From: Candidatus Latescibacterota bacterium
GTDB lineage: Bacteria; Latescibacterota; UBA2968; GCA-2709665
NCBI GenBank assembly: GCA_965237675.1
Contig: OZ250150.1
Location: 4,576,001-4,640,000, forward strand
Length of the DNA stretch: 64,000 nt
Direction of reading: 5' to 3'
The translations under genes and the position numbers were made by a program. Within the stretch, counting starts at the first letter, position 1, and each line of letters opens with the position of its first letter. The notes beneath the pieces were generated by a model that was not told where the DNA came from, made no database searches, and saw only the letters and a program-made list of their open reading frames with translations. Of this stretch, positions 1 to 64,000 are shown in pieces.

Positions 1-96
1 GGCGGATTCCAAAAAACTCGGCATAGACGGCAACTTCGATATTGAAGGTTGAGGAGAACGAGGATTTCCCCAAGGGAGGCAGTGATCCAAACACGG

Positions 97-912
97 ATGT
101 TTTGTAGTGTATCGGTGCTGATCGTGACGGCCACAGTGTCACACGCGACGTCTGCACAGACGTCCAGCCTGAAATCTGAAACCGCGCCTGCGAGGGTCCG
201 CGCGACGTCCTTCGCGCCGGGTGATTTCTATGTTCGTGGCGGAGCCGTTCTGGACTGGCTATCCGGGACGCGCTTCGAGGACAAAAACTGCTCGAGCACC
301 GCTCCGGCGGCCCTGTATGGATGCGGGACGGGCGTGGACGGCGCCACCCTGGGCGCTACGGGCGATTTTTCAAGAACCGCCGGTTTCGAAGCCGGCATCG
401 GCTATGTTGCCGCGAAGCGGGTGCGCGTCGAGGCCGCCATTCAATACCGCCCGAAGTTCTCGTTTAGCGGCAACGCCAACTTCCTGCAAACCACGGGCCC
501 TCAGGACGTGTCGGCCGACCTGTCCTCCCTCTCAGCCCTTTTAATCGCCTATGCGGACCTTCCCGGACGGGAGCCGTTCAGTCCCTTCCTCGGGTGCGGC
601 GGCGGATTGTCGCGCAATTCCATCGACGAAACCGGCATGGAGTTTACCAGAACGACCACCATCGTCCCCGGCGCAAGCAGGGTAGGATTCGCGTTTATGT
701 TGACGGCGGGCGTGGCGGCGCGGATACGTGGAAAGATGACGGCTGATATTGGATGGCGTTACATGAATTCCGGCGCCGTGGAAACCGGTAGGGCCAGGGG
801 CCGAATCGTCTGGCTCGACGGAAGCCGCGACCCGCTGGAACTCGATCTCGCGGAAACAACGGCGAATCTGTCCAGCCACGGACTTCGTGTTTCGTTACGC
901 TATGGACTTTGA
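97..912 (+). CDS. Outer-membrane beta-barrel protein (opacity/OmpA-transmembrane-like)
   Basis: Signal-like N-terminus from ATG 97; FYVRGG, GFEAGIGY, PFLGCGGG and ADIGWRY amphipathic strands; C-terminal LRVSLRYGL. Confidence 0.7.
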   Translation: MFCSVSVLIVTATVSHATSAQTSSLKSETAPARVRATSFAPGDFYVRGGAVLDWLSGTRFEDKNCSSTAPAALYGCGTGVDGATLGATGDFSRTAGFEAGIGYVAAKRVRVEAAIQYRPKFSFSGNANFLQTTGPQDVSADLSSLSALLIAYADLPGREPFSPFLGCGGGLSRNSIDETGMEFTRTTTIVPGASRVGFAFMLTAGVAARIRGKMTADIGWRYMNSGAVETGRARGRIVWLDGSRDPLELDLAETTANLSSHGLRVSLRYGL

Positions 913-956
913 ACCCCGCTGTACGACCGCGCGGGCGCTGGAGAAAGGAAGTAAGC

Positions 957-1616
957 GTGACCACCTATAGCGTCTACTTCGCCGGCGAACTCTTCGACCA
1001 CAAGCACCTCATCGGCAATGCGATCCTCGCCGAAGCGATTGAACGCCATTCGGACGGTCGGTACGCCTGCGTCGTACCCCAACATCTTGAACAGGCCACG
1101 GGACGGGCGGTCGACATCCGCAATCAGGATCTGAAGCAGGTGATGGCCTGCGACATGGGTCTGTTCAACTTCGACGGCACGGACCTGGATTCGGGTACGG
1201 TGGTGGAATTTATGATGGCCAAATTCCTGGACATCCCTTCTGTGATTCTGCGTTCCGACTTCCGGTCGTCCGGCGACCAGGACAAAGACGGCGACGCATG
1301 GAACCTGATGTGTTCCTTCTATCCTCGTGTCCGGAAGGTTCGATTCAACGCCATGGCATGGTACCAGGAAGCGCGCGAGGGCGCCGCCGATCCGGGCGAG
1401 TGCTCAAGCCGACTGTACGCCAGAGTCGCCGCCGCCGTCATTGAACAGTTGGACGCCGTCCGGGCAGAGCCGCCGTTGTTTGAATCCGACACCCAACGAA
1501 TGCACACGCAATACAACTGGGCGACGCGCTTTCCGGGCGGCGGGCTGGAGGGCTTCTGCGGTCCGGATTTCGTGAACGAGGTCGTAGAGGCCAAACGACG
1601 GAAGGGCCTGCTCTAA
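957..1616 (+). CDS. Nucleoside 2-deoxyribosyltransferase-like protein
   Basis: VYFAGELF, D..LFNFDG..LDSGTVVEF and ILRSDFR motifs; GTG start after an AAGGAAG RBS. Confidence 0.8.
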   Translation: MTTYSVYFAGELFDHKHLIGNAILAEAIERHSDGRYACVVPQHLEQATGRAVDIRNQDLKQVMACDMGLFNFDGTDLDSGTVVEFMMAKFLDIPSVILRSDFRSSGDQDKDGDAWNLMCSFYPRVRKVRFNAMAWYQEAREGAADPGECSSRLYARVAAAVIEQLDAVRAEPPLFESDTQRMHTQYNWATRFPGGGLEGFCGPDFVNEVVEAKRRKGLL

Positions 1617-1721
1617 AGCGTTGTTCGTACCCCGGCCATCCCTGAGTGGCCGCACGTTCCACAGAACATACATATTACGTGGAGCACCTTATAGTCTGCA
1701 TCATACGCCACGGTAAACGTT

Positions 1722-1792
1722 ATTGAGCCTGTACCGTGAGCCGCTCCCTGAGCCTGTCGAAGGGTGGCGAAACGTGCGCGCTTCGACAAGCT
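1722..1792. repeat. TGAGCYTGTCGAA hairpin repeat cluster (nested)
   Basis: CCC-TGAGCCTGTCGAA-GGG at 1746 plus an inverted TTCGACAAGCTC copy. Confidence 0.8.
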
Positions 1793-1864
1793 CGCATTCA
1801 CCGTAGCAGGGGCGATAAATGTCAGCTACTTACTGCTCCTGGTAAAAATTCGGGAGGCAGGTTT

Positions 1865-3007
1865 ATGCACGATATCACGGGCGGCCTGTCCCGCCTGCAG
1901 TCAAAACGCACCGGCCGCTCTTCCTCATGGGATTCGACCGGGCGAAACAGTGACGCATGGACCCTGGAACCGGGCGAAACCCGTGTTCTGGCCGACATCG
2001 AAGGACCCGCCTGTATAACGCATCTCTGGTTCACCCAGCGCAATCACTACCGCGAATGCCTGTTAAAAGTCACCTATGACGATGCAGAGGATCCCAGCGT
2101 ACTGTGTCCCCTGGGCGACTTCTTTGGCCTGGGCCACGCCATTGTCAACTCCTACCAGTCGCTCCTGTTTACCGCGTCAACCAACAGCAACAACCAGTTC
2201 GACACCGGCTGCGCGCTCAACGCTTACGTGCCGATGCCTTTCCTCAAGAAGGCCCGCGTCGAACTGGTCAACGAAAGCGACGAGCCCCACCGGCAGTATT
2301 TCTATGTGGATTGGGAAACCTGTCCGGATGGGCTGCCTGCCGATACCGGGTATTTCCACGCTGAGTTTCGGCGGGAAAATCCCTTCGGCGGGTGGGGGCA
2401 CGAAATCAGCGCGAATACGCCCGAAGCCGATATCGTCAATATGGGGCGCGAGGCCTGGGAAAACAACTACGTCATCCTGGACGCCGAGGGGCGCGGCCAC
2501 TATATCGGCTGCAATATCAGCGTCACCAACTTTCAGGGGACCTGGTGGGGCGAGGGCGACGACATGATCTGGGTGGACGGATACCGGTGGCCGCCGGATC
2601 TGCACGGCACCGGAAGCGAGGACTATCTGAACCAGGCCTGGGGCATGCAACCCAACGCATTCCTGCGGAACGGGTCCTCAATCTACGAGCACGATACCAA
2701 CGGGTATCAGACCAGCTACGTCCACCACCTGGAGAATCCGGTGCGCTTCGATCGGGAGATCAAGGTCACGATCGAGCACGGCCACGGGAACCACCTGTGC
2801 AACGAGATGAGCAGCGTGGCCTACTGGTACGGCGACCGTCCCCGAGCGGCGGCCCCGCCACCGGCCGTGGCCCAGCGCCTTCCGGTTCGACGCGACAACC
2901 GGGGACGCTGGCTGCACGATGCGCAGATTCAGACCACCTCGCGTACCGTCCCGCTGAATGAGGAGATGAAGGACAGCAAGGCGCGCTGGCGCCGCGACAA
3001 CCCGTAG
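1865..3007 (+). CDS. DUF2961 / GH172-like glycoside hydrolase
   Basis: GPACITHLWFT, PLGDFFG, PMPF, WWGEGDD, HGTGSEDY, IEHGHGN and SSVAYWY motifs. Confidence 0.88.
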   Translation: MHDITGGLSRLQSKRTGRSSSWDSTGRNSDAWTLEPGETRVLADIEGPACITHLWFTQRNHYRECLLKVTYDDAEDPSVLCPLGDFFGLGHAIVNSYQSLLFTASTNSNNQFDTGCALNAYVPMPFLKKARVELVNESDEPHRQYFYVDWETCPDGLPADTGYFHAEFRRENPFGGWGHEISANTPEADIVNMGREAWENNYVILDAEGRGHYIGCNISVTNFQGTWWGEGDDMIWVDGYRWPPDLHGTGSEDYLNQAWGMQPNAFLRNGSSIYEHDTNGYQTSYVHHLENPVRFDREIKVTIEHGHGNHLCNEMSSVAYWYGDRPRAAAPPPAVAQRLPVRRDNRGRWLHDAQIQTTSRTVPLNEEMKDSKARWRRDNP

Positions 3008-3176
3008 TCGGAACGTAACGGGGGCTCGGACAGGGAAGGAAAAACGGGCCGGCGCACGGATGGGTACGGTCAAGGGCCGCCAGGGCACGAACGGAATCTG
3101 TACGGTGTAAAATGCGACAGGGAATCCCGGGCATACCGCCCGCACCTACAGCCCTTGCGGCGCCCCTATACGGGAG

Positions 3177-4664
3177 ATGGAGATGGCATCGGGCGAGCAG
3201 CCGAATATCGTGCTCATCATGTCAGATCAGCACAACGCAAACGTTATGGGGTGCGCCGGCAACCCGATTGTCCGGACCCCCAACCTGGACGCGCTGGCCG
3301 AGCATGGCACCCGCTTCACGAACGTTTACTGTCCCTACCCGCTCTGCGCTCCGTCCAGGATGGGCTTTATGGCTGCCAGTTACCCCAGCGAAGTCGGCGT
3401 ATTCGACAACGGCGGGATCCTATCGTCCCATACCCCCACGTTCGCCCACGGCCTGGGCGCGTCGGGTTACGAGACCGTACTCTGCGGTCGGATGCACTTT
3501 GTGGGACCGGACCCGTTTCACGGCTTCGAGAAGCGCATCCACGGCGATTGCGGCGGCCGGTCGCTTTCCCCGGAAATCCTCGGATCGGGACCCCACCGCA
3601 CGAACGGGCAGACAAAATACGCCGTTGAAGTCTCCGGATACGGCGGGACCGGCTACCAGCACTTCGACCTGAGCGTCACGGACACCGCCTGCGAATTTAT
3701 CGCGGATTGGGCCCGGAACAGTCGCCCCTGCTGCCTCGTGGTTGGACTGATGCTGCCCCACAACCCCCTCATCTGTTCCAGACACCTGTTCGACCGCTAC
3801 ATGGAAGAGGTCCCCGTCCCTGAACCCGTTTCTTCTGACTATCTGGACGCCCTCCACCCCGCAATGCGGAAATGGCGGGAGCGCCGGGGCGTGGACGAAT
3901 TGACGCCCGAACAGAACCGACGGGGCCTGGCCGCCTATTACGGCCTCGTCACGGAACTCGATCGAAACGTCGGCAGAATCGTGGATGCGGTCCGATCCTC
4001 GCCGGAAGCCGAACGGACCGTCATCGTCTACTGCTCCGACCACGGCGATATGGCCTGCGAACACGGCATGTGGTGGAAGAGCAGTTTCTACGACGGCTCC
4101 GCCCGCGTCCCCCTCATCGTCTCCTGGCCGCGGCGCCTGCCCCAGGGAAGAGAAAACACAGCTGTCGTGAGCCTCATCGACCTGGGACCCACGGTCCTGG
4201 AACTGGCCGGTGTGCCGCCTCTGCCCGATGTACCGGGGAGGAGCTTCGCCGGTTTCCTGAGTGGCGAAGGGACAATTCCCGACTGGCCCCACGAGGTCTT
4301 CTCCGAGTACATCGGCCTCCTTGGAGATCAACCCGCCTGCATGGTCCGCCGCGGCCCGTGGAAGCTGAACTACTATCACGAATTCCAATCCTGCCAGCTT
4401 TTCAATATGGTCGAGGATCCCGGAGAGAGGCACGACCGGGCGGAAGATCCCGACTGCCGGAAAATCGTAGCAGATTGTCAGGCAAGAATTCACGCGCGGT
4501 GGTCGGCAGAGCGCATCTTGCGAAACGCTAAAAGACAAAACCGGGCGCGAGACCTGATCCGGCGATGCGGACACGGCCCTACACCCCGTCCGGTTGCGCC
4601 CTTCGCCGCTTCTGAGGGCGACAATCGGTTCGATTTTTCCCAGTTGCCCGGCAATCGGCCTTAA
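3177..4664 (+). CDS. Formylglycine-type sulfatase (choline-sulfatase-like)
   Basis: PNIVLIMSDQH, CAPSR (CxPxR), GRMHF, SDHGD and ARVPLI motifs. Confidence 0.92.
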   Translation: MEMASGEQPNIVLIMSDQHNANVMGCAGNPIVRTPNLDALAEHGTRFTNVYCPYPLCAPSRMGFMAASYPSEVGVFDNGGILSSHTPTFAHGLGASGYETVLCGRMHFVGPDPFHGFEKRIHGDCGGRSLSPEILGSGPHRTNGQTKYAVEVSGYGGTGYQHFDLSVTDTACEFIADWARNSRPCCLVVGLMLPHNPLICSRHLFDRYMEEVPVPEPVSSDYLDALHPAMRKWRERRGVDELTPEQNRRGLAAYYGLVTELDRNVGRIVDAVRSSPEAERTVIVYCSDHGDMACEHGMWWKSSFYDGSARVPLIVSWPRRLPQGRENTAVVSLIDLGPTVLELAGVPPLPDVPGRSFAGFLSGEGTIPDWPHEVFSEYIGLLGDQPACMVRRGPWKLNYYHEFQSCQLFNMVEDPGERHDRAEDPDCRKIVADCQARIHARWSAERILRNAKRQNRARDLIRRCGHGPTPRPVAPFAASEGDNRFDFSQLPGNRP

Positions 4665-4672
4665 CTGGCGCC

Positions 4673-4982
4673 TAGTGTCCCGTCCCAGAAATATGTCACC
4701 ATTCATCCCTGTCTGCGTGCGTGAGGCAGCACGCACAGGCCGGCGCCGATTCATCCCGTCTGGCTGCGTTGCTTGCGCTGAGCTTGTCGAAGTGCCTTCC
4801 CTCGCAGAAACGTGGTCATTGAGCTTGTCGAAATGCCCGCGTTTCGCTACCCTTCGCCGACCCTTCGACAAGCTCAGGGAGCGGCTCAGGGTGCAGGCGC
4901 CGGTTCCTGAGCCTGTCGAAGGATGCCAGCCGGGCGACTCGGCGGCCGAATTTCGGCGATCTATTTCCGGGACAGCACATTA
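4673..4982. mobile_element. IS630-type MITE carrying hairpin repeats
   Basis: Imperfect TIRs TAGTGTCCCGTCCCAGAAATA / TATTTCCGGGACAGCACATTA with TA at both ends; right ~85 bp nearly identical to 11108-11193. Confidence 0.7.
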
Positions 4983-6646
4983 GTCTTCGCTCTTCAATAT
5001 CCCCTCTGTCGCCTCAGACCACGCGCCGCATCGGATCTCCAGGGTCCGATCGACGGGCGTCAGCAGCGTAATCAGAATCCGGAACGCCTCCGGTGACTGT
5101 TCGCTCCAGCGCATCTGCCACATCCGATGCGCGTATGCGCCCGGCCCCACGGCGATCGCGTCGCCTCCGACGTGGTACGTCGCGTAACCCGATTTCAGGA
5201 ACGCGGTCTGGCCTGCGATCCCCTGGATGGCGCCGCTGTCGAGATCGAGTTCCCGCCGGGCGCAAAATCACAAGCGATCTGCAGGGGTACCCTGTCCAGT
5301 CCATCCGCCACAATCCGCAGGTCGAACCCGCCCTGCACTTCTTTCATCGTCAGATCCATTGCCAGCGGCGGTACGGCGGAGAATCTTCGACGCCAGCGCG
5401 CCTCCTCCCACTGCGTCTGGTCCATCGGTTCGCCCAGCGGATGGAAATACCCGGGGCTGTCGTAGTGCCACCCCCTCCCGGGATGTGTTATGCGAATCCC
5501 GCCCTCCTCCTCCTGCAAGTCCTCCCCCACAAACTGAGCCGTGCCATAGTAAGTTGCACACATCTGCACCGCAGTTAATTCGGCTTTGCCGTATTTCAAG
5601 CTGAAAGCCGACGTAATCCCCGAGGCCGTTGTCGCGCTCATCCTCCCGCGGCGCACCCGCCATATGCCCGAAACCGGATAGACCTTCGAATAGCTGTCTG
5701 GCAGCGGTTCGCGCTTCAGGTTATCCTCACGCCATTCCGGGTGTTCCAGGAACGGGTGAAGCGTCCAGGGCAGCCCGCCGGGCTCCTGATCGATCAGCCA
5801 GTCGGCGACCGCCGCGTAGAATCCGTTTTCCTCCATGCGCGCCATCGCGTAATAGCTGTCCACCAGTCCCACGGGAATCGTCTGCGTCCCCCGATCCTGC
5901 CTTTGAGACACACTCGTCACGACCGTACCGTCGGCATGCAGAAGATGGTAGGAAAGGTCCAGGTTCTTCCGTACCGGATCCAGTAACTCCGGCCGGTCCA
6001 GCACCGTTGCCACAATCCTCAGCGACCGGTTGCAGACCGCGTTGTAGACCCCCGTGCTTCGCTCGGTATACTCTCCGTCCTCATTGATATCGATAGTCTC
6101 CGCCAGGTAGGCCTCGATCGTGCCCATGACATCCAGACCCGGAAACAGCGCCCGCGCCTGCGCAAGCGCCGAGACCAGCACCCACCGGTGGTTGGGCGTA
6201 TGGAAACCGCCGTCGGCCATCCCGGGCGTGGCCGTTCGAATCAACTCGCCGAGCGCCTCAGCGATCTCTCCGGCCCCGGCATCGTCCGCAACCTCCCGCG
6301 CCGCCTCCACCACCGGCGCCATCGATTGCACCAGAAAGGCGGTATCCGGCGCCGAATCGAAGTTGGTGACCACCAGGTCGAATCGTCCGGAATCCCGCCG
6401 GACCCTGCGGCCGAACCCAGCTCCCAGGAGGATACGCTCGAGGATCTCGGTACTCCGATAGTGTGCGGAGCCCTCCAGCAGATAGGCATAGCAGAGGGGA
6501 ACGACGTGCTCCACCCCGGTGCCTCCCGCCACGCCGTCTTCGACAAAGCCGCCATAGTCCAAACGGGAGCGGTCCAGAACCTGCCGCGGCAGTATGGACG
6601 CCACCCGGGCATCGAGCAGGGGCAACAGGGATTCATAGGTCAGCAT
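4980..6646 (-). pseudogene. Conserved hypothetical protein (GGFHTPNHRW motif, possibly heparinase/lyase-like fold), single frameshift near 5252-5254
   Basis: ATG 6646 with AAGGAG RBS; one extra G in GGC-GGG-AA restores ELDLDSGAIQG...GILKSED ending at TAA 4980. Confidence 0.7.
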
Positions 6647-6885
6647 GTAATAATCTCCTTGTCGAGGGGGAATGAATACCGAATCTCCGTCATCAGTCAA
6701 AAAACGCACGGGTGCGTTCGTCTGCCTCTCGTAAATTATCGCGCCTCACAGGAAAAACAAACTTGACTTTTTCGAATTCATTTCAGAATATTTCGAAGAT
6801 CTGTTCAACATAGCACGACTGCCTATTGTTGTTGGGGCCCTCGGTCGATCCTTCCGGGCGCGGGGTGGTCCCGGAGAGGTTTCTT

Positions 6886-7782
6886 ATGCGTCCAGTGTTG
6901 GTCATCTTATCCGCCGTTCTCGGATTCCAGTCGCTCTATCACAGTTCCAACGTTTGGGCCCAAGCCGATCCTTCGGAGCGACCACGCTCCGGATGGTACG
7001 TCGGCGGAACACTGGGACTGAATCGAGCGTCGGACATCGATCAGGAGGGCTGGAACCGTGACACGTTCTGCTATCCCACGGACGCCTGTTTCGATCTGGA
7101 ACCCATTCCCGAAATCTCCGGGTACCGCTGGCGGTACAATAACGAAGCCGCCGCGGGACACGCGTTCCGGGTCTCGATCGGACGCATTTTCGATCGCAAG
7201 CGCGTGGAACTTTCACTCGCGCAGCAAAAGAACGGCCTCGACCAGATTTTTCAGAGCGTCACCAATGACGACGGCGTACGGATGGAGGATCGTCGCGGCG
7301 GAACAATCGAATCCAATGACAGATCTTCGATCGACGATCTCATCGCTCGCACGCTTTCCGTCGACGTCTATTACCATTTTACGCTTGCGCGCCTCGGGAT
7401 ATCGACGTACCTCGGCGGCGGGCTGGGCGCCGCGCACGTGAAATTGGCCGGCGTGCACTACTCCAACGATCACAGGGAGACATCGGCCAACGACCAGGCC
7501 TACGATCCGCCACTGTCGTTCTACAACAGCCGCCAGGATGGCGATTTATCCGACGTGGTTATGGCGGGGCACCTGCACGCCGGGGCCGACTACGGGGTAA
7601 ACGACAGGACATTTCTGGGATTGAAGCTGACCTACTCGATGACGGGCGGCATGGATGTCCGTGGGGGATATTCGATTCATCCGATGCACAGCCGGGATCC
7701 GGACTTCCTCAGCCACAATTCGTTCGCCGGCGCACGGCACTGGATGTTAACACTCAATGCCAAAAGGTTTTTCGGCAAGTGA
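6886..7782 (+). CDS. Outer-membrane beta-barrel protein
   Basis: Signal peptide; GWYVGG, YLGGGLG and LHAGADY strands; aromatic C-terminus; same architecture as 97-912. Confidence 0.7.
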   Translation: MRPVLVILSAVLGFQSLYHSSNVWAQADPSERPRSGWYVGGTLGLNRASDIDQEGWNRDTFCYPTDACFDLEPIPEISGYRWRYNNEAAAGHAFRVSIGRIFDRKRVELSLAQQKNGLDQIFQSVTNDDGVRMEDRRGGTIESNDRSSIDDLIARTLSVDVYYHFTLARLGISTYLGGGLGAAHVKLAGVHYSNDHRETSANDQAYDPPLSFYNSRQDGDLSDVVMAGHLHAGADYGVNDRTFLGLKLTYSMTGGMDVRGGYSIHPMHSRDPDFLSHNSFAGARHWMLTLNAKRFFGK

Positions 7783-7868
7783 ATCTGTCCATCCGGCACG
7801 CCTGAGACGCCCTGGCTACCTGACTGCCTGCTTCAATTCACCCAGGGCTTGTGGAAAAGGGAAAAACC

Positions 7869-9170
7869 ATGGGGAAAAAAGCCGCTGCTCCGGGATTGTT
7901 CGAACTCTACACGCGCGATCCCGACAGGGCCGACTATCTCCTCTTCGGCCGCGAGACCTATTCCGACCGGCGCGGATTCCTGAAAAATGCAGGATTGGCG
8001 ATAATGGGCGCCCTCGTTGGCTCGACCATCCCGTTCCACCGAAATATGCCCGCGCATTTCATTCCTTCCGTACTGGCCGCGGAGAGGGTCATCCATGGCA
8101 AGGACGGACTGGTCCTCCTGAACGATCGTCCGGTGAACGCCGAAACGCCGCCCCACCTGCTGGACGGCGCCATCACACCGACCGAGAGGCACTTTATCCG
8201 AAACAACGGCATCCCTCCGACGAACACGGATGCGACTGGATGGGCGCTGACCATTGACGGCCTGGTCGACCGGCCGATGAGGGTCGGCATTGACGAACTC
8301 AAACGAAGGTTCGAGGTGGTCACCCGTGCCCTGGTGCTGGAGTGCGGCGGGAATGGCCGCGCGTTCTTCGACCCTCCGGCGAAGGGCGACCGGTGGACCT
8401 ACGGCGCCGTGGGCTGCTCGTCGTGGACCGGCGTGCGCCTCGCCGACGTCCTTAAGGCCGCCGGGGTAAAGAAGAGCGTCGTCTACACGGCGCACGAAGG
8501 CGCCGATACCCACCTTTTCGGCGAGCCAGGCAGGCTCCCCCTATCCCGCGGCGTTCCTATCGCGAAGGCCATGGACGAACACAATCTCATCGCCTTTGCC
8601 CAGAACGGAAAACCGATCCACACCATGAACGGCGCGCCACTGCGCCTCATCATTCCGGGGTGGCCCGGAGCATGCTCGCAGAAGTGGTTGACCCGCATCT
8701 GGTTGCGGGATCGGGTCCACGACGGCCCGAAGATGACCGGCACATCCTACCGCGTTCCCGATCGCCCTATCGCCCCGGGAGAGAAGCTTGATGAGAAGGA
8801 CTTCGACATCATACATAGCATGCCGGTCAAGTCTCTGATCACGAATCCGTCCAACGGCCACAAGACGGCCGACCGGACGCTGAACGTCCGCGGGCACGCG
8901 TGGGCCGGCGACAGGCGCGTGGATGCCGTGCATCTGTCGATCGACTTCGGGGCAACGTGGATGGAGGCGAGGCTGGATGAACCGGTGAATACTTACGCGT
9001 GGCAGAACTGGCGCGCCTCGGTTGCGTTTCCACAGGAGGGGTACTACGAGGTCTGGGCGAGGGCCACCGACTCACACGGCGCGAGCCAGCCGCACGCCAT
9101 CGCCTGGAACCCGCGAGGCTATCTCAACAACTCGATGCACCGGGTCGCGGTAACGGTAGAAGGCGGTTAG
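7869..9170 (+). CDS. Tat-exported sulfite oxidase family molybdoenzyme (SorT/SoxC-like)
   Basis: DRRGFLK twin-arginine motif; FIRNNG, LECGGNGR (Mo-ligating Cys), WTGVRL, GAPLRL, SQKWL and GHAWAG. Confidence 0.92.
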   Translation: MGKKAAAPGLFELYTRDPDRADYLLFGRETYSDRRGFLKNAGLAIMGALVGSTIPFHRNMPAHFIPSVLAAERVIHGKDGLVLLNDRPVNAETPPHLLDGAITPTERHFIRNNGIPPTNTDATGWALTIDGLVDRPMRVGIDELKRRFEVVTRALVLECGGNGRAFFDPPAKGDRWTYGAVGCSSWTGVRLADVLKAAGVKKSVVYTAHEGADTHLFGEPGRLPLSRGVPIAKAMDEHNLIAFAQNGKPIHTMNGAPLRLIIPGWPGACSQKWLTRIWLRDRVHDGPKMTGTSYRVPDRPIAPGEKLDEKDFDIIHSMPVKSLITNPSNGHKTADRTLNVRGHAWAGDRRVDAVHLSIDFGATWMEARLDEPVNTYAWQNWRASVAFPQEGYYEVWARATDSHGASQPHAIAWNPRGYLNNSMHRVAVTVEGG

Positions 9171-9391
9171 AGGGAAGAGGGTAGACGGAAGAGATAAGCC
9201 ATTTTGGTAACTTTTCCGTATCAATCGTCGGCTAATGGGCGCTCGTTGTGCGAAATTTCGCAATTGCTTAAAACCTGGGTCTGCTCGTCCTTTCGTTTAG
9301 GAGAGGGGGTCGGGGGAGAGGTTCTCGTGAGCGAGACTGGTGAGGTCTGGTGTCGCGCTGTCACTTATTCCGTCACACCATTTACAGCTTT

Positions 9392-9720
9392 ATGGAACTG
9401 CGTTCCGGGCGGACACAGGCATTACCGCTCTCACCAACTTTATTTTTCTCTTCGTCCTTTTTCTTATTCGCATAAGAAAAAGGACGAAAAAGAATCGCGC
9501 CGCTCGGCGCGGGGCCGGTTTTTCCGTGAACCACCTCAGGGCCGTAAATGGGAATTGGGTGGCCTAAGAGCGCCTCAGGCGTGCCCATACAGCGGCGATG
9601 GACGGATTACCACGGAAAAACCCCCAACGCCACCACCGGACGGACGTGAGGGTGAACCCGAAGGACCGCCGTATGGATTTGCGGTCGTACCGCCGATCGA
9701 TGCATGCTTTGTCCCGCGCC
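9392..9720 (+). other. Structured non-coding element, copy A
   Basis: Colinear conserved blocks with 24610-24944 (-), including a 21/21 identical ATGGAACTGCGTTCCGGGCGG and covarying stems. Confidence 0.7.
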
Positions 9721-9732
9721 ACGTTTGAGTTT

Positions 9733-9757
9733 GTAGGGGCAACCCTTGTGGTTGCCC
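9733..9757 (+). repeat. GTAG-family REP
   Basis: GTAG followed by the palindrome GGGCAACC-CTTGT-GGTTGCCC. Confidence 0.75.
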
Positions 9758-9864
9758 GCATTTCGGCGCTGAAGTTGATTGTCTGGTTTTTTTTAATAGC
9801 TGACGGCTGATGGCTGCTCGTATTAAGGAAGCCATGACGGCTATTAACACGATTCCTCTCCAGA

Positions 9865-10034
9865 GCGCTCCCAAAGCAGAGCGTGTGGTTCCGTCCAGCG
9901 CCGGAGCCGATGTTCCTCCTCGGCTCGCAGGGCAGAAAATCCTGTGCATCCCATGAGGCAATTCGCGCTGTGCATATAGCAGGCCCCGCGCCTAGCGGCG
10001 ACCTTTGGTTCCTTTTGGTCGCTTCAAAAGGAAC
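9865..10034 (-). other. Structured non-coding element, diverged copy C (inverted relative to A)
   Basis: Hairpin GTTCCTTTTG..CAAAAGGAAC, then CGCCGCTAGGCGCGGGGCC (18/19 with copy A), then GCTGGACGGA block. Confidence 0.55.
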
Positions 10035-10280
10035 GCGCCGCAGGCAGGGAATTTGGGGAGATGTGGGTTTTGAAATTGGCTTTCGGTTTTTGCTTCAAGC
10101 TGATAGCTTACGGCTGAAAGCTGATAGCTCTTTCCGAGGGGGCCGGGGGTAGAGGTCGCCGTGAGCGCCAAGCCGGTGGGGTGGTGCGGTGTGGTCCTCT
10201 CCCTTCTCCCGTCTCACGTCTCCCGGCCTTTAGCTGATGGCTGATTGCTTTTGTCACCCGCGCCAACCGGAGAAACTCCC

Positions 10281-10988
10281 ATGTCACTCACACCCGAGCA
10301 GGTACACCTGTTTCGCCACAACGGCTTCCTCAAATTGGAAAACCGGCTTCCGGGGGAACAGGTTGAAAAGCTCAAGAAGACGATCTTGAGGAACTTCCGC
10401 GAAGAGGTGCAACCGGTCGTGCGTGACAGGGAAGGACGTGTCGTGCGCATCTCGGACGTCGTGGGCAGAGACCCCGTTTTCCTCGAAACCGCCTCCAGCC
10501 CCCTGGTCCTGGATCCCCTAGAATCCCTTCTGGGCCCCAACATAGAACTCATCAAAAACCGGCACAACCACGCCACGCTCCGCCTGGCCTCGGAGAACCG
10601 GCCGGAGGGGTTGCACCGGGACGTCCGGCAGTGGTCACGGACCATCTTCACCGTTATCTTCTACCTGCAGGAAACAACGGTGGAAAACGGATGCACCCTG
10701 GTCGTGCCCGGCTCACACCATTTTCCGGGCGTCAAAGGCCGTCTCTACGCCGACGCATCGACTCGAACTCTCCTGGGCCAGGCCCTGCCCGTGCCCATGC
10801 CCGAAGGCGGCATGCTCGTAATCGACAGCATGATTATGCACGGCGTTGGACAGAATCAAACGGACGGCACCCGGATGAGTATGACCGTGGGTTACCACAG
10901 CGTGGACGAAATCGCCGACTTGGAGAATCCCCACCGGATGTTGGTGCGCGGCGAACGACCCTACGACGGCAACGTACCCCGGAAGTAG
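10281..10988 (+). CDS. Phytanoyl-CoA dioxygenase (PhyH) family 2OG-Fe(II) oxygenase
   Basis: F..NGFL, LHRD, ENGCTLVVPGSHH, distal HG and NQTDGTR. Confidence 0.9.
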   Translation: MSLTPEQVHLFRHNGFLKLENRLPGEQVEKLKKTILRNFREEVQPVVRDREGRVVRISDVVGRDPVFLETASSPLVLDPLESLLGPNIELIKNRHNHATLRLASENRPEGLHRDVRQWSRTIFTVIFYLQETTVENGCTLVVPGSHHFPGVKGRLYADASTRTLLGQALPVPMPEGGMLVIDSMIMHGVGQNQTDGTRMSMTVGYHSVDEIADLENPHRMLVRGERPYDGNVPRK

Positions 10989-11193
10989 TGCTCTGTCCCA
11001 AAAATATCTAACCATTCGGCCGCCGATTCAACCCGTCTCGCAGCGTTGGTGTCCGTTGAGCTTGTCGAAAAGCGCTCGCCGACCTTACGCAGGTAGCCTG
11101 CGCTCAGGCGCCGGTTCCTGAGCCTGTCGAAGGATGCCAGCCGGGCGACTCGTCGGCCGAATTTAGGCAACCTATTTCCGAGACAGAACACTA
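10986..11193. mobile_element. IS630-type MITE carrying hairpin repeats
   Basis: TIRs TAGTGCTCTGTCCCAAAAATA / TATTTCCGAGACAGAACACTA; left end coincides with the TAG stop of the PhyH gene. Confidence 0.7.
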
Positions 11194-11670
11194 GCGTCCC
11201 GTCCTTCTATATTGTTCCAGCAAGCCGGCAATTTGATCGCTAATCGATCACGGTTGGAATAATTCTTATGTTCCCAATGTTTACCCGCCGGTTGCGCCAA
11301 TTCAAGGTGTGGATTGCGATTGGCCCGGGCATTGTGTATCTTGCACCAGGGTATGTAACAACACTTTATCGGATTTCAAGTGGTTTTTTGCGAAAGACCG
11401 AATAACCGTCGGGATACTGGCTGATCCACTCCTGTCGCGGGCGTCGCGGAAACCGAATCCCGAGGCAGCACGCCGCACGCTGTCTGCCCACAGGTATTCA
11501 GATCTTCCCGCGATACGACAGCAGAATCCTGCCAATGTCGATCGAACAACCGATGTCCGGAACTGAGTTGCCACAATTCAGTGGAAATAATTGCAAGATC
11601 TACCCAGCGCAGAATCGTCTCGACGCCGGGTTCAATTGCATTGGCCATTAGTGCAGGGAATGCTCAGTGT

Positions 11671-12009
11671 ATGAATGCGAAAGTTCCAAGAATAACAGAA
11701 CCGCTTTTGGATGAGATCGCAAGAAAAATCATCGATCACTTTAATCCAGATAAAATCATCCTCTTTGGCTCCCATGCTCATGGTGCGCCGAGGAACGATA
11801 GCGATTTGGATCTGCTTGTCATTATGGATACCGAAATGCGTCCGGCAGCGCGAAGTGCCGCGGTTGCTCGCATATGTCGTCCCAAATATGTCGCGATGGA
11901 TATCGTCGTGCGTACACCGGAAGAGATTCATACCCGCTTGCGAAACTTTGATCCATTTCTCGAGGGAATCTTCAAACTTGGACGCACCCTCTACGAATCA
12001 GCCGGGTGA
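11671..12009 (+). CDS. Minimal nucleotidyltransferase (MNT) antitoxin
   Basis: IILFGSHAHG....SDLDLLVI motif; overlaps the HEPN frame. Confidence 0.9.
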   Translation: MNAKVPRITEPLLDEIARKIIDHFNPDKIILFGSHAHGAPRNDSDLDLLVIMDTEMRPAARSAAVARICRPKYVAMDIVVRTPEEIHTRLRNFDPFLEGIFKLGRTLYESAG

Positions 12010-12394
12010 TATACAAGCGTGGGTCTACAAGGCGGAAGAAGACTTTCGCACAGGCACAACGATGGCTCGGAAACGCAGAGAACCTGTTCCCGACAATGTA
12101 TGTTTCTGCGCGCATCAGTGTATTGAAAAGTACCTCAAAGCTTTTCTGGTTTTTCATCGCGTTCATTTTCCGAAAATTCACGATCTTCTGGCACTGTTGG
12201 ATTTCGCTGTGGATATCGATGCCGATCTCGAGATACTGCGTCGTGACCTGAATTTCCTGTACCCATTTGCCGTTGAATTTCGCTATCCCGGGGAAAACGC
12301 CACTGTCGAAGAATCAAAAAAGGCAGCAAGGGTAATGCGGCGCCCGGCGCACTCTGAGGGCGAAGCTGAACCTGGCAGATGTGTGATATCCTGA
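11993..12394 (+). pseudogene. HEPN domain protein; expected start reads ACG, probable C-terminal frameshift
   Basis: WVYKAEED, CFCAHQCIEKYLKAFL, FPKIHDL and FRYPG; ACG at 11993 where an overlapping ATG is expected. Confidence 0.75.
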
Positions 12395-12411
12395 ACGGAG
12401 GTGTTTCCAAA

Positions 12412-12819
12412 TTACTGGGCCCCAACGCCGCCGTTGAGGTCGTCGGCTTCCACCGTCACCGAATTGCTGACTCTCGTCTCGTAGTCGTAGGCCTCCCCCG
12501 CCCTGGTCCGAAGCTGACCGTTGCTTGCGTCGATGGCGAAGGAACCGGCATCGTTCCCGCTAAGACGGTAGGTCAGTTGGTCACGGTCGGCGTCGGTGGC
12601 GCTGACCGAGTGCTATATATTTTGATCGGGCGCCGTACTCTCGGCCACGCTGCGTGACGTGCTCGGTGCGTCGTTGAAGACAGGCGCCTGATTGGGACCC
12701 GGCGGTGGTGGGGGCCGTCGTGGCGGTGTGGGCGGACGACGAGGAGGTCGTAGCGGAGGAGGACCTGACGGCGGCGGACGCGGCGGAGGGACGACCCGAA
12801 TTGGATTCCTGCGGAACAA
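12412..12819 (-). pseudogene. Pro-rich linker + cadherin-like domain fragment
   Basis: NQAPVF..RSVAES..NI*HSVSATDADRDQLTYRLSGNDAGSFAIDASNGQLRT..YDYET with an internal TAG. Confidence 0.75.
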
Positions 12820-12940
12820 AGGATGTGAATGGCATTGTCCCCCGATGTCGCGTTGGGAGTTGCGATGAGAGATGCAGACGCAACACTATTCGTGAATCTA
12901 ATTCCCAATTCAAAGCAGTCAGCGAACTGGGTGGATCATT

Positions 12941-13834
12941 TCAACGAAATCTGCGCAAGGCGTAGCAGGATGATCGCGGGTGCCTCGGAGAAATGGGTAT
13001 GTGCGGCTTCGCAGAAGGCATGGCCGATGGATTAGTGAACCGCTGCAGGCATTTCCAAGACTGGTTCGTGAGAGGCACGTTCGCGGTACCCGGCGCCCGG
13101 TTGACTGTATCGCCGAAGCTTCTCGCAAAGGTCACGAAATCGTCGAATCCGATGCCACCGTCCCCGTTCAAGTCGTATTTCGCCTCGTACTTTTCTTCGC
13201 CCTCTCGATGCCCGAACGCGCGGGCAAACAGCACGAAGTCCGCAAAACCAACGAGCCCGCTCCCGTCAAAGTCCGCGGACGGAAGTGCGGCAAGCTGCAG
13301 GGCGACACCGAGCGCCGGGGTCAAGACCTCGGTCCGTCCGCCCCTGGACAGTTCAGCGCGCAGCAGCCGGATCTCCGTTTCCGAAAACGCTTCGGATGCG
13401 CGAAAACGCACCGTGCCGACCAGGCCCGTGTTCATGGTTGCCGATCCGCTCAACGCAGCGACGTCGATCCTGACAGACGTGGAATCCTGCATCACAGGCA
13501 CATGGGCGCCGGGCAGCACGTCGCCAGCGACGAATCCCTCGTAGACCAGCTGGGCGGCCTCATATCCGAAGCGCACGGAAATACTGTTCGCGCCTTTTGT
13601 ATCCGAGCCGAAGAATTGAATGGTGACAGGCCCATCGGCAGGAACGTCGAGGGAAGACAGGGCCTGATCGCCGTCGGATTCGTCCAGGTCCAGAGCGAGG
13701 GAAAAAGCGCCGGGTTGCGAGGATGGCGACAACGGGAAAATGAATAGTGCCACGCACACCAGGCACACGGTGCCGAAGGCGAGGGGGAATCTAATAGAGG
13801 AAAGTATCATCATCCAAAATTGGTTTGGAGTCAA
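12941..13834 (-). pseudogene. Secreted protein N-terminus: cohesin-like + EF-hand/dockerin-like repeats, truncated
   Basis: Hydrophobic leader; ADFDGSGLVGFADF and YDLNGDGGIGFDDF Ca-binding loops; breaks just after VNRAP. Confidence 0.7.
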
Positions 13835-14117
13835 CTTACGGGTCCATAACAGGATACCTGGTCAGGTTGGCGAGCAAAACGAGCTTGCGAGCGTCAAAAT
13901 CGACAATCACTCTTCGGGAGACAGCCACCACGCCTGCGAAAAGGAAGATCTAACCATGACGTCCTGTGGAGCTATCACAATTGAAACTCCATGAGCGGAC
14001 TTTCTCCTGAAGACAATCTTTTTGAGCGCAAGCCGGATGTTTGACCGCTGACCGTTACATCGGCTTGTCGCGCTTCCTCCGGGAGCGATGGGATTGGCCG
14101 TCGCCGGACGCCGAAGT

Positions 14118-15128
14118 TCAGTTAGCTATGAGTTCTCTTACGATCCTTCCGGTTTTTCCGGTGAGCCTTCCGATTTGGATCTGAATGACGCCCTCATCGT
14201 CCACGTACCGTGTCTCCACCATCACCGGGGCGGAAACGTGCAGGGCGAGAGGATTCGTAACTTCCACAATGCGATCGAATGGCTGGTTATTCCCGTCAAC
14301 CTGGAAATTTGAAAAGGAAACGGTGAAACCAGGGACATCCCTTGCGGAAATGGTCCCGCCGTGGCCATAAATCTCAATGAATATCGTATTCAGTGCGCGC
14401 AATGAGAGCGTTCTTCCAGGAAATGCAAGTGCGCCGACGACGGTCGTTTCATCCGTACTCAGATCAGTCGCTTCCATACGTACCCAGGTATGCACATAAC
14501 GTCCCCAGCTGTACGCGACATCATCGGCAGTATAGTTCGCGGGAAGCGGCGCTCCCTCCACAACGTCCGACTTGACCAGACAGAGGCGATAGGAACCCTT
14601 CGTCCATCTGAAGTCGTTGCGCACGCTGATGAAGTCTCCCTCGTAACCCGCGCTCCTGATAAGGCCGCCCGGCGCCTGCCGGATCGCATCCGGATCCCGC
14701 TCTTCCCATCGAGAGAAAATCGCGCCCCGGTTCCTTCTAACGAAGGATATTCGGGCCTGGTCACGGTCTGGATAGCCGTCGATTCGCGTCTGTATGCCTC
14801 CGTAGCAGCGTATGCGGTTGATCCGCTGGTTAAACGGGGATATATACACGTTGATATCGTCGGCCACGTTCCCCGTGATGCTGAACGTGGCACAATAGGA
14901 CTGAATGTCGTTCGGTTCATTCGTGGCGTACAAGTGCACGTTCACCAGGTGCCAGGGCGTATGTATCCGCGTATCCGGCGGAAGGTCAACGGGTTCGGAT
15001 TCCGTCCCGCGTTCGCCGTCACAGCCCCACATGAGACTTGTCGAAAGTGCAACCACGAAAGTGAAGCGTTGTCCCACCACGACAGATGCAAAACGCATAA
15101 GAGTGCGGTATGAAAGATGGTGTCTCAT
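14118..15128 (-). CDS. Putative lipoprotein (possibly DUF3472-like)
   Basis: Lipobox-like LMWGC; GGIQT, AIFSRW and YEGDFISVR motifs. Confidence 0.55.
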   Translation of the reverse strand: MRHHLSYRTLMRFASVVVGQRFTFVVALSTSLMWGCDGERGTESEPVDLPPDTRIHTPWHLVNVHLYATNEPNDIQSYCATFSITGNVADDINVYISPFNQRINRIRCYGGIQTRIDGYPDRDQARISFVRRNRGAIFSRWEERDPDAIRQAPGGLIRSAGYEGDFISVRNDFRWTKGSYRLCLVKSDVVEGAPLPANYTADDVAYSWGRYVHTWVRMEATDLSTDETTVVGALAFPGRTLSLRALNTIFIEIYGHGGTISARDVPGFTVSFSNFQVDGNNQPFDRIVEVTNPLALHVSAPVMVETRYVDDEGVIQIQIGRLTGKTGRIVRELIAN

Positions 15129-15275
15129 AAGATCAAACCACCACCGAAAAACCGGCGGAAAAGCGCCTGGGAATGTGGCTTTCGGTACTTAATCGTGGCG
15201 GACAGAGAATCGCCAGCATTGGACTAAGCCATTGCTGGCGTATTCGCTATCAGATGGACTGCCGAGCCACCGGAC

Positions 15276-16040
15276 TCAGGTCTTTCTGCCTGCGATCAAC
15301 AGCTTTTGGGGCAGCCCCTGCAGCGGTGCCCCCTCCCACTCCTCGGCCTTATCCCCGATCTCCTCGAACCTGATCAGGTCAATGCCCTGTTCGATGACCG
15401 CGTTGAGATACTCTGAAACCGTCCAGTGGAATTCATACTGCACCATGTCATCCGGCGCTTCAGCGCGGATGTCCTCGGCGACCTCGTATTCATGCGGACC
15501 GTTGTCGAGGTAGCTGTGCCCGAGGTCCAGCGATCCGTTCGAATCCTTCCAGATCCTTCGGAACGGATGGTACTCGTTGATGAGAAACATACCTCCAGTT
15601 CGTAGAATACGGACAGCTTCACGGTAATAGGTTCGCAGATCACTGACCCACACGGCCACGTGGCCGCCCGTGTAAACGATGTCAAAGCCGTCGCTCTTCA
15701 GGCAACTCAGATCGGTGATGTCGGTTTCCACGAATTCCATACTGAGATCCAGTTCATCGGCGCGTTTCCGCGCGACCTCCAACTGTTCGGCTGAAATATC
15801 CACTGAGGTGACCCGCGCGCCCATTCCCGCGAAAGCGAATACCGCGAGGTTGTCGCCACTGCCCAAAACACAGACGTCCCGGCCTTCCACGGATCCGATC
15901 AGATCCAGTTCCTGCCGGAGGAAGACTTGCTCCGGCTGCCGGTGGGCAATACGCCACGTGCCGCGTCTATCGTGGCTTGCCGCCCACTCGGCCGCGCCCA
16001 GGTTCCAGCGGTCCCTGTTCGCGCGGTGATATTTGTTCAT
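15276..16040 (-). CDS. Class I SAM-dependent methyltransferase
   Basis: VCVLGSGD, VTSVDIS, FDIVY and LRTGG..INEYHPF. Confidence 0.88.
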   Translation of the reverse strand: MNKYHRANRDRWNLGAAEWAASHDRRGTWRIAHRQPEQVFLRQELDLIGSVEGRDVCVLGSGDNLAVFAFAGMGARVTSVDISAEQLEVARKRADELDLSMEFVETDITDLSCLKSDGFDIVYTGGHVAVWVSDLRTYYREAVRILRTGGMFLINEYHPFRRIWKDSNGSLDLGHSYLDNGPHEYEVAEDIRAEAPDDMVQYEFHWTVSEYLNAVIEQGIDLIRFEEIGDKAEEWEGAPLQGLPQKLLIAGRKT

Positions 16041-16125
16041 ATTTCACCTTTCGGCGATAAATCACAATTTACTTCAATTCACGGTTCTACCACGCCGGCC
16101 GCGCTCAGCCGCCGACCCTCCGTAC

Positions 16126-18201
16126 TCATTGCGCGTTGTCCAGGACCGCGACGTAGGCGTCGTACAGGCTCTGGACCTTCTCGACGTAGTGCACGGGCTG
16201 GCCGCCGCGACAGTAGCCGTATCGCGCCCGTTCGTAGTAGGCCGGCTGGGAAAGCAGACGCATCGCCTCTTCCACGTGGCCGAACCAGCGGTTGGGGTCC
16301 CGTCCCATCTCGCGCGCCAGGCGGCGGGCATCCAGCAGATGTCCGTAGCCGACGTTGTAGGATGCCAGGGCAAAGCGAATCCGCGACTGCATGGGGATCT
16401 CCAGATCGAAGCGCCGGATGAGCTGATGCATGTACTTGGTACCGGCGTGAATGCCCTGTTCGGGATCCTCCAGTTCAGTAAATCCGAGTTGCAACCCAGT
16501 TTTCGGCATTACCTGCATCAGGCCCTTTGCGCCCACCCAACTGACGGCGGCGGGATTGAATTTCGATTCCTGGTACATCTGCGCGGTAATCAGGCGCCAG
16601 TCCTGGCCGTACATTCGAGAGTACTTCTTGGCAAGGTCGTCGTACGGCGACAACTGTCCGCTCAAGTCGACCCGCATTGAATCCTTGGCCCTGGCAATGC
16701 CTCGGCTGTTCTCGAAATACCTTTTCTTCATCATGTTAAAGTAAAGACCGCCCTTTTCGCGCCTGATGTACTGGTTGAGCGATGCCAGCAGCGCCGGATT
16801 GCCCTTGCGAACGGCCCAGCCCAAATTCGTGGATTTGATTCCGAAGGCGGCTTTGAGCCGGCGGCCGTACGAGCGTTCCACGTCGAGCAGGTTGGAATCG
16901 GCAAGCGTAAGGTCGTATAGTTCGGATTCCACCCCGGCAAGTATCTCTTCGGTCTCGATGTCATCGGGCAGTTTGACAATCCGGAGGCCTTTCACGGAAT
17001 CCTGCAACGCCGTCAGGGTCGTATAGAAGGAGGAGCTCCCACGCACGTGCAGGGTCCGTCCGGCAAGATCCCGCAAGCTGGAAATCGAATTGTCATCCGC
17101 GCGCACGACCACGACCTCGTCCACTTCGTTATACGGCCTCGTAAAATCCACCTCAGCCTGTCGTTCGGGGGTTATGGTCATCGCCGCCGCCACCACGTCC
17201 CCCTTGCCTTCTTTGAGATGCGACAACAGTTCGGCATGTGATTTCGGGATAACGATCTCCAGGCGCAGGCCCTGTTCCGAGGCGAACTTTTTCATCAGTT
17301 CGTACTCGAAGCCCACCTGCAGGCCCCGGTGAATGAAATAGGTCATCGCGTTGTTGCGCGTGATCATCCGCAAGCGGCCCCGCTCGATCAGCCTCGGGAG
17401 ATCGTCGGTGAATTCGTGTTGCCGCTCGCGAGAAAAGTGCTGGGCCAGGAGGAATTCATCCACTTTGGTTTTCAGCTGCGTATCTCCGGGACGCATCATC
17501 AACCCGAGCGGGCGGTCCACGGCCAGTACGAGCGGCGTTTTCAAATTGTCAAAATAGCGCGACAGGGCTTGCCAAAGATGGGAGTCGGATACGGTGGCCT
17601 CGTATTCGCCCCGGGCGACCCCGTCCAGCAATGCTTCGATGTTCAGCGTTTCCGGGACGCGGCGGATCCGCAGCGACGGAACTTTTTTCTGGAGTTCGAT
17701 AAGGGTCCGGTGGTAGGAACTGGACTTCCGCACGCAAATCTCCATACCAGCGAGGTCCGCGATCGTTTCGGGCGTTTTGCCGCCCGATTTCGTGATCAGG
17801 TATTCGTCTACGTACATATAAGGGACGGAGAAAGCAGCTCGCTCCTGGCGTTCGGGCGTGATGGTCAGGCTGGCCACCACGATGTCGCCGTCGCCCTCGA
17901 GCAACTTTCCCATTATTTTGGAGAAATCTCCGACCTGGACGAGAACCGGGTTCAGATTGAGGGCTTCCGCAAGCTCCCGGGCGATATCGTAGGTGAGCGT
18001 CACCTGTTGCCCGCGTCGGGGCATATACGCGATCGGTTCCAGGGGGACGATCGCCCTGAGCACGCCCCGCGACTGCAACCCGGGAAGGTCGCCGGTATAT
18101 TTGGGAGACGGCTTCCGGGCTTTCTCAGGCTGGCTACACTGTAGAAGAACGCACAGTGCGGCCAGTCCGACGGAAACGTGAACGCTGAATCGGTGCATCA
18201 T
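16126..18201 (-). CDS. mltF: MltF-like lytic transglycosylase with tandem periplasmic-binding domains
   Basis: Two SBP_bac_3-like repeats, then SLT motifs YQESKF, GLMQVMP and ASYNVGYGH. Confidence 0.85.
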   Translation of the reverse strand: MMHRFSVHVSVGLAALCVLLQCSQPEKARKPSPKYTGDLPGLQSRGVLRAIVPLEPIAYMPRRGQQVTLTYDIARELAEALNLNPVLVQVGDFSKIMGKLLEGDGDIVVASLTITPERQERAAFSVPYMYVDEYLITKSGGKTPETIADLAGMEICVRKSSSYHRTLIELQKKVPSLRIRRVPETLNIEALLDGVARGEYEATVSDSHLWQALSRYFDNLKTPLVLAVDRPLGLMMRPGDTQLKTKVDEFLLAQHFSRERQHEFTDDLPRLIERGRLRMITRNNAMTYFIHRGLQVGFEYELMKKFASEQGLRLEIVIPKSHAELLSHLKEGKGDVVAAAMTITPERQAEVDFTRPYNEVDEVVVVRADDNSISSLRDLAGRTLHVRGSSSFYTTLTALQDSVKGLRIVKLPDDIETEEILAGVESELYDLTLADSNLLDVERSYGRRLKAAFGIKSTNLGWAVRKGNPALLASLNQYIRREKGGLYFNMMKKRYFENSRGIARAKDSMRVDLSGQLSPYDDLAKKYSRMYGQDWRLITAQMYQESKFNPAAVSWVGAKGLMQVMPKTGLQLGFTELEDPEQGIHAGTKYMHQLIRRFDLEIPMQSRIRFALASYNVGYGHLLDARRLAREMGRDPNRWFGHVEEAMRLLSQPAYYERARYGYCRGGQPVHYVEKVQSLYDAYVAVLDNAQ

Positions 18202-18369
18202 ACGTAACTCCTGATCCCGGACTATGATTAACTATGATTATAGAGATTGACTGTGATTAAACCGCATGAAGAGACTGTAATTGATGCGATTTTGGTTTTG
18301 ACCTTTAAGGATTGATGGCGAAAGGAAGAGATGACATGTACATCGCTTGGCTGAAGCCACGGATGTGCG

Positions 18370-18550
18370 CCTGCGCCCTGAGCCTGTCGAAGGGTCGGCG
18401 CAGGGTAGCGAAGCGCGGGCATTTCGACAAGCTTGCTTCGACAAGCGCGTTTCGACAGGCTCAACGCAAGCAGCACAGGCAATGACCACGCTTCGGTACG
18501 CGATCTTCCCTCCCCTCCCCCTGCCGGGGAGGGTTCGCCATCCCCTGTGC
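18370..18550. repeat. Nested TGAGCYTGTCGAA hairpins plus a G/C-tract hairpin
   Basis: Homologous to the reverse complement of ~4810-4895; CTCCCC..GGGGAG block shared with 60024-60075. Confidence 0.8.
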
Positions 18551-18568
18551 AACAGCGAACGTCGGTAA

Positions 18569-19211
18569 CTAACCATACATGGACAGATCATCCCAATCCG
18601 CTGTTAATTCCGGGCGGGCCAACGATGCATCGGGGCGCCAGTTCTGCCACCCCTCTGAATAAAGCCCGCCAAGTCCCTCGATTTCCGCAACGGCGCGGTC
18701 TCCCTCTTTCCTCACCGCCCTGCCCTGCCCGGGTGTCATTCGGCCCTGTTTGACGGCAAAGTCGAGTTCATCCCGATCCTTCCACGTCCAGCTTCGGTCC
18801 GGATCTACGACAATATCCAACTGGTGATCCCTGAAATCGAAACCCAGCCGCGTGCGTATCAGTTTGCGTTGAAGGTTTACGTACCACCCATGAAACACGC
18901 CATCGGCCGACCACCGCACCCACGTTGCGCGACAATCGCCGCACCGGACGATGATGAGAAGCTCCGCCCACTGCCAGATCGCATCGGCCAATGCCCGGGA
19001 TCCCTTTACCCAATCCCGTGGTTTGCCGGAGCGATGGGCCGGCAAAACAGGTTTTTTTGGTTGGCGTACCAACGGGAAGCCATAGCACGATTCTTGCATC
19101 GGAATCCTCGACGACGGTCACGGGCTTTACGTCGATGAGTTGATCGTTCTCGTCAAGCTCCCGATAGAGTATGGGTTCCCCACAGAGGAACCTGGATCGC
19201 AACGTCTCCAT
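18569..19211 (-). pseudogene. DUF402 family protein, frameshifted at an A7 run (19052-19058)
   Basis: PVTVVEDS..VLWLPVGTP in one frame; GWYVNLQ, DHQLDIVV and WKDRDEL in the next. Confidence 0.8.
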
Positions 19212-19307
19212 GGTGAGGACTCCGTTGCTTTGACGCCGAATACACGAAATGACGATGAGTCAATCCGGGAATTCCGCTGAACCGTTGACGAAATACCATC
19301 ATTCGAG

Positions 19308-19883
19308 TTAGCCGTTCCCGGCGAACCACTCCGCGTTCGCGTATAACGCCATGACTGACTTGTGTTTCAAAGCATTCAGAAACCTCACCACGTCGGCTCC
19401 CGACCGCAAGATCACGATGTTTTTGTCGTTCCTGACCCGGTCCAGGTCATGCAGTACGCCCGGCAGGCGGGTCCTGTTGTAGTTCCAGATCCATTCCAGG
19501 AATTCCCGGTCGGGCAACTGCTCCCGGCAGCCGGGATTCAGGTCCGCGCGGCTGCGTCCCAGATTAGTGAGCGCTCTCTTGATTACCCTATACAGACAGG
19601 TGAAACGGGACAGCGCCAGCAGGATTACCGTATCGCTGGCGGCGATCCGCTCGCCCATCGTGCCGCCGTAGTTCCCGTCCAGTATCCAGGCCTCACGACT
19701 GAGAAGGTCAGCGTGCCGGCGCTCCCACTCCTCTGGCGGCGGCTTTTCCCAGTTGGGCCTCCAGTGGACGGCATCGAGGTGAATGACCGGCAGATCCAGC
19801 AGAGGTCCAAGTCTGACCGCCAGCGTGGACTTTCCCGCACCCCCGCAACCGATGATGGAAACCTTGCGCATACAGGTGGTCAT
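19308..19883 (-). CDS. P-loop kinase, topology modulation protein (FlaR-like)
   Basis: IIGCGGAGKST, IHLD..HW and WILDGNY. Confidence 0.88.
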   Translation of the reverse strand: MTTCMRKVSIIGCGGAGKSTLAVRLGPLLDLPVIHLDAVHWRPNWEKPPPEEWERRHADLLSREAWILDGNYGGTMGERIAASDTVILLALSRFTCLYRVIKRALTNLGRSRADLNPGCREQLPDREFLEWIWNYNRTRLPGVLHDLDRVRNDKNIVILRSGADVVRFLNALKHKSVMALYANAEWFAGNG

Positions 19884-19922
19884 TTAATCGCCTGTCTGGC
19901 TATAGAACCTGAAACACCGTCG

Positions 19923-20876
19923 TCAGAACCGATATACAAAGTCCACGTACGGTAAACCGGGGAAAAATGCTTCCTCCCCTAACGTGTTGATAAGTGCGAG
20001 GTCTACGCTCAATCGCCTGCCGAAAAACCGCAGCCCCAGCGAGACCACGGGATCGTCCACGCCCGGGAAAATCCAGTTCTCCGTAACCAATGCCGTGTGT
20101 TGACTGAAGCGATGCTCTGCGCCAACCATCACCATGGGACGATCCGCCAGGTCTCCGTCTTTAAACCCGTATCCGAGCCCCGCAGTCAGGCTTGCATCGG
20201 GTTCCCCCAACGTCACCACACCATACAATATGCCCACAACGGCGTCACCACCCGGAACACGTACGAGAAGGGCGCCCGTTGAGAGCTGAAACGTACGCTC
20301 CTGTATCAAACCGATTTTTGGCGCGATGAAGAAGAGTTGCTCGTCTATATCCACGGTGGGAAAGATCGAAAACCCGCCTCCCAGTGTAAAACGGTCGGAT
20401 ATGCCTAGAGAAAACCCTGGAAAAAAGAGATAGTAGACCGAAAAATAACCCGTACCCTTTTCCAGCATACGCGCCTTCGGTGCAAAGAACAGCCGCGATT
20501 CGTTGGGATTTTTGAACCAGATCTCGCCATCGTGTACGGAAGTGGCAGGTAATGTCTCGATGTATTTTATCTTTGAAATGGGGATTCGGATGACGCCCAG
20601 GTCCGTCTCGAATTCGATCTCGTCATCGCCAATCCGCACGATGCGTCCGACATTCGACGAGCCATCCGTTGTCTCGATCACCTGCATCGTGCTGGAATCG
20701 GGAATCACCAACCGGGCCGCCACGGATGCGCTATCAAGTCGCGTATACCCCGGACGACCTTCCGCGAAGGCAGTGCCCACGCCTTCCGGAGAAAACACGG
20801 TCCAGACGGATATCAGCGATAGCCACAGCATCCGTAGGCCAATTGCAGGGATATTGATTCGAGGCTTGTTTTCCAT
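19923..20876 (-). CDS. Hypothetical exported / outer-membrane protein
   Basis: Signal peptide; SRLFFAP followed by amphipathic strands; C-terminal YVDFVYRF. Confidence 0.65.
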   Translation of the reverse strand: MENKPRINIPAIGLRMLWLSLISVWTVFSPEGVGTAFAEGRPGYTRLDSASVAARLVIPDSSTMQVIETTDGSSNVGRIVRIGDDEIEFETDLGVIRIPISKIKYIETLPATSVHDGEIWFKNPNESRLFFAPKARMLEKGTGYFSVYYLFFPGFSLGISDRFTLGGGFSIFPTVDIDEQLFFIAPKIGLIQERTFQLSTGALLVRVPGGDAVVGILYGVVTLGEPDASLTAGLGYGFKDGDLADRPMVMVGAEHRFSQHTALVTENWIFPGVDDPVVSLGLRFFGRRLSVDLALINTLGEEAFFPGLPYVDFVYRF

Positions 20877-20977
20877 GTGATGCCATCCTTTCGAAAATTC
20901 CGGCGCCCGTGGGTCGGGTCGAAATCCGCCAGGGGCTGCAGTGGGAGCGGTCGCGTTGGTATAACTACGGGCGTGCG

Positions 20978-21307
20978 CTACAGGACAAGCGAATCGTAAT
21001 TTGCTCTGAGCCATGTGGTTTCTTCCGAGAGTTGCGCGAGGTCTCCCCGTTCGTAGCAGATGGACCACGGGTGGAGGCCGTTCTTTCCCAGCGTTTCTAT
21101 CCTGTGGTACTCCTCCAACTGGAGGTCGATCAGGGCGTTCAGGATTGCTCTGGTTGTCGTACCATAGGCGCCAGAAACGACGTTCAGTCTGGCCCTGAGA
21201 TCCGGCCTGGCGGAAAATCCGGCTTCTTTCCAGTGGTCTTTACCTCGCAAGGGCACCGCATACCAGGCAAATTGACCGACATCCCGGAGAGGATCACCCG
21301 CCTGCAT
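20978..21307 (-). pseudogene. C-terminal fragment of a phosphotransferase-like protein
   Basis: GDPLRDVGQFAWYAVPL resembles the segment after the APH DWD motif; no N-terminal part. Confidence 0.45.
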
Positions 21308-21438
21308 TTCATTCTGGTCCTAAAAAAGCCGGCCTTACCACATGCCAGCCACCTCAGTGCCCGGGTTCGGCACGACGCTGCACGAGCATTTCGTCAACGC
21401 GATCGATGAATCGACGTCAGCCACGGGGAACGCCTCGA

Positions 21439-21744
21439 CTATCCCCCACCGAGGTGCGGCCGCACTTCCCGGTTCAGACGGTCTGCCAGTTCGTCCTCCG
21501 CCACATCCAGCTCATAGTCCGCCTGAATGTCCATCCAGAATCGGGGCGACATATAGAAGTAACGGGCGAGTCTCAGCGCCGTCTCCGCGGTGATGCCGCG
21601 TTTACCCAGCACAATCTCGTTGATTCGTCGTGGCGGCACCCCGATGGAAAGCGCGAGTTGGTTCTGGCTGAGATTCATCGGCTTGAGAAACCGTTCCAAC
21701 AACACCTTCCCGGGATGAATAGGCGCCAATTCCCGAGCGCACAT
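21439..21744 (-). CDS. higA: HigA family antitoxin
   Basis: PIHPG.VL.E.FLKP, RINEIVLGKRGITAETALRLARYF and FWMDIQADYEL. Confidence 0.93.
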   Translation of the reverse strand: MCARELAPIHPGKVLLERFLKPMNLSQNQLALSIGVPPRRINEIVLGKRGITAETALRLARYFYMSPRFWMDIQADYELDVAEDELADRLNREVRPHLGGG

Positions 21745-21756
21745 CAATCTGACTCC

Positions 21757-22030
21757 ATGGTGATCGTCTGCGATCTAAACGACGCGGGCGCCGCCGGTTC
21801 GACAGGTGAAACCAATACGCCATTGGTCGCTGACGGTCATACCGTACCGGCTCGCACGGTGTCGCCTCGAGGCCGCATTGCGATAGGCTGGCGGAATTCG
21901 AAGCTCGACGCGCGTCGTCGTCGACTATCGATTTGGCGTGCGAAGCCTGCGAACCCCGGCCTGGCCACTCCCGTGTTCGGGTGCGTTGGAAGTTCCGTGG
22001 GTTCGCTCGATCTCCGAAAGATCGCGCCAT
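21757..22030 (-). pseudogene. higB: Degenerate HigB toxin
   Basis: MARSFGD start; after a frameshift ELRIPPAYR...VSDQWRIGF...VV*IADDH matches the HigB pattern DLRxPPGNRL...INDQWRICF...VEIVDYH; TAG at 21775. Confidence 0.75.
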
Positions 22031-22043
22031 ACGAATAGTATAT

Positions 22044-22155
22044 AACGTTTTCCGTTAAATGGAAAGTGTTAAATGAAAACCGTTACATATTAAGCGTTAA
22101 ATGATAACCATTTAATGGAAACCGTTAAACGATAGATGTTAAACGACAAGCGTTA
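22044..22155. promoter_or_regulatory. Tandem array of eight 14-bp palindromic units AAYG-N5-CGTTA (putative HigA operators)
   Basis: Exact 14-bp period; units start at 22044, 22058, 22072, 22086, 22100, 22114, 22128 and 22142; begins 14 bp upstream of the higB start. Confidence 0.75.
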
Positions 22156-22294
22156 TGCCGTACGCAGACGCCATTCTTGACGTACCCTGTCCGCTGGCGA
22201 CGTACACGGTTGCCAACTGAGGAGCGGTTATCAGACGTCCGCACACGCCAGCGACGCCGGGCCAATCATCCCGCCGGAGGTCATGGCGTAAGTC

Positions 22295-22984
22295 TCAGCT
22301 TTGCGTCAGACGAAGCATGTTCGAATCGCCGAGCCGAAACTCGAAAGGCACGGACACGAGTTCGACGTCTACCCACCTCTGCACGGTCTGTATAGTACAG
22401 TCCAGATGCCTCGATGGTTCACCAGCCATGTCGAACAATGGAAATACTCGAACCTCTCGCCCGACCCGAAGCAGTTCACGGAGGAAGGAGAGGTGCGTTT
22501 CCAGGTCGAATTTCTCGGAGTACAGAAACAGCAGATGCGAGCCGAGGACAAGATCGAAGGACTTCGATCGGAAGGGTAACTCGGGCAGGCTCCCCGAAAC
22601 GTAACGACCTCTCCGAGTTACTGATTGAAAATCGCAAAGAAAGGTGTTCAGGATGTCCCGGCGCAGCCGGAGGACCTGTTCGGGGCTTCCATAGTGGTCC
22701 CACAGGAACCGTTCGCGTGCCTTTCGCATTCCCGCGAGCATCCGCCCGGCTGTGGTTTCGAAACTGGCCTTCAGATCCCGGCCGGAAAACCTGTAAATGG
22801 GATCGACGGCGACAACGAATCGCCCCGTTTGGCCCCATTCGGCGGCGAACGAAGACGGTCCGCTGCCACAGTCCAGTACGCGTGCGGACGGCGAGACGTC
22901 GGACAGCGCGAAGAACGCCTCGTATTCGGCCGCGCCTCGGCCCCACGCGGGAACGGTTCCCCCAAAATCGAATTCGCTTGACAT
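22295..22984 (-). CDS. SAM-dependent methyltransferase
   Basis: VLDCGSGPSSF, LPELPF..FDLVLGSHLLFLY and EVRVFPL. Confidence 0.88.
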   Translation of the reverse strand: MSSEFDFGGTVPAWGRGAAEYEAFFALSDVSPSARVLDCGSGPSSFAAEWGQTGRFVVAVDPIYRFSGRDLKASFETTAGRMLAGMRKARERFLWDHYGSPEQVLRLRRDILNTFLCDFQSVTRRGRYVSGSLPELPFRSKSFDLVLGSHLLFLYSEKFDLETHLSFLRELLRVGREVRVFPLFDMAGEPSRHLDCTIQTVQRWVDVELVSVPFEFRLGDSNMLRLTQS

Positions 22985-23206
22985 GAGTCTCCAAATCAGA
23001 ACCAGACACCCGTCGAAGGTGTCTGGTGAGTGTTTGACTACGGTTTATCTCTTATTTTTTCAAAATGTTATAACCAGATCGTCCGGATGCTACCCATCCG
23101 ATGTTCCCGACACGTCTCTTGTTCAGGGCTGGCGCAACGACGGGTCGCGGATGCGCATGCGCCGAAGTCCTAAAAACGGATTTTGGCGCCGGTTACTGTA
23201 TGTAGT

Positions 23207-24184
23207 CTATCGAAACCACGTCCACCCGGCCCTCGTTGCCGGATAGACCAGTTCTTCTCTCAAATGCAGGTTCTTCACTTCCGGATCCTCAACACCGCGG
23301 CGTATGTCGACTGCAAATCGATATAATCTGTTGTCCGGATAGGCCGTCCTCCGGGTTGTGACCTGGGCGGCCGGTGAAAATCCGAGCTTCTCGAGTTCAT
23401 CCATGTAGATCGCCTCAATGCGCTCCACCAGTTCTCGCCTGCCACTGGCCCTGGCGAATCCCTCCCGCAGCAAGGGACAAACCTCAACGGCGATACCTTC
23501 AAGCTTCTTGAACTCTGCCCACAACCACTTGTGATAGGGCGCATATCGCCGATTGACCAGAAAACCAACCTTCATCGCGTACTCAGCGAATCTCGTCCAA
23601 TAGGTAAACGCGGTCACGTGGTCTCCCCGAGCCTCGGCCCTGAAGAGATGCTTCCGCCCCCACTCCGAGCACCAGGACAGGCAGGCCCCCATTCGCTGCC
23701 TCCATACATCCTCCGGATACCTGGAGAACGCTCTGAGGCGGGCACTTACAAAGCCGGGTTTATCGTGAAAGAGCCGGCTCGGAGTCAGTTCGAAAAGATA
23801 TGATTCCGGAATTCGCAACCAATCCTTTGGCGACTCAGGCGGCTCCGGGAATCCAACCACGCTTTTCATGTAGCTGCCGACTTCCACTACACGGCAGGTC
23901 CTCTCGGGTGGATTTTCCCAGTGAAACCCATCGTACTCCTGAGGTAGCGAATCCAGTATTTCCTGCAGACGATCGCCGCAATCGTCGAAGTCCTCCCTGC
24001 CAAGCCATACGGTGAATCCCGGTCCCCAACCGTGGTCGCGCGACACGTCGTCGTCGTTCTTGTGCGCTTGTGATCCGAACTCGACGCCGACGGCCAGTAT
24101 CCGCACACATCCGGGTAATCGTCGCTCAATCGCGGGGAGCCCGATCTCGCGAAAGAACCTCTCCGACAGTTCAAATCCTCTCAC
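23207..24184 (-). CDS. DUF4037 domain protein (nucleotidyltransferase-like)
   Basis: GS....DDDVSRDHGWGPGF, WLRIPE and YAPYHKWL. Confidence 0.8.
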   Translation of the reverse strand: MRGFELSERFFREIGLPAIERRLPGCVRILAVGVEFGSQAHKNDDDVSRDHGWGPGFTVWLGREDFDDCGDRLQEILDSLPQEYDGFHWENPPERTCRVVEVGSYMKSVVGFPEPPESPKDWLRIPESYLFELTPSRLFHDKPGFVSARLRAFSRYPEDVWRQRMGACLSWCSEWGRKHLFRAEARGDHVTAFTYWTRFAEYAMKVGFLVNRRYAPYHKWLWAEFKKLEGIAVEVCPLLREGFARASGRRELVERIEAIYMDELEKLGFSPAAQVTTRRTAYPDNRLYRFAVDIRRGVEDPEVKNLHLREELVYPATRAGWTWFR

Positions 24185-24609
24185 GAATCCTCCACAATAG
24201 GGCGACGTACTTGATGGAAACCGACAACCTGTTGTTTACAAAACCCACGAAGTCTGTTTTCAGCTTGAAGGATAATTTCATCCACTTCGTCACGAATCAA
24301 CCGGTCGGTCTCCATTTGGCTGCCGGGCATGTTTACCCTCAACAGTGATTAAATCTCGAAAGCGCCAGGGGCGAATTAACCAAAGCTCGTATCGTCGCCG
24401 GTATGACAACGGCTGATTCTACTTGCTTCCAGAATCATCGCTAGACCCTCGATTTTTCGCACCCCAATTAATCCTCAGTCACAACGAGACCCCAACGCCT
24501 GCCATATGTCATACCCCTCGCGCGTACGGCTCTGGAGTGGGGGGTTTGTTCGCTGTACGGATCGAACCGCTCACCAGCAACCTCGTACGCCAGAACCAGG
24601 CGTCCCGGG

Positions 24610-24944
24610 ATTCCGCGCTTTATCGTAGAACATCACTATCGTACCGGCACTCGTGCGGTCCCTTCAAGCGCTCGGTGGCGGTTGATGGGGCTTTTCCGCG
24701 CTTTTCCGTTCAGCAACACGCTTCAGTGTTACCCGTTTCGACGGCAGGCCGCCGATCTCTTGTTCTCACCCGGGAAATGATTCGCGGAAAAGGAGCCCCG
24801 CGGCGTCTGAGCGGCGCCCTTCTTTTTCGCCCTTTTTCTTGGGCGAAGCAAGAAAAAGGGCAAGGGAATGGGGGACGTTAACGGGAAGGGGAGACTCTAT
24901 GTCGTTCCGAATTCAATGACCACCCGCCCGGAACGCAGTTCCAT
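24610..24944 (-). other. Structured non-coding element, copy B
   Basis: Blocks colinear with 9392-9720, with compensatory changes. Confidence 0.7.
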
Positions 24945-25006
24945 GCAGGAATTGTCAGTTCTTGTCGAAAAGAAGAAATGGTCAAGAAACCTCGCGTCAG
25001 GCCAGG

Positions 25007-25465
25007 TTACGGCTGCTCCGGAAAAAGTTCCGGGATGCGGTCCGGCGTCAGAAAGGTGCGCAGTTCCGGATCCACCCCCGCCATGGAGCCGTGGGTGATC
25101 CACGAAAAGGCAAACACAACCCCGGCTTCCGGGCCCACCGTTCCAATATGCTCCCACTTGTCCGGTAAATTGCAATCGGCCGTGAACAGGTAATCCGTCC
25201 TTTCCACTTCCGATTGAATATACGGTTTGAAGTATCGTGTCGTGCCGATCTTGCGAATGAACTGCAGGTTTTCGATCCCTGACTCTTCCTGGGTTTCACG
25301 GTGCGCGGCCTGAAGCGGCGTTTCACCGGCCTCGATATTGCCTCCCGGAAGCCGATAGAATTCGTAACCGACGGATTTGAGCTTCAAGACCAGCAATTCA
25401 CATCTCTCATCCGCATCGTATCTTATAATGAACGCAAAAGCCTTTTTCACCATAGGCATTTTCAT
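25007..25465 (-). CDS. NUDIX hydrolase
   Basis: GGNIEAGETPLQAAHRETQEESGI Nudix box. Confidence 0.9.
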   Translation of the reverse strand: MKMPMVKKAFAFIIRYDADERCELLVLKLKSVGYEFYRLPGGNIEAGETPLQAAHRETQEESGIENLQFIRKIGTTRYFKPYIQSEVERTDYLFTADCNLPDKWEHIGTVGPEAGVVFAFSWITHGSMAGVDPELRTFLTPDRIPELFPEQP

Positions 25466-25538
25466 ATTGTCACCACGGTTGACGCAGGGATGGACGGAGC
25501 GCAGAGGCGAGCATATCGCGACTGCCTATCGCCGTTCT

Positions 25539-26021
25539 TCATACCCCCAGAACGGCGCGGATATACGCCAGCGTCTCCTCCGGCGTCTGACGGCCGTTGT
25601 CGATCACCGTTCCGATTCCCGGATCGATATGAGAAGATCGATATTGTTCGCGTATGCGGGCTCGTTCGCGATCGGACAGTGCCCGCTGGCCCCGGTCGGA
25701 TATGGCGACTCCCAGGGGCGGTCGAAGCGTAACCGCGTGTATGGTTACGCCTGCATTTGCCGCTTCACGTTCGAAGAGCGCGTATTCGCGTTGTGAAATC
25801 GGCCACGTGACAACGACGTTGAACCCACGCGAGAGCCAATTTCGGGTCAACGTCAACGTATCCTCGACGCAGTAGGGAATTGCTTCCGACAGGCGCAGGC
25901 AGTCGGCGAAGTGCCGGAGGTCATCGACCTCGATGTGGACCGTCCTGGCCAGGCTTTCGGCCAGGAGCCGACCGATGGTCGATTTTCCGGAATTGATTGA
26001 ACCGTTGATATAAATCAGCAT
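25539..26021 (-). CDS. P-loop nucleotide kinase-like protein
   Basis: INGSINSGKST Walker A; IEVDDLR. Confidence 0.8.
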   Translation of the reverse strand: MLIYINGSINSGKSTIGRLLAESLARTVHIEVDDLRHFADCLRLSEAIPYCVEDTLTLTRNWLSRGFNVVVTWPISQREYALFEREAANAGVTIHAVTLRPPLGVAISDRGQRALSDRERARIREQYRSSHIDPGIGTVIDNGRQTPEETLAYIRAVLGV

Positions 26022-26137
26022 AGGAACGGGACCGATTCTGCGACGAGGTCAACACGTGTATGGTTTGCAAACACCCGGTTGTCGAGGGCTGTTGTCAGCC
26101 AAAGCGCGGAAAGGATCACAGCAAGAATGGGTTGGCA
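26021..26137 (-). other. attC-like site (degenerate)
   Basis: Minus strand TGCCAAC-CCATTCTTGC ... GCAGAATCGG-TCCC-GTTCCTA between co-oriented genes. Confidence 0.4.
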
Positions 26138-26144
26138 TGAGGTG

Positions 26145-26915
26145 TCAACCGACGAGGCCCCAGAGACGCTGCCGCTCCTCGGACCAGTCCCGCCAATCCG
26201 GGTGCACGTGTTTGATCGCCGTCAGGTCGCGCGTGCGGCCGCCCGGCGGAAAATAGTTCCAGCCCATGGCGCGCCGTGGACCCGCCGCCGTCTTCACGCC
26301 GGTGGCGTGCCAGCACGACGGTGTCCACACCAGGGTCCATCGCGGATCCAGAACGACTTCGACCTCAAGCGGGTGACGGGTGGCGTATTGCGCCGGCATT
26401 TCGTCGTGGGTGCCGGTGGCCAGTTCGAGTTGCAGCAGTTCCGCCGCGACCTCCTCCTTTGGACGGTGCTGGCTGCCGGGCAGCACCCGCAGCGGCGCGT
26501 TGCTGGCGTCGTGCCGGTCGAGGGCGGTACGGAAGGACACCTGCCTCACCTCGGGACTGCCGTCCGCGTGCCACTGGACCTGACGCCGGCCGCCGGCGCC
26601 GACCTCTTTGGAGGCGTCACCCACGCCGCAGGCGCCAACGTGCACCTCCTCAACGCCCAGAATCCGCCGCGCCGCATCCACCAGGTCCTGGCGCTCCACC
26701 ATCCGGAGCACTTGCTCACCCAACATCAGGAACTGACATGCCAGTCGGTTGCATCCCGGAGGAAACTCGATGCGCTCCCACTCAGGCGCCACTTCCTGCT
26801 GCCGGTTGTCGATCTGCCGCATCCCGCGCGCGCCGAAGGGGTTCGGCACCAGGAAAAACCCGTTACGCTCGAAGTGCGCCAGCTGGTCGTCGGTGATCTT
26901 CAGAAGATGTTCCAT
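26145..26915 (-). CDS. PhyH family dioxygenase
   Basis: FERNGFF, WHAD, NAPLRVLPGSQH and WHATG. Confidence 0.85.
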   Translation of the reverse strand: MEHLLKITDDQLAHFERNGFFLVPNPFGARGMRQIDNRQQEVAPEWERIEFPPGCNRLACQFLMLGEQVLRMVERQDLVDAARRILGVEEVHVGACGVGDASKEVGAGGRRQVQWHADGSPEVRQVSFRTALDRHDASNAPLRVLPGSQHRPKEEVAAELLQLELATGTHDEMPAQYATRHPLEVEVVLDPRWTLVWTPSCWHATGVKTAAGPRRAMGWNYFPPGGRTRDLTAIKHVHPDWRDWSEERQRLWGLVG

Positions 26916-26918
26916 AGT

Positions 26919-27995
26919 TCAAGCCCTCGTTACGGTTAGTTCTGCCAGTTTGCCCTCATCCAGTTCGACGCCGAGGCCGGGTCCCTCGAACGGAGCCAGG
27001 TAGGAGCCTTCGGCCCGCACGCGATCCCGTGCCGGCGAGGCGGTGTAAAGCAAGGGTCCCATCGGATCGCACGGCAGTTGGACCTGGGGAGAGGTGATGC
27101 CCACCGCCACCTGGGCGCTGACGCCAAGCGTCGACTCTTGGTCGGTACCGATCAGGCACGGCATGCCCACGGCCTCCCCCACTGCCAGGATGCGCTTGAT
27201 GTGTGTCGGTCCACCGCACACGCAGGCCACATTGAACGCCGTGCAGGCGCCGCGGTCGGCCGTCTCCCAGGCCTGCTGAAGAGACCAGATATGCCAGGTC
27301 ACCGGCAGGTCGACCCGCTGGGTGAACTGGGCGCTGGAACGCAGGTCGCGGGTCGGCTGCTCGAAGTGGTACGGATCGTGATGGCGCAGCCGGTCGCCGT
27401 AGCGCAGTACCTCCTGCCAGTCGTGGAAGCGGCCCGAGAAGTCGATGGACTTGAGCCGGATCCGGTCGCCGTACCTTGACTTCATCTCCGTGAGGAACCG
27501 ATCGTCGAGACCGGCGTCGCCGGAGACGTAGTAACGGAACAGGTGGTGGCCGAGATCGACGAGACGGTGCAGATAGGTGCCGGCGCGCTCGAAGTCCTCA
27601 ACCACCTGCCATCCGAAGATCGGATAGCAGCAATACAGCGCGTCGCGCACCTTGCCCCCAAGCATCTGGTACGCGGGCACACCCTGCGCCTTGCCGTTGA
27701 GATCGTAGAGCGCCAGATCGACGGCGCAGGCCACTTGTTGGTCGGCGACGGTGCTGCGCCAGTTCCGTGCGCGGGCGAAGTCGTTGATGTCGTTGATCCG
27801 GCGGGCGTCGCGGCCCTTCAACTGCTCGTTCAGTTGCCGCGCCAGGGCCGGCACATCGGCGCACCGGCTGTCCGACGCTTCGCCGAGGCCGATGGGGCCG
27901 TCGTCCACATGCACCTTGATCAGCACGTGGCCGGAGACGTGTCCGTAGAAGCGCGGTGTCTCGATCTGAATGACTTCGATGCTTTCGATATTCAC
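26919..27995 (-). CDS. Mandelate racemase / muconate lactonizing enzyme family enolase
   Basis: GLGEA, AVDLALYDLNGKAQGVPAYQMLGG, FEQP and GPGLGVELD. Confidence 0.9.
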   Translation of the reverse strand: MNIESIEVIQIETPRFYGHVSGHVLIKVHVDDGPIGLGEASDSRCADVPALARQLNEQLKGRDARRINDINDFARARNWRSTVADQQVACAVDLALYDLNGKAQGVPAYQMLGGKVRDALYCCYPIFGWQVVEDFERAGTYLHRLVDLGHHLFRYYVSGDAGLDDRFLTEMKSRYGDRIRLKSIDFSGRFHDWQEVLRYGDRLRHHDPYHFEQPTRDLRSSAQFTQRVDLPVTWHIWSLQQAWETADRGACTAFNVACVCGGPTHIKRILAVGEAVGMPCLIGTDQESTLGVSAQVAVGITSPQVQLPCDPMGPLLYTASPARDRVRAEGSYLAPFEGPGLGVELDEGKLAELTVTRA

Positions 27996-28170
27996 GACGG
28001 TCTCCTGGCTCCGTGCATAATCACCTTATTCACAAAGCGTAACTTACATGGATGGACAGGATAGACGGGATAAAAACTCAAAAGCCAGATCCGGTGAAAT
28101 CTGACAAATCAGGTTCGGCAACACCTGTCGTTCCTTAAGGTACGGAACCCTCCAGGACAAGGTAGAATCC

Positions 28171-28743
28171 TTACGCCGAATCGCCAAGCAAGAAAGTCAA
28201 CGTCCTGTTGAACCGGAAACTCTCGTCGGGAACCACGTATTCCAACCGGTCGCACGAGAAGGTGCCCGACGGCGCCGTATCCTGGAGATGCGCGCAAAGC
28301 CGGAGGCTCTCGTCAATGGAAATGAACTCGGCAATTGTCATGTGTGGGGAAATGCGGCGTCTGCGATGCGCCTCGGGGGCAAAGCCTGACGTGCCGTGGA
28401 GGACATGCGTCAGACGGTCGATCGGCTCTCCCGGCGTAATGGGATGAGCGACACCGGCGTGTTTCGAGGACGCATAAAGTCTGTCATAGTGAAGCGTAAA
28501 CAGCTGGACATCGGAAAGGCCATCGCGGATTTCGCCGGCAAGCGCGGGGCACATTTCGCGGCTCAACGGATCGGATAATGAGATGTGCGTCGGACACCAG
28601 GCCGCCGAGCGGGGATCGTACCTGGCTCGCAGGAGGTCGATCTCCCGCGACACATCGGACGGCGGCAGGATCAGGATCACTCCCAGCCGGTAGCCGCGTT
28701 GCCAGTCTTCCCACCTGGATGTGTCCTCTGTGTACGTGATCAT
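28171..28743 (-). CDS. 2H phosphoesterase (2'-5' RNA ligase family)
   Basis: Two HxS/T motifs, THISL and PHMTI. Confidence 0.82.
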   Translation of the reverse strand: MITYTEDTSRWEDWQRGYRLGVILILPPSDVSREIDLLRARYDPRSAAWCPTHISLSDPLSREMCPALAGEIRDGLSDVQLFTLHYDRLYASSKHAGVAHPITPGEPIDRLTHVLHGTSGFAPEAHRRRRISPHMTIAEFISIDESLRLCAHLQDTAPSGTFSCDRLEYVVPDESFRFNRTLTFLLGDSA

Positions 28744-29075
28744 GCTCGACTGTCCGTAAGTACTTCCTCAATGGAATCGACAAGCCGTCGTCTGGGGACG
28801 GCGCCGACCAGGCGGTTCACGACACGTCCATTCTTGAAGAGCAGGAGGGTTGGAAGGCCCTGAATTCCGTACCGGACTGCCGAGGAATGGGATGTATCGA
28901 AATCCATCTTTCCTACTTTCAATCGCCCGGCATATTCAACAGCCAGTTCCTTTACAATCGGATCAATAAGGCGACAAGGCCCGCACCAATTCGCGCCAAT
29001 GTCGACGAGGACGGGCCGATCTGAGGAAATGACGTCCGTTTCAAAGGTCGCGTCCGTGAAAGTATCGGGTTTCAC
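28740..29075 (-). CDS. trxA: Thioredoxin
   Basis: WCGPC active site; GIQGLPTLLLFKNG. Confidence 0.93.
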   Translation of the reverse strand: MKPDTFTDATFETDVISSDRPVLVDIGANWCGPCRLIDPIVKELAVEYAGRLKVGKMDFDTSHSSAVRYGIQGLPTLLLFKNGRVVNRLVGAVPRRRLVDSIEEVLTDSRA

Positions 29076-29332
29076 CCGTTTCTCCTCCTCTCTCTGTGTG
29101 ATTGCTCGTCTGGATCAAACCGTGAATAAGCCGGAAAGAAGAAATCCGGTTCGATGGACTGAACCCTGCCAAGATCGCACATCAGACCGATGTGCAGGGC
29201 GTTGGGGGCAATCCTGCCGGTCTCCCATCGAGCAATGGTGGACTGGGGAACCTCCAGGATATCTCCCAACTGCTGTTGAGTGATCCCGACGGATTTTCGA
29301 AACTGCCTGATCCGCAGCCAATCGAACGGCAC
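29072..29332 (-). CDS. XRE-family HTH regulator
   Basis: RKSVGITQQQLG..VPQSTIARWETG..P; GTG start after GGAGG. Confidence 0.85.
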   Translation of the reverse strand: MPFDWLRIRQFRKSVGITQQQLGDILEVPQSTIARWETGRIAPNALHIGLMCDLGRVQSIEPDFFFPAYSRFDPDEQSHRERRRNG

Positions 29333-29360
29333 AAAAGCCTCCAAGAATTATATCATATTT

Positions 29361-29374
29361 GCTATAATTATAGC
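29361..29374. promoter_or_regulatory. Perfect palindrome GCTATAATTATAGC containing TATAAT (putative operator / -10 box)
   Basis: About 30 bp upstream of the XRE gene. Confidence 0.6.
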
Positions 29375-29410
29375 GGAATACCAATCGACTGTCAAGAACA
29401 AATTCGGTTT

Positions 29411-29869
29411 TTACGGATCCACCGGTTTGGAATTCGACACGCTGGAGGGGGGTGGCGCCTGTTTGGTGGCGTGATGAGTGTGCGTCGACAGGAGGGCGTC
29501 GGCAGCGGGCGGTTTTCCCAAAGGATAGTTTTGGGAAGACGCTGGGATCGTCATGCCGCGCTCCGTTGTCAAAAAGGTCTCTCCGTCAAGCGCCCTTAAT
29601 GGGAGCACCGTTCGTACGCCATGCGTGCTCAGATGCGCCTGGAACCGGTGGACATGCGACAGCCGGATTACCGGCGACAACGTGCCCAGCGAGTTCCGCC
29701 CGGGATCAGAGATTCTCAGGACGTACGATTCAGCGGAATTCGCGGACTCTATCTTGACAACATGGGCGATCTTACCGCTCATGTTGCGATATTGTCCATC
29801 CCACAGGATCCCATACTTCCAATGGAGCCATTCAGGACTCGGCAACGTGTCGTCCAGGCTCAACGCCAT
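29411..29869 (-). pseudogene. N-lobe fragment of a phosphotransferase (homoserine kinase II/APH-like)
   Basis: YVLRIS, FQAHLSTHGV and PLRALDGETF, then low-plausibility sequence. Confidence 0.5.
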
Positions 29870-29899
29870 CTCACTTCGTCTCTTCCCTTAAAAAAGACC

Positions 29900-30029
29900 G
29901 CATAACGTGTCGGGTGTTGCAGGCCCGAAAATGCGGCATTACGCAGTAGCGCCTGCTCCGAAGCGGAGCAGGGACGGTCCATCTGACGCTGTAGATCTCG
30001 ACAACCCCCCGCCTCTTCCCACGTTGGAA
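29900..30029 (-). other. attC-like site
   Basis: Minus strand TTCCAAC-GTG ... CAC-GTTATGC with an internal hairpin CCTGCTCCG-AAG-CGGAGCAGG; a gene starts ~30 bp after GTTATGC. Confidence 0.5.
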
Positions 30030-30056
30030 CCCGTTACTCACCGTTCAAGATTACTT

Positions 30057-30275
30057 TCAACCGCTCCATGCTTCTCCGGTTGGCGTCCAGGCGATCACAT
30101 CGGCTTGTCGAGCTTCCTCCAGGATGCGCAGCTTGTGTCTTCCGCGCTCCACGTTCGGTGATTCTTCCTGGGCATCGGACAGCACATCCTTGTCCATAAT
30201 GTACTCCTTTTGGAACAGGCTTGGAAGCGCAAACCCTCACTTCTAAAAACCGCTATTCTGTCTCATTTTCGTTTA
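30057..30275 (-). mobile_element. Possible IS3-family left-end / OrfA remnant
   Basis: 46-codon ORF after an AAGGAG RBS containing KLRILEEA; TGAGACA upstream. Confidence 0.3.
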
Positions 30276-30670
30276 AGCAATACAATACACGTTAGATGGT
30301 CGCTTTCCAGTACGTGCACAAGCCTAAAAAGCCTTGCAATTCATACAAAACCGGGAAATACCGTCTCAGTAGTTTTATGCACAAATGACAATTGCGATCC
30401 TTTGTTGTTTAAGGATCACTTTTTTATTATCCTTAAAATACCGCCCGGTTTCTCTGGGCAAGAGACGAGAAAAGGAGGATGTAATGGGTGCCGGTACTGT
30501 TGTTATGGGATGGATCAATCGAGTAGTAAGGGGTGCGCGTCCTGAAACCGTGATTCGGGAACAAGAAGAAGATCCATTTCTGGCCCGGTCCTTGCAACTT
30601 GATGAGGACATGCGTACTGGTAAGAGCAGGACGCTATCTGTTGAGCAGACCAAACGGGAACTGGAGAGGC

Positions 30671-30836
30671 TAACAGTCCGTTGATAAAGTCGCTCTGCAG
30701 GCGAGGCCGAGCCATTGTGGCCGAAGACAAGGCGCGCGACCGCGTCGAATCGGGGGATTCGGGGAGGGAGTGCAACGCAGTAATTCGGCCATAAGGGCCG
30801 GACGCAGCCCGGATGGACTTTTTCAACGGGCTGTAA
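30671..30836. mobile_element. MITE with IS5/IS1182-like ends
   Basis: TAACAGTCCGTTGATAAAGTC ... GACTTTTTCAACGGGCTGTAA (18/21 inverted match). Confidence 0.65.
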
Positions 30837-31188
30837 AAGAGGGGTGCGAGGTGAATGAGGGCCGTCGGCGACGACGGACGAGAAGGGCACCGGGGCCTTC
30901 TCAACAAGAACCGAAGCCATCTGAACCGGTGTTGTAGGATCTTATAATTGAGGACCGGGTTCTAAAATTTCTTGAGAATAGCGTCCAGGATAAGTTGAGG
31001 GAATCGGCTATTCATCGTCTTGAAGCGCTTAGAGACCCCGAGAACAGAAGGGGATCGATAAAGATCAAAGGGCGGCCAAAGAGAGATCCAATGTTCCGGG
31101 AAGATCTCGGTCGGGGCAGGTCCACAAAACAAAACGAAGCTTCCGGTCCTGATGTGGGTTGTATGCGATGGCTTTGCGTTAATAGTCG

Positions 31189-31665
31189 TTAGTCAGCCGA
31201 AGGAGAAATCGTTCTCTTCATTATGTACCGAGCCTCTTCATATCCGTCCTTCAACTCGACTTCCCCTCTTTTCCAGCCGAGACGTTCATAGAACCCCTCT
31301 GCGCGGGTGTTCGTTTCAGTTGTCAGCCAGATCTCCTCCGCTCCACTTTGCCATAGCCAATCGACCGCTGACTCCATCAGCCTTCGCCCGATTCCGCGAC
31401 CTTCGCATGCCGGAAGGACGAATAGCGCCCAAATGGATCTGGAATCGACGTTCGCGATGCAGAATCCGACGACATCGTCGTCAACTTCCGCTACCCAGCA
31501 CTTGCCGCAGGTCTGAAACAAATCCGCGACACGCTCAGGGGTTATTCCTGACGCTGCCAGTTCAGCCTACGTCATCGCGTTTTCCGTCGTCGCCGTTCGG
31601 ATCTCGAATATCGCGGGTATGTCGTCTACGATGGCTTCCCGGATTTGGACCGTATCGCTGGTCAT
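31189..31665 (-). pseudogene. GNAT acetyltransferase with one in-frame TAG (31567-31569)
   Basis: IREAIVDDIPAIFEIR...ENAMT*AELAASGITPE...LFVLP..EGRGIG...AEGFYERLGW all in a single frame. Confidence 0.85.
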
Positions 31666-31958
31666 ATTACTCTGTCCCGTGGCATGTGGAAGTCTGGCGC
31701 GGCGACGCAGTGATTCGGATTCGCGCGCCATTCGTGCATTTCGACAAATGGCACGACAAAGGGGCATCGGTTGAAATCATGGCAGGACTCAAATGCGATT
31801 GCCGGAAGCAGGCCTCTTCATGTTCCCTCTCGGCAGCCTCCAGGCCTTAGACGCCTGACGCCGCCTTCCGCCGGACGCGACGACGGGCATTGAAATACAG
31901 GGCGGCGTAGTAACAACCGGTTTTCAACAGCTGTTGCGCCCCACTGGGAGCGAGTGAG

Positions 31959-32770
31959 TCAGGTCAGCCCAATGGAGCGAATTCGGTCACTGTAGTGCCG
32001 CTCAAAAGCAGTTCGAATTCGAGATGATCCCCACGCCTCTCCTCGTCTTTCCATCGAGTCCACAACGACGGAGCCGAAGCCACAGGCCACATAGTGGCGA
32101 AGGTCTGAAATATCCGCCTCGAAGAACCCTGAGTCCCTCAGACGCGAAAACAATCGAAAGGCTGGCCAGACTGGATTGTGAAGCAACACGCCGACCAGTA
32201 TCTCTTTGCTTCCCAGGAACGCTTGTTCAAAATCGATGAACGTGTATACGACGCCATCCCGCAGGAACAGATTCCCCGGATTCCAATCCAGTTTGATCAA
32301 CAGCTCTTCCGAAAGCTCAACTTTCGCAACCTGCTCGCTGAGTTCGTGGAAAAGCGGGGCGAAATCGTCGCCATTGGATGCCAGCCGAGACAAACTTTCA
32401 TGTAGCGAGGCGAGAGTCTCATCCGCCCCCCGCCCTTCGAAATACCGGTCTTTCAAGTCCGAACAAGGTGCTGACGCGTTGAATAAATGTGCGATTTGAT
32501 CGACATAACTATCGGTCAGCATGTCCAAATCGTCAGTGGTCGGATCTACGTCGTGCATCAGGGGCCGGTCACGCGCTCGATTACGATGAAGGCGTCCGGA
32601 CTCGAATCCAATAAGGTCGGAATCAGCTGAGATCCACCATAGTGCCGGTAAAAACCAACCTCACGCCTGTACTTGCCGGCTGGGTCGCCATTCTGATTGT
32701 AGGTCTTCCTGACTGAACCGTCAGGCAGATAGTCGATCTGGCTCGTACGGCCCGGACCTGGCGGCTTCAT
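31959..32770 (-). pseudogene. APH/kinase-like protein split at ~32558
   Basis: N-lobe VRKTY, REVGFY and IVIERVTG; C-lobe DWNPGNL and FIDFEQA. Confidence 0.6.
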
Positions 32771-32795
32771 TGACTGTCCTCACTAGCGCAATTGC

Positions 32796-32878
32796 TGTTA
32801 ACTTTTTCGCCGCGCTCGAACCGCGAAGCGGTTGCGCCGAGGGCGAATGGTCCGGAGCCGGGCACGGGCACGTTATGC
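32796..32878 (-). other. attC-like site
   Basis: Minus strand GCATAAC ... GTTAACA with a central hairpin AACCGC-TTC-GCGGTT and TTCGCC/GGCGAA arms, between co-oriented genes. Confidence 0.5.
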
Positions 32879-32903
32879 GGTCGGGGTCCATCGCCTCCTT
32901 GAC

Positions 32904-33843
32904 TCATAAGTGTGCGATGGGCTTCTTCAGAACCGTCCACAGACCTGACATTCCGAAGTGTCCGGTTTCCTCAGGTTGAACCGCCATGGTCTGAAACTCA
33001 AGAATCTCGAAATAGTGTTGCAGAATGCCCCTCAGCCTATCTTCAGAGTAGCCAATTCCCGGCGGCATTTTCCCCTCTACATATACCTCCCAGTCCTCCA
33101 CGGGTCGCCAGACATAGCACCCTGCACCCCGCCAAATCGCCCAGGATTCCTTCACGGTTATCGGCGATTTGGACAGCACGATCTTCCGTCAAGTCGAGAA
33201 CAGGACGTGAACAAACAATCCCGGCTTCCGCGAGTGCCTCCCACTTGAAGATTTCAAAACCTGCTGTCTCGACTTCCTGAACCAGACTCTCTGGCAAACC
33301 CCAGTAACGCGTTGCGATCCCATTCTCTATTTTGCATCGGGTCACGGGATCAAACGGATAATCTGCCTCCTTTGGCTCACCGCATTTTGTCATGACGATG
33401 AATAACCCCTGAGACTTCAGTACACGATGAACATTCTTCAAGAATGCAATGCGGTCTTCGCCGATGATACAATGCAGGCAAAGGGCGTCTATGATCACGT
33501 CAAAAAATCCGTCCTCGTTCGGCAAATCGAGGACGTTCCCAACCTGGAAATCCGCTCTCAGATCCTGTTCCTCAGCCTTCTCCTCTACCCAGGCAATCGC
33601 CGTTGGAGAGATGTCGATTCCATAGGCTTGAAAGCCCTTCTCTGAAAGTAGCAGAGAAAGATCGCCGGCGCCACATCCTGACTCAAGCAAAGTGCCCGGT
33701 TACAACTCGAACTGCTGCAAGACATTGGTCACTCTTGCAAACGAATCCTGATAGAGTTCCGGTGTATTATATCCTGAAGCACCCTGTTGCCTGAGTTTTT
33801 GGAATTTCCTCTCAAAAACCCCTGGATAGTCAGTCCTCAACAT
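32904..33843 (-). pseudogene. Mosaic of SAM-methyltransferase fragments
   Basis: MTase (LESGCGAG; frameshift plus TAA at 33700) runs into a second MTase N-terminus (SRPVLDLT..GDLAGCRVLCLA) and a third C-terminus (DWEVY..GIGYSEDRLR..FGMSGLWT). Confidence 0.65.
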
Positions 33844-33930
33844 TTGTTGCTCGCCTTGGAGAAATACGTGAGGGATAGCGGTGCCATTGCCTCTTCATAT
33901 CCTATCTACAAATCCCAAATCTGCCGTGGC

Positions 33931-33997
33931 ACATAGCGTTTCACCGTTTGCGAACCTTACGCAGCTTGGTTGAAAGAGGTCAAGCCGCGGGTTATAT
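33931..33997 (-). other. attC-like site
   Basis: ATATAAC contains the GNAT stop codon; 5-nt spacer, then GCTTGACC ... GGTGAAAC; eroded R' GCTATGT. Confidence 0.55.
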
Positions 33998-34522
33998 CGG
34001 CATTCGTAAGGTAGACAGGTCACGCCTGAAGCGAATTTGTCGTCCTTCATCTCGAATCCCACCATCACGGCGCCACCCCATGCCCTCGTAGAACGCGATT
34101 TCTCGCTCGTAACCTTCTACGCTCCACAGTATCGCCTCATCGTAGCCGTCTACAACCAGATAACGTAAAGCGACAGACGCCAATGCCTTACCAACGCCTG
34201 TGCGCCAGTACGACGGATCGACAGCAATCGTATCAAGTTCACCGAGATGTACATCGACCGGACCTCGGCTGGGTCCGATGCCGACGAACCCTACAGTCGA
34301 ACCCCTACGCTCGGCTACCCACCAACGATGTGGGACAGCCTGACCAAGATCATGTCGCCAGCGATCAGCAAGGGATGGCGTCACAGTTCTATCGACCTGC
34401 GACAGCAGTGCGCCAAATCCAGCATTCCACGAATCGACATAAATCCGTGCTACAATCTTGGCATCAGCGGCTGTAGCCGAACGGATCGTTGGTGGTAATT
34501 CTCGTGTCCTGTTTCGTCTCAT
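33992..34522 (-). CDS. GNAT acetyltransferase
   Basis: IRSATAADA, VDPSYWRTGVG and FYEGMGW. Confidence 0.88.
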   Translation of the reverse strand: MRRNRTRELPPTIRSATAADAKIVARIYVDSWNAGFGALLSQVDRTVTPSLADRWRHDLGQAVPHRWWVAERRGSTVGFVGIGPSRGPVDVHLGELDTIAVDPSYWRTGVGKALASVALRYLVVDGYDEAILWSVEGYEREIAFYEGMGWRRDGGIRDEGRQIRFRRDLSTLRMPI

Positions 34523-35643
34523 CTGATTGCGATTGGTTCTTCATCCTGTGGCACGTTTCGTCCACGAGTGGCCGAATCTGCGCAGCAGGTTTGTCCGAAG
34601 CGACGGCGGGCAAACGATGATATTAAAAATAAAAAATCCCCTGTATGGGATGTTGCCTCGAACGTCCAATTTGGGTGGTGAATGAGAGCGTCATTTTCGC
34701 GCAGCCAACCGGTCAAACGCGTTGGGACGACGTCTTTGCTGCTGTATCCAACATGGTCTCGTGCTCCTTTGCCCTCTCGTTTGCTCACTAATTTACGGGG
34801 GACCGCTGTCTCACTAATATAGGCACAGAGGGTTCCCCTGTCCAAGCAAAGTCAGGAATATTCACCATCACAACTGCCAGTATTGCCAATGATCGTGTCA
34901 TCAGATGTACCCTACCTTATCGTCGAGTAACCTAAACAGTTGGAGTGAGGAACAGGAGCTATCGATTCGTGCTTCCGCTTTTTTCGACTGGTACGACGAT
35001 AACAAAGGATAAAGCGATAGAAGGTTTTGTGAGCGATTACCACGGTGGTTGGACTCTGCCTTTGCGCCAGTTTTGCATAACGACGGCATTGGCGAACATG
35101 TACGGTAATGCGGGCCAGATCGGAGAATTCCCGAACGTTCGGGAACATCACACTTTGAAGCTTGTATCCCGAACATATTCAGAGATGCATCATATAGTGC
35201 CATCGTCTCAACCACATCGCTACCAATTTAAACCTGCCTCAATGTATGCAGAGTGATCGGGGTCTTTGCGGGACCCCGATCGTCACCCAAGTATAGATCC
35301 CTGTGGTCTTTGGGCTTACCTGCAGGATAAACACCTGGATAAATCGCGGGTCAGGGCTTCAAGTTCAAACCGGTTCGGCAGCGGGAGCGCCCATTACTTC
35401 GCAGCTATCCGCGGCGAAAGATTCGGCAATTCACCACGCCTGGTCCTCAGTAATTACCGATGTTGGCAAATTCATGACACTCCGAGGTATCTATACGAGA
35501 CGTTTTTCATTCCAGGGGTCGGTGTCGCCTGTCGTCTCCCGTTTTGCGAACCCCGAGAAGAGTTTGCCGGCAGGCCGGTACGCGCACGCGACTTAACGAT
35601 ACGCTGTTCTGATGCATGAAGCCATTCCGTCAGAAGTCGGTCC

Positions 35644-36009
35644 TCACGAGTCGGGGGCCGTTCGTGTCACGGTTGACTTGAAAAACCGCTCCTGGAATTC
35701 CGTCAACGCCAGGATCTGCTCGTCGGAGTAGTCTGTGCCGGAAGGTACGACAACAAGCTTGTCGTCATCGTCGTCAGATCGTAGAATGACGGCGATACAC
35801 CTGCCCCTGAAGCTCTCTATCGGCTTGAACACACCGAGGATATAGGCATCCAAATTTTCTCCATCGGGCGCCGGCACGCCAGGAAGAAATCCGTAGTTAA
35901 CCGGATAGATGAACCCGGCTTCAGGATGCCTGGATCCCAGAGGGCGGTCGATCGAAACCTGGACAATCTTTCCAATAAACGTCCTGGCGTCCACGATTTC
36001 GCCTGGCAT
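35644..36009 (-). CDS. Small inorganic pyrophosphatase-like protein
   Basis: IDRPLGS.HP..YPVNYGFLPG...DGENLDAYILG and DDDDKLVV. Confidence 0.85.
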   Translation of the reverse strand: MPGEIVDARTFIGKIVQVSIDRPLGSRHPEAGFIYPVNYGFLPGVPAPDGENLDAYILGVFKPIESFRGRCIAVILRSDDDDDKLVVVPSGTDYSDEQILALTEFQERFFKSTVTRTAPDS

Positions 36010-36048
36010 GTCTGATTGTCTTCCGGTAAGATGTCGACTCAGGCACTT

Positions 36049-36393
36049 TCACGGAGGATCGTAAATGCAGGCATCGAGAATACTCAAGACTTCATTGAGC
36101 ACAGACTGAGGCGCTTTTGAGACAAGCTTCGCCATCCGGCTGTTGAAATCAACTGATTTGATCTGTTCTACCATAATATACCCGCTGATTGGCTGTCCTT
36201 CAGGAATGGCAACATGAAATGGAATATCCCTGAAGGTGCTGGTGATCGGGCACACCATGGCAAGCCCTGTATGTCTGTTGAACATCGTCCGACTGATGAC
36301 CAGTGCGGGTCGGCGGCCCAGCTGCTCATGACCGGACTGCGGACTGAAACTTAGAATGACGAAATCGCCTTTTTCTGGAAAGTATTCCGGCAT
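36049..36393 (-). CDS. mazF: MazF/PemK toxin
   Basis: FSPQSGHEQLGRRPALVIS, VCPITS and EQIKSVD..R. Confidence 0.93.
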   Translation of the reverse strand: MPEYFPEKGDFVILSFSPQSGHEQLGRRPALVISRTMFNRHTGLAMVCPITSTFRDIPFHVAIPEGQPISGYIMVEQIKSVDFNSRMAKLVSKAPQSVLNEVLSILDACIYDPP

Positions 36394-36642
36394 TTACCAC
36401 GCTTCTTTCCCAGTGGGATCTCCCCAATCCAATGCTTCGACCTGATAGTTCGACGGCATTCTTGAAACCAGTTCGCTCAGATCGTACTTCCCCTTCACCC
36501 TGGTAAGAGGTTCCACGATGATCTGTCCATTCTCGACGGAGACATTGACCTGATCTCCAACATTGATTTGGGCTTCCGACATTATCGCCTTGGAGAAACG
36601 AAGTCCCTGGCTGTTACCCCATTTTTGCACTCTGGTCACCAT
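36394..36642 (-). CDS. mazE: MazE/AbrB antitoxin
   Basis: VQKWGNSQGLR and DWGDPTGKEAW. Confidence 0.93.
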   Translation of the reverse strand: MVTRVQKWGNSQGLRFSKAIMSEAQINVGDQVNVSVENGQIIVEPLTRVKGKYDLSELVSRMPSNYQVEALDWGDPTGKEAW

Positions 36643-36674
36643 CGGCTGCCTCCTTCAATTCAGCGAATCCATGA

Positions 36675-36695
36675 TGTATATACTAAGTATATACA
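36675..36695. promoter_or_regulatory. mazEF operator palindrome TGTATATAC-TAA-GTATATACA
   Basis: Perfect 9-bp arms ~33 bp upstream of mazE. Confidence 0.8.
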
Positions 36696-36880
36696 ACCAT
36701 CTGTCAGATGGCAAGGGGTTTCAATACTGGATGCGCGGAACGCCCCCTCCTTCACGACAAAGACAAAGTCGCTGCCAGCCTTACTCTCCGTACGCAATCC
36801 CAATCCATCGACAGCAAAATCATACATTTACAGCGCGGAAGCCTTTGGGGAACGCGCTGGTTCGCTCCACCGCCCAATTA

Positions 36881-37002
36881 CCTCCCCCCTTTAGGGAAAA
36901 TCGCAGAAGCCGAGCCGGTCCACTAAGCACTAGCCCTGAGCCTACGGTCCCTGAGCTTGTCGAAGGGCCGAAGGGCCAGGCGACGGCTGATGCGGTGGGG
37001 GA
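36881..37002 (+). repeat. Dispersed repeat CCCCCTTTAGGG..TCGCAGAAGCCG..GGCGACGGCTGATGCGGTGGGGG with nested hairpin insert
   Basis: Second copy at 50495-50592. Confidence 0.8.
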
Positions 37003-37173
37003 ATGTACACCCCTCAGAAATCATCTCCGATTCACCGTTACAGACAGGCAAGATCCGCGATGCAGGTGCCTACGGGCTGTTGGCGGCGAAAATATAAGAC
37101 GCCAAAGGGCGTATGCGCCGCAGTCGCGACTCGTTGTTGGACGTCGATCGAGACCATCTTCTCGATGAGCAAG

Positions 37174-37788
37174 TTAAGGAAGGAATTCCGGGCCTGGCCT
37201 CATGCTGCGTGCAGTCGGTTGATAGAACTGGTCGTTCTCCAACTGAAACCAACCAAGCGGCTTGCCATCCGCGTCTGCCACCTCGATCCAAAGCTCAAGT
37301 TGAGGACGCCGAATTTCTCTTAGCGCCATAGCTTCAGGGGACCCCAATTCCGCTGACACAACAACGCCATCCATTCTCAGGAATGCGCTACCTTCTGCGC
37401 GATACTGGAGATATTCAATTGTGTCGCCCTTGGAAAACCTGAAGGTATCGTGCCGGCCGCCACCTCGGTAGTAATCCGTCTTCGACAAATAGAATACCCG
37501 TCCGTACGGCCCACCTTGAATTGAGCCATCCTCGCGCGCAAGAAATAGGCCGGGCGTAACCGTTCTGAAGCGGACATCGTTCGGCTTGATAACTTCACCA
37601 CGGGCGAGACGAATCGTATCCGCAATTCCGGAAAGAGCCATGGGCGCTTTTCGCAAGACCATCTCATCTCCGGAAGCCTGAATCCTGTGGGGACCCTCAC
37701 CCGGAAACACACTGCATTCGAATGCCAAACCTGGATTTACCAGCACAGCAATGGCGAAAAGCTCGGCGAAAATCACGACCCTGTACAT
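37174..37788 (-). CDS. Hypothetical secreted protein
   Basis: ATG after AAGGAG; signal peptide; GDTIEYLQYRAEG (SH3-like flavour). Confidence 0.6.
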   Translation of the reverse strand: MYRVVIFAELFAIAVLVNPGLAFECSVFPGEGPHRIQASGDEMVLRKAPMALSGIADTIRLARGEVIKPNDVRFRTVTPGLFLAREDGSIQGGPYGRVFYLSKTDYYRGGGRHDTFRFSKGDTIEYLQYRAEGSAFLRMDGVVVSAELGSPEAMALREIRRPQLELWIEVADADGKPLGWFQLENDQFYQPTARSMRPGPEFLP

Positions 37789-38064
37789 AAAGCTCTCCTT
37801 TTCATTATCATCTACGAATTTTATTATCAAACAGTTACGAAGAAATGTACCGAAGCCTGGAAGCTCCGGACGTTCAGGAGAGTCCCACGTTGATCAATTA
37901 GTCCGAGCAAATCCCGGAATGTTTCCTAACGCGGTTGCGCTTTGCTCAACCCTGCCTGCGCCGAGCGCAGTGCGGCAGGCAATCCGTCAACCCTACCTCT
38001 GACCCACTATCATAAAGACGAAACCCTGGAAGCCGAACAAAACCGGCTATGCTTCTTGTATCGG

Positions 38065-38507
38065 CTAGCCGGGCGATTTCACCATCTGAAAGTGCGTATC
38101 ATCTTCGTCGACAATCTCGAATCCCAGCCGCTGGTAGAACGAAATACCGCGAGTGTTGATCTTCAGAACCTGAAGCCTGACCGCCATTTTCCGTGCACGG
38201 GCATCACGGATAATAAGGCGCATACACGCCATCCCGAGCCCCTTCCGCTGGTATTCAGGAAGGAATTAGATCTGGTGGACTCTAACTGCATCGGCAGTCG
38301 AGGACGTGGCAAAGTAACCGACGTCGATCCCCTGAAACTGGATGATTTGTACATCCTGTAAAGCAAACCGCAAATCTGCAGTTCTCGCTGATCGATTCCG
38401 TCCCAGCCCCAGACCAGTTCGGCGTATTGCCGAAACGCCGCCTCCTTCACGGCAAAAGCGAAGTCAACGTCCGCCTGGACCGCCTTGCGAATCCATAATC
38501 CTTCCAT
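38065..38507 (-). pseudogene. GNAT acetyltransferase, frameshifted and with an internal stop
   Basis: YAELVWGWD in one frame; LPEYQRKGLG...LQVLKINTRGISFYQRLGF in another. Confidence 0.8.
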
Positions 38508-38525
38508 AGCGACACTCAAGATACC

Positions 38526-38591
38526 ACGTACCGACGATCTACCCGTGACGCGCCCCGATCGACGATTGCGGAAAACATCGTGCTGTTATGT
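38526..38591 (-). other. attC-like site
   Basis: ACATAAC contains the upstream stop; ACGAT/ATCGT arms; eroded R' GGTACGT; 66 bp. Confidence 0.5.
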
Positions 38592-39176
38592 CGCGCCAAT
38601 GGATTCCTCGTCCCCGATGCTCGGACATATGTCAACGACGTCAAAGCCGGGGCCGGAAAGGACGACCCAGGACGGCAGACCCAACTGTTTCCACAACGCG
38701 AAAGGTTCCAATTCTGAAATACGGCTCACGAATAGGCTAATTACAGTCCCATGGGTGACAATTGCCATGTTCAGCCGTGGAAAGCGGTCTGAAAGACCAT
38801 ATACGGTCTTCGAGAACCTGTCATACGCGCTGTCCGCGGATTCATCACCGAAAACACGATCGGCGGGTTGCTCGTAAAATCGTCTGATCGACTGCTCGAA
38901 TCGTTCTTTTTCCAGAAAACCGACGTTCTCGCGCACATGTTCGTGCAGCCCTTCGATAATTTCCATGGGGACCTTGAGCAAGCCGGATACGATTTCAGCC
39001 GTTTCCATGGCCTTGAGTTCGATGCTGCTGATAACCAGATCGAGATCATACCGGTCCAATTCCTCCCCGAGTATCCGTGAACGGACGCAGCCTTCCTCGG
39101 AAAGATGCCAGTCCTTGGCGGGGACGGCAGGATCGATCTCCGGTAACGAGTGTTTCACAAGAACAAGCGTCTGCAT
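38586..39176 (-). CDS. Histidine phosphatase family protein
   Basis: LVLVKHS, GLHE and AIVTHGTVI. Confidence 0.85.
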   Translation of the reverse strand: MQTLVLVKHSLPEIDPAVPAKDWHLSEEGCVRSRILGEELDRYDLDLVISSIELKAMETAEIVSGLLKVPMEIIEGLHEHVRENVGFLEKERFEQSIRRFYEQPADRVFGDESADSAYDRFSKTVYGLSDRFPRLNMAIVTHGTVISLFVSRISELEPFALWKQLGLPSWVVLSGPGFDVVDICPSIGDEESIGAT

Positions 39177-39319
39177 TTTCCGGCGTCCCGTACCTTTCTT
39201 GTCTGCTGTCCCACTACGCTTTCCAGGCGCGGAGACGCGCAGGCGGTGCAACCGTCAAGCGGTTTAGGTAAGCGACTCAGCCCGAACTACATGCGCGGGT
39301 CTGTTCGATTCAGGCGTTC

Positions 39320-40123
39320 CTATTTGTCAATGACTGCTTTCCAAAGCAGGCGACGCTGCCGAATATCAAGCTTTCCATGTTTTCCGTGGCGGAAGAAAAT
39401 GGCCTTCAGAGCTTCTTCCACTTCGGAATAGGACGGTGTATCAGCTGGGGGCCGTCCGAAAGCAAGCGCCTTGTATAACCGTCCGGGGCCGTCCAGCAGG
39501 GCAGGCACGTCGAAAGTCCAACAACTGTGCAGTTCAATCCCTGCCTCCGCCAGGGCCCCCTTAACCGTATCCAGCATCACGTCCGGAAGGTGGTGGTTTT
39601 CACGATCGAAGGGTTCCGGCAGCTCAACATTCCATTCGGGAACGGGTAGTCGACCCGACATGCACAACTGAATAAGAATGCCTCCGCTTCTTACAACCCG
39701 TTCCGCGTCAGCGATCCAGTGTACAGGCCCCCGCCGAGAGATGATCAAGTCAAGAGACTCGTCCCCGACCGGTATTCTCACCCTCCCCTGATTTGCCTTC
39801 GCGCTTGAATCGTGTACGAGGAACGTGACATTTTCCAGCCCGACGGCCCGGGCATTCTCCCGCGCAAGTTCGATAAATGAGGGAACCGGATCGTACCCCA
39901 GAAAGCTTCGACAGAGCGGGGCGAGCCGAAGTGCGTCTTCACCATGTCCGCAGCCCACGTCCATCACGTCCTTGTCAGGGCGCAGATGCGCCTTCACAAA
40001 ATCCAGGTAGAAGACTTCCCCACCGCATGCTCCAACCTCCACGTCTTGTGATGTGGAAGGATAGCCCTGCTGAGATCTCGCGAGTCTCTTGTACCACTCT
40101 ACGCTGTGCGGACGCGGACCCAT
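39320..40123 (-). CDS. Class I SAM-dependent methyltransferase
   Basis: VMDVGCGHG and LDLIISRRGP. Confidence 0.88.
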   Translation of the reverse strand: MGPRPHSVEWYKRLARSQQGYPSTSQDVEVGACGGEVFYLDFVKAHLRPDKDVMDVGCGHGEDALRLAPLCRSFLGYDPVPSFIELARENARAVGLENVTFLVHDSSAKANQGRVRIPVGDESLDLIISRRGPVHWIADAERVVRSGGILIQLCMSGRLPVPEWNVELPEPFDRENHHLPDVMLDTVKGALAEAGIELHSCWTFDVPALLDGPGRLYKALAFGRPPADTPSYSEVEEALKAIFFRHGKHGKLDIRQRRLLWKAVIDK

Positions 40124-40140
40124 TGGCAATATCTCTTAAA

Positions 40141-40241
40141 CGAGAACAAGAGGTTTGACATCGCTTGTTACGGGCGCTGTCGCAGGCTCACATGTGCGGC
40201 CGTTTGGTCATCCTGGCAGGCAACAACGTCAGGCGTTAGAC
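40141..40241 (-). other. attC-like site
   Basis: Minus strand GTCTAAC-GCC-TGAC ... GTCA-AACCTCTT-GTTCTCG immediately before a gene start. Confidence 0.5.
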
Positions 40242-40746
40242 TGCCCCGGAAAAAAACCGGAAGACATATTGATCGGTTCCTGTCCAGGACTGGGATAACA
40301 GGATGTTATCCCGTCAGGCGCAACTTGATATAGGGCTCTTCGCCGGAAATGGAGAGTTTTCGCTGTGTTCGTGACTTGCCGGGTTGGTGTTGGGGAACGG
40401 GTCAATGCAGCAATTTCAGGCGGTACTTCGCCGTTTCTCCGGATATGTGAGACATCACGGGTTTGTGGTTCATGTGGGGGCGGAGGTGTCCGGATCCGGG
40501 AGCGGTTGTTAATTGTTGACTCGGGGCAGGATTGCGGGGAGGTGTACCTGTGTAGCACGCAGCTATTTTCGGATTAGTCAACATGCCCTTCGGGCACCGT
40601 AATGCATGGGAATTGTCGCGTTGACAGACGTGTGAATCTCCAGGCGTTCAGCGGTCTGCCTCTTCCGCGGGACCCCGGGCTGGTTGTGGGATGGGTGGTC
40701 TGACGGCCGAAAGCTGAAGGCTGACAGCTTGTTTTCAGACCAGGAA

Positions 40747-40960
40747 TTACTTCAGGTTCAATTCCAATTTCTTACCCAACGCCGTGGCCGCTTTTCTCAG
40801 CGTTGACAACCGAATGTCTCCGGCGCGGTTTTCCAGGCGAGAAATCGCTGTCTTCTTTGTATGCATCAATCTGGCGAGTTGTTCCTGCGTTAAGCCGGCC
40901 TCTTCTCGGGCCCGACGCAGCAAGACGCCGAATTCGAATTCCTTATACCCTTCCTCCACT
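40747..40960 (-). pseudogene. 5'-truncated XRE-HTH antitoxin
   Basis: EEGYKEFEFGVLLRRAREEAGLTQEQLA..KKTAISRLEN...IRLSTL; no start codon of its own. Confidence 0.75.
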
Positions 40961-41647
40961 GATTTTTTCTGAAAGTTCACCAGGTAATGCGTTCTCGCCG
41001 AGAATAAGATAGGTGTAGGCGGTACCGTGCTGCCATTCACCGTAAGGATAGGCTGCGTAAGGTACCAGTCCTTGGAAGGAAAAATGGGTATGCCGCGGAA
41101 GTTCGCCAAGTACGCCCGTGACCTTCACCGTTCTCTCAGATGATTTGCCTGCGTATATTTCCAATGCCTTTCCCAGGGGATCCACGTCGCCGAAGTAGCG
41201 TTTTGCCATGTCTTGGGAGATCACGATCGCATCCGGCGACGCCAGCGCGGTACCCGGATCTCCCTGTACAAGTGAAAACGAGAATACGTCGAAGAAGTTC
41301 GAGGTCGCATACAACAATTCTTCTTCGGTAAATTTCCGGTCCCGATATGCCATCGGGCTACCTGCAATTGATACGCGCTTAATGCGGACTGCATGTTCAA
41401 TATCGGGAAAATCCGCAACAAGCTTTGGACCGAGATGTGCAAAAGTCGATGGGCGATTCCACGTCGAGAATCTATAAATTCGGTCGGCGTATCGGTGAAA
41501 CCGGTCGTATCGCAGTTCATCCTCTATCAGCAATCCGATCATCAGACAGCAAGCAATCCCCACGGCAAGTCCGGCAAGATTGATGGCCGAATAGAGCTTA
41601 TAGCGACGCATATTGCGAATAGTGATAAGCAGCATGTTTCGGAACAT
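40943..41647 (-). pseudogene. Truncated paralogue of the MacB/FtsX-type ABC permease
   Basis: Closely similar to the first ~230 aa of 42218-44635; breaks at ELSEKIS. Confidence 0.88.
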
Positions 41648-41724
41648 GGCCGGCGACACCTATTGATCTGTGCAGCGACCTTCAGGATTGGCGCATACGG
41701 GAGATGATAGATTATACACGATAA

Positions 41725-41841
41725 ATCAATAACCGTGCCTAATTGACATGTGCATATTTTACAAGGAGTTATATAATAGGAAGAAAGTCAAAACAATCGA
41801 GATGTGTTTGTTTTTGATACAGTATTGTTTGAAAACGGACA
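41725..41841 (-). promoter_or_regulatory. Sigma54-type promoter with upstream activator-like sites (copy 2)
   Basis: AGGCACG-N4-TTGAT; TGT-N11-ACA (41805-41821) and TGT-N10-ACA (41826-41841). Confidence 0.65.
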
Positions 41842-42217
41842 CTGATATGGCTCCGATGGTTTTGGAGAGTTGAAATTTCTAGCGCGGGTATCCCGGGAAT
41901 GGGCTCTTGCAGCCTTACTGTGTGGGGACGACTGTCTCAGGCGATTTGGCCATTTGTGAAGTCAATTGCTCGAAGTCTGACCTTGAAGGGAAAACCTCCA
42001 GACACACCTCGCGTGCCGGGTAGTTGTACGCCGTCAAGAGACCTGTTGCGAACGTTGAAGCCCTGATCGACTGCACAGCAAACAATACGGAGATCGCCGC
42101 AAAAGAAACCAAGTCGGTCAAGTTGGTGACCGCAATGTGATCCTCTCGACGCCTCGCGACAACGAAGAGGTCCGCGGCAGGCTCGAGTACATAACGATAT
42201 GTCTGGATTTGCAATTT

Positions 42218-44635
42218 TCATTCATGTCGCAGAACATCTACCGGATTGGCGCGAGCGGCTCTGCCGGCTTGCCAACCGACGGTCAACAGCGCCATGCCGA
42301 GCGCCAACGCGCCGGCAAGCGCAAAAGTCCACCAGCCGACGTCGACCCGATAGGCGAAGTTCTGCAGCCAGGTCTCCGCGCCGAAAAACGCGACAGGCCA
42401 TGCGATGACGATGGCAATGATCACCAATACGACGAAGTCTCTGGATACAAGGGCAACGACGCTGGTAACGGATGCGCCGAGAACTTTCCGAATACCGATT
42501 TCCCTGTTGCGCCTCTCAACGGTAAATGATGCGAGACCAAATAATCCGAGAAGGGCGACCAGGATCGCCAGTCCCGAAAATGCGCCGAAGACGCGCATCA
42601 ATCGAGTCTCGTCCTTATATAGCTGATCGAAGTCAAAATATGTGTCCAGAAACGTATAGCGAAAATGTACCGAGAGTGCCAATTCAGCGCATTTCTCCCG
42701 CAGGAACGATACAGCAGCAGGAAAAGTACCGGGGCGCAGTTTTACGACGAGATCTGGAGCATGCCAGACAAATCCTGGATCCATATTGAGGCGCAACGCC
42801 AATGGTACGATATTGTGGTGCAGCGACCGGATATGGAAATCTTGCACAATACCCACAATCGTGCCATTCGATTCGACTAAGTCTCCCCAATTCATATGCA
42901 CCTTCTGACCGGTCGTTGTTCCAATTCCCATAACCCGCGCGGCCGATTCGTTTAATATGACTCCGTCATAGGACCGGCTGGCGAAAATGGACCTGAAATT
43001 CTGCCCGGCGATCAGTTCAATTCCTAACGTCTCCAGGTAATCCTGATCGATATACATCGTGTTGATTTCCGTCGGTCTGCCTTCAGGCGCGTCCATCAGT
43101 TTATACGTGCCTTGACTCCAAATGTCGTTACCTGGCACATGAGTTGCAAGAGACACGCTGAGTATATTCGGGTTTCGCTTCAGTTCGTTCTTTATGGTCC
43201 GGACGCGGAGCTCTACGGAACGCACGTCATCGTCGATTCCCGGTGTATCGATTACAACTACATCCCGCTTATCAAAGCCCAGACTCTTGTATCTGGTGAA
43301 ATGCAACTGCCTCATCACCACGACTGTTGCGCCGATCAGACCGATGGAGATTACAAATTGGAAGACTATAAGGCCTTTGCGAAATCCTGCGCTCCTGGGC
43401 GTGGATCTTGACAGGTCCTTCAACATCGCAATGGGGCTGACATGCGATAGGAAAAATGCCGGATAGCTCCCTGCCAACATGCCGACAACCAATGCCCCTG
43501 CGCTTAGCGTACAAAGAAAGCGTCCGCTGTAGCTGATCGCCAGGGACCTGCCGACGGCAGCATTCAGGAACGGAAGAAACATCTCTGCAAGCATTACGGC
43601 AGCGGCAAAAGCGAGAACGGCGATAAAAACAGCTTCGCCCAGGAATTGCCGGATCAGTTGCCGTCGGTTTGCCCCTACGACTTTGCGCAGACCCACTTCC
43701 CGTGCCCGGTTTGCTGAGCGCGCGGTCGCCAGATTCATATAGTTCGCGCAGGCGATCAGCAGGACGAGAATTCCGACCGAACCAAACAGGTACAGTTCCT
43801 TTATGTCGCGATTGGCTCCAAGCTCCCACTCCAGATGAGAATGCAAATGGATATCCGTAAGAGGCGTAAGCCGGATTGGTATAGCGGCGCGTGAGGTGGA
43901 CTCGTCGCCAGCATCGTTCGGTGTGAACTGATGTGGCAGCCAGTCACGAATTTTGTCTGCCAATTCACCATGAAATGCCTTCTCGCCGAGGAGAAGATAG
44001 GTGTAGGCGAATCCGGACTCCCAATCACCGAAGGGCATGGCTGCATAAGAAACCAGTCCCTGAAAGGTAAAATGGGAATGACGGGGCAGGTCGCCCAGTA
44101 CGCCTGTGACCCGTACCGTCTTCTCAATTGGATATCCTGCGTTTACTTTCAGTGACTTTCCCATGGGGTCAGCGTCGCCGAAGTAGCGTTTCGCCATGTC
44201 CTGGGAGATCACAATCGCATCGGGCGGGGCGAGCGCAGTACCTGGATCGCCCAAAACAAGCGAAAACGAGAACAGATCGAAAAAACTGGGGGAAGCGTAG
44301 AGCAGTTCTTCCTCGAAGAATTTCCGATCCTGATATGCCACCGGGGTTTCTGTTTCTGACACGCGCGCAATGCGGACGGCATGTTCAACTTCGGGAAAAT
44401 CCGCAACGAGCTTTGGGCCGAGATGCGCAAATGTCCATGCATAATTCCAAACTGAGAACCTATAGATACGGTCGGCGTACTGGTGAAATCGGTCGTATTG
44501 CAGTTCATCCACAATCAACAGCCCGATCATCAGACAGCACGCAATCCCCACCGCAAGGCCGGCAAGATTGATGGCCGAATAGAGTTTATAACGACGCATA
44601 TTGCGAATGGTGATGAGCAGCAGGTTACGGAACAT
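42218..44635 (-). CDS. ABC transporter permease, duplicated MacB_PCD + FtsX domains
   Basis: SAINLAGLAVG, PLTDIHL, ACANYMNLATA..RAREVGLRK and RNREIGIRKVLGAS. Confidence 0.93.
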   Translation of the reverse strand: MFRNLLLITIRNMRRYKLYSAINLAGLAVGIACCLMIGLLIVDELQYDRFHQYADRIYRFSVWNYAWTFAHLGPKLVADFPEVEHAVRIARVSETETPVAYQDRKFFEEELLYASPSFFDLFSFSLVLGDPGTALAPPDAIVISQDMAKRYFGDADPMGKSLKVNAGYPIEKTVRVTGVLGDLPRHSHFTFQGLVSYAAMPFGDWESGFAYTYLLLGEKAFHGELADKIRDWLPHQFTPNDAGDESTSRAAIPIRLTPLTDIHLHSHLEWELGANRDIKELYLFGSVGILVLLIACANYMNLATARSANRAREVGLRKVVGANRRQLIRQFLGEAVFIAVLAFAAAVMLAEMFLPFLNAAVGRSLAISYSGRFLCTLSAGALVVGMLAGSYPAFFLSHVSPIAMLKDLSRSTPRSAGFRKGLIVFQFVISIGLIGATVVVMRQLHFTRYKSLGFDKRDVVVIDTPGIDDDVRSVELRVRTIKNELKRNPNILSVSLATHVPGNDIWSQGTYKLMDAPEGRPTEINTMYIDQDYLETLGIELIAGQNFRSIFASRSYDGVILNESAARVMGIGTTTGQKVHMNWGDLVESNGTIVGIVQDFHIRSLHHNIVPLALRLNMDPGFVWHAPDLVVKLRPGTFPAAVSFLREKCAELALSVHFRYTFLDTYFDFDQLYKDETRLMRVFGAFSGLAILVALLGLFGLASFTVERRNREIGIRKVLGASVTSVVALVSRDFVVLVIIAIVIAWPVAFFGAETWLQNFAYRVDVGWWTFALAGALALGMALLTVGWQAGRAARANPVDVLRHE

Positions 44636-44712
44636 GACTTGCGTCCCAGTTTGATCTGCTTGGCGACCCCGAGGATTGACAGATACAGTAAACGATAGAT
44701 TAATCCAGAACA

Positions 44713-44829
44713 ATCAAAAACCGTGCCAAATTACGATGTACATATTTTTCAGGGAGTTATACAGTGGGGAGGAAGTCGGAACAGCCGAGCAGTGTTCGTT
44801 TTTGATACAGTGATGTTCGAAAACGGACA
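44713..44829 (-). promoter_or_regulatory. Sigma54-type promoter with upstream activator-like sites (copy 1)
   Basis: TGGCACG-N4-TTGAT; TGT-N11-ACA (44793-44809) and TGT-N10-ACA (44814-44829). Confidence 0.7.
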
Positions 44830-44981
44830 TTCGGGATGTGTCGCGGAGGGCTTGCAGGAGATGGATGCCACGGTGCGTGTTCAGGGAACGTGGGCGTATT
44901 CGGCCGCTGAGTTCAATCCGGTCCTCAAGACGAGGCTTGTCTAGAGTCGATTGGCGCCAGTTAGTGACTTCGAATGTTACA

Positions 44982-45002
44982 GTAGGAGCGAAGGATCGCT
45001 CC
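44982..45002 (+). repeat. GTAG-family REP-like hairpin
   Basis: GTAGGAGCGA-AGGA-TCGCTCC. Confidence 0.55.
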
Positions 45003-45042
45003 TGATATTCCGGGGACGCCGGAATCCGGTGGGCTGAACATC

Positions 45043-46146
45043 CTATATCAGACCGAGGTCCTCATAGATGGCGCTGTTCGTCTCTCTATTGCGGACCTGG
45101 TGAGCATTTTCTTCAGGGGTGCCGTTGAAAATGCACACGACAACCAGGCTCGCATCGGGATCCACGAAGGCGATCGACGACTGGTATCCTGCATTGCCAA
45201 ATGCACGGGGAGATGCGTAGCGCCCGGACCCGTAGGGAACCGACTCTTTGCCGTATATGTTCGAGTTGACATAGAATCCCAGACCCATGTCCACGATATG
45301 ACCCAGGACTTCGTCCTTCATGCCGGTTCGATGGCGGGCGGTGATCGCTTCAACGGTCTGGGGAAGAAGAAGCCTCTTACCTTTGAACCGGCCCTTCCCG
45401 AGCAGCATCTCGTAGAAACGACCCAATTCCCTCGCTGGTCCCCTTCCGCTGCCGCCAGGCACACATTGCCTGATCGTCCGTTGCAGATCGACGCTGTAGT
45501 GCGACGGCTCGGGCGCGCCGGCAGCGGTATTGTACATCAACCCGATCCGGTCCTTCTTCGCCTCATACGTCGATGAATTCATCGAGAGGCGGCAGTTGGG
45601 CATATTGAGCGAATCGAAAATCCCCTGGTGGACGTAACTGTCGAAGGCCCTGCCACTCTTGCGTGACACGACTTCGCCGAGCACGAACCAGGCATTCCCC
45701 ACGTCATATCGCGCCCGCCTGCCCGGCAACCAGTCGTCTCGCAGGGGTGCATCGCAGATACCGGCGACGATTTCGTCCCATGAAGATTCCGACCAGGCGA
45801 CGTCGACGGGTCCGATTCCACCGGTATGCGCCAACAGATGCCGAAACGTCAAACGCGCTTTACCGCCGGCGCCAAATTCCGGCAGGTGGGAACAGACAGG
45901 ATCGTCAATATCGATCTGACCCTTCTCCCAGACCTGAGCGATGGCAACCGCAGTGATGCCCTTCGTCAATGACATCCATACGGTTATCGTATCACTCGTC
46001 ATCGCCCTGGTTGTCGTCGCATTCCCCACAGCCACGTCTGCAACGGCACTGCCATCAATAGACACGTAGAGCTGGGCACCCGGATGGAGCCCTTCCCTGA
46101 CGCCTGTTTGAAGCAGATCAACGGTCCGTGTCAGCGATACGTCCAT
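45043..46146 (-). CDS. Serine hydrolase (beta-lactamase/esterase family)
   Basis: SLTK (SxxK), HLLAHTGG, PG.RARY and AFGNAG. Confidence 0.88.
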   Translation of the reverse strand: MDVSLTRTVDLLQTGVREGLHPGAQLYVSIDGSAVADVAVGNATTTRAMTSDTITVWMSLTKGITAVAIAQVWEKGQIDIDDPVCSHLPEFGAGGKARLTFRHLLAHTGGIGPVDVAWSESSWDEIVAGICDAPLRDDWLPGRRARYDVGNAWFVLGEVVSRKSGRAFDSYVHQGIFDSLNMPNCRLSMNSSTYEAKKDRIGLMYNTAAGAPEPSHYSVDLQRTIRQCVPGGSGRGPARELGRFYEMLLGKGRFKGKRLLLPQTVEAITARHRTGMKDEVLGHIVDMGLGFYVNSNIYGKESVPYGSGRYASPRAFGNAGYQSSIAFVDPDASLVVVCIFNGTPEENAHQVRNRETNSAIYEDLGLI

Positions 46147-46175
46147 CGGCTATCTCTGTCTTCCCTCGCTACAGA

Positions 46176-48080
46176 TCAAGACCGATGCAGGTCCGGGTCC
46201 TTCACGGCCTCGTAGATCACCCCGCCCTCGACGTTGCGCGGCATGGGCGCCCCCGTGAGGTAGCAGACCGTGGGCGCCACGTCGATGACGCGCACCTGGC
46301 GCTCGAGGCGCCCCCCCGAGCGCACACCGGCGCCGGCGGCGATGAAGGTCGAGTGCTGGCCGGCCATGCCGAAGGTCACCGAGGGCAGCTGCTTGCCGTG
46401 GGCGCCGTCGAACTCCGGGCGCAGGGCATAGACCACGTCGCCCACGCGGTCCGACCACAGGTTCACCATCTCCGCGTCCTCACGGGTGAGGGCGAGGGCG
46501 AAGGGCCGTCCTCCCGTCTCCGGGTCCTCGTAGTCGTGCAGCGCCTGGATGATCTCCTGGCAGACGGCGTCGTAGTCCGCGGGATCGACGATGCCGCCGG
46601 GCTCCCGGCCCTTCAGGTTCACGAAGATGTGCACCAGTCCCACGTCCGCCGCCCGCGTGCGCGTCCAGTCGATACGCCGGTTGGGGCCGCGGCCCTCGTA
46701 TTTCAGGAACCCTGCCTGCTCCAGCACCCCGGCCACGTTGACGACGGTGTGCTGCTGGGAGGTGCCGCCGTGGTCGGAAACCACGAAGAGGGTGGTGTCG
46801 TCGCCGGCCAGTTGGCGCAGCCGGCCGATCCAGCGGTCGATGGAGGCGTAGGTGCGCTCCACCCCTTCGCGGCAGCGCCGCTGCACCGCCGGCGGGGCCC
46901 CGGAGTGGGGATCGGCGGCGCGCAGGAAGAAATGGCTGGTGTAGTCCGAGGCGTGGGTCTCCGTCATCAGCAAGTCCCAGTCCCCGGAGCCGGCGAGGTG
47001 TTCGGCCACGTCGGCCAGGCGCTGGTGGTGGAACTCAAGCAGTTCGAAGTAGGTGTCGTCGTCGATAAGGCCGAGGGCGTCGCGGCCCGGGTTCTGCAGG
47101 AAGTTGCCCACGTGCCGGTCGATCTCGCGGGCCACGGAGGCGGGCTTCGTGTAGCCGTCGGGCGGCCAGATCTGGGGGATGAAGAGCTCGAAGGCGTCGG
47201 CCTCGGGCGTCAGCGTGATCAGCTTGGCCCGCACGTACCCACGCACCTTCCGGCCGTCGATCTCGAAGCGGTCCAGCCACCAGTCGCTCCACTCCCCCAC
47301 CCCCAGGTCGGCCAGCGGCCGGGCGGCGTCCTTCGACCGGCAGAGGCGCACCCGGTCGTAGCCGCCGGAGCCGCTGGCGTAGATCAGGGCGTGCAGCGGC
47401 ACGGGGGTGCCCTCCCGGCCCCGGTTCATGCCCTCGCGTCCCCTCGCCAGGGGCTGGATGGTGAGGACCGCCTCCTTCGGCGGTCGCCTGGATTCGGGCG
47501 CTCCGGTCCAACCCCGGGCGTCGACCAGGGTCACGGGATCGAACTCGCGCACCCCCTGCAGGGCGCTCGGGTCCAGGGTCTCCGGGTCGCGCTGGGCCTC
47601 AAGCCGCCTCGGCGCCCACTTGCCGCCCACGAAGAGGTGATAGCCGGCCACCTGGTGGTGGTTGGAGACGCCGGGGCCGGTGCCCTCCACCTGCACCCCC
47701 GAGCGCACCGTGGGCGGCCACGACATCTCCCACTTCACCAGGATCGGCTTCCGGCCGCCGCGCTCGAAGGCGTTCCAGATGTACTCCGAACGCGACAGGG
47801 AGGTGTCGATGCCCCAGAGCGTTCGGTCCAGGGGCTCGCCCACGTGGCGGATGTTGAAGTCCAGGATCCCGTGGGTGCCCGGCCACGAGCCGGTGGACAA
47901 GGCCGTCCAGCCAGGCGGCGTAAGGGTTGGGAAGACGCCGACCATGGGCCGCCAGACGCCCGCCTTCATCAGGGCGCGCACGTTAGGCATGTGGCCGGCG
48001 TCGGCCATGTTCTTCACCAGCTCCATGCTGGCGCCGTCCATACCAGCGACGATGGCGCGCCGGGCGGGAGCCGTACTCAT
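46176..48080 (-). CDS. Alkaline phosphatase superfamily (NPP/phosphodiesterase-like) protein
   Basis: GMDGA, PTLTPPGW..LSTG, VVSDHG, VNLKGRE and DVAPT. Confidence 0.88.
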   Translation of the reverse strand: MSTAPARRAIVAGMDGASMELVKNMADAGHMPNVRALMKAGVWRPMVGVFPTLTPPGWTALSTGSWPGTHGILDFNIRHVGEPLDRTLWGIDTSLSRSEYIWNAFERGGRKPILVKWEMSWPPTVRSGVQVEGTGPGVSNHHQVAGYHLFVGGKWAPRRLEAQRDPETLDPSALQGVREFDPVTLVDARGWTGAPESRRPPKEAVLTIQPLARGREGMNRGREGTPVPLHALIYASGSGGYDRVRLCRSKDAARPLADLGVGEWSDWWLDRFEIDGRKVRGYVRAKLITLTPEADAFELFIPQIWPPDGYTKPASVAREIDRHVGNFLQNPGRDALGLIDDDTYFELLEFHHQRLADVAEHLAGSGDWDLLMTETHASDYTSHFFLRAADPHSGAPPAVQRRCREGVERTYASIDRWIGRLRQLAGDDTTLFVVSDHGGTSQQHTVVNVAGVLEQAGFLKYEGRGPNRRIDWTRTRAADVGLVHIFVNLKGREPGGIVDPADYDAVCQEIIQALHDYEDPETGGRPFALALTREDAEMVNLWSDRVGDVVYALRPEFDGAHGKQLPSVTFGMAGQHSTFIAAGAGVRSGGRLERQVRVIDVAPTVCYLTGAPMPRNVEGGVIYEAVKDPDLHRS

Positions 48081-48153
48081 GGGATCTCTCCTGGGTTGTA
48101 AGTGAAGGGGAACCTGGCGCCGGAACCGCCACCGTCCGGGGCCGGTAGAGCCT

Positions 48154-49224
48154 TTATGGAAGACGTGGTATGACTTCGTTAGCCATCAACGCCATCGAGC
48201 GCTTCATCTTCGCCTTGTCATCCCAGTCGTGGCCGATCATCAGCAACGTGCCAAAACCGCCGGTGACGTCGTACAGCTCCTGCAGGCGTCTGGTCACGGT
48301 ATCGGGATCGCCGACGATGGCAATCTCATCGATGATGTATGGGCGCGTAACGTCCGCATCGGACATCTCCGGGTTCATCTTCGGCAGATCCAGCATATTG
48401 GCGATTTCGAGCATGCCGCGAAGGTACACGAGCGAGTCGGCGAAGGCGCCGCCGAGGGCGTGCTCGCGAGCCTGGGCATCGGTCTCGCCGACGTAGATGC
48501 TGCGCGAAATTCGCCAGTCGCCCCGGTCCGGTTCGCGCCGCCCCCCTTCCGCAGCCCCCTCGCAGTACATCTCCCAATGCCGTTTCACCTTGTGCGCCGG
48601 CGCCATATTGATGCTGATCGGCAGGAACCCGCGCTTGCCGGCTGTGGTGGCCGCCATTGATTCTTCCTTGACGATGCTCATGGCGATGGGTGGATGGGGC
48701 TTCTGATACGGCTTCAACACCTCCCCCAACCCGAGCTCCGGGACTTTCTCAGCCATCGCGACGTTCCAGAAATCCCCATTGAACTCGAACGGGCCGTCTT
48801 CGGTCCACAGTTTCAGGACGATGTCCATCGCCTCAAGGTTCATCAGCCCCTGGGTGCGCGGATCCGGCAGATCGAACAGCGGCCAGTCGGTAGGTACGCC
48901 CCCCTGCCCGAAGCCGACGTTGATGCGCCCTCGGGACAGGTGATCGAGATAGGCGAGGCGGACCGCCACGTTCGCCGGGTGATGCTGCGTCATAATGGTG
49001 ACCCCCGTACCCAGACGGATCCTCTCAGTCTGCGGCAGGACGTGGGCGATGAACAGGTCGTTGGCGGGAATCGGCTCCCACATCGCGGTATGGTGCTGGC
49101 CGATCCAGGCCTCGGTGAATCCGTGCTCCTCGGCCCACAGCACGCACTCGATATCTTCTTCGAATGTCTGGGTGCGATTCTTTTGCGGCGGATGCAGCGG
49201 CATCATGAACATTCCGAGTTTCAT
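48154..49224 (-). CDS. LLM-class flavin-dependent monooxygenase
   Basis: MKLGMFMMPLHPP, AWIGQHH, IRLGTGV and PYQKPHPPI. Confidence 0.92.
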   Translation of the reverse strand: MKLGMFMMPLHPPQKNRTQTFEEDIECVLWAEEHGFTEAWIGQHHTAMWEPIPANDLFIAHVLPQTERIRLGTGVTIMTQHHPANVAVRLAYLDHLSRGRINVGFGQGGVPTDWPLFDLPDPRTQGLMNLEAMDIVLKLWTEDGPFEFNGDFWNVAMAEKVPELGLGEVLKPYQKPHPPIAMSIVKEESMAATTAGKRGFLPISINMAPAHKVKRHWEMYCEGAAEGGRREPDRGDWRISRSIYVGETDAQAREHALGGAFADSLVYLRGMLEIANMLDLPKMNPEMSDADVTRPYIIDEIAIVGDPDTVTRRLQELYDVTGGFGTLLMIGHDWDDKAKMKRSMALMANEVIPRLP

Positions 49225-49344
49225 TTTTTCGTTCTCCCAAACAGCTGAAACCAATTGTCTGTTGACATCCTCTTCTTCGTTCACCGCCTGCTACTTCGGG
49301 TAGGGCACAGACCTCTTATTGCTTAATTTGGCCGGTCTCCCGAC

Positions 49345-50238
49345 TCACTGATTATCCTCACCCACAATGTCATTTCCCTTCGTTCTCAGACTCTCGAACA
49401 CAGCGGCGGACAGGATGATCAGGCCGCCGATGATTTCCCTGCTGGATGGAATGGCAGCCAGGAAGATCACTGCAATAATCACACCGTAGACTGTCTCCAG
49501 CGCCAGGGTAATCCCGACAACTTTCCCGGAAAGGTGACGCTGGCTGTTGACGAAGAGAATCCGTGCAAATCCCGTCAGCACCACCCCCAGCACCACCACG
49601 AGAAGAATGTCCCTGGTACCGGGCATTTCGAAGAGGGTTTCATCGTAAAGCATGAATGGAAGAAGCAGCAGGCCGGCGATGCCCATTTCATAGGCCGAGA
49701 TGTCCCAGCTATTGTATTTGTCGATAATGCGTTTCTTCCGCAGCAGGATGATGAACGGGAGCATCGCCCCGGAGGCAACGCCGTAGATGACCCCCTGAAA
49801 ATTCGCATCGGACAGATCGAAACCCGGCGCCAGGCAGTAGACCCCGATCAATACCGCGACCGCGCTGGCGAAGTCAACGGCTCGCAGTCTGACGTTGAAG
49901 AAAATGCTCTCCAGAAACACCATGAGAACCGGATAGGTATACGTCGTCACCAGACCGATTGCGACCGTCGAGACCTTGATTGACTGAAAGAAGAGTACCC
50001 AGTGGACTGAAAGCAGGACCGCGATGGCCGCAAACGTCGCCAGATCGCTCCAACTCCTGACGTATGTGTGGCTTTTTAGCCGTACAGCGACCGCGAAAAT
50101 GACGATCGCTGCCAGAGACGTCCTCCAGAAGACGATTTGGTACGGGTCGAGGTCGACTGCCTTTCCGAAGGGCGCGATGAATCCATACAGGAGGGTCGCA
50201 ACATGCACCTCCACAAGCGCCCGGGACCTATCTGTCAT
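49345..50238 (-). CDS. EamA/DMT transporter
   Basis: About 10 TM helices; IVFWR, HWVLFF and LETVYG. Confidence 0.9.
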   Translation of the reverse strand: MTDRSRALVEVHVATLLYGFIAPFGKAVDLDPYQIVFWRTSLAAIVIFAVAVRLKSHTYVRSWSDLATFAAIAVLLSVHWVLFFQSIKVSTVAIGLVTTYTYPVLMVFLESIFFNVRLRAVDFASAVAVLIGVYCLAPGFDLSDANFQGVIYGVASGAMLPFIILLRKKRIIDKYNSWDISAYEMGIAGLLLLPFMLYDETLFEMPGTRDILLVVVLGVVLTGFARILFVNSQRHLSGKVVGITLALETVYGVIIAVIFLAAIPSSREIIGGLIILSAAVFESLRTKGNDIVGEDNQ

Positions 50239-50494
50239 CGGTTGGCCTCGATGGCGGCCGAGGACGGTGATGATTGCGCGGCATTCCTATGCAATCTCCG
50301 GTTGAAAGGTCTGGTTCGCATGGACCGAAAAGTATCGGAATTAGTAAACCGAGAGAAAATAGACGCCTGAATGCACGTAACAGGTGAGATCAGAATACCA
50401 GTCACTTTTAATCCTACCGAACACGGCTTCGCGTTTTTCAGCCGCAACCAGACAGGTGGAAATGAACGCACGAGCCCGATTGACGGTGCAGTTA

Positions 50495-50592
50495 CTCCCC
50501 CCTTTAGGGGGAGTCGCAGAAGCCGATCCGGTCCCTGAGCTTGCGGTCCCTGAGCCTGTCGAAGGCCCGGCGACGGCTGATGCGGTGGGGGG
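50495..50592 (+). repeat. Dispersed repeat (same family as 36881-37002) with nested hairpin insert
   Basis: Shared flanks TCGCAGAAGCCG and GGCGACGGCTGATGCGGTGGGGG. Confidence 0.8.
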
Positions 50593-50794
50593 ATTTCAAC
50601 GCCTTACCTTATGCGAGCTGCCCAAAAAGACATGAACGCATTCTGCGTAGAAGCCTTAATGAAAGACTCTAACTTCGATCCAGGAAGTTCGAAGATCCCA
50701 GAAATGCCGCTGGCTGGTATATTCTTGACTTGGAATGGGTCTTTGTCGTTATTTTGAGTGTGCCAAAATAAACGAATAGACAAGGAGAGTGGCG

Positions 50795-51028
50795 ATGGCT
50801 GAAACATCTATCGTAAATGACCTGGAAGAAAAGATCGGTCGTCTGACTCTGGATGAGCAACTGCAACTGATTGAAAGAGTGAGTCACCGAATTCGAGCTG
50901 ATGTGATTTCGAATACTGACATAGATGCTCAATTGAGTAAAATGGCCGCCGATCCTGAAATTCAAAAGGAACTCCGGGAAATCGAGAACGAATTCTCCCC
51001 GACAGAGGGCGATGGGTTGGATGATTGA
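50795..51028 (+). CDS. Putative antitoxin
   Basis: Small acidic protein, MAADPEIQ.EL..I..EF; TGATG overlap with the toxin. Confidence 0.75.
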   Translation: MAETSIVNDLEEKIGRLTLDEQLQLIERVSHRIRADVISNTDIDAQLSKMAADPEIQKELREIENEFSPTEGDGLDD

Positions 51029-51375
51029 TGGCCATTGAACGAGGTGAAATATACTTCGTCAACCTTAATCCGGTGACGGGGCGAGAGCAGTCGGGTCGCC
51101 GTCCGGTACTGGTTCTGTCTATAGATGCAATAAATCGATTGCCACTTGTGGTGACCGTTGTTGTTGGTACAAGGGGCACCAACATTACTAAAGATTATCC
51201 CACAAACATCCGGCTGAGGCCAGCAGAAACGGGCCTGGATATGGAAACAGTTTTCCTGGGTTTTCAAGTGCGATCATTGGATTCAAGACGTTTTCCCGAT
51301 GATGCAGCTGGGCGAGTTTCCGGAGCAACCCTGAATAAAGTGGAAGACGTCGTCAGGTATAGTCTCGGCTTGTAG
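51028..51375 (+). CDS. MazF/PemK toxin
   Basis: RGEIYFVNLNP..GREQSGRRPVLVLS and QVRSLD..RF. Confidence 0.92.
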   Translation: MAIERGEIYFVNLNPVTGREQSGRRPVLVLSIDAINRLPLVVTVVVGTRGTNITKDYPTNIRLRPAETGLDMETVFLGFQVRSLDSRRFPDDAAGRVSGATLNKVEDVVRYSLGL

Positions 51376-51459
51376 GCGTTTGAATTCAACTTTGGCTCGT
51401 CAGTATGCCGCGGGTTTGCTGCAATGTCCAAGTGCAATCACCGTTCACTCCTGATTTAT

Positions 51460-52137
51460 TCACGTATAAATCCCAATCGTCACCCGGCGCACCTTCACCG
51501 ACGCCTCCCCATCCGTGACCAGCGCCGTCCGGATAGCCGGAGCCAGCACATGTCCGGCCGGAAAGCCTTCCGGCCAGCAGGACACGTAAGAATATCCCAG
51601 ATGCGCCTGGGCGGTCTTTGTTTCGCAATTGACAATGACCCCCAGGTCCAGGTCTTCGATCACGGTCCCGCCGTCGAGGATCTGTCCGTCGTTACCCTCG
51701 GCGAAGAGCGTCCTCTTCCCTTCCGAAGACCCGTCCCGCAGCAGTAGCCGCACGCGGCCTGCCTGTGCCACGCCGGCATCGATGGGAACCGCTTCCAGCT
51801 GAATCCCGGCAGCGCCATCATTCGGCGATACAAGCCCCAGGCTCAACTCCGACGGTCCGTCCACGGTCACACCGATCGCCTCCAACTCCATCACCTTCAC
51901 CACGGATGTACTCAGTGGGGATCCGGTCAGCGTCACGCCGTCGCCGGTCTTTCCCCTGGCGATCATGGCATAGTGGCTACCGTAGGGATCGGTATAGTCA
52001 TACGTTGAGGCCGTAGACGATCCGGTCAGCGATTCCGTCATCCACGCCGGCAGGCCGTGCGTGAAATTGACCTCTTCGACCTCCGCGTGATACGTCGTTC
52101 GCAACAACCTTCGGTTCATGTTTCTTTCCCCCGGCAT
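51460..52137 (-). CDS. Hypothetical protein
   Basis: 225-aa ORF co-oriented with, and just downstream of, the propeller gene. Confidence 0.55.
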   Translation of the reverse strand: MPGERNMNRRLLRTTYHAEVEEVNFTHGLPAWMTESLTGSSTASTYDYTDPYGSHYAMIARGKTGDGVTLTGSPLSTSVVKVMELEAIGVTVDGPSELSLGLVSPNDGAAGIQLEAVPIDAGVAQAGRVRLLLRDGSSEGKRTLFAEGNDGQILDGGTVIEDLDLGVIVNCETKTAQAHLGYSYVSCWPEGFPAGHVLAPAIRTALVTDGEASVKVRRVTIGIYT

Positions 52138-52175
52138 CCAATCGTTCGATTCAAATCAGTCCTGATGCACGTTGT

Positions 52176-53087
52176 CTACTTCCATTCGATCACCGCGGCG
52201 TTGATTCCGCCGCACAGAAGATAGAGCTTGTCCTCGTGAAATACCGGAAAGGGCCAGTGTCCGGACTCCAGCACACAACCCATGTCCTCGTACGGGCCCG
52301 TCACGTCCGATCCCTCCGAGAGCGCCCCAGAAAGCCCGCGGTCATCGTTGAACAGCATCATCCAGCGGTCCCACAGACGGACGAGGATCGACGCGAACGG
52401 CCCCCGGCTGCCCGGCATATTTCCGAGCAACGGTTTTTTCGACAGCCGCCAGTGGATCCCGTCCTCGCTCATCGCCAGACCGGCAACCGTCGTCACGCCG
52501 TTCGCCTGCGCGTTCCACCCGAGACCGTTCCCCTGAAACGTCCCGATGAACATCGGGCCGTCCTTGACCACCCGCACATAGCTCACGCTCTGACCGTACC
52601 AGTGGTTCTTACGGTTCGGATGCGTTGTCATTATGGGGAACACCTTCTGCTCAAAATGGATGCCGTCAGTTGAAGTCGCCAGCGCCGTCGGCTGCCTGCC
52701 GGTGGGGTGGACACCGTGGAAATACATGTAAACTTCCCCGTTATGCATGACGGCCGACGGAGAAGAGATGTGCTTCGTGAACGACGTCGCCGCGAGTTCC
52801 AGCACGGCTCTTCGCCACTTCCATGGTCCAAGCGGGTGCGCGGCCGTCGCGAGCCAGATTTCGGAGCCGTCGTGCGTCGCCACGTAGGCATAGTACGCGT
52901 CGATCGGATCCGGAAGTACACCCGCGGTCGGGATCACCGAGATGTACGTCGCGTCCTGTCCCGCGAACTCCTGTTCGTCCGTCGCCGCCAGCACCGGGTT
53001 TCCCTCGTACTGCACCGCCTTCGGAAGGTGGAACGACATCTGTCCCGCGGCGCTGGCCGCCGTGTACTGAAACGGAAAGGTCTTCAT
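52176..53087 (-). CDS. Five-bladed beta-propeller glycoside-hydrolase-like protein
   Basis: GNPVL, WLATA..PLGPW, HISSPS, ATSTDGIHF and AMSEDGIHW Asp-box-like repeats. Confidence 0.7.
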   Translation of the reverse strand: MKTFPFQYTAASAAGQMSFHLPKAVQYEGNPVLAATDEQEFAGQDATYISVIPTAGVLPDPIDAYYAYVATHDGSEIWLATAAHPLGPWKWRRAVLELAATSFTKHISSPSAVMHNGEVYMYFHGVHPTGRQPTALATSTDGIHFEQKVFPIMTTHPNRKNHWYGQSVSYVRVVKDGPMFIGTFQGNGLGWNAQANGVTTVAGLAMSEDGIHWRLSKKPLLGNMPGSRGPFASILVRLWDRWMMLFNDDRGLSGALSEGSDVTGPYEDMGCVLESGHWPFPVFHEDKLYLLCGGINAAVIEWK

Positions 53088-53119
53088 CTTGTCTACCTCA
53101 CTGTATACGTTGTATACGC

Positions 53120-53773
53120 CTATCTGCCAGCAGTTCCATCCAATAGAAGGGCGTTGACCAGATCGTGAAAAGAATCGTAGATTTCACAGTCCGTGTCCCC
53201 AAACCGAAACCTGTCCTGGTGCCCTTGCAATACGACAATCGGACGGCAGCCCACGGCGCGTGCCACCTCCGCGTCATGGTCCGTGTCGCCTATGAATAGC
53301 GTCACGGATGGATCGAGATTGAAGTCGTCTATCAGATCGCGGCATCTCTGTTCTTTCGACGCAGCCAATCGATCGGAAAGCCCGTACACACCCTTGAAGT
53401 GTTCCTGAATTCCGTGAATACGCACCCATGAAACGACCATTTCTTCTTCGGCAGCCGACAAAACGAACTGATCTATTCCATGTTTTTCCAGGAAATCCAG
53501 CGCCTCCGCGATTCCTGGATTGAGTGAACACGATCCGATACCGGACTGGTACACTCTGTGGAATTCATCAGAAATGGCGCGTTGTTCTTCCGTGTCCAGG
53601 TCGAATCCCAGGTGACGATAGTAATCGGATACGGGAAAACGGAAGATCCGCTTATGTGTCGCTTTGTCGATGGTCGGGAGTTTTCTTCTGTGCAACAGTT
53701 CGTTCATTGAGCGTGTTGCAAGTTGCACGTCATCCAGAATGGTGCCGTTGAAGTCCCAAATGACTGATTTCAT
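53120..53773 (-). CDS. HAD family hydrolase
   Basis: IWDFNGTILDD, VLSA and FIGDTDHD. Confidence 0.9.
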   Translation of the reverse strand: MKSVIWDFNGTILDDVQLATRSMNELLHRRKLPTIDKATHKRIFRFPVSDYYRHLGFDLDTEEQRAISDEFHRVYQSGIGSCSLNPGIAEALDFLEKHGIDQFVLSAAEEEMVVSWVRIHGIQEHFKGVYGLSDRLAASKEQRCRDLIDDFNLDPSVTLFIGDTDHDAEVARAVGCRPIVVLQGHQDRFRFGDTDCEIYDSFHDLVNALLLDGTAGR

Positions 53774-53926
53774 TGCACTCTTATAAAGTTCCCGCACCTA
53801 CGCGAAAAACACATCCGCTCATTGCATACAATCCCCGCCAGCCAACCTCACCAACGGGGATTTGCATACATAGCAAATTCGATTGTATTTAACCGAGTAA
53901 AGCGTCAGAACCTTTCACGTCAGGTG

Positions 53927-54145
53927 TCAGTCATCACCAACATCTTCAGAAAGCGCCGGTCTGTTTTCTCTGGTGACTCGAATCAGGAATCGCAATGCCG
54001 CGTTCACAGAATCAGCGTCTGAAAAAACCTCTGCAACGTCAGGCTCCAATCGGACGACGTGCCTGCCAAAGCTCTTTCGCCCAGAACCAACCTTCCTCAC
54101 CCGCAGGCTTTTCAAATCATACTCGGCCTGCAGTTCATCCTCCAT
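53927..54145 (-). CDS. BrnA-like antitoxin (orphan)
   Basis: DEL.AEYD and VRLEPDVAEVF...SVNAALR. Confidence 0.75.
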   Translation of the reverse strand: MEDELQAEYDLKSLRVRKVGSGRKSFGRHVVRLEPDVAEVFSDADSVNAALRFLIRVTRENRPALSEDVGDD

Positions 54146-54152
54146 TGCCGCC

Positions 54153-54203
54153 TCACCCTTCTTCGAAAGATTCTCGCTCCTTGCGAGTTGCTTCCCTGGC
54201 GCC
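54153..54203 (-). pseudogene. BrnT toxin C-terminal remnant
   Basis: GAREATRKERESFEEG* matches the BrnT tail pattern SARxATxxERxxYE. Confidence 0.65.
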
Positions 54204-54322
54204 AAGCGCATCACCTGTTCCGCAGGACTCTCTTTACAATATAGCCGCGAATACTGATGGCTGCAAGGTCGATCTGCTCGACAGGCGTTGAGGTGCCATT
54301 CCTCGGCAACGCAGTCAAACCA

Positions 54323-54499
54323 TCAGCCGTCGGCTCGCGTCTCGGACCTTTTCTCCGGCATCGAAAAGATAAGCCTTTCTTGATGTTTTTTCTCTCTCTT
54401 GCGAAGTCGTTCTACAATCTGTCCCAAATCGTGGTTGCACTCTCTTTCGATCTGTCTTCGAATGGCAAGAATTTCCTCAACGATCGGATCCTTCCACAT
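54323..54499 (-). CDS. Small antitoxin-like protein (type usually found downstream of PIN toxins)
   Basis: MWKDPIVEEI..IR....ECNHDL; AAGGAG RBS. Confidence 0.6.
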   Translation of the reverse strand: MWKDPIVEEILAIRRQIERECNHDLGQIVERLRKREKKHQERLIFSMPEKRSETRADG

Positions 54500-54948
54500 G
54501 ATTACTCTCCTTCCGGAACCTCTCCTGCTCTCCACATTCCCTGAATGAGAGTTATTATCCACTCCGTCAATTCTTCGACGATTTTCACCTTCTGCCGAAC
54601 CATCCCTCACACGAAAGGGACAATTCCCGACTTAAACGACCACTCCGATCATTCAAAACTTCCACATCTCTGTAAACAAGGCCAATATAGATTACTGGCT
54701 CTTCCAGAGCAAGATTTTCGATCGTTCTGAAGCTCGAATCAACTGGAATGACGCCCCAAGAAGGGTGGATACTCTCCAGACCTGAAAGCCGCTCCTCCAC
54801 AGAGACGAACAGGGCGAAATCGCCTCCTTCAGAGTGGTCGTCCGGACGGCGACATCCATACCTTTCGATTCCATGTGTCCGACCATTGTCTTGCGAGGCG
54901 TCGGTGATAGAAGATATTTTACGAGCCTGAGATGCAATATTAATTCGC

Positions 54949-56235
54949 TTACTTTGTCAAGTTCTTGAGAACTTCAATACCTTTCTTCAGAATCGGATCT
55001 GCTGATTCGTTGTAGCCCTCCACAACTGGATCGATAAGCACAGAGGGAGTATATTCGCTTCTCGACGATCCCACGAATTCCCTCGACGCCGAATCACCCT
55101 TCAACGTTCCATTGAAGATCTTCTGTTTGGCACACTGAAATCCGAGTCCCGTATGGGGCATCCGCATCGTGTAGACCGAACCCTCCAATCCTGCCATCTT
55201 CGTTCCAACGACAGTCGCTCGATCGATCGCATCCAGGCTGATTGCCAGGCCCTCACCGGCGCTCCCGGTCCAGCGATTCACCAGAACGACGGTAGGCTGT
55301 TTGTACTGCCACTCACCTCTGGGTTTGACACGGCTCAGAAAGGGGGCTCCGTTTCGAGGCACGGTCTTCTGATAAACACGCTCCCGGTCGATCAGACGTC
55401 CGATAATCCCTTCAACAATCCCAGTGTTGCCGCCGCCGACTCTGCGCAGGTCAAGTATCAATCCCGAAGTGTCGCGCAACTCTTGCAGCGAGGAGTCGAA
55501 TTGTTCCAGGAGTCGACGGTCTACCAGGGTACCGTTGATGATCACGTAGCCAATTCGAGGATTGAGAATCCGGAAATCGAGTCTCGATCGGTGTTGGGAT
55601 CCATATGCAATATCAAACTGATCGGGCGGGATGGAGACTCGACTGATCTCGCCCCGGTGTCCGACTTCAATGGTCCTTGTCTGATTTCGACTTCCCGCCA
55701 GGACTTTCCTTAGCGTCCAACCCTCTATCGCCTCGTTGACCTGGACAAACGACCTGCCCGTCCGTTTTCGGACAGCGTCTTCTATCGGCATGCCATTAAA
55801 GCGAAGAATCTCCATCCCCGGACAAAGACCCGCGGCATCGGCGGGAAACCCCGGACGGATTCCCGTTATGATCGTTTTCCCGTCCTTCCATTCGGCCCAA
55901 ATGTCGGTCCGCGACGGGACGATGTTCGGAGAAGATGCCGTATGTGTTTTCAGATGAATGTGGTCATCGTACAGTTCCTCCAGGGCTCTCTCCAGCAACG
56001 CGATAAACTCCGATTTGGAGGCGATCGATCGGACTTGCGGCCGGTAGATTTCTCTGACTCGATTCCAGTCCGTCAGCTTTTCGTCAAAATAGGCATAGTC
56101 CGTCCTGAACGTCTCCCACAAAAAATCAAAGTCCTCTTCATATTGTTCCGCAGGCAGGTCGTTCTGTGCGAACGCGATGGAAAAGCTGAGGAAGTTTAAA
56201 GTCAGCAGAGCACAAAGGATCAATGCGAAAAGCAT
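54949..56235 (-). CDS. S41 family peptidase (PDZ + tail-specific protease domain)
   Basis: Signal peptide; LILDLR..GGG, LVNRWTGSAGE and VVGTKMAG. Confidence 0.9.
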   Translation of the reverse strand: MLFALILCALLTLNFLSFSIAFAQNDLPAEQYEEDFDFLWETFRTDYAYFDEKLTDWNRVREIYRPQVRSIASKSEFIALLERALEELYDDHIHLKTHTASSPNIVPSRTDIWAEWKDGKTIITGIRPGFPADAAGLCPGMEILRFNGMPIEDAVRKRTGRSFVQVNEAIEGWTLRKVLAGSRNQTRTIEVGHRGEISRVSIPPDQFDIAYGSQHRSRLDFRILNPRIGYVIINGTLVDRRLLEQFDSSLQELRDTSGLILDLRRVGGGNTGIVEGIIGRLIDRERVYQKTVPRNGAPFLSRVKPRGEWQYKQPTVVLVNRWTGSAGEGLAISLDAIDRATVVGTKMAGLEGSVYTMRMPHTGLGFQCAKQKIFNGTLKGDSASREFVGSSRSEYTPSVLIDPVVEGYNESADPILKKGIEVLKNLTK

Positions 56236-56353
56236 AGTATATAAGCCGGTGTTTCGGTGTGGTGGGTGAGTATGGTCTTAACCTGATTAATTCATGAATT
56301 GTCACGGATAGCGGTATCAGGAAGCAGAAACAGCTTCCGAGTGAATCGAGAAA

Positions 56354-56653
56354 GTGAAGTCGGCGCGTGGTTTTCGGGCTGACATGTTAGAAGAAGAACG
56401 ACAGCTCTGGCGAGACCTGCGAGACCTACCCCCTAACCCCCTTCCTGAGAGGAAGGGGGAACCGTTGGATTGGCTGAAGACGTTTCCATTGTTGAAAAAA
56501 TCCCGGCGAAATATTGTAATAGGTCAGCGTGTTGCGATCGAGAAAGTGACGAGATGACATTCTCCGATCAATCAGAGCGTAAAAAAACAGTATTTACGCA
56601 ACGCTTGGTTCAACTCCCCCTCTCCTCGCAGGAGACGGGGCCAGGGGGAGAGG
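56354..56653 (+). pseudogene. DUF559 (Vsr-like endonuclease) relics with inverted G/C-tract hairpin repeats
   Basis: ARGFRADMLEEERQLWRDLR and RNIVIGQRVAIEKV resemble DUF559 N-termini; inverted hairpins at 56425-56460 and 56615-56653. Confidence 0.55.
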
Positions 56654-56948
56654 TCCTCACTAAAGACTCGCGAAAAGGATTCTGTGATGATTATCTTGAG
56701 CCTCCACGCCAGGTTGCTCCAGGTTCATTGTTATAAGGTTAATTAAGTAACCAGAATACAATGACTTGAGCAAGGAGCCTTCCTTTTGTGTGAATTAAAG
56801 AGGTTTTTTGGCTGAAAATCGTCAAGCCACGTCGCCGTATTCGGCTCTTTCAGTGCCCGATACAGCGGGTGGTTGACAAGCCCGAATTCCAAGGGGGCGC
56901 AGAACGAAGATGATCGTTGGACGACCCGGCGAAGGTGCCACGACCGGG

Positions 56949-57494
56949 TCAGTTCAGGAGTATTGTGTCCCGGACCCGAAGGATTTCGCATTCCGTGAAC
57001 ATACCTTCTTGGTACGTCAATCTTACACCTTCGCAATAGTTGCACGAAGGCCCCCAGACTCCATGGTCCGCATCGGGAAGGCAACCGACCGCACTGGCTT
57101 CGACAAAACCTCCGTGAGAGATTACGAGAGCCCGGCCGCCGTCCGGGAGCGACCGGGCGACGTCGCGGTGGAATTCAGCCAGTTCTCTGGCGAAGTTGGC
57201 GACGACGCTATCCGGATGTTGACGAATATAGGCAGAGTATCCGCCAAAGCCAGCGTCGAAAGGTATCTCCACGTCCGAAGGCATGGACGCCAGCAGTTCA
57301 AACTGACGGTCGACGGCAAATCCCATGGCAATGCTCGTCTCGAACGCGCGCGGGACAGGACTGGTATAAACCTTGTCGAATCTCGCCATTCCCGCGCCAA
57401 CCCGCCTGGCAAGGTCAACGCCGGCCTGCGAGAGATGCTGACCGGGTTTCGTTCTCATGGAGTGTCGTCGATGCTCAATGAATCTGGCGGGCAT
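56949..57494 (-). CDS. Histidine phosphatase family protein
   Basis: RRHS, VYTSPVPRAFET and LVISHGG. Confidence 0.85.
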   Translation of the reverse strand: MPARFIEHRRHSMRTKPGQHLSQAGVDLARRVGAGMARFDKVYTSPVPRAFETSIAMGFAVDRQFELLASMPSDVEIPFDAGFGGYSAYIRQHPDSVVANFARELAEFHRDVARSLPDGGRALVISHGGFVEASAVGCLPDADHGVWGPSCNYCEGVRLTYQEGMFTECEILRVRDTILLN

Positions 57495-57629
57495 TCGCGG
57501 AACCTTGTTAGGAGACTGTTCTGTCGTCTGCGTCGCGCGGCGATTCAGCGCACTCGTACCTCGATGGGCTTGCGCGAGGATTGGCCGGGAGCCCATCCGG
57601 GTGTGTTTTACGTAGTCGAAACGAACGCG

Positions 57630-58373
57630 TTACGTGACCGTGAAGATAGCGTCAGGCAACTCAGATAGGGATCCGATGGTGAGATCAAAATGGTCCGATC
57701 CCGCGCCGCCCACCTTGACCGTCTTTGCGCCAAGCTTCCTGGCGGCCAGAAGCGGGCTGTCGTCATCATCCACAACGATTGAAACTTCCGGCAAGGCCCC
57801 GACCTCCTTCAGAATCCTGGCGTGGAAAGTTCTGTGCCCCTTGTGATAGCCGACCAAATCAGATCCGAAGGGTTTACCTATCAGTTCACGAACACCCATT
57901 CCGGACAGCAAGGTCTCTACGACCCAGGAGGGATTGCCCGATGCGGTATGGATTTCGAAGTTTTTCGCCAGGGCCTTGATGGCCGCTCCGGATCCCGGAA
58001 AAACCGCATTGGTGTTCAGATACACGTTGGTGAGTGCGCGTTCGGCAGCGTCTACACGCTCCTCGAAAGTGCACGGCGCCTCGACTCCAACTTCATCACA
58101 CAGTTGCAAGACCCACTCGGCATGGAGACGGTCCCACCATCGGGAAAGATTCAGTCTTCGCAATCCCAATTCCTCCCTGTACTCTTCGTTTCCGTTATTC
58201 CAGACCCTCAGCCATAGCCTTTCCTGATGCTCAGCCCAGATATCGGTGTCTCCACCCAGCAGTTCGCTGAACGCGGCGCCGGCTAGCCTGCTGCTCTCCG
58301 ATTCCCATTTGGCGTTATCGAGGATCACCCCGTCAACATCCAGAAAGAGAAACCTGAGATCGTCCTGGCTCAT
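57630..58373 (-). CDS. HAD family hydrolase
   Basis: FLDVDGVILD, TASG and VVDDD. Confidence 0.85.
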   Translation of the reverse strand: MSQDDLRFLFLDVDGVILDNAKWESESSRLAGAAFSELLGGDTDIWAEHQERLWLRVWNNGNEEYREELGLRRLNLSRWWDRLHAEWVLQLCDEVGVEAPCTFEERVDAAERALTNVYLNTNAVFPGSGAAIKALAKNFEIHTASGNPSWVVETLLSGMGVRELIGKPFGSDLVGYHKGHRTFHARILKEVGALPEVSIVVDDDDSPLLAARKLGAKTVKVGGAGSDHFDLTIGSLSELPDAIFTVT

Positions 58374-58438
58374 TTTATCTCTCGTTTCGCATCGAAGGCA
58401 CGAAGCAGTATGGTCATCACCAACGCGTCTAACACCAA

Positions 58439-59308
58439 TCAGCCCGCTTTCCGGAAAAACGCCATCAGATCTTTACGCACCCGCGCGCTTCTGTGGACAA
58501 CGCTGTGAGGTTCTTCCGGATACATCCGGAATTCGGCGCCGGGGATCTTCGTTGCCAGATCCTTGCCCCAATCCACGGGAACTTCCCGGTCCCTGGCTCC
58601 GTGAACCACAAGGGTGGGCGCCTTTATACGACCGCATTCGACAGTTAAATCTCTGTCAAGGTACGCGTCAATCGATCTCAACTGGGTCCCGTACCACTCA
58701 ATGCGTTCCTGGAAGCTGGAATTGGCCACAAGCTTTTTAACTCGCTCCTCGTATTCCGCCAGCGTTCCACGCTCCTCCATCTCGTCGCGTTCCCAGAGAA
58801 CGTCGAGAGAAAGTTCGACACCTTCCGGCCGGCACTTCCACGCCGATGCAGCACCCTGTTTATAAAGGATTTCCAACTGTCTCTTGACGATCCGGGTAAC
58901 AGGGTCGTCGTCTGGCCAGAGATGCGCCGCGGTCCCGGCCAATACGAGTGTATTGACTCGCTCGGGATACATCGTTGCAAACAGGATTGCAATCGGACCC
59001 CCGGCGGAGGAACCGATGACGTGCACGCTTTCGATATCGAGGTGGTCCAGCAGTTCGGCCAGGTCACGCGCCTGGTTCTCCAGGTCGTAACCGGACTCCG
59101 GACGAGCAGACAGCCAACAGCCCCGGCGATCGGACATTACAAAGCGGAATTCCGATGTGAAATCCATCTCCCAACCCCACCCACCGCTCGAATCGGCGCG
59201 GAGATGCATGTCGAGAGAGGGAAATCCTCCGTGGATGAACACGATGACCTCGCCGTCCCCGCGGACGTCGTAGAACATCCTGAAACCGTTTATTGTAGCA
59301 TATGGCAT
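58439..59308 (-). CDS. Alpha/beta hydrolase
   Basis: FIHGG, DRRGC, GSSAGG and VHGARD. Confidence 0.9.
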   Translation of the reverse strand: MPYATINGFRMFYDVRGDGEVIVFIHGGFPSLDMHLRADSSGGWGWEMDFTSEFRFVMSDRRGCWLSARPESGYDLENQARDLAELLDHLDIESVHVIGSSAGGPIAILFATMYPERVNTLVLAGTAAHLWPDDDPVTRIVKRQLEILYKQGAASAWKCRPEGVELSLDVLWERDEMEERGTLAEYEERVKKLVANSSFQERIEWYGTQLRSIDAYLDRDLTVECGRIKAPTLVVHGARDREVPVDWGKDLATKIPGAEFRMYPEEPHSVVHRSARVRKDLMAFFRKAG

Positions 59309-59327
59309 GATCGTTCTCGCGATACCT

Positions 59328-59732
59328 TCACGACCTCCTGGTTTTCAGATGCCCGATGATCTTTCGATCCGCCTCGAATGCCATGTCCGCCGGCGGCTGC
59401 CCAAGAGGAAACAGCTCGACTTGAGCGGCATCGTCTCCGGCAACGAAGTCGCCCCCTTTTTCCTTGACCAGGAAATAGACGCCAACGACGCTTCGCTCAG
59501 GCGAGTGATGTGTCGAGACCACGTCCACGACGTCACCTGCTTCCACGTCCAGGCCCGTCTCTTCCTTGATCTCGCGTTGTACGGCCGTTCGAACGTCCTC
59601 GCCAACCTCGACGTTACCGCAAGGGATACACCATTTGCCCCTGTATGCCCCGTATTTCCGGCGAATCAGAACGATTCGATTGCCTCTGAGAATCACCCCG
59701 GCGACGCCCGCTTTCACGAAATGCGATGACAT
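59328..59732 (-). CDS. NUDIX hydrolase
   Basis: GNVEVGEDVRTAVQREIKEETGL, AGDDA and AFEAD. Confidence 0.9.
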   Translation of the reverse strand: MSSHFVKAGVAGVILRGNRIVLIRRKYGAYRGKWCIPCGNVEVGEDVRTAVQREIKEETGLDVEAGDVVDVVSTHHSPERSVVGVYFLVKEKGGDFVAGDDAAQVELFPLGQPPADMAFEADRKIIGHLKTRRS

Positions 59733-59981
59733 CGATGAACGCTCCCGCGTATATTCGCCATTGGACCAGTAACGGTCTCCAATTCGCATTTCTTATGTGT
59801 CGTTATTGTGGGGAGCACCTTATCGTTTACATCATCCTCATCTGTAGCGGAGGAAAAGTGTCAACCATTTGCCGCTCCTGGTATTGTGCAAGAGGCATAC
59901 CTGGACATTCAGGGTCCCGACTCAGCATTGGCCGGAAAATCCGTTTACGGCTCAATGACGGTCGTTGGCTGCGTTGGCTGT

Positions 59982-60224
59982 GCTAAGCCTGTCGAAGCAA
60001 GCCTGTCGAGGGACGGTATAATATCTCCCCTCCCCACGCCGGGGAGGGGCCGGGGGAGGGGTCGCCATCCGGGTGCGAGCCTGACCCGATCTGCACGCTG
60101 CTTGCGCTGTGTTCGTTGAGCTTGTCGAAACGGCCCGTCGAAGCGCGTTCATTGAGCTTGTCGAAATGCGCGTTTCGTTACCCTTCGACAGCCCTTCGGC
60201 AAGCTCAGAGCGCCGACTCAGGGC
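59982..60224. repeat. Nested TGAGCYTGTCGAA hairpins plus a G/C-tract hairpin
   Basis: At least six full or split units; CCCCTCCCC..GGGGAGGGG at 60027. Confidence 0.8.
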
Positions 60225-60361
60225 ATTGATGCGATACCCGTCCGTAGCGCTCGAAGATCTCCACCGCAACACTCCTGTCAAGTCCTGCCGTAGCCGGGAC
60301 CGCTCGTGGCGGATGACCCGATTCGGGGCCTGATTCGGCGGGTCGGTCGGGCACGCGGGCA

Positions 60362-61453
60362 TCAGAAGTGGTCGGGCGCCCAGAAAATGACCTCGCGGCG
60401 GGGGAACCACTCCTCCAGTTGACGAACTTCCCCGGCCTCCAGCGAGATCCCGCGGGCGCGAAGGATGGATTCCAAATCGCGGCCGGAGGACTCGCCGAAC
60501 AGGAGCCGACACGTCAGATCGGCCGGCAGCCTTGGCGCCAACTCCGCCGCTTCGGGCACGGCCCTGGCGATCAGCGAACCGGGGTCGAAGGGCAGGGCCA
60601 TCATCGAGTTGTTGCCAGTGAGTCTCAGATCGGCGTCAGCAGCAGCAACCAGTGCGTCGACAAACGGGTGGCCGTGGGGGATCTCGCCCTGGATCTGCAT
60701 CACCCCGGCCTCTGCGCACTCGTCGAGCAGGAACTGCACAAGGGCATCAAGGGCCGGGCCGCTCTCGAAAGCGACCTCATACACCCTGGCGCCGTCGTCA
60801 CCTCTCTCCCAGTTGATATACCCGCAGAGTCCCACGGGGCCACGGACGACGGTAGTGGGCAGCACGCCCCGCACACGGGAGGGTGCGTAGTCCCAGTACG
60901 GACGCGGACGCAACATGCTACCGCTGCGACCGGCGTTGTGACGCTGATAGAGCGCTACCGTCTCCTTCAGGTCGCGGCTCTCGTCGAAAGGCAGGACCTC
61001 AAGCGCGGACCGCCCCGGCTGCGGAGGACGGCGCAACTCTGCGTGAAAACCCATCAGCGGCACGCAACACCAGCCGAGGCGCCGGTAGAAGCGTGCCGGG
61101 ATCCCTGTGGACAGCAGACCCAGGTCGTAGGCATCGTCGCGCATGTACTCCGCCGCGTGCTCCATCAGCCGCGTGGCGATGCCGCGTTCCCGGTAGTCGG
61201 GATGAGTGGTGACGCCGCCGATGCCGCCCATGCGGACGGGCGTGGCGCCAACGTGGACCCGGCGGTCCCAGATGCGCAGCGTCGATACAATCCGGCTTCC
61301 GACAACGACAACGGGTGTGTGTGACGGGCTCCAGGTCGGATCGCCTTCGATGTAGCCTCGGTAGCGCTCGCGGCCCCGGGGGTTGTGCACTGCGCAGAGC
61401 AGGTCGAGGAGTTCTTCGAGTTCCGACTCGCGGATGGGGCGAATCTCTTCCAT
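60362..61453 (-). CDS. Eis-like tandem GNAT acetyltransferase
   Basis: MGGIGGVTTHPDYRERGIA and FYRRLGW; second GNAT-like domain. Confidence 0.85.
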   Translation of the reverse strand: MEEIRPIRESELEELLDLLCAVHNPRGRERYRGYIEGDPTWSPSHTPVVVVGSRIVSTLRIWDRRVHVGATPVRMGGIGGVTTHPDYRERGIATRLMEHAAEYMRDDAYDLGLLSTGIPARFYRRLGWCCVPLMGFHAELRRPPQPGRSALEVLPFDESRDLKETVALYQRHNAGRSGSMLRPRPYWDYAPSRVRGVLPTTVVRGPVGLCGYINWERGDDGARVYEVAFESGPALDALVQFLLDECAEAGVMQIQGEIPHGHPFVDALVAAADADLRLTGNNSMMALPFDPGSLIARAVPEAAELAPRLPADLTCRLLFGESSGRDLESILRARGISLEAGEVRQLEEWFPRREVIFWAPDHF

Positions 61454-61505
61454 AGTATCCTTTTTAAACCAACGAGCGCAGCCGCCGCAGCGCGGCGCCC
61501 TGCTG

Positions 61506-61625
61506 TCACCCGTCGATTGTCAGCGACAATCCGTCAAATGCGATTCTGTCCCCATGTGCGGCGGCAAACCTGTCCAATTCATCGTGATTCAGGTATCCTT
61601 CGTGCGAAATGTGGGTCGCGTAAGC
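61506..61625 (-). pseudogene. C-terminal remnant of an MBL-fold hydrolase (PhnP-like)
   Basis: ATHISH....HDEL...IAFDGL. Confidence 0.5.
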
Positions 61626-61733
61626 GTGTGCGCGGCTGATGTGCCAAGAAACGTGACTTGCATCACTTAACCAGTTTTCGTTGTCGTGCAAGAGCAATGC
61701 TTACCCAGTCTCCGTCGTGGCGCATGGCAAGGC

Positions 61734-62636
61734 TTACCCCAGATGCTCCGTCCGCAGTTGCCGCGACCACTCAAAGTACTCGTCCAGTCGCACCAACTCG
61801 AACTCATCGACGATATCGGCTGCGGTGCGGTCCGCAGCCTCGCTGTAGATCACCGAAGTGCCCACCTCCCCGGTCGTGACAATGCGAACGGCCTCGCCGT
61901 ATTGCCGATGTATATCGTCGAACCTGGCCCGATTCTTGTCGAGATGCACCACTTCAAAGTCAAGATTGATGCGTGCCGTGGCCCAGCTCTGATAGTTATT
62001 GCTCTGAGCCAGGGTGGTCCCCTGCGGATCGATAATGGTGCAGGGCGTCCCCCTATACACCGAGCCGACGAAATAAGCCTGCACATCCAATGCCCAGAAA
62101 TTCTGCACGAGCCCACCGTGGTACATGGAACTGAAGAGCAGTAATTTGGGCTTGAGCTTTTTGTACTGGGCCCGCAATTCCCCGAAGTTCAGATCGAAAC
62201 AGATCACACCGCCCACCGGCCCGAATTCGGTCCGGATCAGGGACGCGCCCGGACCGGGGCGGGTGCCGTGGTCGAACTCCGGGTACACTGGAATGTACTT
62301 GCGGTAGACACCGGCCAGTTCACCCTGCCGATCGAGCAGCCCGAGGACATTGAAGACCGCCCCGCTCTTGCGCTCCTTCTCATGCACTGGGACGGTGATA
62401 TAGCAGCTATACTCCCGGGCCAGGCCGGCCAGCAGCTGAGTTGTAGGCCCCTCGGGCACGTCCTCGTCGCAGTTCCGGCAGATGGTCTCGGGCAGGACGA
62501 TCAGATCGGGCGTGGTGGCTCGGGCGACCTGCCCCACCAGGTCCTCCAGGTCCTTGTGGGTCTGCTTCATCACCGCCTCGTCCTCTCCGCTGATCGGGGC
62601 GTAGGAAATGCTCGATACGACGATATAATTGCTCAT
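61734..62636 (-). CDS. Carbon-nitrogen hydrolase
   Basis: DLIVLPE, YRK and ICFDLNF (E-K-C triad). Confidence 0.9.
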   Translation of the reverse strand: MSNYIVVSSISYAPISGEDEAVMKQTHKDLEDLVGQVARATTPDLIVLPETICRNCDEDVPEGPTTQLLAGLAREYSCYITVPVHEKERKSGAVFNVLGLLDRQGELAGVYRKYIPVYPEFDHGTRPGPGASLIRTEFGPVGGVICFDLNFGELRAQYKKLKPKLLLFSSMYHGGLVQNFWALDVQAYFVGSVYRGTPCTIIDPQGTTLAQSNNYQSWATARINLDFEVVHLDKNRARFDDIHRQYGEAVRIVTTGEVGTSVIYSEAADRTAADIVDEFELVRLDEYFEWSRQLRTEHLG

Positions 62637-62696
62637 GGTTTAGCCCTTTCGAAAGTCGATTCGTGATTTCAATGCCCTGCTCCGCCAGGGGGATCT

Positions 62697-63092
62697 TTAT
62701 CCGGCCTGCTCGACAGGCAAGCTCGATCCCACTTCCGCCGGAGCCCCACGTTCGCCGACCCAGACCTCGTTTCCGTCGGGATCGCGAACTCGAAATTCCG
62801 TCATGTCGTAGAATGTTACACCGACAGGATTGGGGTCGAAACCTGCGGCAACCAGGCGGTCCCGTACCGTTTCAATTTCGGACGTATCGTAGTAAACGAC
62901 AGTTGAGGCGTTCGATTCCTTGCGTATAGATCGGTCGATCATCACCTGGCAACCGTGTTCACCTTCCAGCACCGCATGGCCCCACTCGTCTCTACGTCGG
63001 ATCACTTGCAGACCCATGCCCTGCGAGTAGAAGTTAATAGACTGATCCAGATCAGTTATTGGAACCATCGAAGTGATACGATGTATGCTCAC
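62697..63092 (-). CDS. VOC/glyoxalase family protein
   Basis: DLDQSINFY and YDMTEFRVRDPDGNEV. Confidence 0.88.
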   Translation of the reverse strand: MSIHRITSMVPITDLDQSINFYSQGMGLQVIRRRDEWGHAVLEGEHGCQVMIDRSIRKESNASTVVYYDTSEIETVRDRLVAAGFDPNPVGVTFYDMTEFRVRDPDGNEVWVGERGAPAEVGSSLPVEQAG

Positions 63093-63133
63093 GGTTTTGC
63101 CTCCCAGCTAAAAGTGCAGCCCCATCCCATGCA

Positions 63134-63922
63134 TCATTTCACGGGATCTCCATACCGTGAACTCAACCACCAATCAGCGTGTGGCATACCACTCTCGTGC
63201 GTTTTTTTCACCAGCAGATCGATATCTATCGGCACGCGACGCAACTCGATGCGAAGGCTCCTATCCTCCCATGTAATAGCTCCATATTCTGCCCAAGGAG
63301 GATATTCCCTATCGTGCAGATCACTCCATGGACGTTGAGTAACTCGGCGTATGCGATCGTGCGCAGGAATAGGAGCACCGACACTTCCAGGATTGATTAT
63401 CGTGCTATCTGCATGATAACGAATCATCTGCGTATGCGTATGTCCTCCAGCCAATACCATAGCGTGATAACCAGACAGCATGCGTTCCATTTCCTCATCT
63501 GGAGTGGCTGAAACAATTACATCTTCATTGGATTGTGGGGAACCGTGATAGCAAAGAAGACTGGTATTCGCATCGAGAGGTATCTCGACCGTTGCCTGGA
63601 ACGTGCGCATGTAGTCGAGATCGTCAGGTGATAGCCTACGGACACCCCAGAATTGAACTTCATTTCCTCGCTTGGCGTTCTTGCTCTTTCCTTCACCTGG
63701 ATGTGGGTTGAGACACCACGTGTCCATGTTACCCATGACGACCGGGGCATTCAGCGTTTTCAAATGGGCGATGACCTCACCTGGTTGGGGGCCTCCAGAG
63801 ACGATATCACCCAAGCACACGATGCGATCAATGTGTTCTGTTTTGAGATCGTTCAAGACAGCTTCTAAAGCCACGAAATTCCCGTGGATATCAGAGATGA
63901 TGGCGATTCGCAAGCGCTTCAT
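63134..63922 (-). CDS. Metallophosphoesterase
   Basis: ISDIHGN, CLGD, GNMD, HGSP, GHTH and NPGSVG. Confidence 0.92.
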   Translation of the reverse strand: MKRLRIAIISDIHGNFVALEAVLNDLKTEHIDRIVCLGDIVSGGPQPGEVIAHLKTLNAPVVMGNMDTWCLNPHPGEGKSKNAKRGNEVQFWGVRRLSPDDLDYMRTFQATVEIPLDANTSLLCYHGSPQSNEDVIVSATPDEEMERMLSGYHAMVLAGGHTHTQMIRYHADSTIINPGSVGAPIPAHDRIRRVTQRPWSDLHDREYPPWAEYGAITWEDRSLRIELRRVPIDIDLLVKKTHESGMPHADWWLSSRYGDPVK

Positions 63923-64000
63923 ACCTCCATTGCAGTGAGAAAGATCACAGTGCCGAGGTTAAACATCAAGACCAGATAAGCTGTGGATCCATTTGTCCCG

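Follow-up and report, generated by a model that had tools for sequence, protein, structure and literature searches.

A new family of structured intergenic repeats with a terminator-like hairpin in Latescibacterota

The REP/BIME elements of enterobacteria and pseudomonads are multi-copy and strictly intergenic, form hairpins, mosaics and inverted pairs, and are tied to transcript 3' ends and termination. ERIC/IRU, the Correia elements of Neisseria and bcr1 of Bacillus cereus are structured, transcribed, MITE-like interspersed repeats of 100-160 nt that lie between genes in either orientation and can serve as terminators, promoters or RNA-processing sites; terminal inverted repeats and target-site duplications are among their features, and none is spread more widely than a genus or family. 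HEARO/IscB and TnpB omega RNAs and IS110 bridge RNAs are structured, a few hundred nt long and present in many copies, with a variable part, while integron attC sites combine an R''/L''-L'/R' architecture and a GTTRRRY core with cassette arrays and the IntI integrase.

We describe here a repeat family from a Candidatus Latescibacterota bacterium, analyzed from a window of 64,000 nucleotides (the whole stretch of DNA under study) and then across the genome and the phylum. Like REP/BIME, the element is multi-copy, intergenic, hairpin-forming and mosaic, with inverted pairs, and the genome also has REP-like elements (GTAG plus a palindrome) adjoining many of the copies. Unlike REP/BIME, with their 20-40-nt palindrome and GTAG head, its ~190-nt core is built of three helices, including a long-range one, and lacks GTAG, and Y1 (RAYT-type) transposases do not track it. 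It shares with ERIC/IRU, Correia and bcr1 the character of an interspersed intergenic repeat with a predicted RNA structure in either orientation, but its fold spans several families and classes, and neither terminal inverted repeats nor target-site duplications were found here. It resembles the HEARO, omega and bridge RNAs in being multi-copy, structured and a few hundred nt long with a variable part; in contrast to them, it has no Rfam match, the genome has no TnpB domain, and no ORF adjoins the copies recurrently. From attC it differs in size and in its long-range helix. Nothing in Rfam, plasmids, phages or viral contigs matches the family, and our best explanation, to which we give a probability of about one half, is a new non-autonomous structured repeat with a terminator-like hairpin, mobile or recombining, of the REP/BIME, ERIC, Correia or bcr1 kind.

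A preliminary description of this stretch reported three diverged copies of a structured, non-coding element. Its coordinates and ordered blocks for copies A and B were borne out on re-inspection: the 21-nt block matches at 21 of 21 positions, starting at 9392 (+) in A and at 24944 (-) in B; two pairs of the hairpin differ between A and B and both are compensated (U-A vs C-G; A-U vs G-C), as are the two pairs that differ in the long-range stem. Copy C (10034-9875, -) likewise keeps the block order with a different hairpin, and 6 of the 10 pairs of its long-range stem are altered on both sides. The covariance model scores A at 188 bits, B at 164.4 bits and C at 40.3 bits (E = 7e-55, 9e-48 and 8e-11, respectively, in the 64-kb window); given these E-values and the ~110 genomic loci found by iterated nhmmer, the similarity of the three is far above chance. 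All three copies are real, but they are members of a family with ~100 per genome. Overall, the earlier interpretation was partly supported; it had missed the copy number, the spread through the phylum, the mosaic make-up, the turnover of loci and the terminator form.

Four parts make up the ~190-nt core: the AU-rich hairpin P1, an A-tract, the GC-rich hairpin P2, and P3, a long-range helix that encloses a variable domain; with optional 5' and 3' modules the unit reaches ~330 nt. In copy A (+ strand), P1 (9454-9485) is a hairpin of 13 bp with a U-run in its 5' arm and an A-run in its 3' arm, and the A-rich linker between P1 and P2 (9486-9495) holds seven A positions that are invariant in 44/44 aligned copies. 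P2 (9497-9515) lies between this A-tract and a T-tract, which is part of the 5' arm of P3 (9518-9528); the 3' arm (9611-9621) includes an A-tract. Between the arms lies the variable inner domain (9529-9610), with the motifs GGCCU/GCCCUG (9561-9565) and GGACGGA (9600-9606), and the core ends in a C-rich tail (9622-9638, CCCC..CCACCACCG), where the covariance-model match stops. The 5' module (9392-9412), identical to that of B at 21/21 positions, carries the small hairpin GGAAC-TGC-GTTCC (9394-9406); it occurs in ~10 of 46 A-type 5' flanks (counted by eye) and was therefore placed outside the core. The 3' module (9660-9693), a small hairpin GACCGC..GCGGTC followed by GTACCGC, is limited to a subset, since many full copies stop at about model position 255-262. 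Copy B (- strand) has its core at 24673-24868, with P1 at 24861-24829, the A-tract at 24828-24818, a long variant of P2 at 24817-24795 and P3 at 24792-24783 with 24700-24691; its 5' module (24924-24944) has the same hairpin as A (24942-24930), and its 3' module (24641-24665, GAAGGGACCGC..GGTAC) is a variant. The C-type core of copy C (9875-10034, -) comprises P1 (10034-10008), P2 (10000-9983) and P3 (9973-9964 with 9885-9876).

The view that structure is conserved over sequence holds for P1, P2 and P3, all of which show compensatory changes. Across 44 copies, 91.9% of cells are paired, and sliding the 3' partners by 1-3 columns lowers this to 46-66%. Double changes occur at 8 of 30 pairs, and none of 500 shuffles reached the observed score, with counts and control alike taking no account of relatedness among copies. 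In P1, two pairs covary (CG 25 / UA 15 and GC 30 / UA 9 / AU 3), and the sister family has another stem sequence with complementarity retained; in P2, the loop-closing pair is CG in 18 and UA in 8 of the short-variant copies. P3 shows double changes at 4 of 11 pairs within the A-type, and C-type and sister-family copies have six of its pairs exchanged as a set, the A-type arms being UUUUUCCGCG/CGCGGAAAAA and those of the other two groups GCACAGCGCG/CGCGCU(C/G)UGC. In other families P1 and P3 are different again and still complementary, and the A-rich linker is present in all six alignments examined from sister and distant families. Support is limited to the three helices; the inner domain has no fold common to all copies, and in distant families it is just 28-45 nt long.

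Iterated nhmmer found ~110 loci in the 5.6-Mb genome at E ≤ 1e-5, comprising fragments besides 72 full and 17 C-type copies. Every one of the 72 is intergenic, with no more than 18 nt of overlap with called genes, and the host intergenic regions have a median length of 997 nt (133 nt genome-wide). The copies are modular and mosaic in make-up. Incomplete forms include fragments, copies without P1 and copies with the P1 part ~170 nt from the core, and tandem arrays of three copies occur inside single intergenic regions of ~3.5 kb. The absence of a coding function, proposed at the outset, stands: ORFs across A and B have no Pfam match and no open frame is conserved, a short frame that starts in the 21-nt block diverges between A and B after 7 codons, and copies are set apart by indels whose lengths are not divisible by three, 4 nt between P2 variants for instance. 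This placement also bears on whether the element is a cis-regulatory leader (a riboswitch or attenuator) of the downstream gene. The terminator-like hairpin and the alternative A-/U-tract pairings seen in the scan and by eye would suit such a role; however, orientation in co-directional regions is unbiased (28 same, 21 opposite), the downstream genes are unrelated, tandem arrays and ~100 copies are out of keeping with leaders, and there is no Rfam match, so that this already disfavored reading is highly improbable.

Searching with a covariance model, as had been proposed together with an Rfam check, showed how far the family extends: besides the ~110 loci here, there are matches in 58/151 Latescibacterota genomes. 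The fold is conserved over several families and classes of the phylum. In one family (f2) 28/30 genomes carry the element, and in another (f3) no copy was found in 64; a genus of the sister family (g6) has 2-5 copies in each of five genomes, some at orthologous loci, and genus g1 has at least 17 scored copies per genome. The Rfam check returned no family: nothing in Rfam 15 matched at gathering score on either strand of the whole 64-kb window, and in E-value mode the highest-scoring family, Phe_leader, reached 30.4 bits where 55 are required. Plasmids, phages and viral contigs contained no match to the element.

Orthologous loci differ between species, with the element present in some and the site empty or occupied by other sequence elsewhere. 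The intergenic region between the Mo-oxidoreductase and PhyH genes is 1111-1116 nt long with A and C in this genome and in G012, 78 nt long in G010, and a mosaic of 222-608 nt in 7 others. The copy B locus is retained in G008 at 94% identity, a 75%-identical core lies ~750 nt from the matched flank in G009, and the stretch is replaced in G012, G002 and G010; at a sister-family locus, a 671-nt stretch that includes the element corresponds to 96 nt in a close relative. No clean filled/empty junction was seen, as the empty sites compared carry other sequence and not a precise excision, and no target-site duplication was found at these loci, nor terminal inverted repeats in the flank alignments. 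No dispersed pair of copies above ~97% identity was seen in this genome, and thus there is no sign of recent jumps.

The search for a conserved neighboring protein, also suggested in the preliminary description, found none among those tested: no protein family recurs beside the copies. TnpB (PF07282) has 0 matches in the genome, and the three weak Y1_Tnp ORFs do not adjoin copies; we therefore rejected an IS200/IS605-derived element or omega RNA. Of the 14 genomes of this genus just 6 have a Y1 transposase, as do 19 of the 64 in f3, a family that lacks the element, and a group II maturase was found in none of the 30 f2 genomes, 28 of which carry the element. Neither Y1 transposase nor group II RT distribution thus co-varies with the element, and we rejected both as tracking partners, together with a MITE having a matching-transposase parent. 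Membership in REP/BIME itself was rejected on the ~190-nt core without GTAG head and on the occurrence of Y1_Tnp in just 6/14 genomes of the genus. Against the repeat explanation stand this lack of a transposase partner and the lack of terminal inverted repeats, target-site duplications, a clean junction or recent jumps at the loci compared; in addition, deep conservation and low copy number in some lineages equally fit a functional RNA gene.

As a pattern, P2 shows the GC-rich hairpin followed by a U-run of an intrinsic terminator, and the pattern scan flagged it on both strands in A and on one strand in B. Judged from sequence, the A- and T-tracts on either side give P2 the form of a bidirectional intrinsic (rho-independent) terminator, its A-tract, GC-rich hairpin and T-tract scanning on both strands in A. 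Unlike such terminators, P2 sits between the conserved P1 and P3, and the forward-strand U-tract is absent in C-type and sister-family copies, so that bidirectional termination would not be family-wide. We infer mobility, termination and a role at the RNA level, and the repeat explanation would combine them as follows. The element would have been amplified to ~100 copies in this genus, with a fold that must form in a single strand, either a transcript or ssDNA. When an A-type copy is transcribed from either side, P2 and its A-/U-tracts would be expected to act as a bidirectional intrinsic terminator; the copy would then insulate neighboring genes or cap their transcripts, and insertions would for this reason be tolerated or useful. 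A terminator role leaves P1 and P3 unexplained.

Paralogous sRNA genes are possible, if less probable. The copies would be independently transcribed small structured RNAs each with its own promoter immediately before P1 on the forward strand, ending at P2 and its U-tract (~70 nt) or past P3 (~200-330 nt), with the inner domain as copy-specific specificity. The succession of P1, the A-rich linker, a GC hairpin and U5 has the usual shape of a bacterial sRNA, and the core fold is kept in 58/151 genomes of the phylum; five genomes of g6 have no more than 2-5 copies each, some of them at orthologous loci. A TAnAAT box 33-38 nt upstream of P1 is common to the 18 B-type copies, GATAAT stands at a similar place in five sister-family copies (by eye), and many A-type copies have 78-96% A+T from -18 to -2 before P1. 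However, a consensus scan of four regions recognised no forward-strand sigma-70-type promoter ahead of P1; the single match that it gave in these regions falls within the core of a sister-family copy, at a rate like that of shuffled sequence. The T-rich sequence ahead of P1 may be part of a stem and not a promoter, since a reverse-strand fold and inspection by eye show that it is able to pair with the A-rich linker. Furthermore, a stop at P2 and U5 would prevent P3 from forming, yet P3 covaries, and ~100 copies with many fragments and nested insertions would be unusual for such genes.

Wobble counts also lean to the opposite strand: A.C/C.A pairs outnumber G.U/U.G by 23 to 8 in P3 of this genome and by 22 to 10 in the sister family, small counts that lie partly at terminal pairs and come from related copies. 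We consider it rather doubtful that the reverse strand is the functional one, with an RNA that would traverse the domain closed by P3 and stop at a conserved intrinsic terminator, formed by the reverse complement of P2 and a U-tract. This asymmetry favors it, and so does the A-rich linker: read on the reverse strand it forms the U-tract that follows P2, and it is the one tract seen in every lineage examined; in the sister family, two copies were flagged as terminators, on the reverse strand only. A/C pairs would then be divergent RNA genes with a common central control region, and in fact 14/14 are inverted, 10 of them with diverging reverse strands (read from coordinates). On the other hand, P1, the best-conserved helix and one that covaries, would lie past the terminator, and no promoter was recognised on that side. 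We are similarly hesitant about the idea that much of Latescibacterota has a native class of structured RNA not known before, transcribed from its own signals and with a constant three-helix scaffold around a hypervariable inner domain; if this were true, the ~100 copies would each act as a separate regulator or guide with an unrecognised protein partner, and the element would be an RNA-based system instead of selfish DNA.

The choice posed at the outset, between a functional RNA and a mobile element that folds as ssDNA, remains the right one. That the fold acts solely as ssDNA, a recognition or recombination signal for an HUH or tyrosine recombinase-like enzyme as in attC and REP, its transcripts having no role, appears unlikely. 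The hairpins do conserve structure and not sequence, modules are exchanged between copies, and the P1-P2 part is 59-74% identical at orthologous loci with ~90%-identical flanks; the close association with REP-like elements points the same way, and the near balance of G.U and A.C mismatches in P1 (9 vs 11) fits neutral decay after insertion. Nevertheless, a long-range helix around a domain of 30-90 nt is foreign to known ssDNA recombination sites, and Y1 (HUH) transposases do not track the family.

The facing arrangement of A and C noted in the preliminary description recurs: 14/17 C-type copies have a full copy no more than 700 nt away, and these 14 are all inverted relative to it. Copy A, a spacer, the inverted C and a tail form a composite unit (9392-10249, +), an arrangement that is found elsewhere in the genome, and between +300 and +800 downstream of A there are ~7-28 same-strand BLAST matches from other extended copies. 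A REP-like element, GTAG followed by a palindrome (9733-9757, +), lies between A and C and belongs to a separate repeat family. The genome contains its 8-mer GTAGGGGC 238 times, and in 73 cases a core match is less than 500 nt away.

The preliminary description reported three diverged copies of a structured element, and our coordinates for copies A (9392-9720, +), B (24944-24610, -) and C (10034-9865, -) agree with those it gave. A covariance model made from 44 copies, drawn from other loci as well as from the window, assigned 188.3 bits to A, 164.4 to B and 40.3 to C (E = 8e-11 for the last), and identified no further copy in the window. The details on which the element had been recognized also stand: A and B share an identical 21-nt block, and they differ at two pairs in the hairpin, which spans 9454-9485 in A and 24861-24829 in B, and at two in a long-range stem (A 9518-9528/9611-9621, B 24792-24783/24700-24691), with both sides altered in every case. 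What needs revision is the number of copies: A, B and C are real, and the genome as a whole holds 110 loci. BLAST with A gave 67 matches in this 5.6-Mb genome (58% G+C), and iterated nhmmer rounds raised the count of non-overlapping loci (E ≤ 1e-5) from 89 to 98 and then to 110. These comprise 72 full copies (180 nt or longer, scoring above 100 bits), 17 C-type copies with a diverged core (model positions ∼70-216, less than 62 bits), and fragments that are either P1-only pieces or cores without P1. The element was said to encode no protein and could not be assigned to a family, and both statements held: Pfam matched none of the ORFs crossing A and B, and an Rfam search returned nothing in either gathering or E-value mode.

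The core begins with P1, a 13-bp AU-rich hairpin, followed by an A-rich linker with seven A residues conserved without exception (44/44 copies). The GC-rich hairpin P2 comes in short and long variants, and P3 is an 11-bp helix, its arms ∼85 nt apart, that closes a variable domain with two kept motifs (GCCCUG/GGCCU and GGACGGA). Optional modules flank this core: a 5' hairpin common to A and B (∼10/46 A-type flanks, counted by eye), a distinct 5' flank in 18 B-type copies, and a 3' hairpin. For the inner domain, column covariation, summed base-pair probabilities, single-sequence folds and by-eye alignment yielded no fold that every copy shares. We also considered a pseudoknot that pairs CAGUGG-like or GGUGCC-like segments with the C-rich tail; some copies accommodate it and others do not, and it was dropped.

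The helices themselves are well supported. Across the 44 copies, standard pairs occupy 91.9% of cells, compared with 46-66% after a shift of the partners by 1-3 columns. Two-sided changes occur at 8/30 pairs (61 cells), and 0/500 shuffles reached the observed score, in a control that ignores relatedness. RNAalifold recovered P1 and P3 independently. In C-type copies the outer six pairs of P3 are GCACAG/CUCUGC, in place of UUUUUC/GAAAAA, while the inner CGCG pairs are unchanged; this six-pair swap is the strongest evidence for P3.

BLAST detected the core in 14/14 genomes of the same genus, in 2/4 genomes of two sister genera (weak hits) and in 0/19 of the sister family. The covariance model was positive in 58/151 sampled Latescibacterota genomes: by family, f1 18/18, f2 (the sister family) 28/30, f4 2/2, f10 6/13, f9 2/6, f12 1/1 and f3 0/64. 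Five genomes of g6, a genus of the sister family, carry 2-5 copies each, with P1 formed by CUUCAUUUUUUU/AAAAAAAUGAAG or CCUACUUUUU/AAAAAGUAGG and P3 by GCACAGCGCG/CGCGCUGUGC. Distant families retain P1 and the A-linker, have a longer P2, and close an inner domain of just 28-45 nt with a complementary P3; their copy numbers range from 1 to at least 24. Collections of plasmid, phage and IMG/VR viral contigs gave no match. The earlier proposal that structure is conserved over sequence is borne out for the three helices: their maintenance by compensatory change across phylum-level distances shows selection on a fold in the single strand. A role confined to single-stranded DNA is a reading we consider quite improbable.

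Full copies lie between genes. With gene calls from a crude custom caller (3894 genes, 81% coverage), 72/72 were intergenic, overlapping genes by at most 18 nt, and their host intergenic regions were long (median 997 nt, compared with 133 nt genome-wide). Copies showed no preferred orientation: in co-directional regions 28 had the same and 21 the opposite direction, and a further 13 copies fell in divergent regions and 10 in convergent ones. A cis-regulatory leader, the least probable of the alternatives, would be a very remote reading of copies placed in this way. Tandem arrays of three occur within single intergenic regions, and 14/17 C-type copies lie less than 700 nt from a full copy, always inverted. 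The A-spacer-C composite is itself recurrent, as BLAST matches the stretch +300 to +800 downstream of A ∼7-28 times on the same strand in the other extended copies. A is flanked by genes for a molybdopterin oxidoreductase and a PhyH dioxygenase, and B by genes for NUDIX and DUF4037 proteins; a HEPN-domain ORF (Pfam E = 8e-18) at 11711-12394 (+) of the window was missed by the caller.

Orthologous loci reveal extensive turnover. The intergenic region holding A and C is 1111 nt long in the window, 1116 nt in the nearly identical G012 and an element-free 78 nt in G010; seven other relatives have a mosaic of 222-608 nt made up of other short repeats. A lone C-type copy was found in only one other genome among the 69 loci tested, and a 47-nt fragment in one. 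The B locus is kept in G008 (94% across 1.8 kb); in G009 a core with 75% identity lies ∼750 nt away from the matched flank, and other sequence replaces the stretch in G012, G002 and G010. One sister-family locus spans 671 nt including the element, compared with 96 nt in a close relative. Some sister-family copies are orthologous between species, and in these, identity is ∼90% across the flanks but only 59-74% in the P1-P2 segments, a contrast pointing to module exchange between copies. The closest dispersed pairs in the window's own genome are 91-97% identical, and no pairs are near-identical. Empty sites carry other inserts, so the orthologous loci compared yielded no clean filled/empty junction for a target-site duplication. 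In G010 (C1:3305533-3326966), four 50-nt pieces of the P1 region only, 98% identical to B, are clustered in 21 kb, so the P1 module also occurs by itself.

When ORFs of 90 aa or more lying up to 3 kb from the 72 copies were clustered, no family was common beyond overlapping windows of the same arrays, and no conserved neighbouring protein recurred around these or around 18 sister-family copies. A 97-aa ORF (L145:1713-2006, -) lies directly upstream of one sister-family copy, inside the 671-nt stretch absent from the close relative; it is not found beside the other 17. Candidate mobilizing enzymes were rejected in turn. The TnpB domain had 0 hits. Three weak Y1-like ORFs adjoin no copies, and Y1 presence (6/14 in g1, the window's genus; 19/64 in f3) does not track the element; nor does that of group II maturases across the phylum (f2 0/30, f3 12/64). 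Four group II intron RT/maturase genes (G000:C1:4792236-4793171, 2685049-2685984, 3958089-3960724 and 521151-522083), two of them with a reported internal stop codon, adjoin no copies.

Copy-number swings, fragments, nesting, arrays, the lack of orientation bias and the differences between orthologous loci suggest an interspersed, non-autonomous repeat that would have spread between genes. Because these marks are combined with a selected single-stranded fold, we favor, at a probability of about one half, a new structured repeat family located between genes and akin to REP/BIME, ERIC, Correia or bcr1 elements, in which P2 is expected to terminate transcription. REP, ERIC, Correia and bcr1 elements, together with omega RNAs and bridge RNAs, are the known systems that serve for comparison. 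Mobility, termination and RNA status are what we infer from these patterns. In the portions of the literature consulted, no such element is described in Latescibacterota, and we found no account of the non-coding repertoire of this phylum.

The P2 module would act as a transcription terminator. Pattern scans classed P2 of A, with its preceding A-tract and following T-tract, as terminator-like on both strands, and P2 of B on one. In two sister-family copies this holds for the reverse strand only, where the reverse complement of P2 is followed by U6-7. The T-tract after P2 doubles as the 5' arm of P3 and is absent in C-type and sister-family copies.

The evidence on strand is conflicting, and it bears on the main rival, an independently transcribed small RNA family. 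Forward-strand transcription, which seems to us a tentative possibility, fits a TAnAAT box common to the 18 B-type copies, 33-38 nt upstream of P1, and an A+T content of 78-96% from -18 to -2 in A-type copies. However, the T-run before P1 is able to pair with the A-linker, and a sigma-70-type scan of four regions found no forward-strand promoter upstream of P1: three regions had zero hits and the fourth a single hit within the core, at the shuffle rate. The reverse-strand variant, which we regard as unlikely, draws on P3 cells of A.C/C.A type, equivalent to G.U on the reverse strand, which outnumber G.U/U.G cells by 23 to 8 in the window's own genome and, in the same direction, by 22 to 10 in the sister family. 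In addition, the U-tract after the P2 reverse complement is the only tract present in every lineage examined. None of the 21 runs listed was an RNA run carrying the region, and contigs of four runs contained only depth peaks over repeated modules and repeat-induced joints, with no clean empty site among them.

In this uncultured phylum, a family with one conserved fold occupies ∼1% of a genome's intergenic space. It accounts for intergenic regions in these genomes being long and variable and for the breaks in their assemblies, and its covariance model is ready for annotating MAGs of the phylum. It also offers a test case for how structured repeats endure over deep time when no transposase is visible. 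If the copies are terminators or insulators, operon boundaries would be shaped across the genome; if the copies are independent RNAs, few bacterial RNA gene families would be larger.

Other repeats accompany the element. REP-like elements, in which a GC-rich palindrome with at least three stem variants follows a GTAG head, occur at 9733-9757 in the window and genome-wide; their 8-mer GTAGGGGC has 238 genome occurrences, of which 73 lie no more than 500 nt from a core hit, and the three weak Y1 (RAYT-like) ORFs do not adjoin them. Short tandem GCTGAYNGCTGA-type repeats (9796-9825, 10099-10135 and 10228-10250) recur gene-proximally in orthologous intergenic regions of several species (L061-L065). 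Another type, with inverted GAGACG/CGTCTC-rich arms and a conserved center, lies at 9290-9380 and 10130-10225 and in relatives' loci L059, L062 and L064. In several copies of the element, a pyrimidine-rich segment related to this last type replaces P1, and in two of these a leftover part of P1 lies ∼170 nt from the core.

Follow-up and report, generated by a model that had tools for sequence, protein, structure and literature searches.

Eight tandem HigA-type operator units upstream of a decayed higB and an intact higA in a Latescibacterota genome

At positions 22044-22155, eight abutting 14-bp inverted-repeat units (8 x 14 bp, in exact register) lie at the promoter of a toxin-antitoxin locus whose toxin gene, higB, is broken and whose antitoxin gene, higA, is intact. 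Positions are those of the window, by which we mean the whole stretch of 64,000 bp of Latescibacterota DNA that was analysed. The array descends from the two-unit operator that is canonical for promoters of this family. We regard it as probable that the array is an amplified HigA-family autoregulatory operator, which a domesticated HigA would load cooperatively to repress itself more tightly. To take the parts of this reading separately, comparison of the sequences makes it very likely that an amplified HigA operator has been kept by selection, and by analogy with related repressors we suggest tentatively that its effect is tighter cooperative repression.

One or two palindromes mediate the autorepression of type II antitoxins, and many genomes contain orphan antitoxins. 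To our knowledge, the fate of an antitoxin and its operator after loss of the toxin has been little documented. The single lineage described below gives a consistent outcome, in which higB decays in three ways, the toxin-holding face of the antitoxin changes, the DNA-reading head stays fixed and the operator grows from two units to eight or ten, which have been retained. It thereby offers a concrete case of antitoxin domestication, and its natural series of 2, 8 and 10 units is one in which the scaling of HigA-type cooperative DNA binding with site number could be followed.

The original prediction, made from the letters of the window, had placed eight 14-mers in register at this site, and they were found there letter for letter. 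Its description of a palindromic array also stands, with the strand corrected: the genes of the locus lie on the minus strand, on which the unit reads TAACG-N5-CGTT. TRF called the array at periods of 14 and 28, with scores of 72 and 90, the top of the 28 rows returned for the 64-kb window, and the array region has a G+C content of 36-37%, versus 57% for the window. The pattern AAYG-N5-CGTT was found 12 times in the window (6 of these within the array) versus 5.15 expected, a count reached in 1 of 100 shuffles. The junction motif CGTTAAAYG, with one mismatch allowed, showed no enrichment in the window (24 found versus 21.45 expected). When scored with a weight matrix for which 48 other loci supplied the proximal operator units, each of the eight units fell in the top 0.03% of the 127,146 background 14-mers of the window. 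No second array of operator units was found within the 64-kb window; a different 14-bp tandem repeat at 18423-18462 (2.9 copies, TRF score 52) is unrelated to the operator unit in sequence.

Table 1. Features of the higBA locus and its operator array in the window.
Feature	Position	Strand	Basis
Class-I methyltransferase gene, reading towards the array	22295..22984	-	Pfam Methyltransf_11
Whole array, TAACG-N5-CGTT units	22044..22155	-	sequence, TRF, weight matrix
Six extra units, u1-u6, not present in canonical loci, on the upstream side of the core promoter	22072..22155	-	operator comparison
u1 (distal unit)	22142-22155	-	window sequence
Core two-unit operator, u7 + u8	22044..22071	-	match to last two L009/L007 units
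-35-like hexamer TTTCCA, inside u7	22060..22065	-	promoter scan
u8 (proximal unit)	22044-22057	-	window sequence
-10-like hexamer TATACT, directly past u8	22037..22042	-	promoter scan
higB pseudogene, start ATG at 22030 kept	21748..22030	-	three-frame translation, DNA alignment
higA, intact, 101 aa, HTH_3 domain	21439..21744	-	TIGR02607, PF01381

Read along the minus strand, the methyltransferase gene is followed by a spacer of 139 bp, the array, 13 nt, the ATG of the broken higB and then higA (Table 1). A promoter-like site, TTTCCA-17-TATACT, matches 9 of 12 positions in the promoter scan, and its TATACT stands 6 nt before the old higB start codon, a layout of the leaderless type. These elements are best understood by comparison with relatives of the locus. 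A scan of a genome collection with the HigA protein provided 79 loci, from the best 80 of at least 540 relatives, and the closest among the loci listed come from Latescibacterota MAGs, at 80-85% identity to the window HigA. Canonical loci with an intact HigB have two abutting units, with the -35 (TTGACG or TTGTCG) within the distal unit and the -10 (ATAnnnT) straight after the proximal unit and overlapping its end. In 36 of 56 canonical loci the start codon follows the proximal unit after 13 nt, as it does in the window. Across 48 loci, both arms have a high information content and the proximal centre a low one, while the -35 falls in the distal centre. The survey defines in this way a conserved promoter-operator layout for a HigA clade that spans many phyla. 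As a side observation, the higB start in those 36 of 56 loci comes only about 6 nt after the -10; higBA mRNAs in many phyla would therefore be leaderless or nearly leaderless.

The window shares with canonical loci such as L001, L003 and L013 the unit itself, the placement of -35 and -10 and the 13-nt distance to the start, and it differs from canonical loci in having eight units rather than two, a pseudogene in place of an intact 93-aa HigB, and an antitoxin that has lost E14 and E19, both of which the canonical loci keep. In L001, L003 and L005 the distal unit has the same sequence as u1 of the window. Canonical loci also occur on the Synechocystis plasmid pSYSM and on Picosynechococcus plasmids. 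A tblastn search of plasmid and phage collections returned 538 and 89 records, respectively, with relatives (best identity 69%), and the two plasmid loci examined, from cultured cyanobacteria, have an intact toxin gene and no array, with the proximal unit and the adjoining arm present.

For the survey, units were counted as 14-mers with at least 6 of 9 arm matches, chained in a 14-bp register within the 900 bp upstream of higA. Among 57 loci of the 79-locus survey with an intact HigB, none exceeded two strict units (42 had two and 15 had one), and seven reached three when one weak unit was tolerated. Such arrays are thus not routine upstream of an intact higBA; had they been, the original prediction would by its own account have been refuted. 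The 22 loci without an intact HigB include two long arrays, at loci L009 and L007, each of ten units in register: six, one weak and three units in L009, and eight, one weak and one in L007. These are the only long arrays beyond the window among the best 79 of at least 540 relatives, and neither locus has a working higB, so that eight to ten units are found in the survey only where higB has been lost. TRF did not call the L007 array and called the L009 array only in part, and these two arrays therefore rest on the chains of arm scores and on the printed sequence. Toxin loss alone does not bring expansion, because three other loci with internal higB deletions (L014, L041 and L059) have kept two units only.

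All three long arrays have a promoter-like site at the proximal end, with the extra units upstream of that core. In L009 the site is TTGTCA-17-TATAAT (11 of 12 matches in the promoter scan) and in L007 it is TTGTCA-17-TAAAAT (10 of 12), so the window -35, TTTCCA, is weaker than the TTGTCA at the equivalent position of the other two. The last two units of the three arrays correspond, the penultimate bearing the -35 and the last being identical or one base different: u8 is identical to the last L007 unit and one base off the last L009 unit, and u7 is similar to the -35-bearing unit of the L009 and L007 arrays. We also observed a second, weaker promoter-like match in each array (TTAACG, 16-17 nt, and TATCAT or TATATT; 9 of 12), at 22101-22128 in the window, 2348-2376 in L009 and 2341-2369 in L007, which in the latter two lies at an equal offset from the main promoter.

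The three long arrays have one origin. The window, L007 and L009 group together with a support of 100/98 in a maximum-likelihood tree built from 77 HigA proteins; their clade is nested in the Latescibacterota group, with L007 and L009 as sisters. A methyltransferase gene upstream and a kinase-like gene downstream are common to the three, at 74-77% protein identity, and the methyltransferase orthologues upstream of the L009 and L007 arrays are 75-77% identical. The clade and the common flanking genes together indicate one orthologous chromosomal locus, despite the label Gemmatimonadota that L007 carries. There are also differences in the surroundings. In L007 a G-rich element of about 120 bp occurs twice between the methyltransferase gene and the array, about 240-480 bp upstream of higA; the element is absent from the window and L009. 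A gene of the endonuclease/exonuclease/phosphatase (EEP) family follows higA on the same strand in L009 (2881-3741) and L007 (2869-3729), and its position in the window is taken by an unrelated 381-aa protein with no family match.

The claim of a dead higB beside an intact higA was borne out. The higB remnant keeps its start codon. Its frame is shifted by a 14-bp deletion, 6 bp have been inserted, TAG occurs twice in frame, and the normal stop is lost. The remnant aligns over its full length to six intact higB genes of relatives (93 aa) at 64-66% nucleotide identity, compared with about 80% for higA against the same relatives. Pfam and NCBIfam gave no match to the remnant even at E up to 10 or 1, with queries that either carried X at the TAG codons or followed the frame from the ATG; its homology to higB therefore rests on the DNA alignment. 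The higB of L009 and that of L007 have shrunk to about 75 nt, with different end points, so that higB is found in three different states of decay across the three loci.

HigA itself scores 99.9 bits against TIGR02607 (cut-off 47.7) and 40.3 bits against PF01381 (cut-off 23). The place directly upstream, where the family has a working HigB, is occupied by the pseudogene. Within the clade, higA has a dN/dS of 0.15-0.25 at a synonymous divergence of 0.41-0.84, which indicates purifying selection, two to three times more relaxed than for canonical Latescibacterota pairs (0.03-0.08). The earlier observation that the array and higA persist despite decay of the toxin thus extends to all three loci.

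The pattern of change in the protein suggests what has been preserved. Residues 37-64, from the recognition helix onwards, are invariant in nine proteins of the Latescibacterota group, and none of the eight positions that distinguish the clade from six canonical relatives (6, 14, 19, 65, 69, 73, 76 and 100) falls in the HTH. For the related antitoxin GraA of P. putida, the structural report describes hydrogen bonds to the toxin GraT through R7, E13, E18, D64, T66 and N72, and an acidic face opposite the DNA-binding face (structure 6FIX; PMC6393540). By alignment these residues correspond to window positions 8, 14, 19, 65, 67 and 73, of which four are clade-specific positions (P = 2.6e-4), the residues that correspond to E13, E18, D64 and N72 having changed throughout the clade. 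The residues of the hydrophobic pocket are retained. The signature of the clade, which is neither E14 nor E19 together with Y65, was found in 6 of the best 120 protein clusters, and of the 119 clusters readable at position 19, 113 have E there, the six exceptions being the signature clusters. The clade HigA thus has a changed toxin-holding face and an unchanged DNA-reading head. Because the head is kept and the toxin-holding residues are lost, HigA would no longer be mainly an antitoxin, and these replacements suggest that it is now a stand-alone DNA-binding regulator. We also considered whether the changed face had become more basic; this was rejected, the net charge of the six clade clusters (-2 to +1) lying within the range of the other 114 (-5 to +4).

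Among solved structures, the window protein is nearest to Coxiella VapI, P. aeruginosa HigA and P. putida GraA (E 3e-20 to 5e-15), and the operator of the last supports the assignment of the unit. The original prediction had given TAACG-N5-CGTTA as the GraA operator, and this is literally right: Table 1 of PMC6393540 includes TAACG-AATAA-CGTTA. In that source the operator is viewed as a central TAACGTTA palindrome with two distal half-sites, on which two dimers bind with strong cooperativity on opposite faces about 7 bp apart; one dimer on its own fails to bind an isolated complete site. The separation of the HTH motifs in the GraA dimer (33.8 A) would fit half-site centres 11 bp apart, as in TAAC-N7-GTTA. 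The 14-bp unit accordingly matches both a stretch within the GraA operator and the units in the two-unit operator of the relatives, as expected of a site for one HigA-family dimer. The units at the promoter-like site are thus candidate operators for HigA autorepression.

The resemblance extends to the HTH fold (E = 5e-15 between GraA and the window protein) and to an inverted repeat TAACG-N5-CGTT(A) at a TA promoter, which is found in the window; it does not extend to the size of the operator or the state of the toxin. According to PMC6393540, GraA has one operator of 33 bp for two dimers and a working toxin that acts as de-repressor, whereas the window has eight tandem units at a 14-bp spacing and a dead toxin gene. 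P. aeruginosa HigA (6JPI, 6LB3; E = 2e-18 to the window protein; PMC6987408) needs a full 28-bp operator and two cooperative dimers, leaves truncated operators unbound, has its toxin present and also controls other promoters, namely mvfR and pel; in operator organization and toxin state it thus differs from the window, with its eight units and dead toxin. In place of one operator of about 28-33 bp for two dimers, the window has 112 bp and eight units, and L007 and L009 have ten.

Antitoxins kept without a working toxin and presumed to be DNA-binding regulators have been described before, for the inactive TA pair MtvT/MtvA (PMC11826091) and in surveys of orphan antitoxins (PMC7192599, PMC10790755). 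The accessible parts of these sources mention no amplification of the operator of the kind seen in the window, and a search of the open-access literature in PubMed Central and bioRxiv found no report of an amplified antitoxin operator. As far as these sources go, orphan antitoxins and inactive pairs as regulators are already known, and the amplified operator is what is new here.

How the arrays arose and why they have lasted are separate questions, and the former has a simple answer. The higBA promoter of this family carries two abutting 14-bp inverted-repeat units, each of the type that one HigA/GraA dimer reads, and in the toxin-less lineage six to eight units have been added upstream, most likely by unit duplication, with retention of register. 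On a neutral reading, nothing further happened. The promoter would have been unconstrained after the death of the toxin, slippage would have expanded the repeats, and the arrays would now be functionless and decaying. Direct repeats are prone to slippage, TRF called a 28-bp period, and many of the arm changes are CG to TG or CA. Several of the extra units have weak arms (1.5-8 bits versus a canonical median of 16.4), and these may be unoccupied by HigA. The original prediction had argued for selection over recent slippage from conserved arms and variable centres, and for the window alone this argument is insufficient: in an exact test over all 2002 choices of 9 of 14 positions, 114 of 2002 partitions were as extreme, a marginal result. 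In addition, centre positions 7-8 are conserved in the window, and such likeness of centres within one array (TT in the window), greater than that to units of the other arrays, suggests lineage-specific duplication.

The argument gains strength once the other two arrays are added. Partitions as extreme were 2 of 2002 within L009, 17 of 2002 within L007 and 1-2 of 2002 between arrays, so that arm conservation with variable centres holds for both of these arrays and between arrays. The extra units have an arm identity per position of 0.71-0.76 and a centre identity close to random (0.34-0.52 among units of one array, 0.25-0.38 across arrays), and conservation correlated with canonical information content, the Spearman rho ranging from 0.46 for the window (p 0.096) to 0.84. 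Scored with the matrix of canonical proximal units, each of the 28 units in the three arrays exceeds the 99.7th percentile of the window background (P <=0.0028). The synonymous divergence given above implies that neutral DNA has changed much within the clade, and over this divergence eight to ten units have persisted at three orthologous loci. Their register is unbroken over 112, 140 and 140 bp, whereas higB has acquired indels in the window and has lost large parts in L007 and L009, and the other toxin-less loci have no expansion. We read these comparisons as a sign that the arms are under constraint, and consider a purely neutral origin and persistence of the arrays unlikely. No offset stood out in a unit-by-unit comparison of the arrays beyond the last two units; some turnover of units has therefore occurred, and turnover or gene conversion could contribute to the similarity of the arms.

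If the arms are maintained, the simplest function is the ancestral one. HigA dimers would load side by side, one per 14 bp and each turned by about 120 degrees, so that as many as eight dimers would cover the DNA between the -10 and a point about 110 bp upstream and stabilise one another. The outcome would be a steep, cooperative self-repression of a HigA kept as a stand-alone DNA-binding factor. We infer the occupancy of the extra units and the tighter repression from the units and the related systems; because GraA dimers sit about 7 bp apart on opposite faces, cooperativity along a 14-bp tandem array is an extrapolation. Alternatively, the extra sites could serve as a reservoir that holds a pool of HigA, buffering the free protein or raising the amount needed for shut-off, as one of the options in the original prediction had it. 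The units do look like HigA sites, and HigA bound to the extra ones, upstream of the -35, would not necessarily obstruct polymerase; with six to eight sites in a chromosome, however, the pool would be small, and sites that abut in a single register point to cooperation more than to independent decoys, so we think this improbable. Less probable still is a role as roadblock or insulator, in which a HigA-coated array would halt read-through from the methyltransferase gene on the same strand. That gene faces the array in all three genomes, and no terminator-like site was found between the two in the window or in L009, the sole terminator-like match in L007 sitting within the array; yet the terminator scan was a simple consensus scan, and in L007 some 500 bp of other sequence separate the array from the methyltransferase gene.

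ParR/parC, TubR/tubC and omega heptads are systems in which abutting, in-register short repeats are coated cooperatively by small dimeric proteins. The window array resembles these centromere-like arrays, and iteron arrays, in its abutting short repeats in one register, and sites for some other element, such as a plasmid-type centromere, an iteron origin, a REP-like element or a structured RNA, might therefore be imagined. Unlike the centromere-like arrays, however, the window array has no partition NTPase or plasmid context, is associated with a homologue of an XRE-type HTH antitoxin and overlaps its own promoter. The unit is the family's own operator and is situated exactly at the higBA promoter, in a conserved chromosomal context. 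Neither partition NTPase nor replication initiator genes were found among the neighbours (methyltransferase, DUF4037, kinase-like and NUDIX, with the EEP-family gene in L007 and L009), and the window has no other array. Rfam gave no match in 21300-22500 at E up to 1, and folding of the RNA of the array strand was not significant (z = -1.74; 12 of 200 shuffles equally stable). We therefore consider this class of explanation very improbable.

A bolder possibility, and in our view a doubtful one, is that the toxin-less HigA has become an architectural protein, which would form a continuous helical nucleoprotein filament on the array of 8-10 sites, with three dimers per four turns of DNA, and act as a chromosomal device. 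An implication of such a filament is that the array could serve, beyond autorepression, as an all-or-none switch or as an insulator between the methyltransferase and the downstream genes. It would also represent a route from toxin-antitoxin modules to new chromatin-like elements.

A regulon had been proposed as something to look for. The operator matrix found a single isolated site with perfect arms in the 64-kb window; about 0.4 such sites are expected by chance, and there is therefore no evidence for a regulon within these 64 kb. The site itself, at 40225-40238 on the minus strand, is one base off the canonical -35-bearing distal unit and has no abutting second unit, with a methyltransferase ORF (39320..40129) about 96 bp downstream; given the chance expectation, the site may mean nothing.

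Finally, we note several observations on the decay of higB. Internal higB deletions are recurrent: in the three loci already mentioned (L014, L041 and L059) and also in L045, L064 and L076, what survives is higA, the two-unit operator and a short 3' piece of higB, and toxin loss in the HigA family seems to be frequent. A different fate of the same higBA module is seen when L006 is compared with L001, both from Latescibacterota, in which flanking proteins are up to 99.6% identical; L006 is without the operator, higB and the first codons of higA, and a TonB-dependent receptor gene runs into its higA remnant. In the window, the frameshift in higB opens a frame of 142 aa from the old ATG (21602-22030, minus strand) that extends about 145 nt into higA in another frame, and ribosomes may read through the higA start in this way if the promoter is active.
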